From Octopus sinensis (Eukaryota), in NCBI RefSeq assembly GCF_006345805.1, contig NC_043007.1, positions 5,394,001-5,458,000 of the forward strand: DNA of 64,000 nt, given 5' to 3'. The notes beneath the pieces were generated by a model. The model worked only from the letters and a program-made list of their open reading frames with translations. It was not told the origin of the DNA and did not search any database. How positions within the stretch are numbered: the stretch's first letter is position 1; the number at the start of each line of letters is the position of its first letter. Shown here in pieces: positions 1-64,000 of this stretch. The translations under genes were made by a program, and so were the position numbers.

Positions 1-344
1 TAGGTATGTCTATTTGGCCTTGGTTTACCTGAGGTTAAGCAATAACAAGACAGGATGGCCATAGCTGGAAGTGCAATGTGGCACATTCTACAAGTCCACA
101 CGCATTACAAAGAAGTTTATTGACAGTTATTTTTTTTTCAAAAAATTTTCTTTTCAATAATTCTAAAGATTTTTGTAGTAATTATAGCAGAAGTGGGTAA
201 TATGGATTCCACTCCATCAACAAAACATATCAGGAAATACAAGACTATCTTACTGTATTTATATAATGGTTCTCAAAGTTTTTACTTCTAGATACTGATG
301 GCTCTGTGTAATTAAAGAGAAAAACTAATTGAAACATTATTAAA

Positions 345-1180
345 ATAATGTTAATATGAAGAGAAGACTATCAACAGAGAAAGAAGGTTATCAATATACA
401 GAGAAATAATTAATTTCAGAAAAAAGTTTAGAAATATATTTATATTAAGAATCTTGTTTTAGTAGCAGCCTCCTTTCTATTTTAATAGTGCTTGCTATAT
501 ATAAACAGATTTTTAAAATATATATTAGCATTTATCTCTCTTTACTAAAAGTCTTTTGTGTGTCAATATTTAGAGCAGAGTGTCACTAACAGAATAGACT
601 TCTAATAGAGAGGGAAGAATGCTGCTACATAGCAAAGACAATCAACATAAAGAGGTGTGTGGTGATACATAGAAAAGACTGTTAATAGGCAGACATACAA
701 CCATTAATTTGGAATAGATTGTTAATGTAGAACAGGCTGTTAATGTAAAGAGAAGGCAGTGCACTGGTGGAATCGTTAGCATGCCAGATAAAAATGCTCC
801 AAATTTTGCCAAGGTTGACTTATCCTTTCATCCTTTCAGGATCTATAGAATAAGTACCAGTTGTGTACTGGGGTTGATGTAACCGACTTACTCCCTCCCC
901 CACCCAAATTGCTGGCGTTGTGTCAAAATTTGAAACCATGATATAGAGAAGGCTGTCAGCATAGAGAGAAGACTTAATATATACAGAAAAGTGTTTATGT
1001 CCCTACAGCACTTCTAATAAATAGACGATGCTGTTAATAGAGAGAAAATCCTATTAACATAGATAAAAGGCTATTCATTTGAAGAAAATAGCTTTATAAT
1101 ATGTATTATTGATATGTATATAACAAGAAGGCATAATATACAGTAAAAGCTGTCAATGTAGAAAGAACGTTAAGATAAGT
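345..1180. repeat. Degenerate ~20-22 bp minisatellite (AGAAGRCTGTYAAYATAGAG-like), interrupted by a SINE
   Basis: Recurring units such as gagaagactatcaacagag, agaaaagactgttaatag, aacaggctgttaatgtaa, gagaaggctgtcagcatag, aaaagctgtcaatgtag. Confidence 0.55.
757..938 (+). mobile_element. tRNA-derived SINE (MetaSINE-like core), degenerate
   Basis: gaatcgttagc...cctttcatcctttcagg...taagtaccag...caaaatttgaaacc matches the many other copies in the window. Confidence 0.75.
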
Positions 1181-1213
1181 GTGTGTGTGTATAGTGTGTT
1201 TATATATATATAT

Positions 1214-1351
1214 AAGTTCAGCAAAATTCTATAAGTGGCTGAAGATTGCTCGACATTTTAAAACTGATGTAATACTTACAGTGTTTAATAAAATGAAGTA
1301 GCATAAAACAATTGTACTACACAACCTTGGATATACTTGTTGCTTATTTTG

Positions 1352-1354
<3 letters not shown>
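1214..1354 (+). mobile_element. Short (TA)n-embedded Penelope-like terminal fragment with a decayed hammerhead motif
   Basis: Flanked by (TA)n. Termini aagttcagcaaaatt and cttgttgcttattttgatt are shared, inverted, with 33842-33982. CTGAAGA lies at 1239-1245. Confidence 0.5.
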
Positions 1355-1393
<39 letters not shown>

Positions 1394-1480
1394 ATATATA
1401 TCTACATATATAGAAAAAGAGTAGTTAAAAAAATTGGATTGCATAAATAACATATAGTTATGCAAAAATCTTTTAAAAAA

Positions 1481-2704
1481 TCATTTCCTTGAAGCATCTG
1501 ATAAATGATTTTCTGTGAATATTGGCTGAGATGTTCTTCTTGAATTAACGAAAGATGATTGCACTGTGAAACTAGAATGTTCCGTAAAAGTGATAAAGTT
1601 TCTTGCTTTCATACATCTAAAAGTCTTAAGCATTTCTTTTCTGAAGTCTGAAATAACTGCAAAGTATATGATATCTGAAGAATACTTACAGTACATGACC
1701 ATTGTGCTAATTGCATAAAGTAATGAGAAAGTACAGGTGTTTGTGGAATTGTTTACCTTGTCCCATGGCTCATAAATCAGAAAGACCAAGCTCATGGGAG
1801 CCTGAGAAGCAATAAAAGCTGTGTTAGTGTAAAAGACCAATTTTAAATTTTGCATTGCTCGCATTTTGCGAGTGTTAATGGTCGCTGGTTGTGTTGAGTT
1901 ATTGAAAAGTTCCTTGTTGGCATAGTGTTGCCTTAGTTTGAGAACAATTAGAATATTACAAGTGAAAAGAAAAAGAGTTGGAATGTAACTTAGAAAAAAT
2001 ATTTCCAAAATAACCCAATAACGGTAAAATTGCTTGTAAGTAGAATTGATAATACCACAAGTTGTAATGAGAATAGTCGTGTTGGTTTCTGGTTTGGTCT
2101 TGTATTCCAAGCCATGTCCATATAGTACATGAGATTCTAGCAATATACAAATGGTTAACAGAATTATAATTTGCTTCTTGGAACCGTTTTCATTATTTGG
2201 ATTCCTCATTAAGATTGGCTTCATGACAGCAGTAACTCTTTGAATTGAAATGAGTACAAGTAACCAAGAATTAAAGATCCCAACTGGGTCAAATAGCCAT
2301 TTTGTAATCTTACATACAATTTGATTCTCTGTGTAAAGATTAATATCCAAGGAATAAAGGTATTTTAAAAGTAGAGAGAAATCAATGATGAATAGATTGG
2401 AAAGGGCTAAAGCAATAAGTTCATTTCTGATGATGTTTCTCTTTAATTTCGGTCTCCACAGAATTACCAAAGACAAACAATTTGTAACATTTCCCACAAG
2501 AATCAAAATGGGAGGAAAATAGAGCCAAATTATATCCGAAATATGTGTCAAGTTGCTTAAACAACATGATTTCCAGACAATATTAGGGATGTGTTGAATA
2601 ATGTCGTCAATGCAACACAGGGATTCAGTGAGGTTCCTTATTTCTGAATAATTCCACAGTTGACCATTTTCTGTGATATATTGAAACGAATAGTTGCACT
2701 CCAT
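1481..2704 (-). CDS. Rhodopsin-class (class A) 7TM GPCR, 407 aa, single coding exon; resembles FMRFamide/peptide-receptor-like expanded (putative chemosensory) receptors
   Basis: Uninterrupted ORF with seven hydrophobic segments: TM1 PPILILVGN, TM2 LALSN, TM3 CK...SWLLVLISIQRV, ECL2 Cys, TM5 YIP...CNILIV, TM7/H8 IIY...FRKEM. First ATG is at 2704; the track start at 2749 is a TTG inside a polypyrimidine tract. An acceptor-like TTTTAAG ends at 2720. Confidence 0.9.
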   Translation of the reverse strand: MECNYSFQYITENGQLWNYSEIRNLTESLCCIDDIIQHIPNIVWKSCCLSNLTHISDIIWLYFPPILILVGNVTNCLSLVILWRPKLKRNIIRNELIALALSNLFIIDFSLLLKYLYSLDINLYTENQIVCKITKWLFDPVGIFNSWLLVLISIQRVTAVMKPILMRNPNNENGSKKQIIILLTICILLESHVLYGHGLEYKTKPETNTTILITTCGIINSTYKQFYRYWVILEIFFLSYIPTLFLFTCNILIVLKLRQHYANKELFNNSTQPATINTRKMRAMQNLKLVFYTNTAFIASQAPMSLVFLIYEPWDKVNNSTNTCTFSLLYAISTMVMYCKYSSDIIYFAVISDFRKEMLKTFRCMKARNFITFTEHSSFTVQSSFVNSRRTSQPIFTENHLSDASRK

Positions 2705-3923
2705 TTGGTAGCAATTTTTCTTAAAAGAGTGAAAGAAAATTCTTTTCAAAGGAAAAGAAAAAATACTTTATTGAATGGAATCTTCAACTAAATATTAAAT
2801 GAACTCAGGTAATATTTCAGCTGACTGTAAATGAGTTGTTGTAATGTTCATGCTTTTCTCAAGAGTATTTCATATGCAGAGTGAAATAGTTTTAATCAAG
2901 CTTGAAACAAGACCAGAAATGGAATTTACTTTTTAATATCGTCCACAAAAAATTTAAACCTTCTGTAACCATATTTCTTTTGAAGTATGCTTCCTCTGCT
3001 TCAATTAAGCTTGAAAATAATGAGGAATCTTGTAAAATTATTGTCATTATTAAACAGGTGTTGAAATTTTGATGGAAGGAGTTATCTCTGATCCCTTTAA
3101 ATATGAATTTTATATCATCAAACCAGGTGGGTTCGTAAAGACATAAAGGCCTTTTTGATTAAGTTTTAGTTGAAATATCTTTACCCTGCTTCTTTTTGGG
3201 TAAAGAAACAAAACAAACCAAAAAAAAAACAAACAACCAAACTAGTTTTGATTAATAAAAGCCACCTAAAGTCACAAGTTTCAGTTTGTAAGACCTCCTT
3301 TTCTTTTATAATTATTATTTAAGATTCCTCAATCTCAGCAAACAATATTACAAACACAGGTGTGCGAAGAAATGCTCAAATATTTCATTATAACCAGGAT
3401 AATATTTGAACATTATCATATTCCTCCAGGAGAAAAAAAAAAACCCAAAACAATCAGTTAATTCTCAGGTTGACTAAATTAAACAAGCAAAATATTCTCG
3501 TAGAAAATATTTATAAAAACAGGTAAAGTTTTCAATAATTAAAATAATACTTCCAGAAAGTATTTTTGCTTATGTCCTTTCTTTGAGAGGAATGATAAAT
3601 AGCCGAAAGGTATATCCGATTATCATTTTTTGAAATAATGTATATTTAAGAAAAATTTTAGTAGTCACCAAAATCTGTATAATTGCAAAGACATTTCCAT
3701 ATAAATTCCAGGCAAATTTCTACAACTATATCAGCTGTGGATGCGAATATATAAATAACATGAATAAACAGATGAAAATGAATTTTGAAAGAATTTCCCA
3801 TATATTCCTTCTTATATCGAATTCCATGAAAATGTTTTTCTTCATCACAAAATTTATATTTTACCAGTAAAACTCAGCATTCATAATATGGCTTCTCAGT
3901 TATTTCTCGTCAGAACTCAGTAA

Positions 3924-3970
<47 letters not shown>

Positions 3971-4245
3971 TGTGTGTGTGTGTGTGGATTAGTGTGTTTA
4001 CGCATGTGTGTTGTTTACTTATATGCATACATATATCTGTGACGTATTGAGGAACACATTCAAACACATACACACACATACACACACACACACACATTGA
4101 TATACATGTGCCTATATATGTGTATATAATATATACTTATAAATAAATAGATAAGTACTCATAAATATATGAAATCCTATAAATCTCTCTATATATATGT
4201 ATTATATATATATATATATGTATATATATATAAATATCTATGTAT

Positions 4246-4320
<75 letters not shown>

Positions 4321-4380
4321 CTATATATATATGTGTCTATATATATATATATATATATGCGTATATATATGTATATATGA

Positions 4381-4441
<61 letters not shown>

Positions 4442-4630
4442 TATACATATATATATATATGTAACTATGCATACATGCATACATGTACATAACATTGTCT
4501 ATTTTATCTGTTTTGTGATTCTCTGCACATCAATAGCAAGGGAAGATGTTTACATTCTTAGTTCACTGACAGCAAATCTTTGTAATAAATACACACGTAC
4601 ACAGACACCATTATATATAACCAGTATATA

Positions 4631-4661
<31 letters not shown>

Positions 4662-5069
4662 GTACACTGACACACATAAACAGACACACACAGGCATACA
4701 CACACATACGCACACTCATGCACATGCACACACACGTGCTGCATATGCAAAATAAATACACGTATGCACACAAATTTTCTCCTCACTAAGTGCTGTCTTA
4801 TGAATGAAAGGCAATAATATATTGTATGTGCGTATATACACACACACATGTACATACATACATGCATATATACATAAATACATGCCTACATGCACACACA
4901 CACACACATATATATGTATTCATACTAATATAAATATATGCATGCATGTATGTATAAACATACACATACATATATCTATAAATATATCTATATATATGTA
5001 TATATACACAAACATATGGCATGGGTGGGGCCCTGATCAATTTGGATCAATCAAAAACTTTCGAAAGGG

Positions 5070-5590
5070 TACACCACCGGTTCTCATAGCGGCTGGTTTC
5101 GGTCCCGTCTTCCACGGCTGAATAGCTGCCTTGTACAGAGGCATCCGTGAATGGACATCTATCGACACCTTTTGACATTGCACGTTCGGTCCATCAGGGA
5201 TGCCCCCTCTCGTCGCTTCTGTATGTGTTGACCCTCGAGCCACTACTGTGGAAGCTGGCGATGCTGAGGGGCATCCTGCGAGAATTGGGATGCGGGATGA
5301 GCGTGTTCGCATACGCGGACGACGTCACCGTCATAGTGTCGAGCCACGAGCATATCATGTGTTTATTCCTTCCCTGCCCGAGGTTACCGCGGTCTTTTCC
5401 GTAGGCTTTTCTTTCCACGGATAAACCTAATCTTGCTTTTTACATTTTAAAAACTCTTCTGTGATACACGATCCCTTTTCATCGTAATTTTACTTTTTTC
5501 ATTTTTCTTTTTCATTTTCGAAAAGAAAAGATCTACATTTGTATTTGTCCCCTCTGTGTTCAGACCTGTGTGGCCAATAAAGAAAGTTAT
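5070..5590 (+). mobile_element. Tx1/L1-clade LINE fragment: RT core joined to a 3' end
   Basis: VNGHLSTPF...SVHQGCPLSSLLY...AYADDVT, then a T-rich 3' UTR ending aataaagaaag and a (TATC)n tract. Confidence 0.85.
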
Positions 5591-5605
5591 CTATCTATCT
5601 GTCTG

Positions 5606-5680
<75 letters not shown>

Positions 5681-5714
5681 GTCTATCTGGCTGTCTATCT
5701 ATCTATCTATCTAT

Positions 5715-6060
5715 CTGGCATGTCCCATGCCAGTGGCATGTAAAAAGCACCCTTTGAACGTTGGGCGTCATGGAGGCAGTGACAAGTGACCATGACCATT
5801 GGTGATGTGCTGTGCTTGAGACGACTCATCAAGCCAATTGAAATTGTAGTTGTGACCAATGCCGGTGTCATGTGACTGACACCTGTACCAGTGGCACATA
5901 GAAAGCACCCATTATGCTCTCGGAGTGGTTGGCGTTACAAAGGGCATCCAGCCATAGAAACCATGCCAAATCAGACTGGAGTCTGGTGTAGCTCTGCAGC
6001 TAACCAGTTCCAGTCAAATCGTCTGACCCATGCCAGCATTGGAAGCAGGCGCTAAATTAT
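5715..6060 (+). mobile_element. RTE-associated 3' UTR/SINE element with (GAT)n tail
   Basis: gtggcatgtaaaaagcacc units and ggagtggttggcgtt...aagggcatccagc, followed by a ~400 bp (GAT)n tract (6057-6468). Confidence 0.75.
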
Positions 6061-6074
6061 GATGATGATGATGG

Positions 6075-6129
<55 letters not shown>

Positions 6130-6421
6130 GAGGATGATGGTGATGATGATATGATGATGATGAATGATGATGATGATGAATGATGATGATGATGATGAGA
6201 TGAGGATGATGGTGATGATGATATGATGATGATGATGATGATGATGATGAGGATGAGGATGATGGTGATGATGATGATGGTGATGATGATGATGATTGAT
6301 GATGATGATGATGGATGATGATGATGATTGATGATGATGATGATGATGATGAGGATGATGATGATGATGATGATGAGGATGAGGATGATGGTGATGATGA
6401 TGATGATGATGAGGATGATGG

Positions 6422-6467
<46 letters not shown>

Positions 6468-6479
6468 ATGTTAAACAAT

Positions 6480-6767
6480 AAAGTTCCAACTTAGTCTGGT
6501 TTTCACGTTTTGTTATTTACAATTTTTACCATCTTGAAATAAACTTGTACTTTTTCCATGCGTTACACAGTCATCAGGTGTTTCTGTATTGACAGTTGCG
6601 TTCCACGACTGTCAATTGTGGAACACGACTGTCAATTGTGGAACACGTCCGTCAATATGTTGACTTGATGACTGCGTAATACATGAAAATACAAGTTTAT
6701 TTCGATATTGTAAAATTGTAAAAAATTGTAAATAACAAAACGTGAAAATCAGACTAATTTGGAATTT
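6480..6767. mobile_element. Fold-back (MITE-like) element, ~290 bp
   Basis: aagttccaacttagtctggttttcacgttttgttatttacaattttt is reverse-complementary to aaaaattgtaaataacaaaacgtgaaaatcagactaatttggaattt. The centre has a 20-bp tandem duplication cacgactgtcaattgtggaa. Confidence 0.75.
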
Positions 6768-6768
6768 C

Positions 6769-7000
6769 TGTTTCATTACTACCCTCAAGGGGCTAAACAC
6801 AGAGAGGACAAACAAGGACAGACAAACGAATTAAGTCGATTATATCGACACCAGTGCATAACTGGTACTTATTTAAATGACCCCGAAAGGATGAAAGGCA
6901 AAGTCGACCTCGGCGGAATTTGAACTCAGAATGTAACAACAGACGAAATACCGCTAAGCATTTCGCCCGGCGTGCTAACGTTTCTGCCAGCTCGCCGCCC
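6769..7000 (-). mobile_element. Full-length MetaSINE-like tRNA SINE with ~14 bp target-site duplication
   Basis: Near-consensus body. TSD is taatttggaatttc (6755-6768) / taagttggaatttc (7001-7014). Confidence 0.9.
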
Positions 7001-7148
7001 TAAGTTGGAATTTCACTGATTAATATATATGATTCTATACAAAATTATACACACTTGTGTGTGTATATATTATATACACCTACATATGTAATCAAACTGG
7101 AACCTAGTGCAGCTCTCAACCCATGCCAACATGGAAAAGGGATGTTAA

Positions 7149-7180
<32 letters not shown>

Positions 7181-7184
7181 AAAT

Positions 7185-8295
7185 AGAACTTCCAAAAGTA
7201 AAAGTGAAAAATGAAAAACTATCAACTAAATTATGGCTGGGAGATAACAGTTTACTCAAAGTAGCCCCCCAACTCGCCCCAACCATGACCTCAAGATGGC
7301 TCAAGAGCCTGACAGATGCGTCCCTCGCTGCGTCCCAGTGAAGGTCGTCATACATTTCCTTGTCGTTGACGAAAACGGGGCTGGTGAAGTCTAGGAATTC
7401 TCTGACAACCACTTCTGACTATTTTCAGAGTTATGGCAAAGAGCTGAACCCTGCTGCTGTATATGGCCTTTCAGCAAGAACCCTCTTCATCCTGGGATTG
7501 ACCATGGTCTCCAGCAGCTTCCCATCGCCATCTGAATTGTGCCTAAGGCTCTTTTCAAAGATATGGAGATGAATTCTGGTGTATGGATGCAGTCAGATCC
7601 TGTGTCCCTTCCTACTGGACACGGTTTCATAGTCTCCGTTACAGCTATCTCTGTCTCTTCCTACAGCCTTTACAGTGTTTACAGAGCATTGAGCAGCAGT
7701 CATGGTGGAGGCGCAATGGCCCAGTGGTTAGGGCAGCAGACTCGCGGTCGGAGGATTGCGGTTTCGATTCCCAGACCGGGCGTTGTGTGTGTTTATTGAG
7801 CGACAACACCTAAAGCTCCACGAGGCTCCGGCATGGGGTGGTGGCCATCCCTGCTGTACTCTTTCGCCCCAACTTTCTCTCACTCTTTCTTCCTGTTTCT
7901 TGTTCCCAACTTCCTACACAACCGCTGAGTTGGGTGCGCATTCATCCATCCGTCGATGCTCTCGGTGTTGGGGGTTGACCTGCTTTCTCTTCTGTGGGTC
8001 TTACGAATAGCAAAGGACCACGTTTCGGACTTCTCCCACTACAGACTGGGACGAAGACCGCTTCGCTCAACACCAACAGCAGCAGTCATGGTGTCAGCAT
8101 CTTGACACCCTGCACGAATCCTCAGGACACATACAACTCTTCTCCCCAATGGCTCCCAGTCCTCCACCTCAGATAACTTGTTCTCAACCTCAGCTTTAAG
8201 CTTTTATGCCCTTCAACACTGTTGACTGTTCTCTGATACTTCAAGCTGTTCTTCAAAGAAAGGCGATATAGAAAATTTAGCCTGAATACCCTGTA
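7185..8295 (-). mobile_element. Decayed, internally deleted Tc1/mariner transposon (maT/DD37D-like)
   Basis: TIR start TACAGGGTATTCAGG at 8295. Broken translation gives TAAQCSVNTVKAV, HIFEKSLR.NSD, QQGSALCHNSENSQKWLSEN, DFTSP and a C-terminal GGYFE*. Confidence 0.7.
7708..8077 (+). mobile_element. Full-length tRNA-derived SINE (family 2) with 16-bp TSD
   Basis: A box TGGCCCAGTGG, B box GGTTTCGATTCC. TSD AGCAGCAGTCATGGTG at 7692-7707 and 8078-8093. Confidence 0.92.
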
Positions 8296-8329
8296 TATGT
8301 ATGTGTGTGTATGTGTGTGTGTGTGTGCA

Positions 8330-8387
8330 GAGAGAGAGATAGAGAGAGAGAGAGAGAAAGAGAGAGAAAAAGAGAAAGGAGGAAAGA

Positions 8388-8421
<34 letters not shown>

Positions 8422-8478
8422 AAAAGAGAGAGAGACAAAGAGAGAAAAAAAGAGAGAGAGAAAAAGAGAAAGGGGGAA

Positions 8479-8509
<31 letters not shown>

Positions 8510-8675
8510 AAAAGAGAGAGAGAAAAAGAGAGAGAGAAAAAGAGAGAGGGGGAAAGAGTGAGAGAGAGAGAGAGAAAAAGAGAGAGAGAAAGAGAGAAAA
8601 AGAGAGAGAGAAAGAGAGAGAAAGAGTGATAGGTATGTATATGTATGAATGTGTGTGTGTGTATGTGTGCAGAGC

Positions 8676-8716
<41 letters not shown>
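8330..8716. repeat. (GA)n/GAAA-rich polypurine tract
   Basis: Direct reading. Confidence 0.95.
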
Positions 8717-8720
<4 letters not shown>

Positions 8721-9581
8721 GTATGTGTATGTGTACTGACCTGCAAACCCACGCAGTGACACACATAAGGCCATAGATTCATAAAGGCTCCATCCCCACC
8801 ACCAGCGTCGTCCCCTCCTTATCGTTTTGCTAAATTGTTATTATTGAACCCTTGAAATATTGGAATAAATGCATCTTTGTTGCAGTGTGTTTTGTGTTTG
8901 AACAGCTTCCAGTCGTTAAATATGGTAAAACGATATGATGTTTGCTCGGTGCCAATTGCAGCTGTCTCTTCCGCATCCACCATTTACCAAACAACAACGA
9001 CACGGCGGCCTGTGTGTGGTCATTAAAGATGCTAGAAGTAACAGCTAATTCTTCTTCATGTTATAGATTCAAATAAGGAAATCACATTTAAGTATTGTGA
9101 CACTGGATATACTGTTTGTGAGAAACTCAAATAGACGGGATGGTCATTGTGGGAATATCTTTTGATATATGGGTTTGTTTGATCAGATCCGACAAAATCT
9201 TAAACAACAACCCTTGTTTGCTCATATTAGCTCCTCCACACAGCTTCATTCATTGAAGAAGCTCTTACTGTGAAAGCCATTACAGGGTTTCATTACGGAC
9301 TTTGAATTTATTTGCTTTCTTGTAAACCTGTCGATCAATTAAACGAAAAGATGAGAGGATGGAGGTGGAGGATGGAGGATGGATGGCTGACGTGGGAGGA
9401 GAAAGGAGAAAAAAGGAGGAGGTGGAGAACGACGAGGGAGAGTCGTGGGGGTTTTTTCTGCTTGTGTTTGACAAAATTTCACATAAAAGGGAAAGAAGAA
9501 AGAAGGTAGAAAGTAAACAAAAAGAACAGAAAGCATAATGGTAATAATAATAATAATAATAATAATATAATAATAATAATA

Positions 9582-9751
9582 TGGAACAAATAGGGACCGC
9601 ATTAAGGGTGGCGCACTTGCAGAAAACAGCACTGCTTGGAACCGCTTGAATACTCCGGAAGGTGCTCGAAAAATAAGGTGTTACCTTAGTTCACTGTTAG
9701 TGAACAGCTGACACTGTAGTAGATCTCTAGCGTTAGAAGCTGTGCAAATGC

Positions 9752-9755
<4 letters not shown>
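9582..9755 (+). mobile_element. R4/Dong-clade LINE 3' end inserted in (TAA)n
   Basis: MEQIGTALRVAHLQKTALLGTA*ILRKVLEK* plus 3' UTR, flanked by (TAA)n. Confidence 0.85.
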
Positions 9756-9821
<66 letters not shown>

Positions 9822-9844
9822 GAAGAAGAAGAAGAAGAAGAAGA

Positions 9845-11095
9845 AGGATATGTTTAAAGTGACTGAGCAGAGTCTTGTAGATCAAGCAAATGCTATTAGG
9901 AGAGAAAGTGGATGACGGAATTGGAGGTTGAAGAGATCAGAAGGGAACTGGAAAAGAAAGACCAGGCAGTAGGAAAGACAAACAAGAGATACACCTGAAA
10001 CCAAAGAAGAACCTAAAGAAAAAATAATAACAGCACTACCAATAAGGAAAGGACAACTGGCACCAAGGATTTAAGTGGTTTAAGTGAGGAAGATGAAAAG
10101 ATTTTGGATGAGTTGCAGGAAGTAATGTGTAAAGAAGTAAGAAAAAGATTGCCAACATTAAAAGACACCAACAGAAGGAAGATGTTAGAAATGAGTAGGA
10201 AAGCAGATTTTGTTATCAGTAGGATAGATACTAAAAATATCACAGACACCAACTTATTGATCGATGCAGGAGGGGTAATAGTTACTAGAAGATTAGGTAT
10301 TTCACAGGGAAAGATTACAAAATAATGTGAAGACTTTAAAACAAGATCTGAGTAGACTAGAAGCCTGGAAACCGAACAAGATAGAAAATACAAGATTCAA
10401 ATCTTCCCTTGAGAAAAGATACTTAGAGAAATAGAAAGGATTTGGGACAGTCATAGAAGAGTTGAAACAGCGTATTATAGCAGTAGCAGGTAAGTTTTCC
10501 AGATATCAGAAAAGAATAGATCAGTATCAATAGAATTGATTATTTGAGACAGATTTTATAACCAAATAAATAATGGAGAACGAATTACTGAATGTGAGAA
10601 ACCTAATGCAGAAGAAGCTAGAAAGTTATGGAGTAATATTTGGTATAAGCCAGTCAATCATGATGGAGATGCAGTATGGTTAAAGAAAGTGAGGAAAGAA
10701 GGAGTGAGTGAAAAGCAACCAGATCTAAGACTAACGAGTAAAGTGTTAGAAAAAATGTCGAATAGGAAAGGCCCAGAACTCAGATTTAGTTCAGGGTAAT
10801 GGTGAAAACAAATTTAGTAGTTTACATGGGAGGCTGAGGGAGCAACTTCAGGATTGTCTTAATGGAGGAATAAAACCAGATTGGATGACTAGAGGGAGGA
10901 CAATACTCATTATGAAAGATAAAAGCTAAGGTAATACAGCTAGCAACTATAAACGAATCACTTGCTTACTATTAGAAAGCATTAGAAAGCATGCTTACAT
11001 CAGAAAGCATGTGCGAGCACCTTGACAGCCGGAATTTACTGCCAGAAGGTTGCAAGAAGAAGGCTACAGGGACGCATGATCTATAATATATAGAC
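9845..11095 (+). mobile_element. R4/Dong-clade LINE ORF fragment (N-terminal region to start of RT), with stops and frameshifts
   Basis: VTEQSLVDQANAIR, LKQRIIAVAGK..RY, W..IW..PV.H...A.WL, NYKRITCL, GCKKKATGTHDL. Confidence 0.75.
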
Positions 11096-11849
11096 ATGGG
11101 AGAGTGTCAGTACATACGTTGACAGAAAATTTCGTTTTGTTCATCTCATGAGGTGTCTGAGATCGAACTTGGCTTTTCGATTTTGTAGTAACAGTATCGT
11201 CGACAAATACATCCCATCGTCATGGCAACAAGACATGGAACACATCACGAAGACACTGCTTTCTTTAGTAGCAAAAATAATAATCTTCGTTTCAACACTC
11301 TTCGCAATTGACGTCATATTTCCCCGTTGCTTAGCGACACCAGGGTAAATAAAACGAAAGACATAATTGTTATAAAAAGTATTGAACATTTTCCGGCAAT
11401 TTCTTGGTGCACAAGATAGGAGACAGAGCTAAAACAAAACATTAAAGTCTCGATATTTTATTACAGGACGATTGGCAGAATCAGTGAGCATTGAATAAAA
11501 TACATTACGTTATCTAGTTAGGTTCCTTTACATTCTGAGTTCAATTCTTGTAGAGGTCAAGTTTGCTGTTCATCCTCCTGGGATCAAGGAAATATAGTAC
11601 TAGTCAAGGACTGGAGTAGATTTAATCGACTACACTCTTCTTCTGAGTTCAAATTCCGCCAAGATCACCTTTAGATTTCATATATACAGGGTCGATAAAT
11701 TAAAGTACCAGTCAAGTGCTGGAATCGGTTTACATTATCGTAATGCCGGGTTTCTCAAAGCAGCTTCCGAGGAACCCTATGGCTTTCTAAAAAAACTTCT
11801 TAAGTTCCATGAGATTAGGCGATTTTTTGAAAAATTATTGTAATAAAAT

Positions 11850-12852
11850 TATGTGGATGAGGAAGTTTTTCCCAACCAAGCTCTTCGATCTTCTGTGTGA
11901 TGTGATCTTTGCAGTGTGGGGTCGCGCATTGTCCTGATCAAACATCACTCCTTTCCTATTCACTAAAGCGGGTCTTTTCTTCTTCAAAGCTTGGTTCAAA
12001 CGCTCTAATTACTGACAGTAGACTGGAGCATTGATTGTTGCATTAGGTGGTAACAATTCAAAGTGAATTACTCCTTTGCAATCTCACCTGATAGAGAGAA
12101 GAACCTTTTCCCCATAAAGTTCCCTTCTCGGTTGTGGTTGAGCCTTTTCCCTTTTACCAAGCCACTGTTTATGACATTTAACATTTCGATAGAAGATCCG
12201 TTTTTTGTCACCAGTCACAAGTCTATCCAAAGAGGGTGAAATGAGTTCGCGAGAATGGAGAGAAGAGCAGATGTCAACTGGGGATTTGCAGTTGCTTTCG
12301 GACAATTCATGAGGCACCTATTTTCCAAGTTTAGGAACCTTTCCAAGTTATTGAAGATGACAATGAACAGTTGTATGGTTTGAACTAAGCTTTATTGCCA
12401 ATTCTTCAACTGATAACGCAGGATTTTCTTCAAGTAATGTCTCAAGGCACTTATCATCAAACTCAACTGGAAGTCCTGTTCGATCTTCATCTTCAAGGCT
12501 GAAATCTCCACTTCTGAATTTTGCAAACCATCTTCTGCAAGTTCTTTCATTCAAGCGGTCTTTCCCATAAACTGAGTATATATTTCGAGTCGCTTCGGTT
12601 GCAGAGTTTCCTTTTTTTCACTCATAAAGCATTATGTGCCTTAAATGCTCTTTGGATATTTCCATGTTAAAAAGGGTTTTAATCAAAGAAATTTTAATTC
12701 TATTATTCTGTAAAGTAATATTTAATTAGTTTAAATGTACACAAATGCATAAAAATAATTTTTAATTCCATTAGACATTCTAGAATACTATTAAACTTCA
12801 ATCAATTAAAAAAAAAGGTAAAATCGGACAGAACTTATGGGATGACCTGATA
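11850..12852 (-). mobile_element. Mariner (DD34D, Mos1-like) transposon fossil, 3' truncated
   Basis: TIR TATCAGGTCATCCCATAAGTTCTGTCCGATT at 12852-12822. ATG at 12665 gives MEISKEHLRHIMLYE*, RWFAKFRSGDFSLEDE, VPHELSE, LVTGDKK, DQDNARPHTA, with several stops. Confidence 0.92.
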
Positions 12853-13949
12853 CACAAAGTTTAGATGGAATTGAAAGCCTCCGCCGTAAATGTTTCAGTT
12901 GAATCAAAGAGGAAAAAGTTGTAAACAACTTGCGGACCCATGATTCAAGTCACATGAACTTACTTTGAAATTTAAAAATCATCATTTTGCTATCAGCAAA
13001 GCCACTGAAAATCGAACGAGTTTATTTTAAAAATATAAATGCTATTCATCAATTAAAAAATTATTCACTTGCTAAATCAACTTTTTGTGTCATTTAATGA
13101 GAGAATCTCTTCTCGGTTTAGACAAAGCTGAAGAAACTCTTACACTACACACACACACACACACACACACATATAAAATAAAATAGGAAGCTTGCATTTC
13201 GTGTAAGAAGAGAATTAAAAAATGTTAAAAGTTGAAAATTTCATTTAATGTTTTAATTAGAATTAATTAGGCAGAGATTGTCCGTAAAAGAGACGTGAGG
13301 GTTCTGCGACTTTTTTGTTTTGAATATTGTAAATAGTATTTGTACTAATATAAATTCGGAGACTGCGACTGTAATGTATTTTACATGTTTGGCAGGGACC
13401 ATGATGCATTGAGAGGCATCAGCCGAACAAATTTAGTCTTAAATCGTGCAGGTGTGGCATATGTGGAGAGACGTCTACTTCCCAGCCACACAAGAAATAG
13501 GAAATAATTCAATTCAGTTAAGAGTTCTAAGAGTTGTATTAGAGTTATCTCCCTTACACCCTTCTACCATTTCGCTAAACATAATCTATTCTGGTCATTC
13601 TTTCCTTTTTTCCTTATTATTTACCCACTTTTGCAGAATCAAGTGAGGTTGATTTTCGTTTTTATGGTTGGTTAACGAAATGTTTCTTCTGTTTTATCAA
13701 CATAGTCTGTTATTTATAGAATGTATATTTGAATAATCTGCATGGTTACGTGGTTAAGAAGGTCGATGTGCAACCTCTATGTTGTAAAATCTTTCCAGTT
13801 TCAGCACAAAGCCAGCAATGTTAGAGGGTGCGGGTGGGGGGGAAGGAAGCCGATTTCATGGATCCGTGCGATGCTCAGCTGGTTCTTATTTTATCGACCA
13901 CGAAAGAATGGAAGGCAAGTTGACTTCGGCGCAATTTGAACTGAGTTTC

Positions 13950-14246
13950 CCAAAATGCAAATATATGGAAAACTACCACCTGTGTCATCTCTTGTGAAAG
14001 GTAGGAGAGTCCAGTTTGCTGGACATTGTTGTAAAGCTGAAAAAGAGGTAATTTCTACTCTTCTCCTCTGGAAGCCATCTACTCGCAATACCAGAGGGCG
14101 CACACTCTCCTACCCTGATGTAATCTCCAGGGATACAGGTATCCAGCAACAGGACCTCCGTAATGCCATGATGGACCGTGAAGTCTGGCGTAGCATGGTA
14201 AATTCCATTGTCTCGACCACGGTCGAACAATGATGAATGATGATTG
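13950..14246 (+). mobile_element. RTE/RTE-X LINE 3' end
   Basis: IYGKLPPVS...RRVQFAGHC...LLLWKP...AMMDREVWR..., then a tga-type tail. Confidence 0.8.
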
Positions 14247-14424
14247 AACTGAGAGCGTAAATGAGTCGGGGAAAAAAAATGTCACAAAACATTTGGTCCG
14301 CCTTCGGAACTATAACGAAAATATTAAATATTTTGGATTGTTTCTAGAATTGAAATATGACTGGAAAGTTTTCGAGTGACACTTTATTCTATCGACCCCG
14401 CGAAGAAGGGAAGCATTTTATCGA

Positions 14425-14700
14425 AGCATTTTTTCACGCTGAGAGTTGCTGAAGCATGGAACAAACTGCCAGCATCAGTTGTTAGTTGTCGGAGCACTGC
14501 ATCCTTCAAAACTTCCATGCTTCCTGAGATCCGCCAACACTACACCTGATTTTCTCCCCTCCATACACACAAGCAAGCATGTATCTGACTAATACACTGT
14601 TCACTTCCCAGATATTTGTACATTACTGCATATACTTTATATGCACTTTTCACAAGTTGTGGTGCACCTGAGCACTGTATACAATAATTTCATTATTATT
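14425..14700 (+). mobile_element. CR1/L2-group LINE 3' end
   Basis: HFFTLRVAEAWNKLPASVV...SFK* plus a 3' UTR ending cattattatt. Confidence 0.75.
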
Positions 14701-16484
14701 AAGAGCAAAAGCAAAACTTTAGCAAGTGCAGGGGAGAGAACTCTTGCAACCACCTTTGTTATCCGACCATAAAATAGTTTTGCATAAAAAATTTCTACAA
14801 GTTATCTTTTTTATGAATCCCGAAAATCATAGAATTTTGCCTCTCCGCATATTCTTGTAAAATATATTCCTTGCAGATATTGCTGATTGGCTCAAAAAGA
14901 TTTTGTCGTAAGCATATGACTCCGGGTTCGATTCCACTCGGTCAAGGTGCTTTGTAGCGATGTGATAGATACCAGTAATATCCTGGGAAGCCAGTTCTAC
15001 AAACTACACATTACCTCTTTCCATGATGGTAAGTCCTGGAATTATATTTGTGGCTGTTCTGTCAACCCTGCATCCTCCCATTTACAAGGTAGTATTATGT
15101 TGTAATAATATAATGGTTTCAAATTTTGGCACAAGGCCAGCAATTTCAGGGGAGTGGTTAAATCGATTTCACCTTCCCCCCCCACCTACCCAGTGCTCTA
15201 ACTTTGGTAATTATTTTATCGACCCCAAAGGAGTGAAAGGCAAAGTCAACCTTGGTGGAATTTGAACTGAGAACGCAAGGACGGATAAAATGCTCGGCGT
15301 GCTGACATCTATCATCAACTATACAGATATTGCAACAAGTTTCTTAACTGCCAAAGGGAAAAGCCACTTTAACTGACAAGCTTGTTTGAGCAAGGGCAAT
15401 ATTGTGACTTGTCGAACCTATGCTTGGGATTGGTCGGCGGTGGTGTGGGAAAATCCATTTCTCTTGCTAAGCTTCTGATTGTACATACCTTGAATACATT
15501 ACAAGTACTTTGAAGTTACTTTCTTTACTTTTTCTTATTCCCTCTTTCTCCCACCTGTCTCAGAGGCATTGAAGTAGTTCACAAGTCCCTTACCATTCTT
15601 CTGATTGAGTCATTAAAATAAAAGGATTCAAAAGTAAAAGAATCATAATCAGATTATTGAAGTGTGTCTGTGAATACCTAGTTCAGGACCATGGCTGACC
15701 ATTGCCATTAGAAAAGGCTTTCATGCCTACGTGAACATGGTTTAACCAATCAAATTGACTGAGCTAAGATCTTCCCACCAAATAGTCTGGCTGAGTCTTC
15801 ACAAAAGCTCCATGGGGTCAATTGAACCCTTGGCAGAATCATCCAGAAGGTTATACGGAGCTTTGATGCTCCGTTGCATGAGACAGTCACTCACCCTCTT
15901 CTACATTTCTTTACAGAAAAGCTTATGGTACTCTATGGAGCTTTGTCATTCAATGCTGTGCGAAATATTCTCATGTTTCTCCTTGATTGCCTCGAACGAC
16001 CTGAGGAACCATTTGAAGTCAGTTTTGTAACAGACATTCTCATTCTTTCCTCTTAATTTCTCCTCAATAATTAAAGGCAGTCTTCTTATTACCATTTACT
16101 ATATTCTGCAGTGAAAACTTGAACTTATTATTTGATACCCCTTGAATGCTGTTCCATTTATCCAACTGTTATTAAATATGTCAATTCTTCAAATGTTCTG
16201 GCTTAATAAGAAATAGAAACTTATAAAAAAATATTAGTGTGGTCAAGAGAAACATTAGCAGACCACAAAATCTTGTTACTTGTTAACAATTATTCAATTC
16301 TTTGACAATCCTAATTCCAATCTCTAAACTTCTTTGTAGCACTCGTAAACACTCATAATTAATTTCTTTACTTTGAGAATCTCTGTCTTTGAGGATTTCT
16401 ATTGATGAAAAGGGTCACAGCTTTACGTAAAACGGGAAAACTTCAGACAAGTCTTTAGCTGTTAAAATTCACGGGAGTTTTTGT

Positions 16485-17478
16485 GTTTTCTTCTTCCTTC
16501 TTCTTCTCTTCTTCATTCTTATTCTTTTCTTCTCTTTCTTAGTTCTTAGTTTCTTTTCTGATGTCCTCTCCTCCTCAATCATCCTCCTTTCTTCTCCTTT
16601 TCCTCCCCTCTCCTCCTCATTTCCTACCTTCTCCTTAATCACCTCCCTCCTCTCCTTTCTTTTTTCTTTTTCTCCTCCTCCTCCCCTCCCTCTCCTCACT
16701 CCTTCTTCCTTTTCTCCTCCTCCTCTTATTCTCCCCTCCCCCTCCTTCTTCTTTTCCCCCTCCTCTTCCTCCTCTTCCTCATCCTCCCCTCCCTCTCTTC
16801 TTCTTCTTCTTCTTTTCTTCTTCTTTTTTTCTTCTTCCCTTTTTCTTCTTCCTCTTCTTCTTCTCTTCTTTTCTTCTTCTTCTTCTTCTTCTTTCTTCTC
16901 TTTCTTCTTATTCTTCTTCTTCTTCTTCTTCTATTCTTCTCTTCTTCTTCTTCTTCTTCGTCCTCTTCCTCTTTTCTTCTTCTTCTTCTTCTTCTTCTTC
17001 TTCCTCTTCCTCCTTCATTCTTTTCTTCTTCTTCTTCTTCTTCTCTTCTTCTTCCCCTTTCTTCCTTCTTCCTCTTCTTCTTCTTCTTCTACCTCTTCTT
17101 CTACCTCCTTCTTCTTCTTCCTCCTCTTCTTTCTTCTTCATTTCTTCTTCTTCTTCTTCTTCTTTTCTTCCTCTTCTTCTTCTCTTCTTATTCTTATTCT
17201 TCTTCTTTTCTTCTTCTTCTTCTTCCTCCTCTTTTCTTCTTCTTCTACTTCCTCTACTTCCTCTTCTTTCTTCTTCTCTTCTTCTACCTCTTCTTCTTCC
17301 TCTTTTCTTCCTCTTCTTCTTTTCTTCTTCTTCTTCTTCTTCTTTCTTCTTCTTCTCTTACTCTTCTTCTTCTTCTTCTACTTCCTTCTATTCTCTTCCT
17401 CTTCTTCTTCCTCTTTTCTACCCTTCTTCTTCCTCTTCTTCTTCCTTCTTCTTCTTCTTCTTCTTCTTCTCTTCTTCT

Positions 17479-17510
<32 letters not shown>

Positions 17511-17632
17511 TTCTTCTTCCTTCTCTTCTTCTTCTACTTCCCTCTATTTCTTCTTCTTCTTCTCCTCTCTTCTTCTTCTTCTCTTCTTTCCTCTTCTTCT
17601 TCTTCTTCTTCTTCTTTCCTCTTCTTCTTCCT

Positions 17633-17664
<32 letters not shown>

Positions 17665-17680
17665 TTCTTCTTCTTCTTCT
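16485..17680. repeat. ~1.2 kb polypyrimidine (TTC/TCC)n tract
   Basis: Direct reading. Confidence 0.95.
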
Positions 17681-18364
17681 ATCACCATGAGTTCCACATA
17701 ATATAGTTACCTTCTATGCAATGAGTCCTGCACACTTTAAAAGACCCACACCTTTATGCAGCGAGTGCACAAACACCGCATCTCAGACAACATTCGTGAA
17801 ATGAAAAACAAAAAACAAAACAAAAAAATATGGTTATCCAACACTGTTAATTCATTTATTTATTTTTTTATTTATTTATTTATTTAATTATTTATTTACT
17901 GAATTGAAAATGCAACAAGTTACAAAAAAAAAAAGTTCAATTTCACTTTTGTACATTTTCTAGTTTAAAAAAACCGTTTTCTTTTGTTTTATTGATGTTA
18001 AAACAAACGGCATTAAACCAATCAATATTATATGAGGACTGCTTGTGTATTTTTTAAATAAATTTTACAGAGATCGGCTTCTTGATGCGTGGATCATCGT
18101 CATGCTGCTAAAATTAATATTATTTTTTTCAGAAGGTGAATGAATCTATAACTTTTTCACCAGTCAGTAACCTTTGCTATTTCTGCACAACATAAAGAAA
18201 AGCATCTTGACATAGAAGTAAGATCCTGGCTGAGATTTGAGACAAAACTTTCAGATTTTCCCAATCTGGAACCAGCAACTGAAAGCGAAAGAGTCACCTG
18301 GAAAGGTGTAAATACTTACACAAATATTCTCTGACAAATCAGAAATGGCTGAATTATATCTGAG

Positions 18365-18828
18365 ATCAAATGGAATTGTAGTTGTGATCCCTGCGCCGGT
18401 GGCACATAAAAAGCACCATCCGTATGTGGCCAATACCAGCGCTGCCTTGACTGGCTTCCATGCTGGTGGCATGTAAAAAGCACCAACCAATCGTGGCCAT
18501 TGCCAGCCTCCCCTGGCACCTGTGCCAGTGGCACGTAAAAAGCACCATCTGAACGTGGTCGATGCCAGTGCCGCCTTGACTGGCTTCATGTCGGTGGCAC
18601 GTAAAAAGCACCCACCCATCGTGGCTGTTGCCAGCCTCCCCTGGCACGTAAAAAGCACCCACTACACTCATGGAGTGGTTGGCGTTAGGAAGGGCATCCA
18701 GCTGTAGAAACACTGCCAGATCAGACTGGAGCCTGGTGCAGCCCCCTGGCTTCCCAGACCCTGGTCAAACCGTCCAACCTGTGCTAGCACAGAAAACGGA
18801 CGTTAAACGATGATGATGCTGATGATAA
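18365..18828 (+). mobile_element. RTE-associated 3' UTR/SINE element with internal tandem array
   Basis: Five (G)TGGCAYRTAAAAAGCACC units, then ggagtggttggcgttaggaagggcatccag and a (GAT)n tail. Confidence 0.8.
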
Positions 18829-19134
18829 TGTGACAGTCTTGGAAAGAAATATCTAAGGGCACCTACCAAACAGTTTGGCTGAAGATTCTAGAAGGATGGT
18901 CAACTGATAAATTCAATCTATCCAGTGAGTTGCTAAACAATCTAGAGCTGGGGGTGGATCTATGTCATTTGTTTTTATGAGTTATTCTCTCTCTCCACCT
19001 CTTTTAAGCAGCATGTTTATGTTGCAGACAACAAAAGGCATTCACCTGGACCCGTAATCTTTAGCAGCAAAACATTTATTCTATGCAGGGATTAATTCCC
19101 TTGCACTACTTTCATTAACCAGCAAGTTATATAC

Positions 19135-19630
19135 ATCATCATCGTTTAATGTCCATTTTCCATGCTAGCATGGGTTGGACGGTTTGACTGGGGTCTGGTA
19201 AGCCATGGAGGCTGCACCAGGCTCCAGTCTGATTTGGCATGGTTTCTTCAGCTGGATGCCCTTCCTAACGCCAACAACTCCGTGAGTGTAGCGGGTGTTT
19301 TTTACGTGCCACCAGCACAGGGGTCAGAGGAGGCTGGCAAACGGCCACGATCGGTTGGTGCTTTTACATGTCACCGACACAGATGCCAGTCAAGTGGTGC
19401 TGGCATCTGCCACGTTCGGACGCTGCTTTTTACGTGTCACCAGCACTGGTGTGTTAACTACAATTTCCATTTGAATTTTTATTTTGATGGTTGATGTACT
19501 TGACTCAATAGGTCTCCTCAAGCACAGCAGGTCACTCTACGATCCAAGGTTAGCACAGCAGGCCATCCTGCGAGCCATGAACTCACTTCATTTGTCGGGT
19601 CTTCGAAGTCCCAGCATATCTCCAGAGGTC
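19135..19630 (-). mobile_element. RTE LINE 3' end plus the same repeat-containing 3' UTR
   Basis: Reverse complement of the 18365 element, extended by a DLWRYA..SKTRQ-like RTE C-terminus. Confidence 0.7.
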
Positions 19631-20084
19631 CAGCTAATTGCTATGTTTAGTGAATATTGGTCCATTCATTTATTGGTTGCACACTTGTAAATATAAAGAT
19701 GCAGTTTAATAAACTATTTGGGAACTCAAACTTTAGGGATCATTGTCTACACATGTGACCTTCCTGATTTGGGAACAGCCTCAGAAGAGATATAGATTGT
19801 CACCAGTGAAAAACTTTATCCTGATTGATAATCAACCAATGACACTACACCAATCAATAATTATTGATTATCAATGTGTATTTGAAAAGAACGATGCAAT
19901 CATTTCCAGAGATTTTGTTCATTAATGGAGATAGAAATGGTGGACACACTCAGCAAAAAGCCTCATTTCTAATGTGGTGCAATAACCATGAAGAAATTGT
20001 GAAATGATTTGGAGAGGTGAAGCATTCTTGTATTGCTGAACAAAAAGAAAGAAAAATTCTTCCAACATAATTGTGACTGCACCC

Positions 20085-20313
20085 TTAACCCTTTAGCATT
20101 TAAACCAGCCATATCCGGCCAAAAGTATTCTGCCTGTTTTATGTTCAAACTGGCCAGATCTGGTCTCTCACACCAACCCTACAATATCGTTTTAAAAATT
20201 AACAGCTACCTCATCAAAATCTCATAGCTACAAGATAATACCTGATTAGTTCAAAACAATGTGGATGAAAAAGCATTAATTTTGGTAGAATAATGTGAAC
20301 ACTAAAGGGTTAA
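20085..20313. mobile_element. piggyBac-type MITE
   Basis: TTAA-CCCTTTAG ... CTAAAGGG-TTAA. A partial inverted copy lies at about 42320-42470. Confidence 0.85.
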
Positions 20314-20664
20314 AGGATGACTGCAAAAGTTTATAAAAGAAATATATTCAGGGAAAGGAACATTAAGCTTTGGTTATGCCTCAAATATTTATCCCTGCCA
20401 TCAAGTCACTGAGTCAAGCTGTTAAAATGGATTCCTTAGTCCCTTATTTGAATGGTTTAACTCATTTCATAGCAACCTGAACGGATCACAGAATTCTTGG
20501 TTCAATAATGCAAACACCTTGTTTGATTAAAATCAAAATCTTCCCTCAAAATTTCCCATTAACTCATATTTCAAACATAAGCCTTATAACAATGAAGTTA
20601 TGCTTTTGTTTTGCAAGATTACTGATGTGAAGCTGTATGTTGAAACATATATTGTTATATTTCA

Positions 20665-21178
20665 GGAAGGTCGGATACGTGTCCTCATCTGTGGAACTCA
20701 AAGCAATCCAGCACCAATACACAAAGGAGATTGACTCGATGCAAAAGATGGGCTTCTGGGAGAGGCTGAAGGAGCTGAGTCTCTATTCTCCATGAGAGAA
20801 GACGAGAGAGATATACAGTGATATATATTTGGAAGATGTTGGAGGATTTAGTTCCGAATTTTGGAATTGACAGCTATGCCAATCCTTGAACTTGATGGCA
20901 CTGCAATAGTCTTGGTTTCAAGGGCCTGCAATTGTTCAACATCCTTCCGGGAAAACTTAGAGATCTACATGGTGTTGGTGTGGAAGTTTTCAAGGAACGT
21001 TTGGACAGGTTTCTGTTTGAGACACCAGATGAACCCACATCGTGGCAGGAGGCGCAAAGAGGAGCAGCTCCGTCCAATTCGCTTCTTCACCAAAAAACGA
21101 TACTGGCAACAACTACAGGTGGTGCTCCAGCATGACCTCGGCCCTGGGCTGAAACCAGTAAAAGATAAAAGATAAAAA
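20665..21178 (+). mobile_element. CR1/Jockey-group LINE 3' end
   Basis: WERLKELSLYS..RRERY.VIYIWKML..LVPN, LFNILPGKLRDL...FKERLDRFL..PDEP...SNSL, and a (GATAAAA)n tail. Confidence 0.8.
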
Positions 21179-21230
21179 CAACTTAGGGATGCACTGGATG
21201 AGATTTTGGATAGTCTTGGTTGTGGTATTA

Positions 21231-21460
21231 AGGTGGCGAGCTGGCAGAAACGTTAGGATGCCGGGTGAAATGTGTAGCCATATTTCGTCTGCCATTACGT
21301 TCTGAGTTCAAATTCCGCCGAGGTCGACTTTGACTTTCATCCTTTCGGGGTCGATAAATTAAGTACCAGTTACGCACTGGGGTCGATGTAATCGACTTTG
21401 TCTGTCTGTCCTTGTTTGTCCCCTCTGTGTTTAGCCCCTTGTGGGTAGTAAAGAAATAAG
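21231..21460 (+). mobile_element. Full-length MetaSINE-like tRNA SINE
   Basis: ggcgagctggcagaaacgttag...gagttcaaattcc...tttcatcctttcggggtcgataaattaagtacc. Further copies at about 11470-11730, 13800-13945, 15115-15305, 28180-28340, 29195-29403, 30653-30990, 39425-39590, 41175-41550, 45060-45440, 54433-54845, 55360-55940, 56965-57155 and 58085-58530. Confidence 0.92.
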
Positions 21461-21960
21461 TATTCAAAATCTTGCATAGAAATTCATTTAATACACAATG
21501 TTTTTTTTTTTTATCAGAAATACCATTTTTTTCCTGAAGTTATTTAGTAAACAAAACAAAAAAAATTATTTCCAGAAATTCTGTTTTGCAAAGTTTATTT
21601 AAACAAGAATATACAATATACTTTAAACTTATATATATATACCTCAAATATAGATGTGACCCTCAAATTAAACAATATGATTCAAATATATATTTATGAA
21701 TTGCTTTCAATATTGAAATGACTTTAAACGACATTGTTAAAAGATTTTACGAGATCAATAGATAGAGATATTGATTTTCACCAGATGATATTGAAAATAT
21801 GCACACACAATTTTATAACCTTTAAATGGAATGATAGATAGCAGTCAGGCTAGATCATCATCATCATCATCATATAATATATAGATATATATATATATAG
21901 TATATGTATATATATATGTATATGTATGTATATATATGTATATATATATATATATATATA

Positions 21961-22000
<40 letters not shown>

Positions 22001-22019
22001 CGTATGTGTGTGTGTGGGG

Positions 22020-22055
<36 letters not shown>

Positions 22056-23274
22056 TATAAATGTACATGTACATTTAAGAGTATTCATATAATATAATAT
22101 ACAATAGAAACATGTGCATATGTATGTATATGATAGATGGATAGATACAGAGATAAGTTTTGGCCAGCATTGGCCCAGACCATGTCTAACTTAGTAGCAC
22201 CATACACACACGCACACACATATATACATATCTTGTATATGCCTATCTCTTTATATACAAATATATATAGAAATATATTTATATAAACATTTGAAAAAAA
22301 AATACCCAAAATATTTGTCATCACACCATTTATATTTTATTTAATTTTATTTGATTTTGAATTGTTTTATTTTTGGAAATAATATTGAGAAAATTCTTTA
22401 TAAAAACAAATATTGAAGATGTATGAAACATTACAGGTTTGACCTGAAAATCTTTTTAGCATTGATATTAATCCCAAGTTCATTTGGAATGTCGCAGTGT
22501 TCCATTCGTTATTTTATCAAACAATTTATATAATTAATGGTCGTATCATTAGCATAAAGAATTTATTTCAAAGAGAAATGTTCCTATGGAACACTGTGTT
22601 TCTCAGTAGCGCCACCTGGTTAATTCTCAAGTTACTAACATAAATCATTGTAGAGAGGTTTATTGTTGAGTTAATCTAAATATAATATGGATGTAGTGTA
22701 TAGAAGGAGTTATAATCCAAGCTGTGTTGCCATGAAGCATATCTGAATATTCACATTAATCCATTGTATCGAAATAGATGCTTAATTTTGAATTAGATAG
22801 ACATAGCAATTGAAATTCCTGGAGACTTTTATTTGCAGAATAATTACACATCAAAACAGAAGACTGGGAATATTTGGTATATTTTGAATTCCATGTCACA
22901 TGTTTTAATGGAATTAAAATAAACAAAGCTTTCTCAGTCTTCTTCTGCTTTGGTACATAATGTGGATATGGGTATATATGCTTGCTTGGAATTTTGGTTT
23001 TGTTATGTTGTTGAGCATTTATAATGATTGGAAAAATTAAGCTGATAATTTGTAATATAAATGGTTTAAGATTTCTATTTAAAAGAATATTTGTTTTCTA
23101 TCTGTCTATGTATGTCTGTATGTCTGTCTGTAGTTAAATAGATAGATAAATACATGGTTTGTGGTACTATATGCGTGTATAAACATGCTTGATTGTTGTG
23201 TTTCAATGTGCAAACAAGAGAAAACAAGTACTCAAGGCATATAATAATTTATATATATATATACATATATATTA

Positions 23275-23313
<39 letters not shown>

Positions 23314-23420
23314 TAAAATCAAAATGAGGGTGAAAAATTGGATATTGATTTGATAACATCAATTTTAACACCAGTGGTCTAGTATATAAGAACAAACTGA
23401 GATTCAGTAAATAGTATTAC

Positions 23421-23719
23421 ATACATAAATATAAGAGGGAATTTTTTACCACTATGTGGAAACCCTTATGCTAGAAGAAGATCCGCTATGGTCTCAACCA
23501 CTAAGAAATGTTCTCCAGAAAAATTTAGCACACCAGAAACGTAAGCAAGCAAGACAAATGAAAAATAATCTATATTTTTCATTTGTCTTGCTCACTACGT
23601 TTCTGGTGTTTGCTAAATTTTCTGGAGAACATTTCTTAGTGATTAAGACCATAGCGGATCTTCTTCTAGCATAAGGGTTTCCACATAGTGGTAAAAAATT
23701 CCCACTTATATTTATGTAT
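23421..23719. repeat. ~300 bp near-perfect palindrome (arms ~147 bp, 5-nt loop) inside a (TA)n-flanked insert
   Basis: gggaattttttaccactatgtggaaacccttatgctagaagaagatccgctatggtct is reverse-complementary to agaccatagcggatcttcttctagcataagggtttccacatagtggtaaaaaattccc. Loop atcta at 23568-23572. Confidence 0.95.
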
Positions 23720-24206
23720 CTATATATATTTATGTATGTATATATAAACAGGTATGCATGTAGACATGTGTGAGAATAACATATATACATACATATATAT
23801 ATATATATTAATATATATCTATATATATATATGTATGTATGTATATATATAAGCAAGTATGCATGTAGACATGTGTGAGAATAACATATATACATATATT
23901 TATAATACATGTATGTGTGTATGTATATAATTCCTACACATACTTATGTACAAATGGTCATATAATGTGCAGCCTATTTATTATGAACATAGAAATATAA
24001 CAATGTTTGTGAACAAAAGACTTTGGCATCAGTGTGGTAGACTCCCCAAAACGACACCAGCATCATCCACATGGACGTCCTTGCAGACTGGAACCATAAA
24101 CCAGCTTTACTTATGAATGAGCGAAATGGCAAGCCTCTCCATCTTGGGTATCACAAATATCACAAATACAGCATCATGATGAGTCCCATTTGGAGAAAAT
24201 GCGATG

Positions 24207-24434
24207 TGAACCCTTTTGTGACTGCATTTCTGTTGAGATGTTCTGTGTTTCTTTCAATTATTTTAAACATAACAAATAATTTAGTAAAAGAACTTAGTTA
24301 TCGTTCAGCTAGTGTAAGGAACATAAATTGTGACTAAGATTTCGTGGAATATTTTAATTAAAAACTTATGAAAACAAGACATTTGTACTTAGAGCCAGAG
24401 CTGGTTTCAGCCGGGTTGGTAACGAAAGGGTTAA
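24207..24434. mobile_element. piggyBac-type MITE (second family)
   Basis: TGAA-CCCTTT ... AAAGGG-TTAA termini. Confidence 0.65.
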
Positions 24435-24839
24435 ACATGATCCCTCACTGACCAGAGAAATACTCCTAAACCTTCACTTAGCAGCATCTAAAATTTCAGA
24501 TCAATACATTTAACTCATTCGTAGCTAGATTCGTAATGAGACAAGCTGTCTATATGTTTCAGTTAATGTTGGAAATAATAAAAAAATTTGGAGGGAGTTA
24601 TTAAAATAACTAATCATTTAAAAATATGGATTCCTGGCAGGAATATTCTCTGCGAAAAACAACCCAATCAAATGATAGATTAAATATATTTTTAAACTGG
24701 TTATTATATGTAATTATTTTTAGATATTTTTATAAAGATATGGATAGGATATTTTCAAACAGATCATGTTGTGTCATGGGATCAATGTTGATTTGGATGT
24801 ATGCAGGTGTATAGGGAATGTATTGTATGTATGTATATA

Positions 24840-24884
<45 letters not shown>

Positions 24885-25179
24885 TATATATGTATATGGA
24901 TGTAGGTATGAATGTATGTACGTACATATGTATGTATGTATGTATGTACGTACGTATGTATGTACGTATGTCATTATTCAGTTTTATTTCAAGATTTCTT
25001 GGCAATAGAGAAAGGGCCAGTTTCAAAACTAGATCCAAGGCTCCTTCATTGGAATTTCATCAACAGGGTATTTTTGTATGTATGTATGTATGTATGTATG
25101 TATACGTGCAGATTTGTATGTTTTGCTTTATGTATGTCTTCTCATGTATATAGTTGCATATCTAGACATGTTCATATAT

Positions 25180-25400
25180 ATTTAAATGATAAACTTCTGG
25201 AAAGTTTTACAGATTTTTTACAGTTCCACTGATGGATATGATCTGTAGTCTTTGAATCAGCTTTCTCCTTTCTGGTTTTGAGAAGCTTAATTTCTCAAGA
25301 TTGGTATTTAGGCAGTGTTACATATCCCAGGACCCCAATAATTACAGGTATAAACTTGTAATTTGGATAGAGTAACTGTAGATTTTTCACTGTGACTACT
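25180..25400 (-). mobile_element. RLE-clade (R4/NeSL-like) LINE 3' end
   Basis: KNLQLLYPNYKFIPVIIGVLGYVT, a PIIIGALG-type motif of restriction-like endonucleases. Confidence 0.6.
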
Positions 25401-26216
25401 TGATAAATTCTTAGAAAGATTTTATCCTATTTTGAAATTATATATATATAGATATGTATGTATGCATATGACTATAAGCGTATATGTATATATATATATA
25501 TATACATACACATATTTGTTTAATGTGTTGGTTAAATAACCAATCAGTTGTTTGTTGGTCAAAATTCTTTTGTTGGTGACCACAGCCGTTTCAGTGACTC
25601 AGTGCCTTTTCTTCTTGCTCCAAGGTCTGCTCTCACAAAGCAAACCTTTTTAAAAGCTTTTAATATCAGGAATTTTAAGCCATCTCCCTATCCAAGAATC
25701 CTTTTGATATTTTCTAACTCTTAGCTCAGCAAATTATTTAAGGAATGAAATTTATTACATTTGAAGTTCAGTGAATCATGAAGAGTTCATGTTGTGAGGA
25801 ATATCGTAATGAGTGTGTTCCTGGCAACAAACTTCACATACAACACATACATACATACATACATACATACATACATGCAAACATACATACATACATACAT
25901 GCAAACACATATCCATCCATACATACATGTTAAATAACAAAAGATGGCAGCACAGCTGAGGCATTCTTATAAAAATTTGGTTGCTGAAATTCCACAGACT
26001 GAATGGTATCATCTACGAAGGTAATTATGTTGGTTCAAGTCCACCTTGAGATTTGCAATGCGATTCTGGTAAGCTTCAGTTGACAAAAGATTTAGATTAA
26101 ATCAGGCTCATCTATCATTCAAAACAAATCAATCTTTAATCACAAAGAGTTGACTAGAAACAAGAGGAGAAGACAGACATTCTAAGCACATGCTGCCCAG
26201 TGAGCCAGATGTAACC

Positions 26217-26249
<33 letters not shown>

Positions 26250-26277
26250 GCACACATTCATGTATCTACCTACCTTT

Positions 26278-26309
<32 letters not shown>

Positions 26310-26496
26310 TATTATTATTATTATTATTGATTTGACTCAGGTCCTGTTTTCAATGTCTTAGGTTGCTCACGAAGGGGCTGAATGTATGCCACCACATCAC
26401 ACACATTGAGTGACTGATATTACTGCATAGTTATATACAATATGTATGTCTTTAAATTCGTCCCATGACTTTATGCCAGTCCGGGTGGATATATAT

Positions 26497-26911
26497 ACTC
26501 TTTACTCTTTTACTCTTTTACTTGTTTCAGTCATTTGACTGCGGCCATGCTGGAGCACCGCCTTTAGTTGAGGAAATCGACCCCGGGACTTATTCTTTGT
26601 AAGCCCAGTACTTATTCTATCGGTCTCTTTTGCCGAACCGCTAAGTGACGGGGACGTAAACACACCAGCATCGGTTGTCAAGCAATGCTAGGGAGACAAA
26701 CACAGACACAAAAACACACACACACATACATATATATATATACATATATACGACAGGCTTCTTTCAGTTTCCGTCTACCAAATCCACTCACAAGGCATTG
26801 GTCGGCCCAAGGCTATAGTAGAAAACATTTGCCAAGGTGCACGCAGTGGGACTGAACCTGGAACCATGTGGTTGGTTAGCAAGCTACTTACCACACAGCC
26901 ACTGCTGCGCC
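26497..26911 (-). mobile_element. CORE/MIR-like tRNA SINE (family 3)
   Basis: Reverse complement reads gtggctgtgtggtaagtagcttgc...ggttcagtcccactgcg...accttggcaa. Other copies at about 37270-37745 (+) and 48365-48730 (-). Confidence 0.85.
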
Positions 26912-26974
26912 TATATATATATATTATATATAATATATATATTATATAGATATATATATCTATATATATATATA

Positions 26975-27170
26975 GGTATATCCCGGGTTGAGTCGGGGTT
27001 AACCACAGTAAATAAGGTACTCAATACATAGCAGAGTAAATTAATTTATTATATAGAAGGAGCTTCTACAGGACTAGAAACTGTTTCATTCAAAAGAAAT
27101 CATCAGGAAGCTTCCTGATGATTTCTTTTGAATGAAACAGTTCTAGTCCTGTAGAAGCTCCTTCTATATA

Positions 27171-27176
<6 letters not shown>
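26975..27176. mobile_element. (TA)n-embedded Penelope-like mini-element ending in a 133-bp palindrome
   Basis: Palindrome spans 27044-27176, centred on AAG|CTT with one indel. The 5' part resembles 58705-58776. Confidence 0.75.
27109..27159 (+). ncRNA. Type I hammerhead ribozyme motif (mirror copy on the minus strand, about 27061-27112)
   Basis: agcttc-CTGATGA-tttcttttgaat-GAAA-cag-ttctagtc-ctg-TA|gaagct. Stem I agcttc/gaagct, stem III ACAG/CTGT, stem II ttc/gaa closed by a T-T mismatch. Confidence 0.7.
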
Positions 27177-27212
<36 letters not shown>

Positions 27213-27353
27213 TTATATATATATATATATGCATATTATACATATATATATATATATATCAGGGTGCATACAGTGATCTTGGTGCATTTAATAGTTTAGT
27301 TAATATATATTAACACACTCTCTCAAGCACACATGCTCATGCAAATGTGCACG

Positions 27354-27403
<50 letters not shown>

Positions 27404-27797
27404 CATTCAAATATAAATATGCATACATATACATATGCACAGCCAGGTTTAAAAAAACACACATACACACACACATACATTCATGCATGTTTACATCCAT
27501 CCCTCCCTCCATCCCTCCATCCATCCATCCATCCATCCATCCATGCATACATCCATTCGCTAATAGAAGAGTCTGTATGCAGCCACATTGACCCCCAACT
27601 AGAAACAACAGCAAAATCTCCTTCCACTCACATCAAACTGTCTTAAAAAGAGAAGGATACATTGTATAATGTTGTCCTTGATATACTTGAATAAAAGAGG
27701 GGATGGTCATGGTTGGTATGCATTTGATCACAGGTCTGAGCAGGAATAAAAAGAAAATGCATACTATATTATATTATATAATATATATGATGTACCC

Positions 27798-27882
<85 letters not shown>

Positions 27883-27897
27883 TATATATTATATATA

Positions 27898-27945
<48 letters not shown>

Positions 27946-28359
27946 ATGTATATATATATATATATATATATGAATATGATGTGGAATGATTCACTGGCAA
28001 ATTGCAGTGGGATGGAACTTGTGTTGTGAGACTCTCTGTTTCTCTTTTAATAAAAGACTACCCATGCACACACATGTATGTGTGTGTATGGTGTACATAC
28101 ATTCACATCTTCCCAGAAGCATAAGTTATAAGTGTAAATCTCCCAGGAGAAACATGAAAGAATTTTGCAGAAGATTCGGCAGAAGGCCAGTAATTTCAGG
28201 GGAGGAGGTCAATCCCTTACATCGACCCCCACCCCAACACTTATTTCATTGATCCTGAAAGGGATGAAAGGCAAAGTCAACCTCGGCAGAATTTGAACGT
28301 AAAGGTGTCTGAAATGCCAATGAAAATTTTGTCGGGCGTGCAAACGATTCTCTTACCTC

Positions 28360-28570
28360 ACCTGGGAATAGTGAGTAAAAATCTTGAGAAGAATGTGGAA
28401 CAAATAGGGGCTGCAATAAGGGTGGAGCACTTACAGAAAACAGCACTGCTAGGAACTGCTCGAATACTCCGGAAGGTGCTCGAAAAATAAGGGTGTTACC
28501 TTAGTTTACTGGTAGTGAACAGCTGACACCGTAGTAGATCTCCAGCGTTAGAAGCTGTGCAAAGGCAATA
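28360..28570 (+). mobile_element. R4/Dong LINE 3' end with (TAA)n tail
   Basis: LGIVSKNLEKNVEQIGAAIRVEHLQKTALLGTARILRKVLEK*. Confidence 0.88.
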
Positions 28571-28574
28571 ACAA

Positions 28575-28619
<45 letters not shown>

Positions 28620-28981
28620 TAATACTGATAATGATGGTCACTTCTGTTGATTTTGACATATGAGTGTTTGAATGAAAGGATTTAAGGGAAAGAAAAAACA
28701 AAGGGGAAAAGAGAAAATAATTTTAAAGGATAAAAGAATAAAAAAAAGCTGCATCTTCTTTGTGATGGATGTGCAAATATAATTTGAATGGGTTTTGCTC
28801 TGAAGTCAGAATGGATGGTGGTTGTTTTATTGACTGCAGGAGGAGGACGAAAGACGAAGTTGACCTGGGGTGCAATTTTGGATGCAGAATAGGAAACTGG
28901 AAGAGAACATCCGCTTGCTAATAAAACACACACATACTAGCAATTCTGCAGGTTACTGCCTAAATACTACTGCTGCTGCTG

Positions 28982-29012
<31 letters not shown>

Positions 29013-29038
29013 AACAACAACAACAACAAGAACAACAG

Positions 29039-29072
<34 letters not shown>

Positions 29073-29839
29073 AGCTACAACAACAACAACAACAACAACT
29101 ACTACTACTACTACAACAACTACTACTACTACTACTACTACTACTATTTTGAATAACAACAACAACGACAACAACGATGATAATGATAATAATCCTGTCC
29201 ACTATAGGCACCTTGCCTGAAATATTTGGGGGAGTGGGGTAAGTGAATGATATCGATCCAAGGGCTCCACTGTTTTATTGACCCCCAAAAGGATGAAAGG
29301 TAAAGCTGACCTTGGCAGAACTTGAACTCAGAGTGTAGTGATGGATGAAATGACACTAAGCGTTTCCCCCAGCAGGCTGACCATTCTGCCAGCTCGATGC
29401 CTTAGAACATTGCTAGGCATTTCGGCCCCTTCTGCAAACAATTCTACCAGCTCAACATCAGTGGCTTCGGGTTCAGAACCATGTCCAGTCCTTTTGTGGT
29501 GGTGAGGTCAGTTGATTGCTCTATTCCCAATGCTTGACCACATAATAACAAAAGGTAACTTTAATTGCAGCAGGATTTCAATACAGAATATAAAATGCAG
29601 GAACAACCATTTCTGTTATTGAAACAACCAAATTGGCAAAATTATTGAGGCTTTCGGACAAGATGTTTTGCATTATTTATTATGGTTTTATTCTTTCTGA
29701 ATTTAAATCCTTTTGACATCCTTCAGGAGTCAATAAAATAAAGTCTGGTTCTGGGGTCAAGGATGCTGACTAACCCTACCCCAAAAATAATGGCCTTATG
29801 TCAAAATCTGGAATAATAATTATCATCATCATTATTATT

Positions 29840-30618
29840 ATTGCTTTTGCACAGCTTCTAACGCTGGAGATCTACTACAGAGTCAGCTGTTCACTACTAG
29901 TGAACTAAGGTAACACCTCTTATTTTTCGAGCACCTTTCGGAGTATTTGAGCGGTTCCAAGCAGTGTTGTTTTCTGCAAGTGCTCCACCCTTATTGCAGC
30001 CCCTATTTGTTCCATGTACTTCTCGAGATTTTTGCTCACTGTTCCCAGGGCTCCGACAGTTATTGATTCTACTACCATCTTTTTCATCGACCATAACTGC
30101 TCAACCTCCCAAGCTAACCTGTCATATTTATTGACTTTTCTTTCTTCCTTATCACATACTTTGTTGTCAACTGGGCATGCTATATCTATGATCCAGCAAA
30201 GTTTGTTTTCTTTCTCAATTAAGACTATGTCTGACTTCCTATTCTCCATCTCATGGTCACACTGAATGATAAAATCCCACAGGATCTTTACATTATCATT
30301 TTCGATAATGCCTTCAGGTTTGTGGTCATACCAATTTTTTGCTCTGTCAAGTCCATACTTGTTGCAAAGTATCCAATGGACAAGCCTGGCTACATTATCG
30401 TGGTGTCTCTTATATTCCTTCTGGGCTAGTGGCGTACATTTACTGGTAATATGTCACATGGTTTCACCATTTTGTCCACAGATTCTGCGCTTTTCACTTT
30501 CTGATGTGTTGTCTATTCTGCATTTTATGTAGTTTGTTCTTAGTGCTTGCTCTTGGGCAGCACAGATTAGAGCCTCTGTTTCTGGTTTTAAATCACTTTT
30601 AGTCATCCACAGCCATCT
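29840..30618 (-). mobile_element. R4/Dong LINE 3' fragment (CCHC knuckle plus restriction-like endonuclease)
   Basis: WLWMTKSDLKPETEALICAAQEQAL, RICGQ..ET..HI...C, RHDNVA-like motif, ILWDF.IQCD, RKSDIVLI, IDIACP, KY..L, VGALG. Confidence 0.92.
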
Positions 30619-31040
30619 TTATCATCATCATCATCGTCATCATCATCATCAAGACAGTAAGCTGGCAGAATCATTAGTGTGCCTTTCATCCTTTCAGAAT
30701 TGATAAAATGGGGACCAGTTGCATACTGAGGTTGATTTAATTAACTTAACCCCTGTCTCATTAAGTTTGTTGGTTTTGTGCCAAAATTTGAATTGGTGGA
30801 ACTGTTAGCAGACTGGACAAAATGTTTTGTGCTGTTTCACCTGTCTTTATGCTCTGAATTCAAATTCTGCCGAGGTTGTCTTTGCCTTTTGTCCTTTCAA
30901 GAACTATGAAATAAGTACCAGTTAAATACTGGGGTGAATGTAATCAGCTAACCCCTACCCCCAACATTTCAGCTCTTCTGCTTACAGCCCAAAGGATTAT
31001 TATCATTATCATTATTATTGTTATTATTATTATTATTATT

Positions 31041-31075
<35 letters not shown>

Positions 31076-31087
31076 TATCATCATCAC

Positions 31088-31135
<48 letters not shown>

Positions 31136-31239
31136 ATCATCATCATCATCATTATTATATTATTATTATTATTATTATTATTATTATCATCATCATCATT
31201 ATCATTATCATCATCACCATCATCATCATCATCATCATC

Positions 31240-31270
<31 letters not shown>

Positions 31271-31292
31271 TATTATTATTATTATTATTATT

Positions 31293-31354
<62 letters not shown>

Positions 31355-31385
31355 TATCATCATCATCATCATCATTATCATTATT

Positions 31386-31423
<38 letters not shown>

Positions 31424-31437
31424 TATTATTATCATCA

Positions 31438-31481
<44 letters not shown>

Positions 31482-31669
31482 TTATTATTATTCCCCTCAT
31501 TAAAACATTGGACAAACTGTTTTGTGGCATTTCTTCAGGCTCTTTACATTCTGAGTTCAAATCCCACCAAAATCAACTTTAGGAAACTGGTTGGGATCCA
31601 GTATTGAGTACATTGATTCCAAATACAAGGCATTCATGCATACCTTGAATAACAACAACAACGATAATA

Positions 31670-31738
<69 letters not shown>

Positions 31739-31765
31739 TTGATAATAATAATAATAATAATAATG

Positions 31766-31816
<51 letters not shown>

Positions 31817-31832
31817 TAATGATAATAATAAT

Positions 31833-32420
31833 GCACTGACTCACCACAGTGTAGGATGTGCTCTGAGAAGGGAGAAATATAAACCATTTTGTTAGTGAGT
31901 GCTGTAAGCTCATACTATGTGAATACAAAAGGAGACAGGACAATGTGTCCTGACATGTCCACTGGCTGTTGTGTGGTAAAGCAAACGTTGAAAGAGCTGG
32001 ACAATGGTATGAACACAAGCCAGAGGGAGTAATGGAAAACGAACATTACAAAATATTCTGGGATTTTAATATGAAGTGCGACCAAGACATTTGAGGTGAG
32101 GCAACCAGATATCGTGATCATTCATAATAATGATAAAGCAGCAAAGATAATGGATGTTGCAATATTAGGGGATTCGAGGGAGAAACGTAAGGAAACAGAA
32201 AAGAGTGAGAAATAGCAGCCACTGCGGGACGAGATGGGGAAGTTATGGGGCAGGAGGAAAGTCATGGTGATACTGGTGGTAATTGGAGCATAAGGAGCAG
32301 TTTCCAAGGGCCTTGAAAAACATATTAAGAATATTGGATCTGCTGTCAGGCTGAAGTGATCCAGAAGACAGCATTTTTGGGTACAGCTCGCATTCTAAGG
32401 AGAGTATTGTCTCTTTGAGT
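31833..32420 (+). mobile_element. R4/Dong LINE 3' fragment, second subfamily
   Basis: TDSPQCRMC, EYKRRQDNV, WYEHKPEGVMENEHYKIFWDF, QPDIVI, QKTAFLGTARILRRVL. Preceded by (TAA)n. Confidence 0.85.
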
Positions 32421-32499
32421 CACAGGAGAAGGCACTACTTGAAACCTTTGGTGATTTGTTATTGTCTGCTTTCAAGTAAAGAATAACCGGTAATTAAGA

Positions 32500-32715
32500 A
32501 CTATTCGAGAGTCTTTCAGAATAATAATGAGGGAAATGGGAATAAAGTGCCCAGTAGAACTGTTACAAAAGGCTTGCCTCCTTGGCACGGCCAGAATAAT
32601 CAGGAAAGTATTAGATAACTTAAAATAAAAACGGGTAGCATGGTACCGTGGGCTGCAGGTAGCAAGCCTAGTACGCATGCAAGACTCCAGGAACTCCAAC
32701 AAAATCAAAGAGAAA
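32500..32715 (+). mobile_element. R4/Dong LINE 3' end, third subfamily
   Basis: MGIKCPVELLQKACLLGTARIIRKVLD. Confidence 0.75.
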
Positions 32716-33207
32716 TAATAATTGTAATTACCATTTGTAGCAGTGGTATGTCTCTGTTTATATATCCAACTGTTATACAAAGCTATGTCTACAGTTATTG
32801 GCTGTCACCAAAAGAAATTTTCTTCTTTGAATTTAATGTTTGTCATAACGTATTGCTCATGTTTGTATTTGTGTGAAGCTGGTCATTCATTGAAAACAAA
32901 TATTGAGACCATTGTACCGGTAATTGTCTCTGCTCCATTATCACTGCTATTCATATGCATTGTTTATCTATTTTTTCTTTTGTTATCTATTTATTTACTA
33001 TCGTTATTGTTGTTGTCGTTGTTGTTGTCGTTATGTTTTATTCTCCTCCTCCTCCTTCTCATCAGCATCACAATCATCACCATTGCCATTATTCAGCATT
33101 TTCATCAACATCATCATCACTACCACCACCGTCGTCATCAAAATCATCACACCTTCTTCCTCCTCATCATCATCACCATCAGCCATCATCATCATCATCA
33201 CTATCAT

Positions 33208-33254
<47 letters not shown>

Positions 33255-33574
33255 GCTACTGCTACTGCTGCTGCTGCTGTCACCACTACCACCACCATCA
33301 TTATCATAATTTATCACCGCCATCATCATTATCATTCATACTGTCATTGCTTTTCTTCGCCTCCTTTTTCTTCTTCTTCTCCTTTTTCTTCTTCTATTCT
33401 TCTTCTTCTTCTTCTTCTCCTCCCCCTCCACGTTCTCGTTCTCCTTCTCGTTCTCCCCCTCCTCCTCCTCCTCCTTCTTCTTCTTCTTCTTCTTCTTCTT
33501 ATCTATCTTTTAATTCATTTTCTTCAACATTACCAAGCTTCTATTTACCTCAGGTGCAGGCAGCAGTGATGTGC

Positions 33575-33606
<32 letters not shown>

Positions 33607-33765
33607 GATGCTGCCATTGACTGTGTTTCATCTTTTCAATTTGATGCAAACAGCCTTAAGTAGTGTTCAGAGCAATACCAAAGTTTTTACAAATCTAAAT
33701 GGAAATCTATTCTAACTGAATAATTGTTTCTGCTTGCGTATTTTTTGATTTCAGATTTATCTTAA

Positions 33766-33819
<54 letters not shown>

Positions 33820-33841
33820 ATATATATACACATATATATAT

Positions 33842-33982
33842 AATCAAAATAAGCAACAAGTATATCCTTGTTGCTTATTTTGATTGTAATCACCCATGGA
33901 TTTATATGGATAGTACCATACAAAATTCTGGTGCCTTTTACTTAAGTACCAGATTCATCTGAATCTAAATTTTGCTGAACTT
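33842..33982 (-). mobile_element. (TA)n-embedded mini-element with a terminal 19-bp hairpin; same family as 1214-1354
   Basis: aatcaaaataagcaacaag-tatatc-cttgttgcttattttgatt. The other end is aattttgctgaactt. Confidence 0.65.
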
Positions 33983-33997
33983 ATATATATATATATA

Positions 33998-34125
33998 TTT
34001 CCGACGAAGAGCTCCGCTCGAAACGTCATACCCTCCTTCTTCCATTTTCCTGAGCGCCTAATAATAATAATATTGTAATTGTTCCACGTGTTGTTGTTTT
34101 TTCTGTTTTCCCGTTTGGATTAACC
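33998..34125 (+). mobile_element. Penelope-like pLTR fragment starting with a variant minimal hammerhead
   Basis: CCGACGA-A-GAGC-tcc-GCTC-GAAAC-GTC (34001-34027), flanked by (TA)n. Confidence 0.6.
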
Positions 34126-34504
34126 TATATATATATATATATATATATATACAACAGGCTCACACACAGACACTCTTGTGCTCTCTCTCTCTCTCTCTCT
34201 CTGTTACACACACCCACACACACACACTATTTCTTCTCTCCCCCCCTTTACTGAATCGATATCCTCTGCATCCAACTCAGTTCCTTTCTCTAATCATCTC
34301 ACACTATTTTCACTCACTGCACTTCTTATTCTGTCTTATATTCTCGTTCTACCCGAACCTCATCTCTCTCTCTCTTCCTCTCACTTTCCAGGAGGGCAAG
34401 CCATGTATTCACCTCTTCAACAAGACACTTACTCCTTTCCCTCCATTATAGTTTCTTATTCCTCCAGTCTACAACCCACTCAGATGAAGGAGGGGGTTTT
34501 GGCT

Positions 34505-34705
34505 CCTATCTTACTGACCTCACCAGTGTGGGTGTCATGTAAGAAGCACCCAGTACACTTTGTGAAGTGGTTGGCGCTAGGAAGGGCCTCCAGCTGTGGA
34601 AACCCTGACAGAGCAGATATAGAGCCTGGTGGAGCCCTCTGGCTTGTCTTTTCTTGCCAAACCATCCAACCCATGCCAGCATGGCAAAAGGGACGTTAAA
34701 TGATG
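34505..34705 (+). mobile_element. RTE-associated SINE/3' UTR copy
   Basis: catgtaagaagcacc...gtggttggcgctaggaagggc...ccaacccatgccagcatgg...gacgttaaatgatga. Confidence 0.7.
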
Positions 34706-34789
34706 AAAACGGTGATATGTATATATGTATGTGTGTTCATATATATTATATACATACACACACACACACACGATACATACATACATATA

Positions 34790-34827
<38 letters not shown>

Positions 34828-34885
34828 GTATGTATATATATATATATATATAGATAGATATATATATCTATATATATATATATAT

Positions 34886-34918
<33 letters not shown>

Positions 34919-34958
34919 GTTAATATATATATATGTATATATATGTATATAATATATA

Positions 34959-35020
<62 letters not shown>

Positions 35021-35049
35021 ATATATATAATATATATATATATATATAT

Positions 35050-35210
35050 GGAGGCGCAATGGCTCGGTAGTTAGGGCAGCAGACTCGCAGTCGTAGGATT
35101 CCCAGACCGGGCGTTGTGAGTGTTAATTGAGCGAAAACACCTAAAGCTCCACGAGGCTCCAGCAGGGGGTGGTGGCGATCCCTGCTGTACTCATTCGCCA
35201 CAACTTTCTC
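35050..35210 (+). mobile_element. tRNA SINE family 2, truncated
   Basis: ggaggcgcaatggc...cctaaagctccacgaggctcc...ctgctgtactc matches the 7708 copy. Confidence 0.85.
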
Positions 35211-36656
35211 CGTGGAAAATGGCGATTTTGACGTTTATATCTAGCATACAGGCTGTCCACTTTTAGTGGTCAGTCCTCTAAATTTTGTATATATATAAAT
35301 ACATATATGCACATATATGTGCACACACAAGCGTATATATGTATGTATTTATATATGTGTATAGTATATGAATGCATGTTTTATTTTTATATGAAGCAGA
35401 TTTGCAAATGTAAAATCCAATGAGTTATAGGAGAAAACTAAATCTGTTTTGTATAATTGATAGTATAATAACTCTAGTTTGGTTAACACACGAATGACTT
35501 TAATTAATCTCACTTAATTTCGAATTTAAAACTTGTACATATTTTAATCATACACAGACAGACACACACACACACATATGCACACCCACCCACACATGTG
35601 CATACGTATGCGCACATACACATATACATATAGATACCGATATGCACACACATATATGCACACGTACATATACACATGTAAACATACACAAACGTACACA
35701 TACGAAACATAATCACTACTGTTTCAAACAGAAGTTATCTACACGATATTCATTAGAAGATTTCATCCATATTTGTGTGATCATAAATAATTTTTAAAAA
35801 GGAGAAATTATTATTTTCTATTTTAATATAGTATGGTAGCATTTCCGCAGCAAGAAACCTGTTTGGCCCTGGTCACTTCTCTCACACTCTAACTTTTCAC
35901 CCCCTTTAACCTTTAACCTTTCATCTCCTACTGTAAAGTTGCCCCATTGGCTTTCATAGTCTTACAAGCTTCATGGCGACTTCCCTGGTGCTGTTGTGTG
36001 AAAAACTGTGCCCAGTACATGTTGTATAAAGATTGGCATGAAGAAAGACATCCAGCCGTAGAAGACATGTGTAAGCAGACAGTGCCACATGATACAGTCC
36101 ATTTGATCCTGTCAAGCTGTCCATACCAAGCCAGTATGGACCATGGACATCAAGTGATGATGACGATGATGACAACGTAATATTTCCAAACTGTTTTTAT
36201 ATTTTTATATATTTCATTTCATATATTTCGTTTAAGACCAGTAGTTTTCCATAATAGTCAAAGAGGATAGAAAACAAAAACAGAGAAATATTAAGAATAC
36301 ATATGGTGTCACAAGTAACTATGCAAGAAATATTTTAAATGATTGGTTCAGATAATTACTTCATGGTGGGTTTATTGTAGTTATTGACAGCTTGCATATT
36401 CTGCTTATAAGGACTACAAGAATTCATTCACAACGTTTTTCTTTTAATCTCAGCAAAAAGACCTCAATAGATGCAGCTTGCAGTACAAGTATAGACAAAG
36501 GCATAACTGATTGTTCAAGAAGTTTCCTTCATAACTATGGAGAATCAGGTTTTATTACACAGTGTGACATCAAGGGCAGACGTATTCGAAGGGCAGCCTT
36601 GCATTCACCAATGCCTTGTAAATGAAAGTTGGTTAATGGAAACAGTACGAAAGCCC

Positions 36657-36692
<36 letters not shown>

Positions 36693-37172
36693 GTGATAAA
36701 TAGATAAATATAGATATACATGCATACATAAACATACATACATATATGTGTATAGGTGTATATGTTTGTGTATATGTGTGTATATATGTATTCTGGTTAG
36801 AAATCATATACAAAAATTTAACCCTCCTTATTGAAATGAGATCTGAAGAACTGGATAGCACAAAAATAAATCAATGAATCAAATATATCATCTGTACAAC
36901 ACATACATTGAGGGCTTTTTAAAATTTATATTGAAAAATTACAATTATAACTATGTGTGTGTGTGTGTGTGTGTGTGTGTATAAATGTATGTGTTTAAAC
37001 AGACTGTATCATAAGTTAGTTACCATTACAATACTGTTTTGCTAGACTGGAGTAATGAATGCTGGTAAAACTGTGCAGTAATGGACAAGTAAACTGTTTA
37101 TTATATTTACATCCATTCTACAAGAGAACTGAAATATCTTTCTCTGTGTGTGTTATCAGCCATTGATAAACA

Positions 37173-37221
<49 letters not shown>

Positions 37222-37791
37222 ATATATACGCACATGCACACAACACATATATATAGGGAGAGAGAGAGGGGGAGTGGCATGGCTGTGTACAAGAGCTTTT
37301 GTGTCGTTAAGAAGTTTGCTTTTCAACCACATGGTTCCGGGTTCAGTCCCACTGCATGGCATCTTGGGCAAGTGTCTTCTATTATAGTTCTGGACTGACT
37401 AAAGCCTTGTGGGTAGATTTGTTGGATGGAAACTGAAAGAAGCCCATAATATATATGCATGTGTGTGTGTGTGTGTGCATGTAGATGTATGTATGTTTCT
37501 GCTTCTCCTTGTCTTGACATCATGTGGTAGTCGTAAATGATCGTCATTGTTACACAAGCGGTATCATTCATTTACAATACTCTGCAAGAAGGTGTCTGGT
37601 CATGAGGAAATACTATCTGGCCTGGAAACAAGTGAAGGTTGGCAACAGGGAGAGCATCAGAATGTAGAAAATATTCCTGAATAAACTCTATCTGACCCAT
37701 GCAAACATAGAAAAGTGGGTGTTAAAGTGATGATGATGATGATCATATGTATGTATATATAAATATATACGTGCTTGTATATGTCTACGTG

Positions 37792-37829
<38 letters not shown>

Positions 37830-37957
37830 CACATGCTGGGGAGTACCTGCATATCAAGTAATGTATGTACATGAATACATAGTAAATGATAGACTTGTAA
37901 TTTTTCAGATAAATTTAGAGTTGAGCAACAGGTGTTAACATTTTCCCCCATAAATAA

Positions 37958-38001
<44 letters not shown>

Positions 38002-38535
38002 CAATATTCGGGTTATTAATTGAAAGTAAAATAATTTCAAATGAAATGGGATTAATTCCATTTCAAAAAGTCATCATCAAATGACCAATTCCAAAAGAAA
38101 AAGAAGCAGTTTTAGAATTATAGAAGCATTAATACGAAAACAAAACAAATTTCAATTTTTTTTTTGTTTTTACACATCTAACATTCTTTTAAGGTTATGT
38201 ATTTTCAATGAAAAATAAATCTTACATTAGTTTGTGATATTCAAATGTTTTTAATGTTTTTTATATAATGCTATCTGCTAAAAATGGGGATAAAAAAAAG
38301 AAAAAAATATAGAAATTTTTTTCAATACAAGTCACATTTATGATTGTTATATTTTAGCATTTTACAATAATGTCCTGCTGATACAATGAAAATTGAAGAA
38401 ATTAGAATTAAATAACAATTAAAAAATTTTTTAAAATTAAATAGCATTTTGAAATATCATCGTGAAAATTACACACATTTGAACATAATGATTGTGATCA
38501 TGAAAAAAATAGAAAATTATATCTAAAATATTCCA

Positions 38536-38591
<56 letters not shown>

Positions 38592-38666
38592 ATATAGAAT
38601 ATATATATATTAGAATAATAAAAAAAGTTCTTGGTACAGTATAATATATTTGAAAAAATTAGTGCA

Positions 38667-39057
38667 GATGGCTTTTGGAGGGATAATTTTTGTTTTAATA
38701 ATAATGGTTACAGTTACTCTAAAGAGTTTCGAGCTTTTTGATACCCGCTTTCAAACTGAAATTTTGTGGTTTAAAAGAGGTTGTTAACATAGCAAAAGAA
38801 TTATTTTTACAGATATACAAATAAAAGTAAAAATATATAGATATTTTAATTTTTTTTATTTTCTATCTTTTAATTTGTATCTCCTATTTGTATTTTTTAT
38901 TTGTATACTTAAAAGAAAAATTCTTTTGCTATATAAGCAACCTTTTAAACCACAAAATTTCGGTTTGAAAGCGGGTATCGAAAAGCTCGAAACTCATTAG
39001 AGTAACTGTAACCGTTATTATTAAAATAAAAATTATTTGCCCCGCCCAAAAGCCATC
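38667..39057. repeat. ~390 bp imperfect fold-back with a hammerhead-like motif in each arm
   Basis: gatggcttttgg...ggttacagttactctaaagagtttcgagctttttgatacccgctttcaaac pairs with gtttgaaagcgggtatcgaaaagctcgaaactcattagagtaactgtaacc...ccaaaagccatc. Confidence 0.9.
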
Positions 39058-39096
39058 ACTATTCATCTTTTCTCATATATATACATATACATATAC

Positions 39097-39152
<56 letters not shown>

Positions 39153-40028
39153 GTGTGTATGTGTGTGTGTGTGTGTGTATATGTATGTATATGTATGAAT
39201 GTATGTATATATATGTATGTATATATATTTATGTATATATATATATTTATGAATATATGTTTGTATATATATATATATATATATATACAAATTGAGATAG
39301 GGGTTGTAAATACATGTGATTGGGTATTATCTGGTAATTGATAATTGATTTAGATGTATTTCTCCATTTTCTTATTTTGTATATATATATGTACATATAT
39401 ATGCATATATATGTGTAGGTATGAATCAGGTACAAAGCCTGAAATTTTATGGGGAGGAGAATCGACTGGTTCTTATTTCATTGTCCCCACCAAAATGATG
39501 GAAAGCGAAATCAACTGCAGCAGAATTTGAAACCTGAACGTAAATAATGGGGAAAATGGCACAAAACGTTTTGGTCAGTGTGTTAATGAGCCTGTACAAT
39601 AATTTATTTTGGTCAGACCAGTGGTTTGTAATTCTGGAGAGTGTCTGACATGCAGTCAGTTCCTCCATTCTTCCTCTGTCTGAGGAACTGATTGCAAGGC
39701 AGAGGAAACCTAGAACAATGAGTTTTCGAAAGATGAAAGGTCCTCATAAGGACCTTCGACTCATAAGACCAGTTTTCCAGATTCCCTTGTGTATATACCC
39801 CCCCCCCCACGAACGACAGGATGCCAGTCTCCCACAGGATTATTCATCTTTGCCAGCTAAGTGGATCGGAGCAAGGGGAAATAAAATGGTTTGCTCAATA
39901 CATCGACCGGTCCAGGAAGTGAAACCAGAACCTTATGATCATGAGTACAGCATCCTAAACACTAAGCCACGTACCTTTACGACGGGCTATTGGATTGGTT
40001 GGAATATATTGTTGTATGTATATATATA

Positions 40029-40070
<42 letters not shown>

Positions 40071-40169
40071 GTGTGTGATCATTTGTATATATGTATATAT
40101 ATACATGTATACATGTATATATATGTGTGTGTGTGTGTATGCATGTGTATGAGTGTGAATATATGTGTG

Positions 40170-40247
<78 letters not shown>

Positions 40248-40405
40248 AATAGTGTATGTGTGTTTGAGAAAATCGTACAGAATAAAAATGAGACACTGTA
40301 TAATAAAACTTAACAATTTCTGAATTAAATTTCAATAGAACATTTATATCAAATATAACAAATATTTAAATTATTTTTTTGAATGTTTCATTAATAATTA
40401 TATAT

Positions 40406-40452
<47 letters not shown>

Positions 40453-42874
40453 CAAGCAAACAATTACACACCACTTCAGAAAAGAGTCACATCAAAATAT
40501 GGAAATATAATATTGAAAGAAGATATTAAAAAAATTGCTTGCTTCATGTCCTCCAGAAAAGTAATTGAATAATAAGTGAATATTATTTCTTTTAGAGGAT
40601 GTCTTCCTGATCAATTCTCAAGGAAAAAGCAATATTTTACATATTTTCAGCACATGAAATAGTAATAACATGGTTTCCTAATGTAAGCAGAAGGCTGTAC
40701 ATTTTGGGAAGGAATTTTGTCAATTTAACTCTTTTGTAATCATATTTCAAATGAATATGCTGTTCATGTGTTTCAAATAATTTTCAAAAAATAATCGATT
40801 ATTTGAAAGTGTTTAGTAATATAACAAACGCTTCGTTAATGTGGCTTTAGAACATGAAAAGTGTTTTACATACGATAGAATGTTAAAATTGAAATATCAT
40901 TTCCCAGTGGGTCAATTCTTGTATCAAAGATAGGTGGTGAGGGTGGAGTCAGGCAGGTTGGTCGTAAAAGGGTTTCAATTTCAATGTTTTATTGACTTTG
41001 GAAGGATTGAAGTCAAGTTGACCATAATGGGGTGTTTGAGCTGCTCAATACACAAAGGGAACTCTATAAAGAATTGTGAGTCTGTGATGAGATGTTGCAA
41101 GGCGTCTTTCTTTGTTGTGATTTGGATTCTATTAATCCACAATTCTTGAAATTGGAATAATGTTAATAACGATTTCTTATTTTGGCACAAGACCCCTTAT
41201 TAGGGAAAGGAGGGATACAGTTGATTGTGCAGACCTCAGTAGTTGACTGGAGCAGAATTTATCATCTTAACAGCCGAAGAATAGAAAAATGAAAACTAAA
41301 TTTGACCTCTGTGGGGTTTGAACTCTCAGCATCACTGGATATATTTAAGCATCACAAAATACTCTGCCTGTTATAGCGATGCTTCCTATCATAATCCATT
41401 ACATAAATTCCTATATTTGTGAGGAGAGTATAATCAATTACATCAAACCCCAGAAATGCAGGAAGTAAAACAAAATTGGCAGGATTCGAACTCAGAATGT
41501 GAAGGAGTGTAACAATTATGGCAAACGTTTTGTTCAGCATGCTACCAATTCTGATATTAATGATTCTCCATAATATTTCCATAAACTTGATTTTTATCTC
41601 ATATGAATGTAATAATTATTCTGTGGAATAATGGCTAAAATATATTTCTCGAAGGATCAGCAGATATTGCTAAAAAACGACTTTTAGCGAATTCTAGAAG
41701 CATTTTCCATTTTTGTTGCAGATAGATTTTACATAATTACACATTATGTAATTATTAACAAATTTAATTTTTCTTTCTATGGAATAACAAAATATATTTC
41801 TTGAAGGATCCGTAGAGAATCTCTAAAAGGCAGCTTTTAACCATTTCTAAAGACTTTTTCCTTTTTTTCTTTTCAAGGATAGATATTACAGAATTACTTC
41901 CATTATGTAAAGATGTAATTTCCAAATATCTTTTCAGGGAATATCTCCTCAAAGTTAAAAAATATTTTATGTTTGTTCACAAGTGTTTTCCTAAAATTCT
42001 ATCCATAGCAGCTCTTTTATACATGCAGATGCTTATTTTGTATTTTTTGGGTTTTAAATATTTTCGGGAGCATGATTATGGAATATGAACAAACATTTTG
42101 TAACAATTATCAAGATGTTTCTGGCACAGCTGATACCAACAAGTTATAAATGAACAAAGGATTTTAAGAAGCTGTTTAAAAAATGCGTGACGCAAATAAA
42201 GATAGAATGTAATTAACAATTCCATTACATCAGAAATTATAAAAATTACTTGTTTTATATTCTTACATATTCTTATATATATAAAAAAAAAACCCAGCTT
42301 ATTTATTCACATTGGTTTGAATTAATCAAGCATTATCTCATAGCTTTGAGATTATGATAATGTTATTTTCTTTAGAATTATATTGTAGAATAGGTGTGAG
42401 AGGCCTGATCAGGCTAGTTAGAACATAAAATGGGTAGAATACTTTTGACCAGATATTGCCGGTTTAAATTTAATATTCAAACTGACCATATCTGATTAAT
42501 ACAAAAATTTAAGAAACCTAACAAAATGAACTAAAATCTAAAAAAATTAACGGCCAAAAACACAGATAATGTAATTCGTAAAAACACGATCAGTTTGTGT
42601 ACCACGAAAGAGAGAAAAGGAGAATTCCAATATTTTGGACAACATTCCATTCTTTTCGTTGATAAAAACAAACATGGAAACTAATAATAATCTGCAATGG
42701 AATAAAAAAAAGTGAATAAAATCTAGGAATAAGATTGTGTATTCTCTGAAGAAGAGGTGAATCATGAAGTTTCAGGAATTACCATATTTAGAATAACCAG
42801 CAGAAATATAAAAAAATACTAAAATATAATATTGTTTTATTGCAGTCTGCAAACCCAAATATTAGTGTCATACG

Positions 42875-43181
42875 TTTTAGTGTCACCGTGACCGACCAGG
42901 CTATCAGATGTTGTTACACATCGCTGGTCACAATGTGCTTCGCATTGTTTTAGCCTTCAAATGACGCCACCTCGCTGGCTAAGCGAGCAGGCCAACAGAA
43001 GAAAGAGTGAGAGAAAGTGGCGAAAGAGTACAGCAGGGATCGCCACCACCCCTTGCCGGAGCCTCGTGGAGCTTTAGGTGTTTTCGCTCAATAAACACTC
43101 ACAACGCCCGGTCTGGGAATCGAAACCGCGATCCTACGACCGCGAGTCCGCTGCCCTAACCACTAGGCCATTGTGCCTCCA
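42875..43181 (-). mobile_element. tRNA SINE family 2 with an alternative 3' tail
   Basis: Head and body match the 7708 copy up to ctttctctcactctttcttc, after which the tail is unrelated. Confidence 0.88.
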
Positions 43182-45257
43182 CACGTATTAGTGTATGTAA
43201 TATAAATGTGATATTATGTTTTGTAAACTGGTAAATAAAATATAGTCTAAATGCCTCTGTCCAAAATAATTTATTATAATATAGATAGTATTTAAGTCTA
43301 TATATTAGATATGATTTATAATATATAAGTGTATGTATATATTCATACATACATACATATACACATACATGCACATGCAAATACATATTTATTATAATTA
43401 ATATATTTTTCAACTTATTTTAAAGCTAAATCTGAAAGAATAGAAGAATAGTACAGCAAAAATAAAATAAAAATAAAAAAGAAATAATAAAATACAAAAT
43501 ATGAGGAATATTATATAACATAAACTATATAACCAAGTAAAATTATTTAATGAATACCGCTTTTTATAGACACACACATATATATATACAAACACACATA
43601 TATATATTACACACATTTATATGTGTGTATGTATATATATAAATATATACATACATATATACATACATATATATATGTATATATATATACGTACATATAT
43701 ATAAATATACATTCATATACATGTATACATACATATATACATACATATATAAAGAAAATACAGTAGGTGTTTACAAGATGGTTGTAATAACTCTCAGTGT
43801 AGAAAAACATGTTGTGGCATATCATTTCAAATTTCAAATTTAATCACGTGACAAATGCATGCAGCACAAAATAAGTTATTTACATTTGAAAAAAAAGTAT
43901 GTAACTCAAAATGAAGGATAAAATTCTGATTATTGATCATTAAAAAGAAATTACTTGAGTTTCTTCTGTTTTAGTAACAGAAAATTTGAAAATTCGATTT
44001 GCTTGAGCCATATTTCCCACAATATCTGCTCATTTCCCTTCACTTCTCCAGAATCCAGAAAATAAAACAAGAAGAAGAAAAAGTTTTTCTATAGTAATAT
44101 GGGAAAATATTGTTAGGTAACAGGGGGATAAACATTTCCAAAACATAAACTAGAAACTTGTATTTTTTTGTCTTTTTGCAAATTTTGCAAAAATGAGTTT
44201 CCACATGAACAAAATAAGGTTCTTTGGGATGGCAGACACATCTCACCCACATTGTCTTTCTAATATTCTGGAAGTAAAATAAAATAAAAACAAAATAACT
44301 CTGATTTTTATCCTGCAGCATTTAAAAAAAAAGAATTAGTAAGAATTCATAGACTGAAGGGACAGGAAACAGAAAAAGGCAGAAACTGCCAGAGACAGAT
44401 TGAGAAAAGAAAGAGTTCTGAGAGAAGAGAAAATAATGGGTCGAAATTAAAAGCAATTAGGTTAAAGGAAGCCTTGCCCCAGGAGGGTGTATGTTCGTCC
44501 ACCAGGGAAGGTGTGTGTATATTCGTCCACAGTTCCTCAGCATCACAGTTGAGTGAACCAGCTCCAAGAACTTGTAAAATCATTGGATGATTTATAGGAA
44601 GACAAGTGGAGAATTATGGTGGTTAAGGAGGAGATGGGTGGATGAATATACCTAATCCATAAATAAGATACTATTGATGACCCCCCCCCCATCAATGATC
44701 TAACCAAAAGCTAATGAAAGATGACAGAAAGGATGTGGGGGTACTCATAACTTGAACAAATCTTAAGAAGTTTAATGGTAAATGTTTAATGGTAGTTTGC
44801 AGTAAGTGATCAGAATCGGTGCTGTGGGAGCCTCAATCCTACATTGAGGATAGATTCTCATTCTCCGTTGGTGGGATTCACCTTATTTGCTTTGTGTTCT
44901 AAATTTTTAAACACATTTTACTATATTGTATTAAATTGCACTCTGTCTTAGTTTCATTGTATTTATGTACGTCCCCACATGTCTTGTAGCTAATTCTGAT
45001 GGCATGTTTTGTAATTTATGGACTCAAACAAAAACTACACCAACAGCAATAATAATAATCTTTTTTACTAAAGGCACATAACCTAAAATTTGTGAGGAGG
45101 GGACATCGACCCCAGTGTTTCATAGGTATTTAATTTATCAACTCCAAAAGGGTGAAAGGCAAAGTTAACCTCGGCGGAATTTGAACTCAGAACGAAGCAC
45201 TGGGCGAAATACTGCTAAGTATTTCGCCCAGCGTGCTAACAATTCTGCCACTCGCCT

Positions 45258-45322
<65 letters not shown>

Positions 45323-45739
45323 TCTGCTTTAGACATAGGGCCAAGAATTTTGAGGGGAGAGTGTTAGATCGTTATTTTAACGATCCTGAAAATATGAAAA
45401 GTAAATTTGACGTCGGCGAGATTTGAAATGAAAATGTAAAGAGAGAAGGCAAAAACTACAAAACAATGTTTTTCTGATAAGCAAACAAATAATAAAAGTT
45501 GTTGTTTCTAGCTTAGAAATCATATTTGGTTGGTGCTTTATTCCATCGACTCTGGAACGATGAAATCCAAAGTATCAGTGAAATGCTTGAGCTGGTCAGA
45601 TTTCAAATGAGAGCGAAAAAGAATCGGAACTCTTACCGTAAGGCCAACTGTCCCAGGATGTAACGACATCGCCGTCAACCAATCATTTGATTACATACTG
45701 ATACATACTACTGTAGAAGATGGAATTTTTACTGTAGAA

Positions 45740-45818
45740 CAGTGGTCCCCATATACATAAGGATATTAAAAAGGGTCTGTGGGAAAACTAATTGAAATAA
45801 AACGGTTGGAAACGACTG
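45740..45818. mobile_element. hAT (Charlie-like) mini-MITE
   Basis: CAGTGGTCCCC...GGAAACGACTG termini with an imperfect 8-bp TSD ctgtagaa/ctctggaa. Confidence 0.55.
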
Positions 45819-46502
45819 CTCTGGAATCTTTAAAGAAAAAACTTCAGTGACAATGTGGCGCCAGTGATCTAGCATACTTTCTCGAAGATTATCGTGTTAA
45901 AACAAGAAACCTCCGGCTAAGTGATACAAGAGAGGGTCTGTTCTATGTAGATTTATGACTCCTTATTGAAATTTCAAATTAATGGATAATTGGGAGCACT
46001 TCAGATCAAAGCAGATTAAAGAGCTTATTATGGAAGATTATCTCATTATCCGAGAAATATTGAAGTCGAGAGTAATCGAGGGGCAGTTGACAAGATGAGA
46101 AAAGTTGTCACGTTCATGAACACGACAGGATCCAATTACAGGATTCCATTTGTTGTAATAGTTGTTCTTTATGAGAGATACAGAAAGTGAGAGAGGTAGG
46201 ATGAACATTTATTGAGGTGATGGGGTTAAATTAAGAGCATGGAAGCTCAGGATGGAGTTTGGGATAAAACACTAGGCTCAATGATGTGAATTTAGGAAAT
46301 CAAAGACATCAAGAATCTCTCAATTGCCCTTGTCATCAACAGAATGACATAGACAAGCTACTCTGCTACATGTATGTGTATGTGTGTGTGTGTGCATGTA
46401 TATGTATATGTTGCGTGTGTGTGTGTGTGTGTGTGTGTACATACGTGTTTACTTGAGTGTGTCCATGTATCTGTATATGCGCATGTAGGTTGTGTTTAAG
46501 TG

Positions 46503-46536
<34 letters not shown>

Positions 46537-47285
46537 GTACATGCGTTTCTAATGCACTGCAGTGTGTTTATTAAATAATTAATATAATTAAAAACCGAAA
46601 ATGTGTCAAACTTAGTAACAGTGGCTTTAAGTACAATCCGAAAGTGATGGATTAAGAGTGGGGTAAGCGATTGTCAATGATGCTGGAAACCATAGCCTAG
46701 TCGATCCCTCTGTTACGGTGCGGTTCCAAAGACATGACAGACGTTTATCCCTGTCCAGTTTATCTAAGAATTGCATTGATGACCGAAATTTATGGATTTA
46801 ATCCATAATATGACCTGCCTTTTATACCTACGCGTCTGTGTGTGTGTGTGCATGTGCGTGTGTATGCATTATACATGTATGTATTGTAGCCTTGTGTGCT
46901 TGTATTGTACGTGTGTGCGTGTGTTTGTGAATGCGTGTGTACATAGTACGCTTGTGTGCATTATAAGTGTGTAGTATACGTATTATAAATGTTTGTTTGC
47001 GTGTGTGAGTGCGTGTATGTGTATGTGTGTGTGTGTGTATTCACAACTACCAGGGTTGCATTATATTTAAAAGAATATATTAAAATTGGGAAGATCTAAT
47101 TATATGCAATTTGTCTAAATTTTAATCACTAATGTTTTTTATATTAAAGATGAAACATTTAAATATTTAAAGAACATCTGAATATTAAACAAATTTTATT
47201 TCATATCAAGTAAATATTAAGTATGTTGAAACTTTAGATGTGGTCTGTTAAATATTCAAGTTATTTGCTAAATATATGTGTGTGT

Positions 47286-47433
<148 letters not shown>

Positions 47434-47574
47434 CTTGATAAAAAACAAAAACTTATTGTTGCAGTCTGTTAAATGTTCACGTTATTTGTCAAATAAAAGA
47501 AGTGCTTGGTTAAAAATACAACCAGTGCAATCTGTGAAATATTCACTTGCTGATTGTTAAATAGTTATGCATGA

Positions 47575-47795
47575 GCAGCAAAAAGCGCCACCAAGAACAC
47601 CGTGAAGATTGCTGAGAAAGAATCTGCGTAGACGGTCCTGGCTGAAGCGAGGGGATCGGTGGGGAGTCAGTAGAATGCAACTTGGAAACAAACCTAGACT
47701 TCATCCATCGCCTGGATGAAGATGGATAATGTAAGACAACAGATACCCAGTGGCTCCTGGATACAACACTAACGATGTGTGCAAGTATTGTATCT
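47575..47795 (+). mobile_element. R2/Hero-like LINE 3' end, decayed
   Basis: KSATKNTVKIAEKES and (W)LKRGDRW, followed by a UTR (cgcctgg...acccagtggctcctggatacaacactaacgatgtgt) resembling Hero 3' ends. Confidence 0.5.
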
Positions 47796-48537
47796 GTAGA
47801 ACCGTTCGATATTTAGATATAGCTTATTCCATATTGAGTTTTAATTATTGTTTTTTTTAATCTTTCTGTTCGATATTTAGATAGTTCACACTGAGTGTTG
47901 AGATGTGATATATAGGGAAGCAGAGGTGTCTTAGTAGCATAAGGCTCTTAGGTAAACCAGTGCAATGAGCCCTACAGTAGTTATTTCTGGACAGCAAGCC
48001 ACAGCACACCTAAATCAGAATTGGGCTCATTAAATCCGTGACGCCCCTGGGTAACTACACACTCTGCCTAAGCTTTAAGACAGGGGCAGAAGCCATCCCA
48101 AATTGTTTTACACAGCCATTGATATGACGCTAGTGAAGTGAGGCGCATCATCATCATCATCATCATCATCAACAACAACAACAACAACCAAATGCTTTAT
48201 CGGTTTTTTTTGGCTCGCATCCTGGTCTGGACCGGCGCACACTGCGCTGTTGCAGCTGAAGCATTTTGTCAACCTGTAAAATGTCTTTTCTTTTTGCTGC
48301 ACTTTTTATATCTAAAAGCGCAACTAGGGTTTGCCCTGTAATTAAATATTTACTGCAGACTCGGTTACTCTTTTACTCGTTTCAGCCATTGGTTTGTGGC
48401 CATGCTGGAACGCCACTTTGAAGAGATATGTCATTGATTTTTAAAGTTCGGTACTTATTCTGCCGAACTGATAAATTATGGAAACGCTAACAAACCAACG
48501 CCAGTTGTCAAGCGGTGACAGGCAAAGTGGCACGCTC

Positions 48538-48599
<62 letters not shown>

Positions 48600-49275
48600 T
48601 CACTCACAAAGCATTGGTCGATCCAAGGCTGTAGTAGAAGATAGTTAAGACCAGTGCTGCGCTGTGGGATTGAACCTGAATGCACGAGGTTGCAGAGCGA
48701 GTCGCACAACAATGCTTCTGCTTCTGCTATCGCATTAACAAAGTTTCTTTGACAAACATTGACCAAAAGAACATATTTAGCATGCTACATATAAAGATTC
48801 AACAATGCACATCAAAATATTTGACAAACAAACAACGCATGAATGTTTGACAAATCAAAGCTCTTAACTTCAGCAGAGATCATCCAAATAATTCACAAAT
48901 AACGAGTGAATAATTAGCAACTCACATGCAGAGTATCAACACAGGCAATCGAAATATTTAACAAATATAACGCGTAAATATTTAGGAAATCACAACTACA
49001 GGTTTAACACAGACTATTTAAATATTTAACAGAGCCCATCTAAATATTTAACAACGTGCAATTAGCAAAACACGCGTACGATTTCAACACAGACCATCTA
49101 AATATTTAACGAAACCTATCAAGATATTTAATACGTAACATGAGTATTTAGAAAACCACATTATCTGCGTTCCATCACAGACCTTCTACATATTTGATAA
49201 AGACCATCTAAATATTTAACAAATAACACATGAATATTTAAGCTCTGAACATCTAAACAATTAGAGCAAATTGTC

Positions 49276-49449
49276 TAGTTAATTATTCGGTGTTAACTGA
49301 ACAGCTTGAGATTAAAATAATTGGATGCTCCTTGTTAAATATTTAGATATCTTCTTTTAAATAAAAGTAGATTTCTAAATATTTAACAAGGAGCATCTAA
49401 GTATTTTAATCTCAAGCTGTTCAGATAGTCAACACCGAATAATAAACTA
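49276..49449. repeat. ~175 bp palindrome
   Basis: ctgaacagcttgagattaaaata..gatgctccttgttaaatatttaga pairs with tctaaatatttaacaaggagcatc..tattttaatctcaagctgttcag. Confidence 0.9.
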
Positions 49450-49599
49450 TTTGATAGAAATAATCAAAGTATTTAGCGTACAACACCAGAATATTAATGA
49501 AAGAACATGGAAACATTTATATGAAAATACTGAAATACTAACCAGGAACAATTTAAATATTAACCACAAGTCATTGAAATACGAGGCTGATGATATTAA

Positions 49600-49925
49600 T
49601 TCAAGAACTATATTGTCTTGAAGGAGATTGGAGTGGACCGAGACTTTGTGACGATGGTCAAACGGCGAAATATTGCAATATTTTGGCCACGTTATCAGGG
49701 TCTGATACGTCTGTGACCGCATCTTTAGGGGTTGGGTGGACGGAAAACGGGCTCTCGAGTAACAAAGACAAAAAGGAGACGATAACATCAAAGACTGGAT
49801 GGAGGAGGGGGGGACCTGAGACCGCAGAGTGTGGCGAAGAATGGTGAGGGTTGGGTCTGAGGCCTCGATCTTCACCATCAGAAGAGCCATATTCATTCAT
49901 TCATTCATTCATTCATTCATTCATA
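49600..49925 (+). mobile_element. RTE (BovB-like) LINE 3' end with (ATTC)n tail
   Basis: VLKEIG...VKRR..LQYFGHVIR...G.VDGKR...DNIKDW...DRRVWRRMV. Confidence 0.75.
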
Positions 49926-50364
49926 CATACATACATACATGCACACACACACACAAACACACACACATATATATATGCATGCATACATACACACACACAC
50001 ACATATTTATTTATATATATGTATGTACACACCCACACACGTATATATATCTACATATATATACATACATACATACATACATACACACATACATATATAT
50101 ATATATATATAATATATATATATAATGTCATTCATACTTACATGTATATGCACACACACATACATATATATGTACTAACACTAATTTTATATAACAAAAC
50201 ATAGATATGTTAGTAAATGGTTGAAAATCTGGAAAAGCACACATACAGAAATTGTTTCGAAGCGGTGCCTGTGGATGGCCGTGGATGGTCCGTGGACGTC
50301 CGAAAGTGACCAGTGACAAGAAACGGAAACAATGCAACACACACACACACACACACACATCTTT

Positions 50365-50450
50365 ATTTTACCAATGAAGAAACGGGCGCATCGAAATCAC
50401 GTGACCTGGCAATTCCGGCGCGAATAGCAGACGATTCTCGTCTGCCAGTG
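50365..50450. promoter_or_regulatory. Candidate promoter (CpG-enriched motif cluster)
   Basis: CCAAT at 50371, TCACGTGAC E-box at 50397, TTCCGG ETS core at 50413, inverted GCAGACGA-ttc-TCGTCTGC at 50427-50445. Confidence 0.45.
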
Positions 50451-51068
50451 ACATAAATATGTGTGTTTTTATGCAGCCAGCGTCTACATGAGAAGTCCTC
50501 TCATTGTAAAAAACGCACTATTCGGTTAAACACGTTCAATTGGATGTTAAGATTTCCTTGGAACACCAGCGTCTGAACGGAAGCCGAAATTCCATATATG
50601 GCTTGCAGTGACATTTGGCTGCATACGATATAAACACGAGTGCTTTTGTGCACCATGCGCCCATATGAGAGGTAAACGACTCAGTATTCAGTACTTTAAC
50701 AATACATCCACGTTAAGTTGGATATAACGATTGCTTTTTGATATTAATATTGCTTCTGTCGCTAATAAGTTTATATATATATATATATAAGCATTTATGT
50801 ACATGATTTTTCTTTTGTAGAATTCATGAATGTAGATTCGAAGAGCAAAGTGTGAAGAAATTATAAGTTTAATGAATATTTTCTAAACACTATATATGCT
50901 CCATCAAAATACAGACAAAATGCCGAAGGAAAGCGTAGAGGTCATGCTTTTCTCATACTTAAGAACATTTAGAATATCTTACCATATACAGTCATAGAGA
51001 GCTGATATAATTAACTCACACATAATTACGTATTCTGTCCGTCTCACATTGTCTTTACAGACATTATA

Positions 51069-51120
<52 letters not shown>

Positions 51121-51126
51121 GTATGT

Positions 51127-51174
<48 letters not shown>

Positions 51175-51180
51175 ATATAC

Positions 51181-51218
<38 letters not shown>

Positions 51219-51255
51219 ATATATATATATATATATAATATATATATATATATAT

Positions 51256-51295
<40 letters not shown>

Positions 51296-51384
51296 ATATC
51301 TATCTATCTATATATATCTATCTATATATATATATATATATATCTATATATCTATATATGTATATATGTATATATGTATATATG

Positions 51385-51417
<33 letters not shown>

Positions 51418-51605
51418 GTGTGTATGTATGTATGTATGTTTGTGTGTATGTATATACCTGCATATATTTCTCATTATAGAAATAAAAAAATGTCAACGAG
51501 GTACATGAATGTAATTTTCAATTGTCATGAAATAGCGAAATTTGTTTTTCTTCTATCAGGAATCTAAATTAAATGCAAAAAGAAAAAAAAAAAACGGAGA
51601 TAAGC

Positions 51606-51642
<37 letters not shown>

Positions 51643-51738
51643 GTTCTTTAGACGTGCATATGAATATGAGTACATAATTTGCTGAGAGTAAATACGAAAT
51701 TTGTTATATGAATGTCTATCTGTATGTATGTATGTATA

Positions 51739-51810
<72 letters not shown>

Positions 51811-52181
51811 AACATATAACCTAAACATATAAATGCATATATATATATATACACACACATATGGAGAAAAAGAGCAAGTGAGAAGGAGAGAGAGAGAGAG
51901 GAGGAGGTGATACTCATAAATACATGTGCACAAAGACACGCATTGCGTATTTTTGCTGCATTAAAACAATGCAAAGTGTGTTCGGTGCTGGTCTCGACCC
52001 GATATTAATATTGGATATTTTATTCAGTCTATTTATGCAAGTCAGTAACTTCACACAAACATTTCGCAGACAAAGATTCTCTATGGAGCATATTATGCAT
52101 ACACGCAAACACACACATATATGCACACACATATACACACACATATATGCATATATGCGAACATGTATACATTTATATGTA

Positions 52182-52221
<40 letters not shown>

Positions 52222-52233
52222 TGTGTGTATGTA

Positions 52234-52276
<43 letters not shown>

Positions 52277-54282
52277 GTGTGTGTATGTGTGTGCATTCAA
52301 ACATACATGCGTAGTATAGGCATATGTACATGCATACATGCAGAAATGTATGCATACAATCATTTAAACATACATAATTCCATATATAAAAATATACATA
52401 AATTCATACATACATATATACATACATACATACATACATACATACATACATACATGCATGCATACATACATGCATGCATACATACATGCATACATACATA
52501 CATACATGTATGCATATATACATACATGTATGCATACATACATACATACATACATACATACATACATACATACATACATACATACATACATGCATACATA
52601 AATACATACATACATACATACATACATACATACATACATACATGCATACATACATGCATGCATACATACATACATACATACATACATGCATACATACATA
52701 CATACATACAGGTTAAACGAAATGAATATATTCATGACATCAAAAAAAAAGTTCTGTACAACACAGTTCTCCATTCTGCTAATTAAATCATGATATATTA
52801 ATTTGCAATTTGCTGTTTTTGATTAGGAAGACTTCATTGTAAATTGTTATTAGTTTTTATTTTGACTTTGTCTTTTACAATAATTAATCTCTAGAAAATT
52901 AACAAATTAATATGGTGCCAAAAGATGACATTTCGAATATGTACAGAAATCTATGGATGGCAGTGTTTATGACAGCACCAAAAGGAAGAATTTAGATTTA
53001 CCATTTATAATTTCTGTTGTCTTTCATATTTACCGCGGTGTGTCGAATGTTTGTAAATAAATTTTAGTGGACCATAAACGAAAGGTGATGGAATTTAACG
53101 ATGCGTGATATAACAACAAATTTTAACTTTTATATTTCTTTCTCAGGAGTATTGACAACATCGACATGGAAGATACGACTCGGACATAGGAACTGAAACG
53201 ACTCACTGAGCACGCGGTTTACACACACATTAATTACAAGTCCTACAAAATGAAGAAAAAGCTGTTTATGTCATGTACAGTCAAGAAAAACCGTTCGGTT
53301 ATCACTGCGTCAACATCGCGTAATCTCCCAATTCTCCTTATTTTGATCGTAGGATTCTGCAGTTGTTGCGTCACTGATTGTGGGATCGACCGGCACAGCA
53401 TAACCCCACGGTCTCGTGTGCAACTGCCATAGAAGTGTAGTGGGCAATATAGGCGCGAACCACCTGATTGTAGCCTGTAGTCGCTTCCCTGACCAAAATG
53501 GAGCCGCCACTGGAATTGAAGGCGGTTTTATTGAATTGCCTGTTTCTTTGATGTATCTAAATGTTTGTGCCCCTTTTCTGGGAATGAACGTTTTGTTTGT
53601 TGTTTTGTTTTTCCTTGTTTTGCTTTATCTCGAGATACTCAGTCTGTTTGTCCTTGTTGCTGTTGTTTAACCGCAGGTGGGCTACCAATCTGCCTGGATG
53701 ACCGATGATAAAAGGCAATGTAGCCATGATCCTGCTGTGTTATTCTTTTTCAAACCTCGCTTAATGTGTCCCCCACTTTTCCCATGTTGTTGTTGTTTAA
53801 CCTCAGGCCAACCTTGACCAAGGAGATTAACGAGGAAAGATGCTCTACCATTCAATCTGTTTTTCGTTTTTAGAATTACAACTAGGATTTCATTAACCAC
53901 TTTGTCTTTCTTTTACTATAAAGCGTTAGAATATGATTTGAAGAAGATTAAGCAACTTTTTCTAGCACACTGGGTGACTAAATAAAGGCTTCCTCATTCA
54001 CAATTTTAGGGGATTTTGTATTGTTCATGCTTAATCTCAAGTCGCCATCCAACATCTAACGACATCTTACATACGAGTATCCCGCTATTTTTCTCAAGTA
54101 AAGGATATTAAGTAACAGGGGGGAAAGGCATCTCAGCTTCCTCCACGTTAATGGATAAATGATGAAATGTATAGATTTTGGATTGGAGATTTGCATATAG
54201 CTGGAGTAGAACAACTGCTTCTTTGACTAAAAGCCTATTCCGTTTCTGACCATTCTATTTCTGACTATTTGTCCGTGAAATA

Positions 54283-55488
54283 TGTGTAACCTATTCGTCA
54301 GCAAGACAGGCTGAATTTAGTCAAGGTATGTGTAGGGCAACAAAATAAGGGCTTATATAATCAGACTTATGTATGTATGGTTACAAGTGAAAAACCGGAA
54401 AATGATAACATTCACATTTCATTTGTAAAATAGGCGGGAGCTGTTAGAATTGTTAGCAGGCCGGACAAGATGCTTAGCGGCATTTCGTCCGTCTTCTTGT
54501 TCTGAGCTCGACTCTGGCTTTCATCTTTTTGGGGTCGATAAAATAAGTACCAGCTGTGTACTTGGGTCGAGGTAATCGACTTATCCCATTCCTCGAAATT
54601 ACTGTCCCTCAGCCAAAATTTGAATTAAGGCAGAGAGCTAGGAGAATCGTTAGCGCGGTAGATAAAATGCTTAGCAGCATTCCTTTCGGCTCCTTACGTT
54701 CTGAGTTCAAATTCCGCCGAGATAGACTTTGCCTTTCATCATTTCGAGGTTAATGAAATATAATGTCAGTCAAGTACTGGGATTACTGTGACCAACAAGC
54801 CCCCGCTTCCTCACCAAATTACAAGCCTTGTGTTTGTAGTTGAAGGAATTATTATTATTCGCAGAGAAATGTGAGGTCAGGGAAAGAAAGAGAGAGATAG
54901 AAAAAGAGAGAGGGCAGAAAGAAAAAGAGTAAAGGAGAGAGAGAAAGAGAAAGAGCAAGAGAGAGAGGAAGAGAAAGTGAGAGAAGGAGAGAGAGAAAGA
55001 GAAAGAGAGAGAGAAGGAGAGAGGTGGTGCAGTCTGATGTTTCTTGAAAAGTGGATGAGAATGGTAAAAGTCTGAATGGGTCTAAATGGTTCCACTCTTT
55101 TGGAAATGAAACTGAAGAAGGGCACTTTCACAACCTTGGAGGCGGAAGAGTAATCGGAACCTTATGGGAGAGTTTCCCCCCGAATTACCCTCGATAGACT
55201 CCGACCGCCCCCATTGGCAATTTTACTTATTTTTCTGATTTCTATTTTTATTTCCTTTCTTTTATCTTTATTTTTGACGATTTCCCTTTTATCAAAGTAA
55301 ATCTTACCTTTTTGCATTTAGTATTTCGTCCTTTGGTATTTCTCTCAATGTCTTGGGTCCTATCCTTTCGGGGTCGATAAATTAAGTACCAGTGAAACAC
55401 TGGGGTCGATGAAATCGACTTAATCCGCTCCCCCAAGCTGCCCTTGTGGCAAAAATTTGAAATCCTCCTCCTCCTCCTCCTCCTCCTC

Positions 55489-55546
<58 letters not shown>

Positions 55547-57304
55547 TATTATTATTATATTATTATTATTATTATTGTGGCGTGCTGGCTGAATTGTTAG
55601 CACGCCGGCAGAATGCTTTGCGGTATTTTGTCTGTCTTTACGTTCTGAGTTCAAATTCCGTCGTGGTTGACTTTGCCTTTCATCCTTTCAGGGTCAATAA
55701 AATATAAATCAGTTGAGCACTGAGATCGATGGAATCGATTAACCCCCTCCCTCAAAATTTCAGGCCTTGTGCCTTTAGTAGAAAGGATTATTATTATTAT
55801 TATTATGAAGTCGGTTATCTGTCAGAATCATTTGCACCCGGATAAAATGCTTAGCGGTTTTCCTTCCCGCTTTGGGTTCCAAACTTCACCTATGTCGATC
55901 TTATTTTTTTCGTCCTTTCGGGGTTGATAATTATAAAGTTCCACTCAAATCTCTTGTGCTGAAATAAGCTTCAGGTTTGTATTATGTATCTCTATGTCTT
56001 TCTTTAAAACATTTCCAATGTGCCTATTATGATAGAGTCTGTTTCTATTTAAGGACCCCATATTTACTTTACTTCCTGTTTATTTTTTTGTGCTTTACCA
56101 GGGACCATTTACACACACAATGAAACGATGTTACAAAAGGCATTACAAAAACGCAGAGCTGAATAAAATAGTTATAAAAAAAAAACCCCGAAAAAGGCCA
56201 GAATCAAAGATGTTTCACAGTATATTCAAACGTTATAAATTGTTTTTAATTGTGCCAAAAATTAACTAAATTATATAAGCACACAATGTAATTAAATGTG
56301 ACATAATTGAAAACAGTGGAAACCAACAAGGGCTTCGTATCAACACACAGGTGACATGCCAAATCCTCGCTTGGCTCAGAGTAACCCCAGAACTATGTCT
56401 TAGTACTCCTCTCATATTGGATTAACCATTTTCGGCATCGGGAAAAGTAAATAGCATCCAACAACCTTAGAGATTTACTATTTCGTGATCTAATTGGCCA
56501 TTAGTCTTATCCTCACCAATATTCCTTTATCCAGAGTTTTGTTTCATTAAATCCTGTCTTAATTACCGTCTTTGTAATCTCAATCATCCCAGTACGTAGC
56601 TTTGTTTGCATGGAAATCGGTTTTTAAAAAGTCTTTTAGTCAAGAATGTTTCCGAGACTTGTGGGAAAGAGGAAAAATATATATTCAAACAGGAAACCTG
56701 GCTTGAAGGGAGGGTGGCGCTGGTGCCCAGTACGCAAAGTGGCAGGAACTGAGAGAATAAGATTGTAAATTTAATCTAGATTGAGCGGAAGATGGAAGGG
56801 AATTGGTAGCTGGCATCACTGGAATGGTAACAGACCGAGATGAACAGAGGTTCCTGATAGTGACAGGGATATCTAGGAGGCTAACGGAGACATCAGATTC
56901 AGTAGATGGGAATTCTATATCCTTTTGTCCACCGTGTTAACGATTCGCCTTGATCTCTGCCTTAATTCAAATTTTGGCAGTGTCAGTAATATCGGGGAAG
57001 GGATAAGTCGATTACCTCGACCCCAGTACACAACTGGTACTTATTTTATCGACCCCAAAAAGATGAAAGCCAGAGTCGAGCTCAGAACGTGAAGACGGAC
57101 GAAATGCCGCTAAGCATCTTGTCCGGCCTGCTAACGATTCTGCCAGTTTCCGCCTATTTTACTTATGAAATGTGAATATTATCCTTTTCAGATTATTCAC
57201 TTGTAACCATACATACATAAGTCTGATTATATAAGCCATTATTTTGTTCCCCTACGCATACCTTGACTAAATTCAGCCTGTCTTGCTGACAAATAGGTTA
57301 CACA
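54283..57304. repeat. Inverted duplication: arms 54283-54636 and 56954-57304, spacer ~2.3 kb
   Basis: tgtgtaacctatt.gtcagcaagacaggctgaatttagtcaaggtatg is reverse-complementary to cataccttgactaaattcagcctgtcttgctgac.aataggttacaca. The match includes unique flank and a SINE with a shared deletion. Confidence 0.92.
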
Positions 57305-57833
57305 GAAGATAATACTAAAGATGGGGCTATCTAGTTACAGTCCGTTATAGGTGGATGGCCTGGTATGTTGGTCAGTATAACGACTGGTATAGATCTGAGG
57401 TGGATGAAATGAACTGGAACGAAAATTTGTCTCTCAATGTAAATTTCAAAGAGATGTACACAGTTTGGGGGCCTCTTCATGCCCAAAGCAACCAAAAGAG
57501 ACAAGACAACTGAGTACAAGGGCTTGCTGGGGAAAGGGGACGGTGTTGGATTAGATCAGGGGCGGCTTAGGAAGTGCTAGCCCTTTGTTGTGAGGATACA
57601 AAGGGGGAAGTAGATTAGAAAATGGAGACGGGAAACACGACCAAAGACATTATGTAGAATGCAGTTGACCGTGATTGTTTAGTGCAGAGATCTCTTTGGT
57701 CGTTATTATTCGAGGTAAACGAGACACGGTACTCTATCTATAATTGGATTTTTGGGAAAAAAAATCCGAGGAGAAATATGAATTTTGTTTTTATTTTTGA
57801 AATGGTGGTAGATATTAGAAAAAAGGACGGGGG

Positions 57834-57865
<32 letters not shown>

Positions 57866-58628
57866 CAGAAAAACTCGATGGCTGTAATAACTGGCTTCAG
57901 AAAAGATGGTGCTATCTTGTATGTGGGATTGAAGGCCATAGAAGTTCATCACCAATGCCTGTAGGCATGGAAGAAGAAGAAGAAGAAGAGAAGAAGAAGA
58001 AGAAGAAGAAGAAGAAGAAGAAGAAGAAGAAGAAGAAGAAGAAGAAGAAGAAGAAGAAGAAGAAGAAGAAGAAGAAGAAGAAACGGTAGAGTGGCAGAAC
58101 AACTTTCTCGTGGTATTTAGTTACATTTCTTTACATTTCAGTTCGAATCCTACCAAAGCATTCTTTGTGTTTCCTCCATCTGGGGTCAATAAAATAAAGA
58201 CTTGTCTGAAGGAAAGTCTGGTAAATCAATTGTGCTCTGTAAAACTTTGTAGCCTTTTACCAATCTAAATAATAATTATTTATTAATGAGTTAGAGAAAA
58301 AAAATCGGAAATGTTGAAATGAATTACCGGAATCATCAAGCATCGGAAAAAAATAACCTGTAATTGCTCCGACTCTTTACGTCTTGAATTCAAATCTCAT
58401 TATATTCAGCTTTGGCTTTCATTCTTTCGGAAATTCATAAAACAAATTACTAGTCATGTACTGGAGTCGCTTTAACCAACTAACATCACCCATGAAGGTT
58501 TCAAATTTCTGGTCTTGCGGCTATTAGGAAACCCCACCCCAGCCAATTAGGGAAGATATCTGCGGTCTGTGTCGGCTACAAGTTGTCAGTATATATTTGT
58601 AAAACGCATTTGCATCGGGAAGATAGTT

Positions 58629-58661
58629 TCTGATGTTTCACACGGATACTCTCATCAGAGA
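58629..58661 (-). ncRNA. Decayed minimal hammerhead motif (Penelope-type)
   Basis: Minus strand tct-CTGATGA-gagtatccgtgt-GAAAC-ATC|aga. Stem I tct/aga; stems II and III are imperfect. Confidence 0.4.
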
Positions 58662-58781
58662 AAGACAATTGCCTATTAATATATATATATATATATATAT
58701 GTATGTATACCGGAGTAAATACGTAAATGTGAAACATGGTGGAAAAAAGAGTACTCAAATACCAGAGGAAGAGTAACAAAA

Positions 58782-58819
58782 CTGTCCGACGAACGAGAAC
58801 GTGAAACTCCAAGTAACAG
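58782..58819 (+). ncRNA. Type I hammerhead motif with U4C core variant
   Basis: ctgt-CCGACGA-acg-agaa-cgt-GAAA-ct-cca-ag-TA|acag. All three stems pair. It lies in a (TA)n-flanked insert at about 58705-58851. Confidence 0.65.
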
Positions 58820-59411
58820 CTTTTGTTAAATTTCTGCTGCTTTTAAATAAATTATATATATATATATATACACACACTTGTATACATACATACCTATATA
58901 TGTGTGTGTATGTGTATGCTTACACACGCGCACGCACACGCACACACACAGATATGCGTTTGAATTCACCAAGGGGTAAACTTTTATTCGGTAGACATAA
59001 TGGTGCATTTATTAGTTTAAAACGGATGATTCACTCCGTTGCTACACGGGTTTTATCGCCACACGTAATCCTTCAAAGCAAAAAAAAAAAAAATAGTCGA
59101 GTCATTTCTTTGTCAATTGAAAGATTGCACGAAGCAAGAATCCCTGAAAAGCAACCGGAACAATCGCAGACTTCACACGAATATAACCACGTGCTAATGT
59201 CTGTCTGTCTGTCTGTATGAATGGTTATCCGAAGACCTTGTGAGGAGACTTTATTATTTTGCTCAACTTGCATTTAGTTGGAAGTCAGTAAGGGCTGACT
59301 CCTTAAAGTAAAAGACTATGGAAATGGACTTTTGGCTCTCTACAAACCCCAATTTGGCAGATAACTTCTTCATTCTTTGTTCTTTGCTGCATTAAATTCA
59401 ATATGGGAGAT

Positions 59412-59570
59412 TTAAGCTTCAGTCGGAGAAGCGGGCAATATACCATGGAGCTTCATATACGACAGGAACTGTTCTGGAATTTCAGCCAAGACTTCTTTAG
59501 CAAGGTATGCTTGACTGACGTGCATGCGGCTCCCATATTGACCACCGAGGAAATCTCGGAATGGAACAAA
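59412..59570 (-). CDS. CPNE: Copine, terminal coding exon (CPNE5/8/9-like C-terminus)
   Basis: tttttctttcctcag|FVPFRDFLGGQYGSRMHVSQAYLAKEVLAEIPEQFLSYMKLHGILPASPTEA*. 159 nt, phase 0. Possible AATAAA on the minus strand at about 59250-59255. Confidence 0.95.
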   Translation of the reverse strand, partial: FVPFRDFLGGQYGSRMHVSQAYLAKEVLAEIPEQFLSYMKLHGILPASPTEA

Positions 59571-60564
59571 CTGAGGAAAGAAAAATACGGAAACAAAAAT
59601 GTTTAAAAAATAAGAAAATAATTAAAGGAGTAATAAAGCAAACATTTAAGAGCAGAAAGAAGAATGACTGCAAAAAAATAAATAAAACAGTAATGATGGC
59701 AAAATATGTGGTGGATCTCCGTCGTTTGACGACGAGAATTCAGTTGTGTAATAAAATGAATTATTTGTTCCCGAATAAATGTTAACGTGGTTGAGTGTCT
59801 CATAGACATGTGATACCTTATCGTAATTCTCAGGCAGAATCAGAGTGGCGCAGTCTGGGACAATGCTGTCCCTTTGGAATTACGGGCAAAATCCACACGT
59901 TAGGATTCTTTATAGTTTCCGTCTCCCTTGTTTCACTTATAGCATATAGGATGATCCGAGATTATAGAAGATTATGACATTGGCCGAAAAAACGAAAGCT
60001 CGTGCGAGTCATTTGACTTGTGTCTTTTTTTGGATTCCTTTCCTAGCACCAATCATTATAAAGAAACTGTAGTGGGTGCAGTTTATCGTGGAATCAACAC
60101 TACAGGGTTTATTGTGGCCCTCGACATGATGAAACTAACTCTTAACCCTACGTTGTCGATGCCCATAATTATAGTTAAGTGAAACGGGGCCAAGAATAGG
60201 TTTAATGTATTTGCCAAAGCGCACAGTTGGTTACACGACTCAGAATGTTAACTCTTCAGCTATTAATCTTATCGTCGACTCAGTTCTATTACTTTAGCTC
60301 CTAAAATAAAAATAAAAATAGGTTCTAAAAGCAAAATCCAAATTATATTACATCAATAAACGGACTTGAAACAGAATTAGATAAAAAAAAGAGAATGATG
60401 TTTCGGCGTTTGCTGTAATATCTTGTCTCAAAGAAATTTATCTTAATATGTTAAAATTACAGAGATCACTCAGAAAGTCGTCGGCGGTAATCCCTGCTTT
60501 TAACGCACAAATTCTCTGAAGACGAGGTTTTGAGACAAAATATTTGTTGTCTGCGTTAGTGTGC

Positions 60565-61518
60565 GTATGTATGTATGTATGTATGTGTGTATGTATGTAT
60601 GTATGTATGTATGTATGTATGTATGTATGTATGTATGTATGTATTGTATGTATGTATTTATGTATGTATGTATGTATGTATGTATTGTATGTATGTATGT
60701 ATGTATGTATGTATTGTATGTATGCATGTATGTATGTATTTATGTATGTATGTATGTATGTATTGTATGTATGTATTTATGTATGTATTGTATGTATGTA
60801 TGTATGTATGTATTTATGTATGTATTGTATGTATCTATGTATGTATTGTATGTATGTATGTATGTATGTATTGTATGTATGTATGTATTGTATGTATGTA
60901 TTGTATGTATGTATGTATGTATGTATTTATGTATGTATTGTATGTATCTATGTATGTATTGTATGTATGTATGTATGTATGTATTGTATGTATGTATGTA
61001 TTGTATGTATGTATGTATGTATGTATGTATGTATTTATGTATGTATTGTATGTATCTATGTATGTATTGTATGTATGTATGTATGTATGTATTGTATGTA
61101 TGTATGTATTGTATGTATGTATTGTATGTATGTATGTATTGTATGTATGTATGTATGTATGTATTGTATGTATGTATGTATGTATGTATGTATTGTATGT
61201 ATGTATTGTATGTATGTATGTATGTATGTATTGTATGTATGTATGTATTGTATGTATGTATTGTATGTATGTATGTATTGTATGTATGTATGTATGTATG
61301 TATTGTATGTATGTATTGTATGTATGTATGTATGTATTGTATGTATGTATGTATGTATGTATGTATGTATGTATGTATTGTATGTATGTATGTATGTATG
61401 TATATATGTATGTATTGTATGTATGTATGTATGTATTGTGTGTATGTATGTATGTATTGTATGTATGTATGTATGTATTGTATGTATGTATGTATTGTAT
61501 GTATGTATGTATTGTATG

Positions 61519-61552
<34 letters not shown>

Positions 61553-62280
61553 TGTATTGTATGTATGTATTGTATGTATGTATGTATTGTGTGTATGTAT
61601 GTATGTATTGTATGTATGTATGCATGTATTGTATGTATGTATGTATTGTATGTATGTATGTATGTATTGTATGTATGTATGTATGTATGTATGTATGTAT
61701 TGTATGTATGTATGTATTGTATGTATGTATATATGTATATATGTATGTATGTGTATGTATGTGTGTATGTATGCATGCATATGTGTATGTATGTATGTAT
61801 GTATGCATGTATGCATGTATGTATGTATGTATGCATGCATGTATGTGTGTATGTATGTATGCATGTATGTATGTACGTATGTATGTATATATGTATGTAT
61901 GTATGTATGTGTATGTATGTGTTTATGTATGCAGGCATATGTGTATGTATGTATGTATGTATGTATGTATGTATGTATGTATGCATGTATGCATGTATGT
62001 ATGTATGCATGCATGTATGTGTGTATGTATGTATGCATGTCTGTATGTACGTATGTATGTATATATGTATGTATCCATGTATGTATGTATGTATGCATGT
62101 ATGTTTGCATGCATACATGTATGTATGTATGCATGTATGTATGTATGTATGCATGTTTGTATGTATGTATGTATGCATGTTTGTATGTATGTATGTATGC
62201 ATGTTTGTATGTATGCATGTATGTATGCATGTTTGCATGTATGTATGTATGCATGTATGTATGTTTGTATGCATGTATAT
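60565..62280. repeat. ~1.7 kb compound (TATG)n satellite in the last copine intron
   Basis: Direct reading; variant units TATTG, TATT, TATC, TGCA and TTTG. Confidence 0.97.
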
Positions 62281-62320
62281 TATCATTTCAAGGTGTAATG
62301 TTCCCATAATAGACATTTAC

Positions 62321-62394
62321 CTGAACAATATCCCTTTGGGCTGCCAGTTGTCCGGAATGCAGCAGACCATCATCAGAGTCCAAAATATTCATTG
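62321..62394 (-). CDS. CPNE: Copine, penultimate coding exon
   Basis: ttcattccatag|CA+[24 protein letters not shown]|gtaaat. 74 nt. Phase joins the previous exon (G+CA=Ala). Carries copine motifs M..LD.DD and RDIVQ. Confidence 0.93.
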
Positions 62395-62537
62395 CTATGG
62401 AATGAAAATGAAATTAAGGATTATTAATCTGTTTTACTTTATCAATCCCAACATAACCCTTTATTTCTTTATCATCAATGCATCTCTTACCCTAACGTTA
62501 TTCTGCATCATTATTACACACTGAGCTTATCTTAAAA

Positions 62538-62849
62538 TAATTACTTGTAGGGACACCGTGTTTTGTTATGCAACCATGATATTCTACAAAGTATATTAAA
62601 TGCTTTATAATTCAATACCGTGTCCTACTGTGTTAGTAGTGCTATTAAATCCTACTGTGTTAGCAGTGCTATTAAATCATTCGTTGAGGTTATCTCTACA
62701 GATTTTCTATATAGAGAGACATAACCTTAACAGATGATTTAATAGCACTGCTAAGTCAATAGGACACAGTATTGACTTATAAAGCGTTTAATGTACTTTG
62801 TGGAATATTATGGTTGCATAAAGAAATACAGTGTCCCTACAAGTAATTA
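62538..62849. repeat. ~310 bp fold-back (MITE-like) in a copine intron
   Basis: taattacttgtagggacac...tatgcaaccat.atatt pairs with aatattatggttgcata...gtgtccctacaagtaatta. The left arm has a 27-bp tandem duplication cctactgtgttag.agtgctattaaat. Confidence 0.9.
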
Positions 62850-63642
62850 ACATGAGCGTACCAGTTGCCAAGAATGTGTTTAATAATGTAAAATTGATGT
62901 ATCCTCTAAGGTTACAACGATACGTTTCGTGGTAATTTAAGCAATCAGCTCGCGGTTGTTTAATCGGTTGGATGCGACACTGAAGAAGGATCAACAACTC
63001 TTGAAATATCCATATACACTCATTACCTATTTCTCTATCTGCGATCGCATTGTTGTTTACAGTAGACTCATTCGCATACGAAACGTCGTAAGAAACCAGT
63101 TCTGACTATAATTTCTATAATTTAACATCTTAAAATATTTAAATATTTCAAAGAGCGAAATGGAGGATGACAATCGGGAGACTGAAAGAAAACAATTCGG
63201 CCGGACTCCGATCCACGACTGTTCTTTGATTATTTCACTCCTGTTGATGAGGGAATCACTCGAATCAACCAGCAACAGGAGTGAAATAGATTTTTACATT
63301 GTTTGGTTCAGCTTCAGACACCATACTAGAAGACATTTGACGAAGATGCTGTGCAGAGAGCTTGAACCCGGTACAACGTCGTCTCAAACCGAACAAATTA
63401 ACCCCGCAGCCCAGCTCGCAGCCTTCATAGTCATCATCATCATCATCATCGACATTACACCACTACCCCTACCCTCCACCACCACCACCACCTCCTCCTC
63501 CTCATCATCATCATCACCACCTCTGCTGCCACTACCATCTGCTTCTTCCTCCTTCTCTTCCTCCGCTACATCATCATCATTGGTGTTATCACCGTTGCTG
63601 GCATTGCCAGATTATCACGATAATGACGATGATGATGATGAT

Positions 63643-63694
<52 letters not shown>

Positions 63695-63816
63695 ACTTAT
63701 ATTCCCCAGAGTTACCATAAGTAGCTAAATTTGAGTTATTTTTCAAAATGTTAACACTAAGATTAACCCTCACTTCTCTGAAAAACTGAAACGAAAGGGA
63801 AAACGCTGGCACCTAC

Positions 63817-63874
63817 CTTCAAAATCCGCACTCCCTACTCCGACAATTATAATCGACATTGGCAAGTAGGAAGC
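63817..63874 (-). CDS. CPNE: Copine (C2/vWA Ca2+-dependent phospholipid-binding protein), third-last coding exon
   Basis: tttcctttcccag|[19 protein letters not shown]+G|gtaggt. 58 nt, ends in phase 1. Hallmark copine vWA motif [11 protein letters not shown]. Confidence 0.93.
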
Positions 63875-64000
63875 CTGGGAAAGGAAAGACATACATTTCA
63901 GAGAATTCTCTTCAACTTTGCAACAATCTCTAAAGAAATATAAGATCAAGATTATGAAGCAATATAAACGAGCAGGCTTTTTGATAATAAGATGAATCTG

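Follow-up and report, generated by a model that had tools for sequence, protein, structure and literature searches.

The locus considered here raises the question of whether a loop-less palindrome that carries a hammerhead motif on both of its strands is a functional device or the product of some other process. The palindrome lies within a stretch of 64,000 nucleotides from Octopus sinensis (hereafter the window, meaning the whole of the DNA analysed), and a sequence-only reading had interpreted it as a conformational switch. As described below, the best overall explanation of the feature is very probably a minimal insertion of an endonuclease-bearing (EN+) Penelope-like retrotransposon (PLE), and the palindrome itself is almost certainly an inverted-pLTR stub of such an element.

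Anatomy of the insertion and its hammerhead motifs

The palindrome (27044-27176, 133 nt) is its own reverse complement save for one extra base in the left arm (in the A run near 27077-27079); it has no loop, its centre lies between 27110 and 27111, and 32 perfect pairs are followed by the indel. Its earlier description as a 133-bp loop-less palindrome centred on GAAG/CTTC, with arms differing by one indel, is thus accurate. The extent then given, 27044-27176, is correct for the palindrome but not for the unit, whose left arm extends through a tail of about 68 nt to about 26973. The whole insertion, of which the palindrome is the core, is about 200 bp long (about 26973-27176) and is set in (TA)n. 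Its parts, with the basis of each assignment, are as follows.

26911..26974, unstranded: (TA)n target, left (sequence reading)
26973..27176, unstranded: whole insertion, a head-to-head pLTR pair with one tail and (TA)n on each side (same boundaries in the other printed loci; blastn to a natural parent copy)
26973..27043, minus strand: tail, about 68 nt in typical copies, running into the 5' end of the ORF in full elements (comparison of copies)
27044..27112, minus strand: long (tailed) arm, the part of the pLTR that starts at the predicted +1 and contains the hammerhead, loop III having an additional base (parent comparison)
27061..27112, minus strand: mirror hammerhead motif, core 27106-27100, predicted cut after 27067 (sequence reading)
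27109..27112, unstranded: AGCT common to both arms, the fold point and predicted RNA 5' end (parent comparison)
27109..27176, plus strand: short inverted arm, the same pLTR segment without the tail (98.5-100% identity to parent pLTRs over 68-72 nt)
27109..27159, plus strand: type I hammerhead motif, predicted cut after 27153 (sequence reading; layout matches Hydra PLE motifs)
27109-27114/27154-27159, plus strand: stem I (sequence reading)
27115-27121, plus strand: core CTGATGA (sequence reading)
27122/27133, plus strand: U-U (sequence reading)
27123-27125/27130-27132, plus strand: stem II (sequence reading)
27134-27137, plus strand: GAAA (sequence reading)
27137-27140/27149-27152, plus strand: stem III (sequence reading)
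27177..27260, unstranded: (TA)n target, right (sequence reading)

When compared by blastn with a natural parent copy, 26972-27112 was matched on the minus strand and 27109-27176 on the plus strand, and the long arm together with its tail shows 98.5% identity over 132 nt to the pLTR of one parent copy (L104). The tail of the window copy has a small ATAT insertion near 26978-26981. The extra left-arm base is absent from 28 of the 28 other printed loci and it is therefore a later mutation or a read error. No remnant of the parent ORF is present within the window.

The claim of a hammerhead on both strands is borne out, with CTGATGA starting at 27115, GAAA at 27134-27137, the predicted plus-strand cut after 27153 (the A of GTA) and the minus-strand core starting from 27106. 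The conserved core and three stems of a type I hammerhead are present, and the exact fold lies within 0.3 kcal/mol of the minimum of the 51-nt unit (probability 0.04). In the window no Rfam hammerhead match was obtained at the gathering score, and for 26900-27300 the 45 rows at E<=10 include no hammerhead, only hairpin-type chance matches; the hammerhead call is a prediction from motif reading and from comparison with published Hydra PLE motifs. In place of the usual G10.1-C11.1 pair of type I hammerheads a U-U is found here. This T-T closure of stem II, which had been raised as a caveat, is correct as a fact of sequence, but the caveat dissolves, as 14 of the 26 Hydra-clade rows in the hammerhead table of Craig et al. 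2021 (counted by eye) share it, and the U-U closure is thus a known variant and not the canonical form. The differences between subfamilies within the 51-nt motif are restricted to N7, loop II (three sites) and loop III, all of them free positions (5/5, p 0.0005-0.0013), and because of this restriction the motif fold is likely to be under selection in the parent element. The stem III region can also pair as a dimer through its central palindrome (computed energy -12.8 kcal/mol). It had further been claimed that the centre of the palindrome supplies the 5' strand of stem I; however, AGCTTC is also present in 2,193 non-palindromic copies of the parent type.

Several other features of the window may be recorded here. 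An open frame of 428 aa at 1484-2767 (minus strand) matches the rhodopsin-family GPCRs (7tm_1, E 1.2e-12) and is apparently a single-exon receptor gene. A frame of 177 aa at 29923-30453 (minus strand) has no Pfam match, and we take it to resemble the C-terminal nuclease region of a non-LTR retrotransposon. Copies of a dispersed repeat at 28410-28596 and 29813-30000 form an inverted pair that is 86-93% complementary.

Genomic copies and the parent element

The distribution of this sequence was determined in a genome of 2.7 Gb (G000). A DNA search gave 661 candidates, 40 of them scored, and the 29 loci that were printed share the same anatomy, viz. (TA)n, tail, long arm, short arm and (TA)n, between flanks that are unrelated; exact matches to a 24-nt piece of the hammerhead motif number 997. 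Palindromes of the size seen in the window (gap 96-104) number 706, versus 0 in a reversed-pattern control, and on this basis the palindromes are real and not due to chance. With a search pattern that fixes both outer ends, the numbers of head-to-head pairs are 35 for gaps of 0-30, 165 for 36-65, 474 for 66-95, 706 for 96-104 and 212 for 105-134, so that the short palindromes total 1,592 for gaps 0-30 and 36-134, some of them duplicated loci. Hammerheads in the parent context (TATAAAT, 20-26 nt, AGCTTCC) are present in 2,193 copies. The first 100 of these promoter-bearing copies have 37 neighbours within 10 kb, of which 35 are arranged head-to-head at distances of 97-7040 nt, while the two same-strand neighbour pairs (2/37) include, where seen in full, only pLTR-ORF-pLTR or short partial tandems; the part of contig C1 covered by these copies also holds 19 palindromes with gaps of 96-104. 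All 81 exact core matches on C1 (58 loci) were read, and they comprise adjacent pairs, spaced pairs with parent upstream sequence on both arms, and single arms, which stop at one or other end of the tail. The lengths form a continuum up to head-to-head pairs of kilobase size, and the 133-bp palindrome belongs to its short end.

Two further observations concern the surroundings and the spread of these copies. The flanks of three loci (L003, L027 and L032) contain, beside the same (TA)n runs, another hammerhead-like motif with a GAGC/GCTC stem II and a core change of the G-to-U type, which is likely the end of another Penelope-like family, the (TA)n runs collecting several families. Sequence of the present family is also found in runs X15-X20 under other organism codes (B, C and D), and in B and C parent-type upstream sequence is seen at the same joint.

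The parent element was reached through 288 matches with another left context, 30 of which were read: at L052 the upstream region has a TATA box, and at L040 the tail continues into an ATG. Candidate places at which an ORF follows on from the tail number 64, of which 40 were scored. Ten parent stretches were fetched. L101 and L103 have the arrangement pLTR-ORF-pLTR with direct pLTRs (spans between pLTRs of 5.4 and 4.6 kb, respectively), a further inverted pLTR being added in L101, and L104 has an inverted pLTR pair around the ORF. An unbroken full ORF was found in none of the ten, all of which have frameshifts, stops or truncations. The motifs recognised in the parent ORFs are RWR, DKT, YRDD, a CxCx5C linker, YxC..YIG (of the GIY-YIG type), CxxC and CxH; in L102 DKT is present and the GxKF/Y motif absent, and L105 has the CxCx5C linker and, in the nuclease, CxxC and CxH, lacks CCHH, and has one cysteine only inside the GIY-YIG core. 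In the Atlas the top match (0.99) is to an RT-domain cluster, and further matches have HTH_animal, RVT_1 and GIY-YIG on part of their members. Pfam searches with three pieces of the parent ORF gave no RT or GIY-YIG match, only a sub-threshold VtrA_C taken as chance; a PDB sequence search with the parent protein returned nothing under E 0.16, and its single-sequence structure model (pLDDT 37) was unusable.

The features by which an EN+ PLE is recognised are found together in this family, viz. a parent ORF with an RT plus a GIY-YIG nuclease at the C terminus (YRDD and YxC..YIG motifs; the Atlas match of 0.99), an inverted 5'-truncated copy joined head-to-head (the 35 of 37 neighbour pairs and the 1,592 short pairs) and a hammerhead in the pLTR (the 2,193 copies in promoter context). 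The parent is accordingly described as an EN+ PLE, judged from its motifs, which also point to a placement in the Hydra clade, whose insertion into (TA)n is likewise observed. Two additional elements adjoin copies of the family: L103:6976-7920 (plus strand) is a GIY-YIG ORF (Pfam E 2.8e-06) from a different type of PLE, its zinc finger being Neptune- or Naiad-like, and L108:6140-7862 is a more distant element in inverted arrangement with the same motif set (YRDD, YIG, CxxC and CxH).

The arrangement seen here corresponds to that described for EN+ PLEs, in which the unit consists of a pLTR and an adjacent inverted 5'-truncated copy, a tail being optional (Arkhipova et al. 2013, PMC3846280; Craig et al. 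2021, PMC8557442, Fig. 2 legend). The head-to-head inverted pLTRs, the junction palindrome, the tail on one arm, the AT-rich target and the TATA-like box in the pLTR are all shared with the units described in these papers. The differences are that the commonest short product here is only 66 + ~135 nt, that the tail is about 68 nt in comparison to the 30-40 bp described, and that the fold point is concentrated at one position in about 700 loci. With the Hydra clade, as presented by Craig et al. (PMC8557442), the family shares DKT, the CxCx5C linker, the CxxC and CxH of the nuclease, the (TA)n target and the U-U beside stem II, whereas it has RWR at the position of RWK, a longer unit (5.4 kb in L101 and 4.6 kb in L103, versus 'generally <3 kb') and a stem III loop of 8 nt with a central palindrome instead of 1-3 nt. 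Because its hammerhead differs from those of all 26 Hydra rows of file S2 of that paper, including the cephalopod family listed there, it would by this comparison be another family than those in that file. The minimal hammerheads of PLEs reported by Cervera and de la Pena 2014 (PMC4209133) are also of type I, located in the pLTR and dispersed in truncated copies, but their consensus has G10.1-C11.1 and little or no helix III, unlike the U-U and 4-bp stem III found here. In the open-access literature, no paper was found on this family or on a fold point at a start site.

Alternatives for the palindrome and its mirror arm

If the palindrome were a switch, as the sequence-only reading proposed, then transcripts of either strand should be able to fold either as a rod or as a ribozyme, in the manner of ambisense viroid-like RNAs. 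An intact core is indeed present on both strands, and the restriction of subfamily variation to free positions (p about 0.001) makes it likely that the motif is selected; however, the parent element, in which the motif occurs singly, accounts for this selection. For the full palindrome the rod has a folding energy of -102.9 kcal/mol versus -31.1 kcal/mol for the best fold that keeps the plus-strand hammerhead, a gap of 72 kcal/mol; the rod is the lowest-energy fold at all 5 of the transcript lengths tried, and the arm that blocks the hammerhead is always transcribed first. Due to this, the switch is unsupported, and the predicted fold of read-through RNA from the stub is a rod of 66 bp that leaves both hammerheads unfolded. 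Retrozymes and viroid-like RNAs are characterised by head-to-tail units with a hammerhead in each monomer, whereas a single head-to-head pair is seen here, with no tandem units and no sign of circles. The non-LTR retrozymes (bioRxiv 10.64898/2026.07.22.740005) are similar in having a type I hammerhead, in being non-coding and in their link to PLE pLTRs, but they are head-to-tail tandems able to release monomers. Further, opposite-strand hammerhead pairs derived from PLEs have already been described: some pairs are separated by 100-700 bp, with the two motifs on opposite strands (Cervera and de la Pena 2014, PMC4209133), and in Penelope-13_HM the hammerhead is present on both strands owing to an attached inverted copy (Craig et al. 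2021, PMC8557442). The interpretation of the motif's occurrence on both strands as an ambisense, viroid-like character is likewise unsupported, as this occurrence results from the insertion of a Penelope-like element as an inverted pair, a published structure, and we attach next to no credence to the switch.

The relationship of the two arms indicates how such pairs arise. One tail per palindrome is seen in 49 of the first 50 listed with gaps of 96-104, the remaining one having a partial tandem, and in 8 of 8 spaced pairs read on C1. At each of three subfamily sites the arms are concordant in 50/50 palindromes, where random pairing expects 25.2, 36.6 and 25.6, and the mean number of mismatches between arms is 0.74 within a copy versus 2.9 after shuffling (minimum 2.2 in 2000). 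Genome-wide, discordant arms are found in 2 of the 706 at one tested site, at which the sample splits 29:21. The exact centre, in contrast, is present in only 26 of 50 sampled palindromes. Because the arms agree while the joints vary, each pair derives from one template or one source locus, with a variable joint, and from these comparisons the mirror arm was quite probably rebuilt at each insertion. Of the earlier suggestion that the element is recent or homogenised, the recent origin stands, and later homogenisation may contribute in part to the agreement between arms; the private core change that L151 and L200 each show in both arms fits rebuilding and homogenisation alike.

Two sets of unusual junctions were also noted. 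In four insertions (G000:C3:56313971, C3:123507789, C4:106318459 and C5:91941113) a full arm is joined to a short piece after stem I, and these look as if the cDNA had folded back through its own stem I. In L040 and L063 partial tandems are present, which consist of a hammerhead, the tail, the first 110-200 nt beyond the tail and a second hammerhead that starts anew in that +1 region, an arrangement that suggests a jump to the 5' end of the RNA template.

A different possibility is that the palindrome is a non-autonomous element, SINE- or retrozyme-like, which copies itself as a unit with the enzymes of the PLE. Its high copy number, the identical centre in about half of the sample (26/50) and a further 11 rows with a one-base-shorter type of centre could be read in this manner, but identical centres are met with in all subfamilies, both arms changing in concert, the junction lengths are continuous up to kilobases, the stub is without the TATA region, and the 66-bp rod would bury both motifs; such propagation is very improbable, and the palindromic stub, which is without promoter and ORF, is likely a dead end. 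Near-perfect loop-less palindromes are also a known class of assembly artefact (chimeric fold-back reads), and contigs from public runs do not clearly bridge the palindrome centre. However, the flanks are unrelated among hundreds of loci, the tail is asymmetric and fixed, the ends fall at two defined sites, the same types of junction recur and there is a parent with an RT; all of this counts against both an artefact and a foldback or MITE DNA transposon, and each can be set aside as extremely improbable. The MITE/foldback candidate was in addition rejected as its ends are not terminal inverted repeats of equal length, the tail extending one end, with a variable interior junction and a parent that encodes an RT.

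The fold point and a proposed route of insertion

Given that the palindromes are PLE stubs, their fold point remains to be explained, since it is concentrated at one position. Per gap length there are 78 palindromes at gaps of 96-104, versus 16, 7, 5.5 and 1.1 in the remaining bins. At gaps of 105-134, just above the peak, upstream bases of the parent are found in only about 14 of 50 listed loci (by eye), and most of the listed loci have short fillers copied from the first bases of the element. The fold point is located 29 nt behind the first base of the TATA box in parent copies, and the TATA box is at a constant distance across subfamilies in which the intervening bases differ. Among the 35 shortest palindromes, only 8 are folded at a second AGCT, which lies beside the cleavage site; a 4-bp palindrome alone, or ribozyme cleavage, thus fails to explain the peak, and a fold point at the cleavage site was rejected as rare, although factors other than cleavage may keep very short insertions from being fully represented. 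From its position in the parent, the fold point is reasonably likely to correspond to the RNA 5' end. The fuller proposal, viz. that the sense RNA has its capped 5' end at the hot fold point, that stem I starts at +1 and that both arms come from one run-off sense template, is tentative, its chances being somewhat below even.

Copying of the cap is established for LINEs and would leave an extra G. Among 118 loci, G precedes +1 in 15 of the 21 informative non-parent arms (C in 4 and T in 2), these being arms with A at +1 and of neither the parent type nor the two common centre types, with four parent-type A rows dropped, in a sample partly selected for odd junctions. Parent copies have T, A or C before +1, and G in none of the parent subfamilies seen. 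The extra G is as expected from a copied cap, but it could also have been templated by stem I of the cDNA, the base after the 3' strand of stem I being C. Against a start set by the TATA box is the report that the Penelope element of D. virilis has an internal promoter that is TATA-less (Schostak 2008).

Alternatively, a splice acceptor, or local sequence by itself (AG and then stem I), could determine the position. Parent copies are pyrimidine-rich and then have TAG or AAG directly before CTTCC, an intron end maps to helix I in the D. virilis Penelope, and two arms that begin with CTTCC, if joined bluntly, would likewise give the canonical centre. However, spliced RNA would bring a constant upstream exon, whereas the base before the extra G varies (G, T or A), and the second AGCT of the same unit is rarely used. 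We regard this explanation as unlikely; were it correct, the hot spot would have another mechanism, but the element would keep its identity. Two single cases may be mentioned here. From L064:1650 onward one arm begins at the predicted cleavage site after a short A run. At L101:5660 one contig of run X7 has a loose end about 100 nt upstream of the hammerhead, facing away, which possibly represents a divergent transcript in this one contig and which presumably is adaptor-like by its resemblance.

Returning to a start behind the TATA box, insertion would proceed as follows. The parent would be transcribed from the TATA promoter of its pLTR, with the first base of hammerhead stem I as +1. The GIY-YIG domain would nick (TA)n, and the RT would start at an internal site, one or other end of the tail, as the anole element does in vitro. 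If this start occurred in the first pLTR of the RNA, then the RT would run off at the 5' end after ~135 or ~66 nt, and the free cDNA end, with its self-complementary AGCT, would become linked through microhomology to the mirror arm, a few templated bases often serving as filler. However, if the start were in the downstream pLTR of a tandem RNA, then the same process would give head-to-head pairs of kilobase length. The second arm would come either from a second priming event on the same RNA or from a fold-back copy of the first cDNA. For Poseidon of the green anole (Frangieh et al. 2024, PMC11167929), two internal RT start sites define the tail in vitro, both DNA strands are nicked and extended, and the main template is uncut RNA, which fits the intact hammerheads here; that element belongs to another clade, and its ORF starts inside the hammerhead, whereas here it starts about 45 nt after the tail. 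In its relevant passages that paper leaves the inverted arms unexplained. Arkhipova et al. 2013 (PMC3846280), who described the inverted pLTRs, junction palindromes and optional tail, proposed self-priming on an antisense template and left the matter open.

The feature in the window is ordinary transposon debris with a structure that is already published, and it serves as a caution that back-to-back hammerheads in animal genomes are usually Penelope stubs and not viroid-like switches. Read-through of palindrome loci could nevertheless yield a 66-bp hairpin RNA feeding silencing or editing pathways. In addition, the stubs are a large natural data set on the formation of the inverted arm of PLEs, a step described as unresolved (Arkhipova et al. 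2013, PMC3846280; Craig et al. 2021, PMC8557442): the evidence of hundreds of junctions converges on a single defined stop, which lies behind the TATA box and away from the ribozyme cut site, the hammerheads having been inserted uncut. If the run-off interpretation is correct, then some 1,600 stubs would record how the head-to-head inversion is built, in a manner other than the self-priming on antisense RNA proposed in 2013, and an open step of PLE transposition would become approachable from genome sequence.
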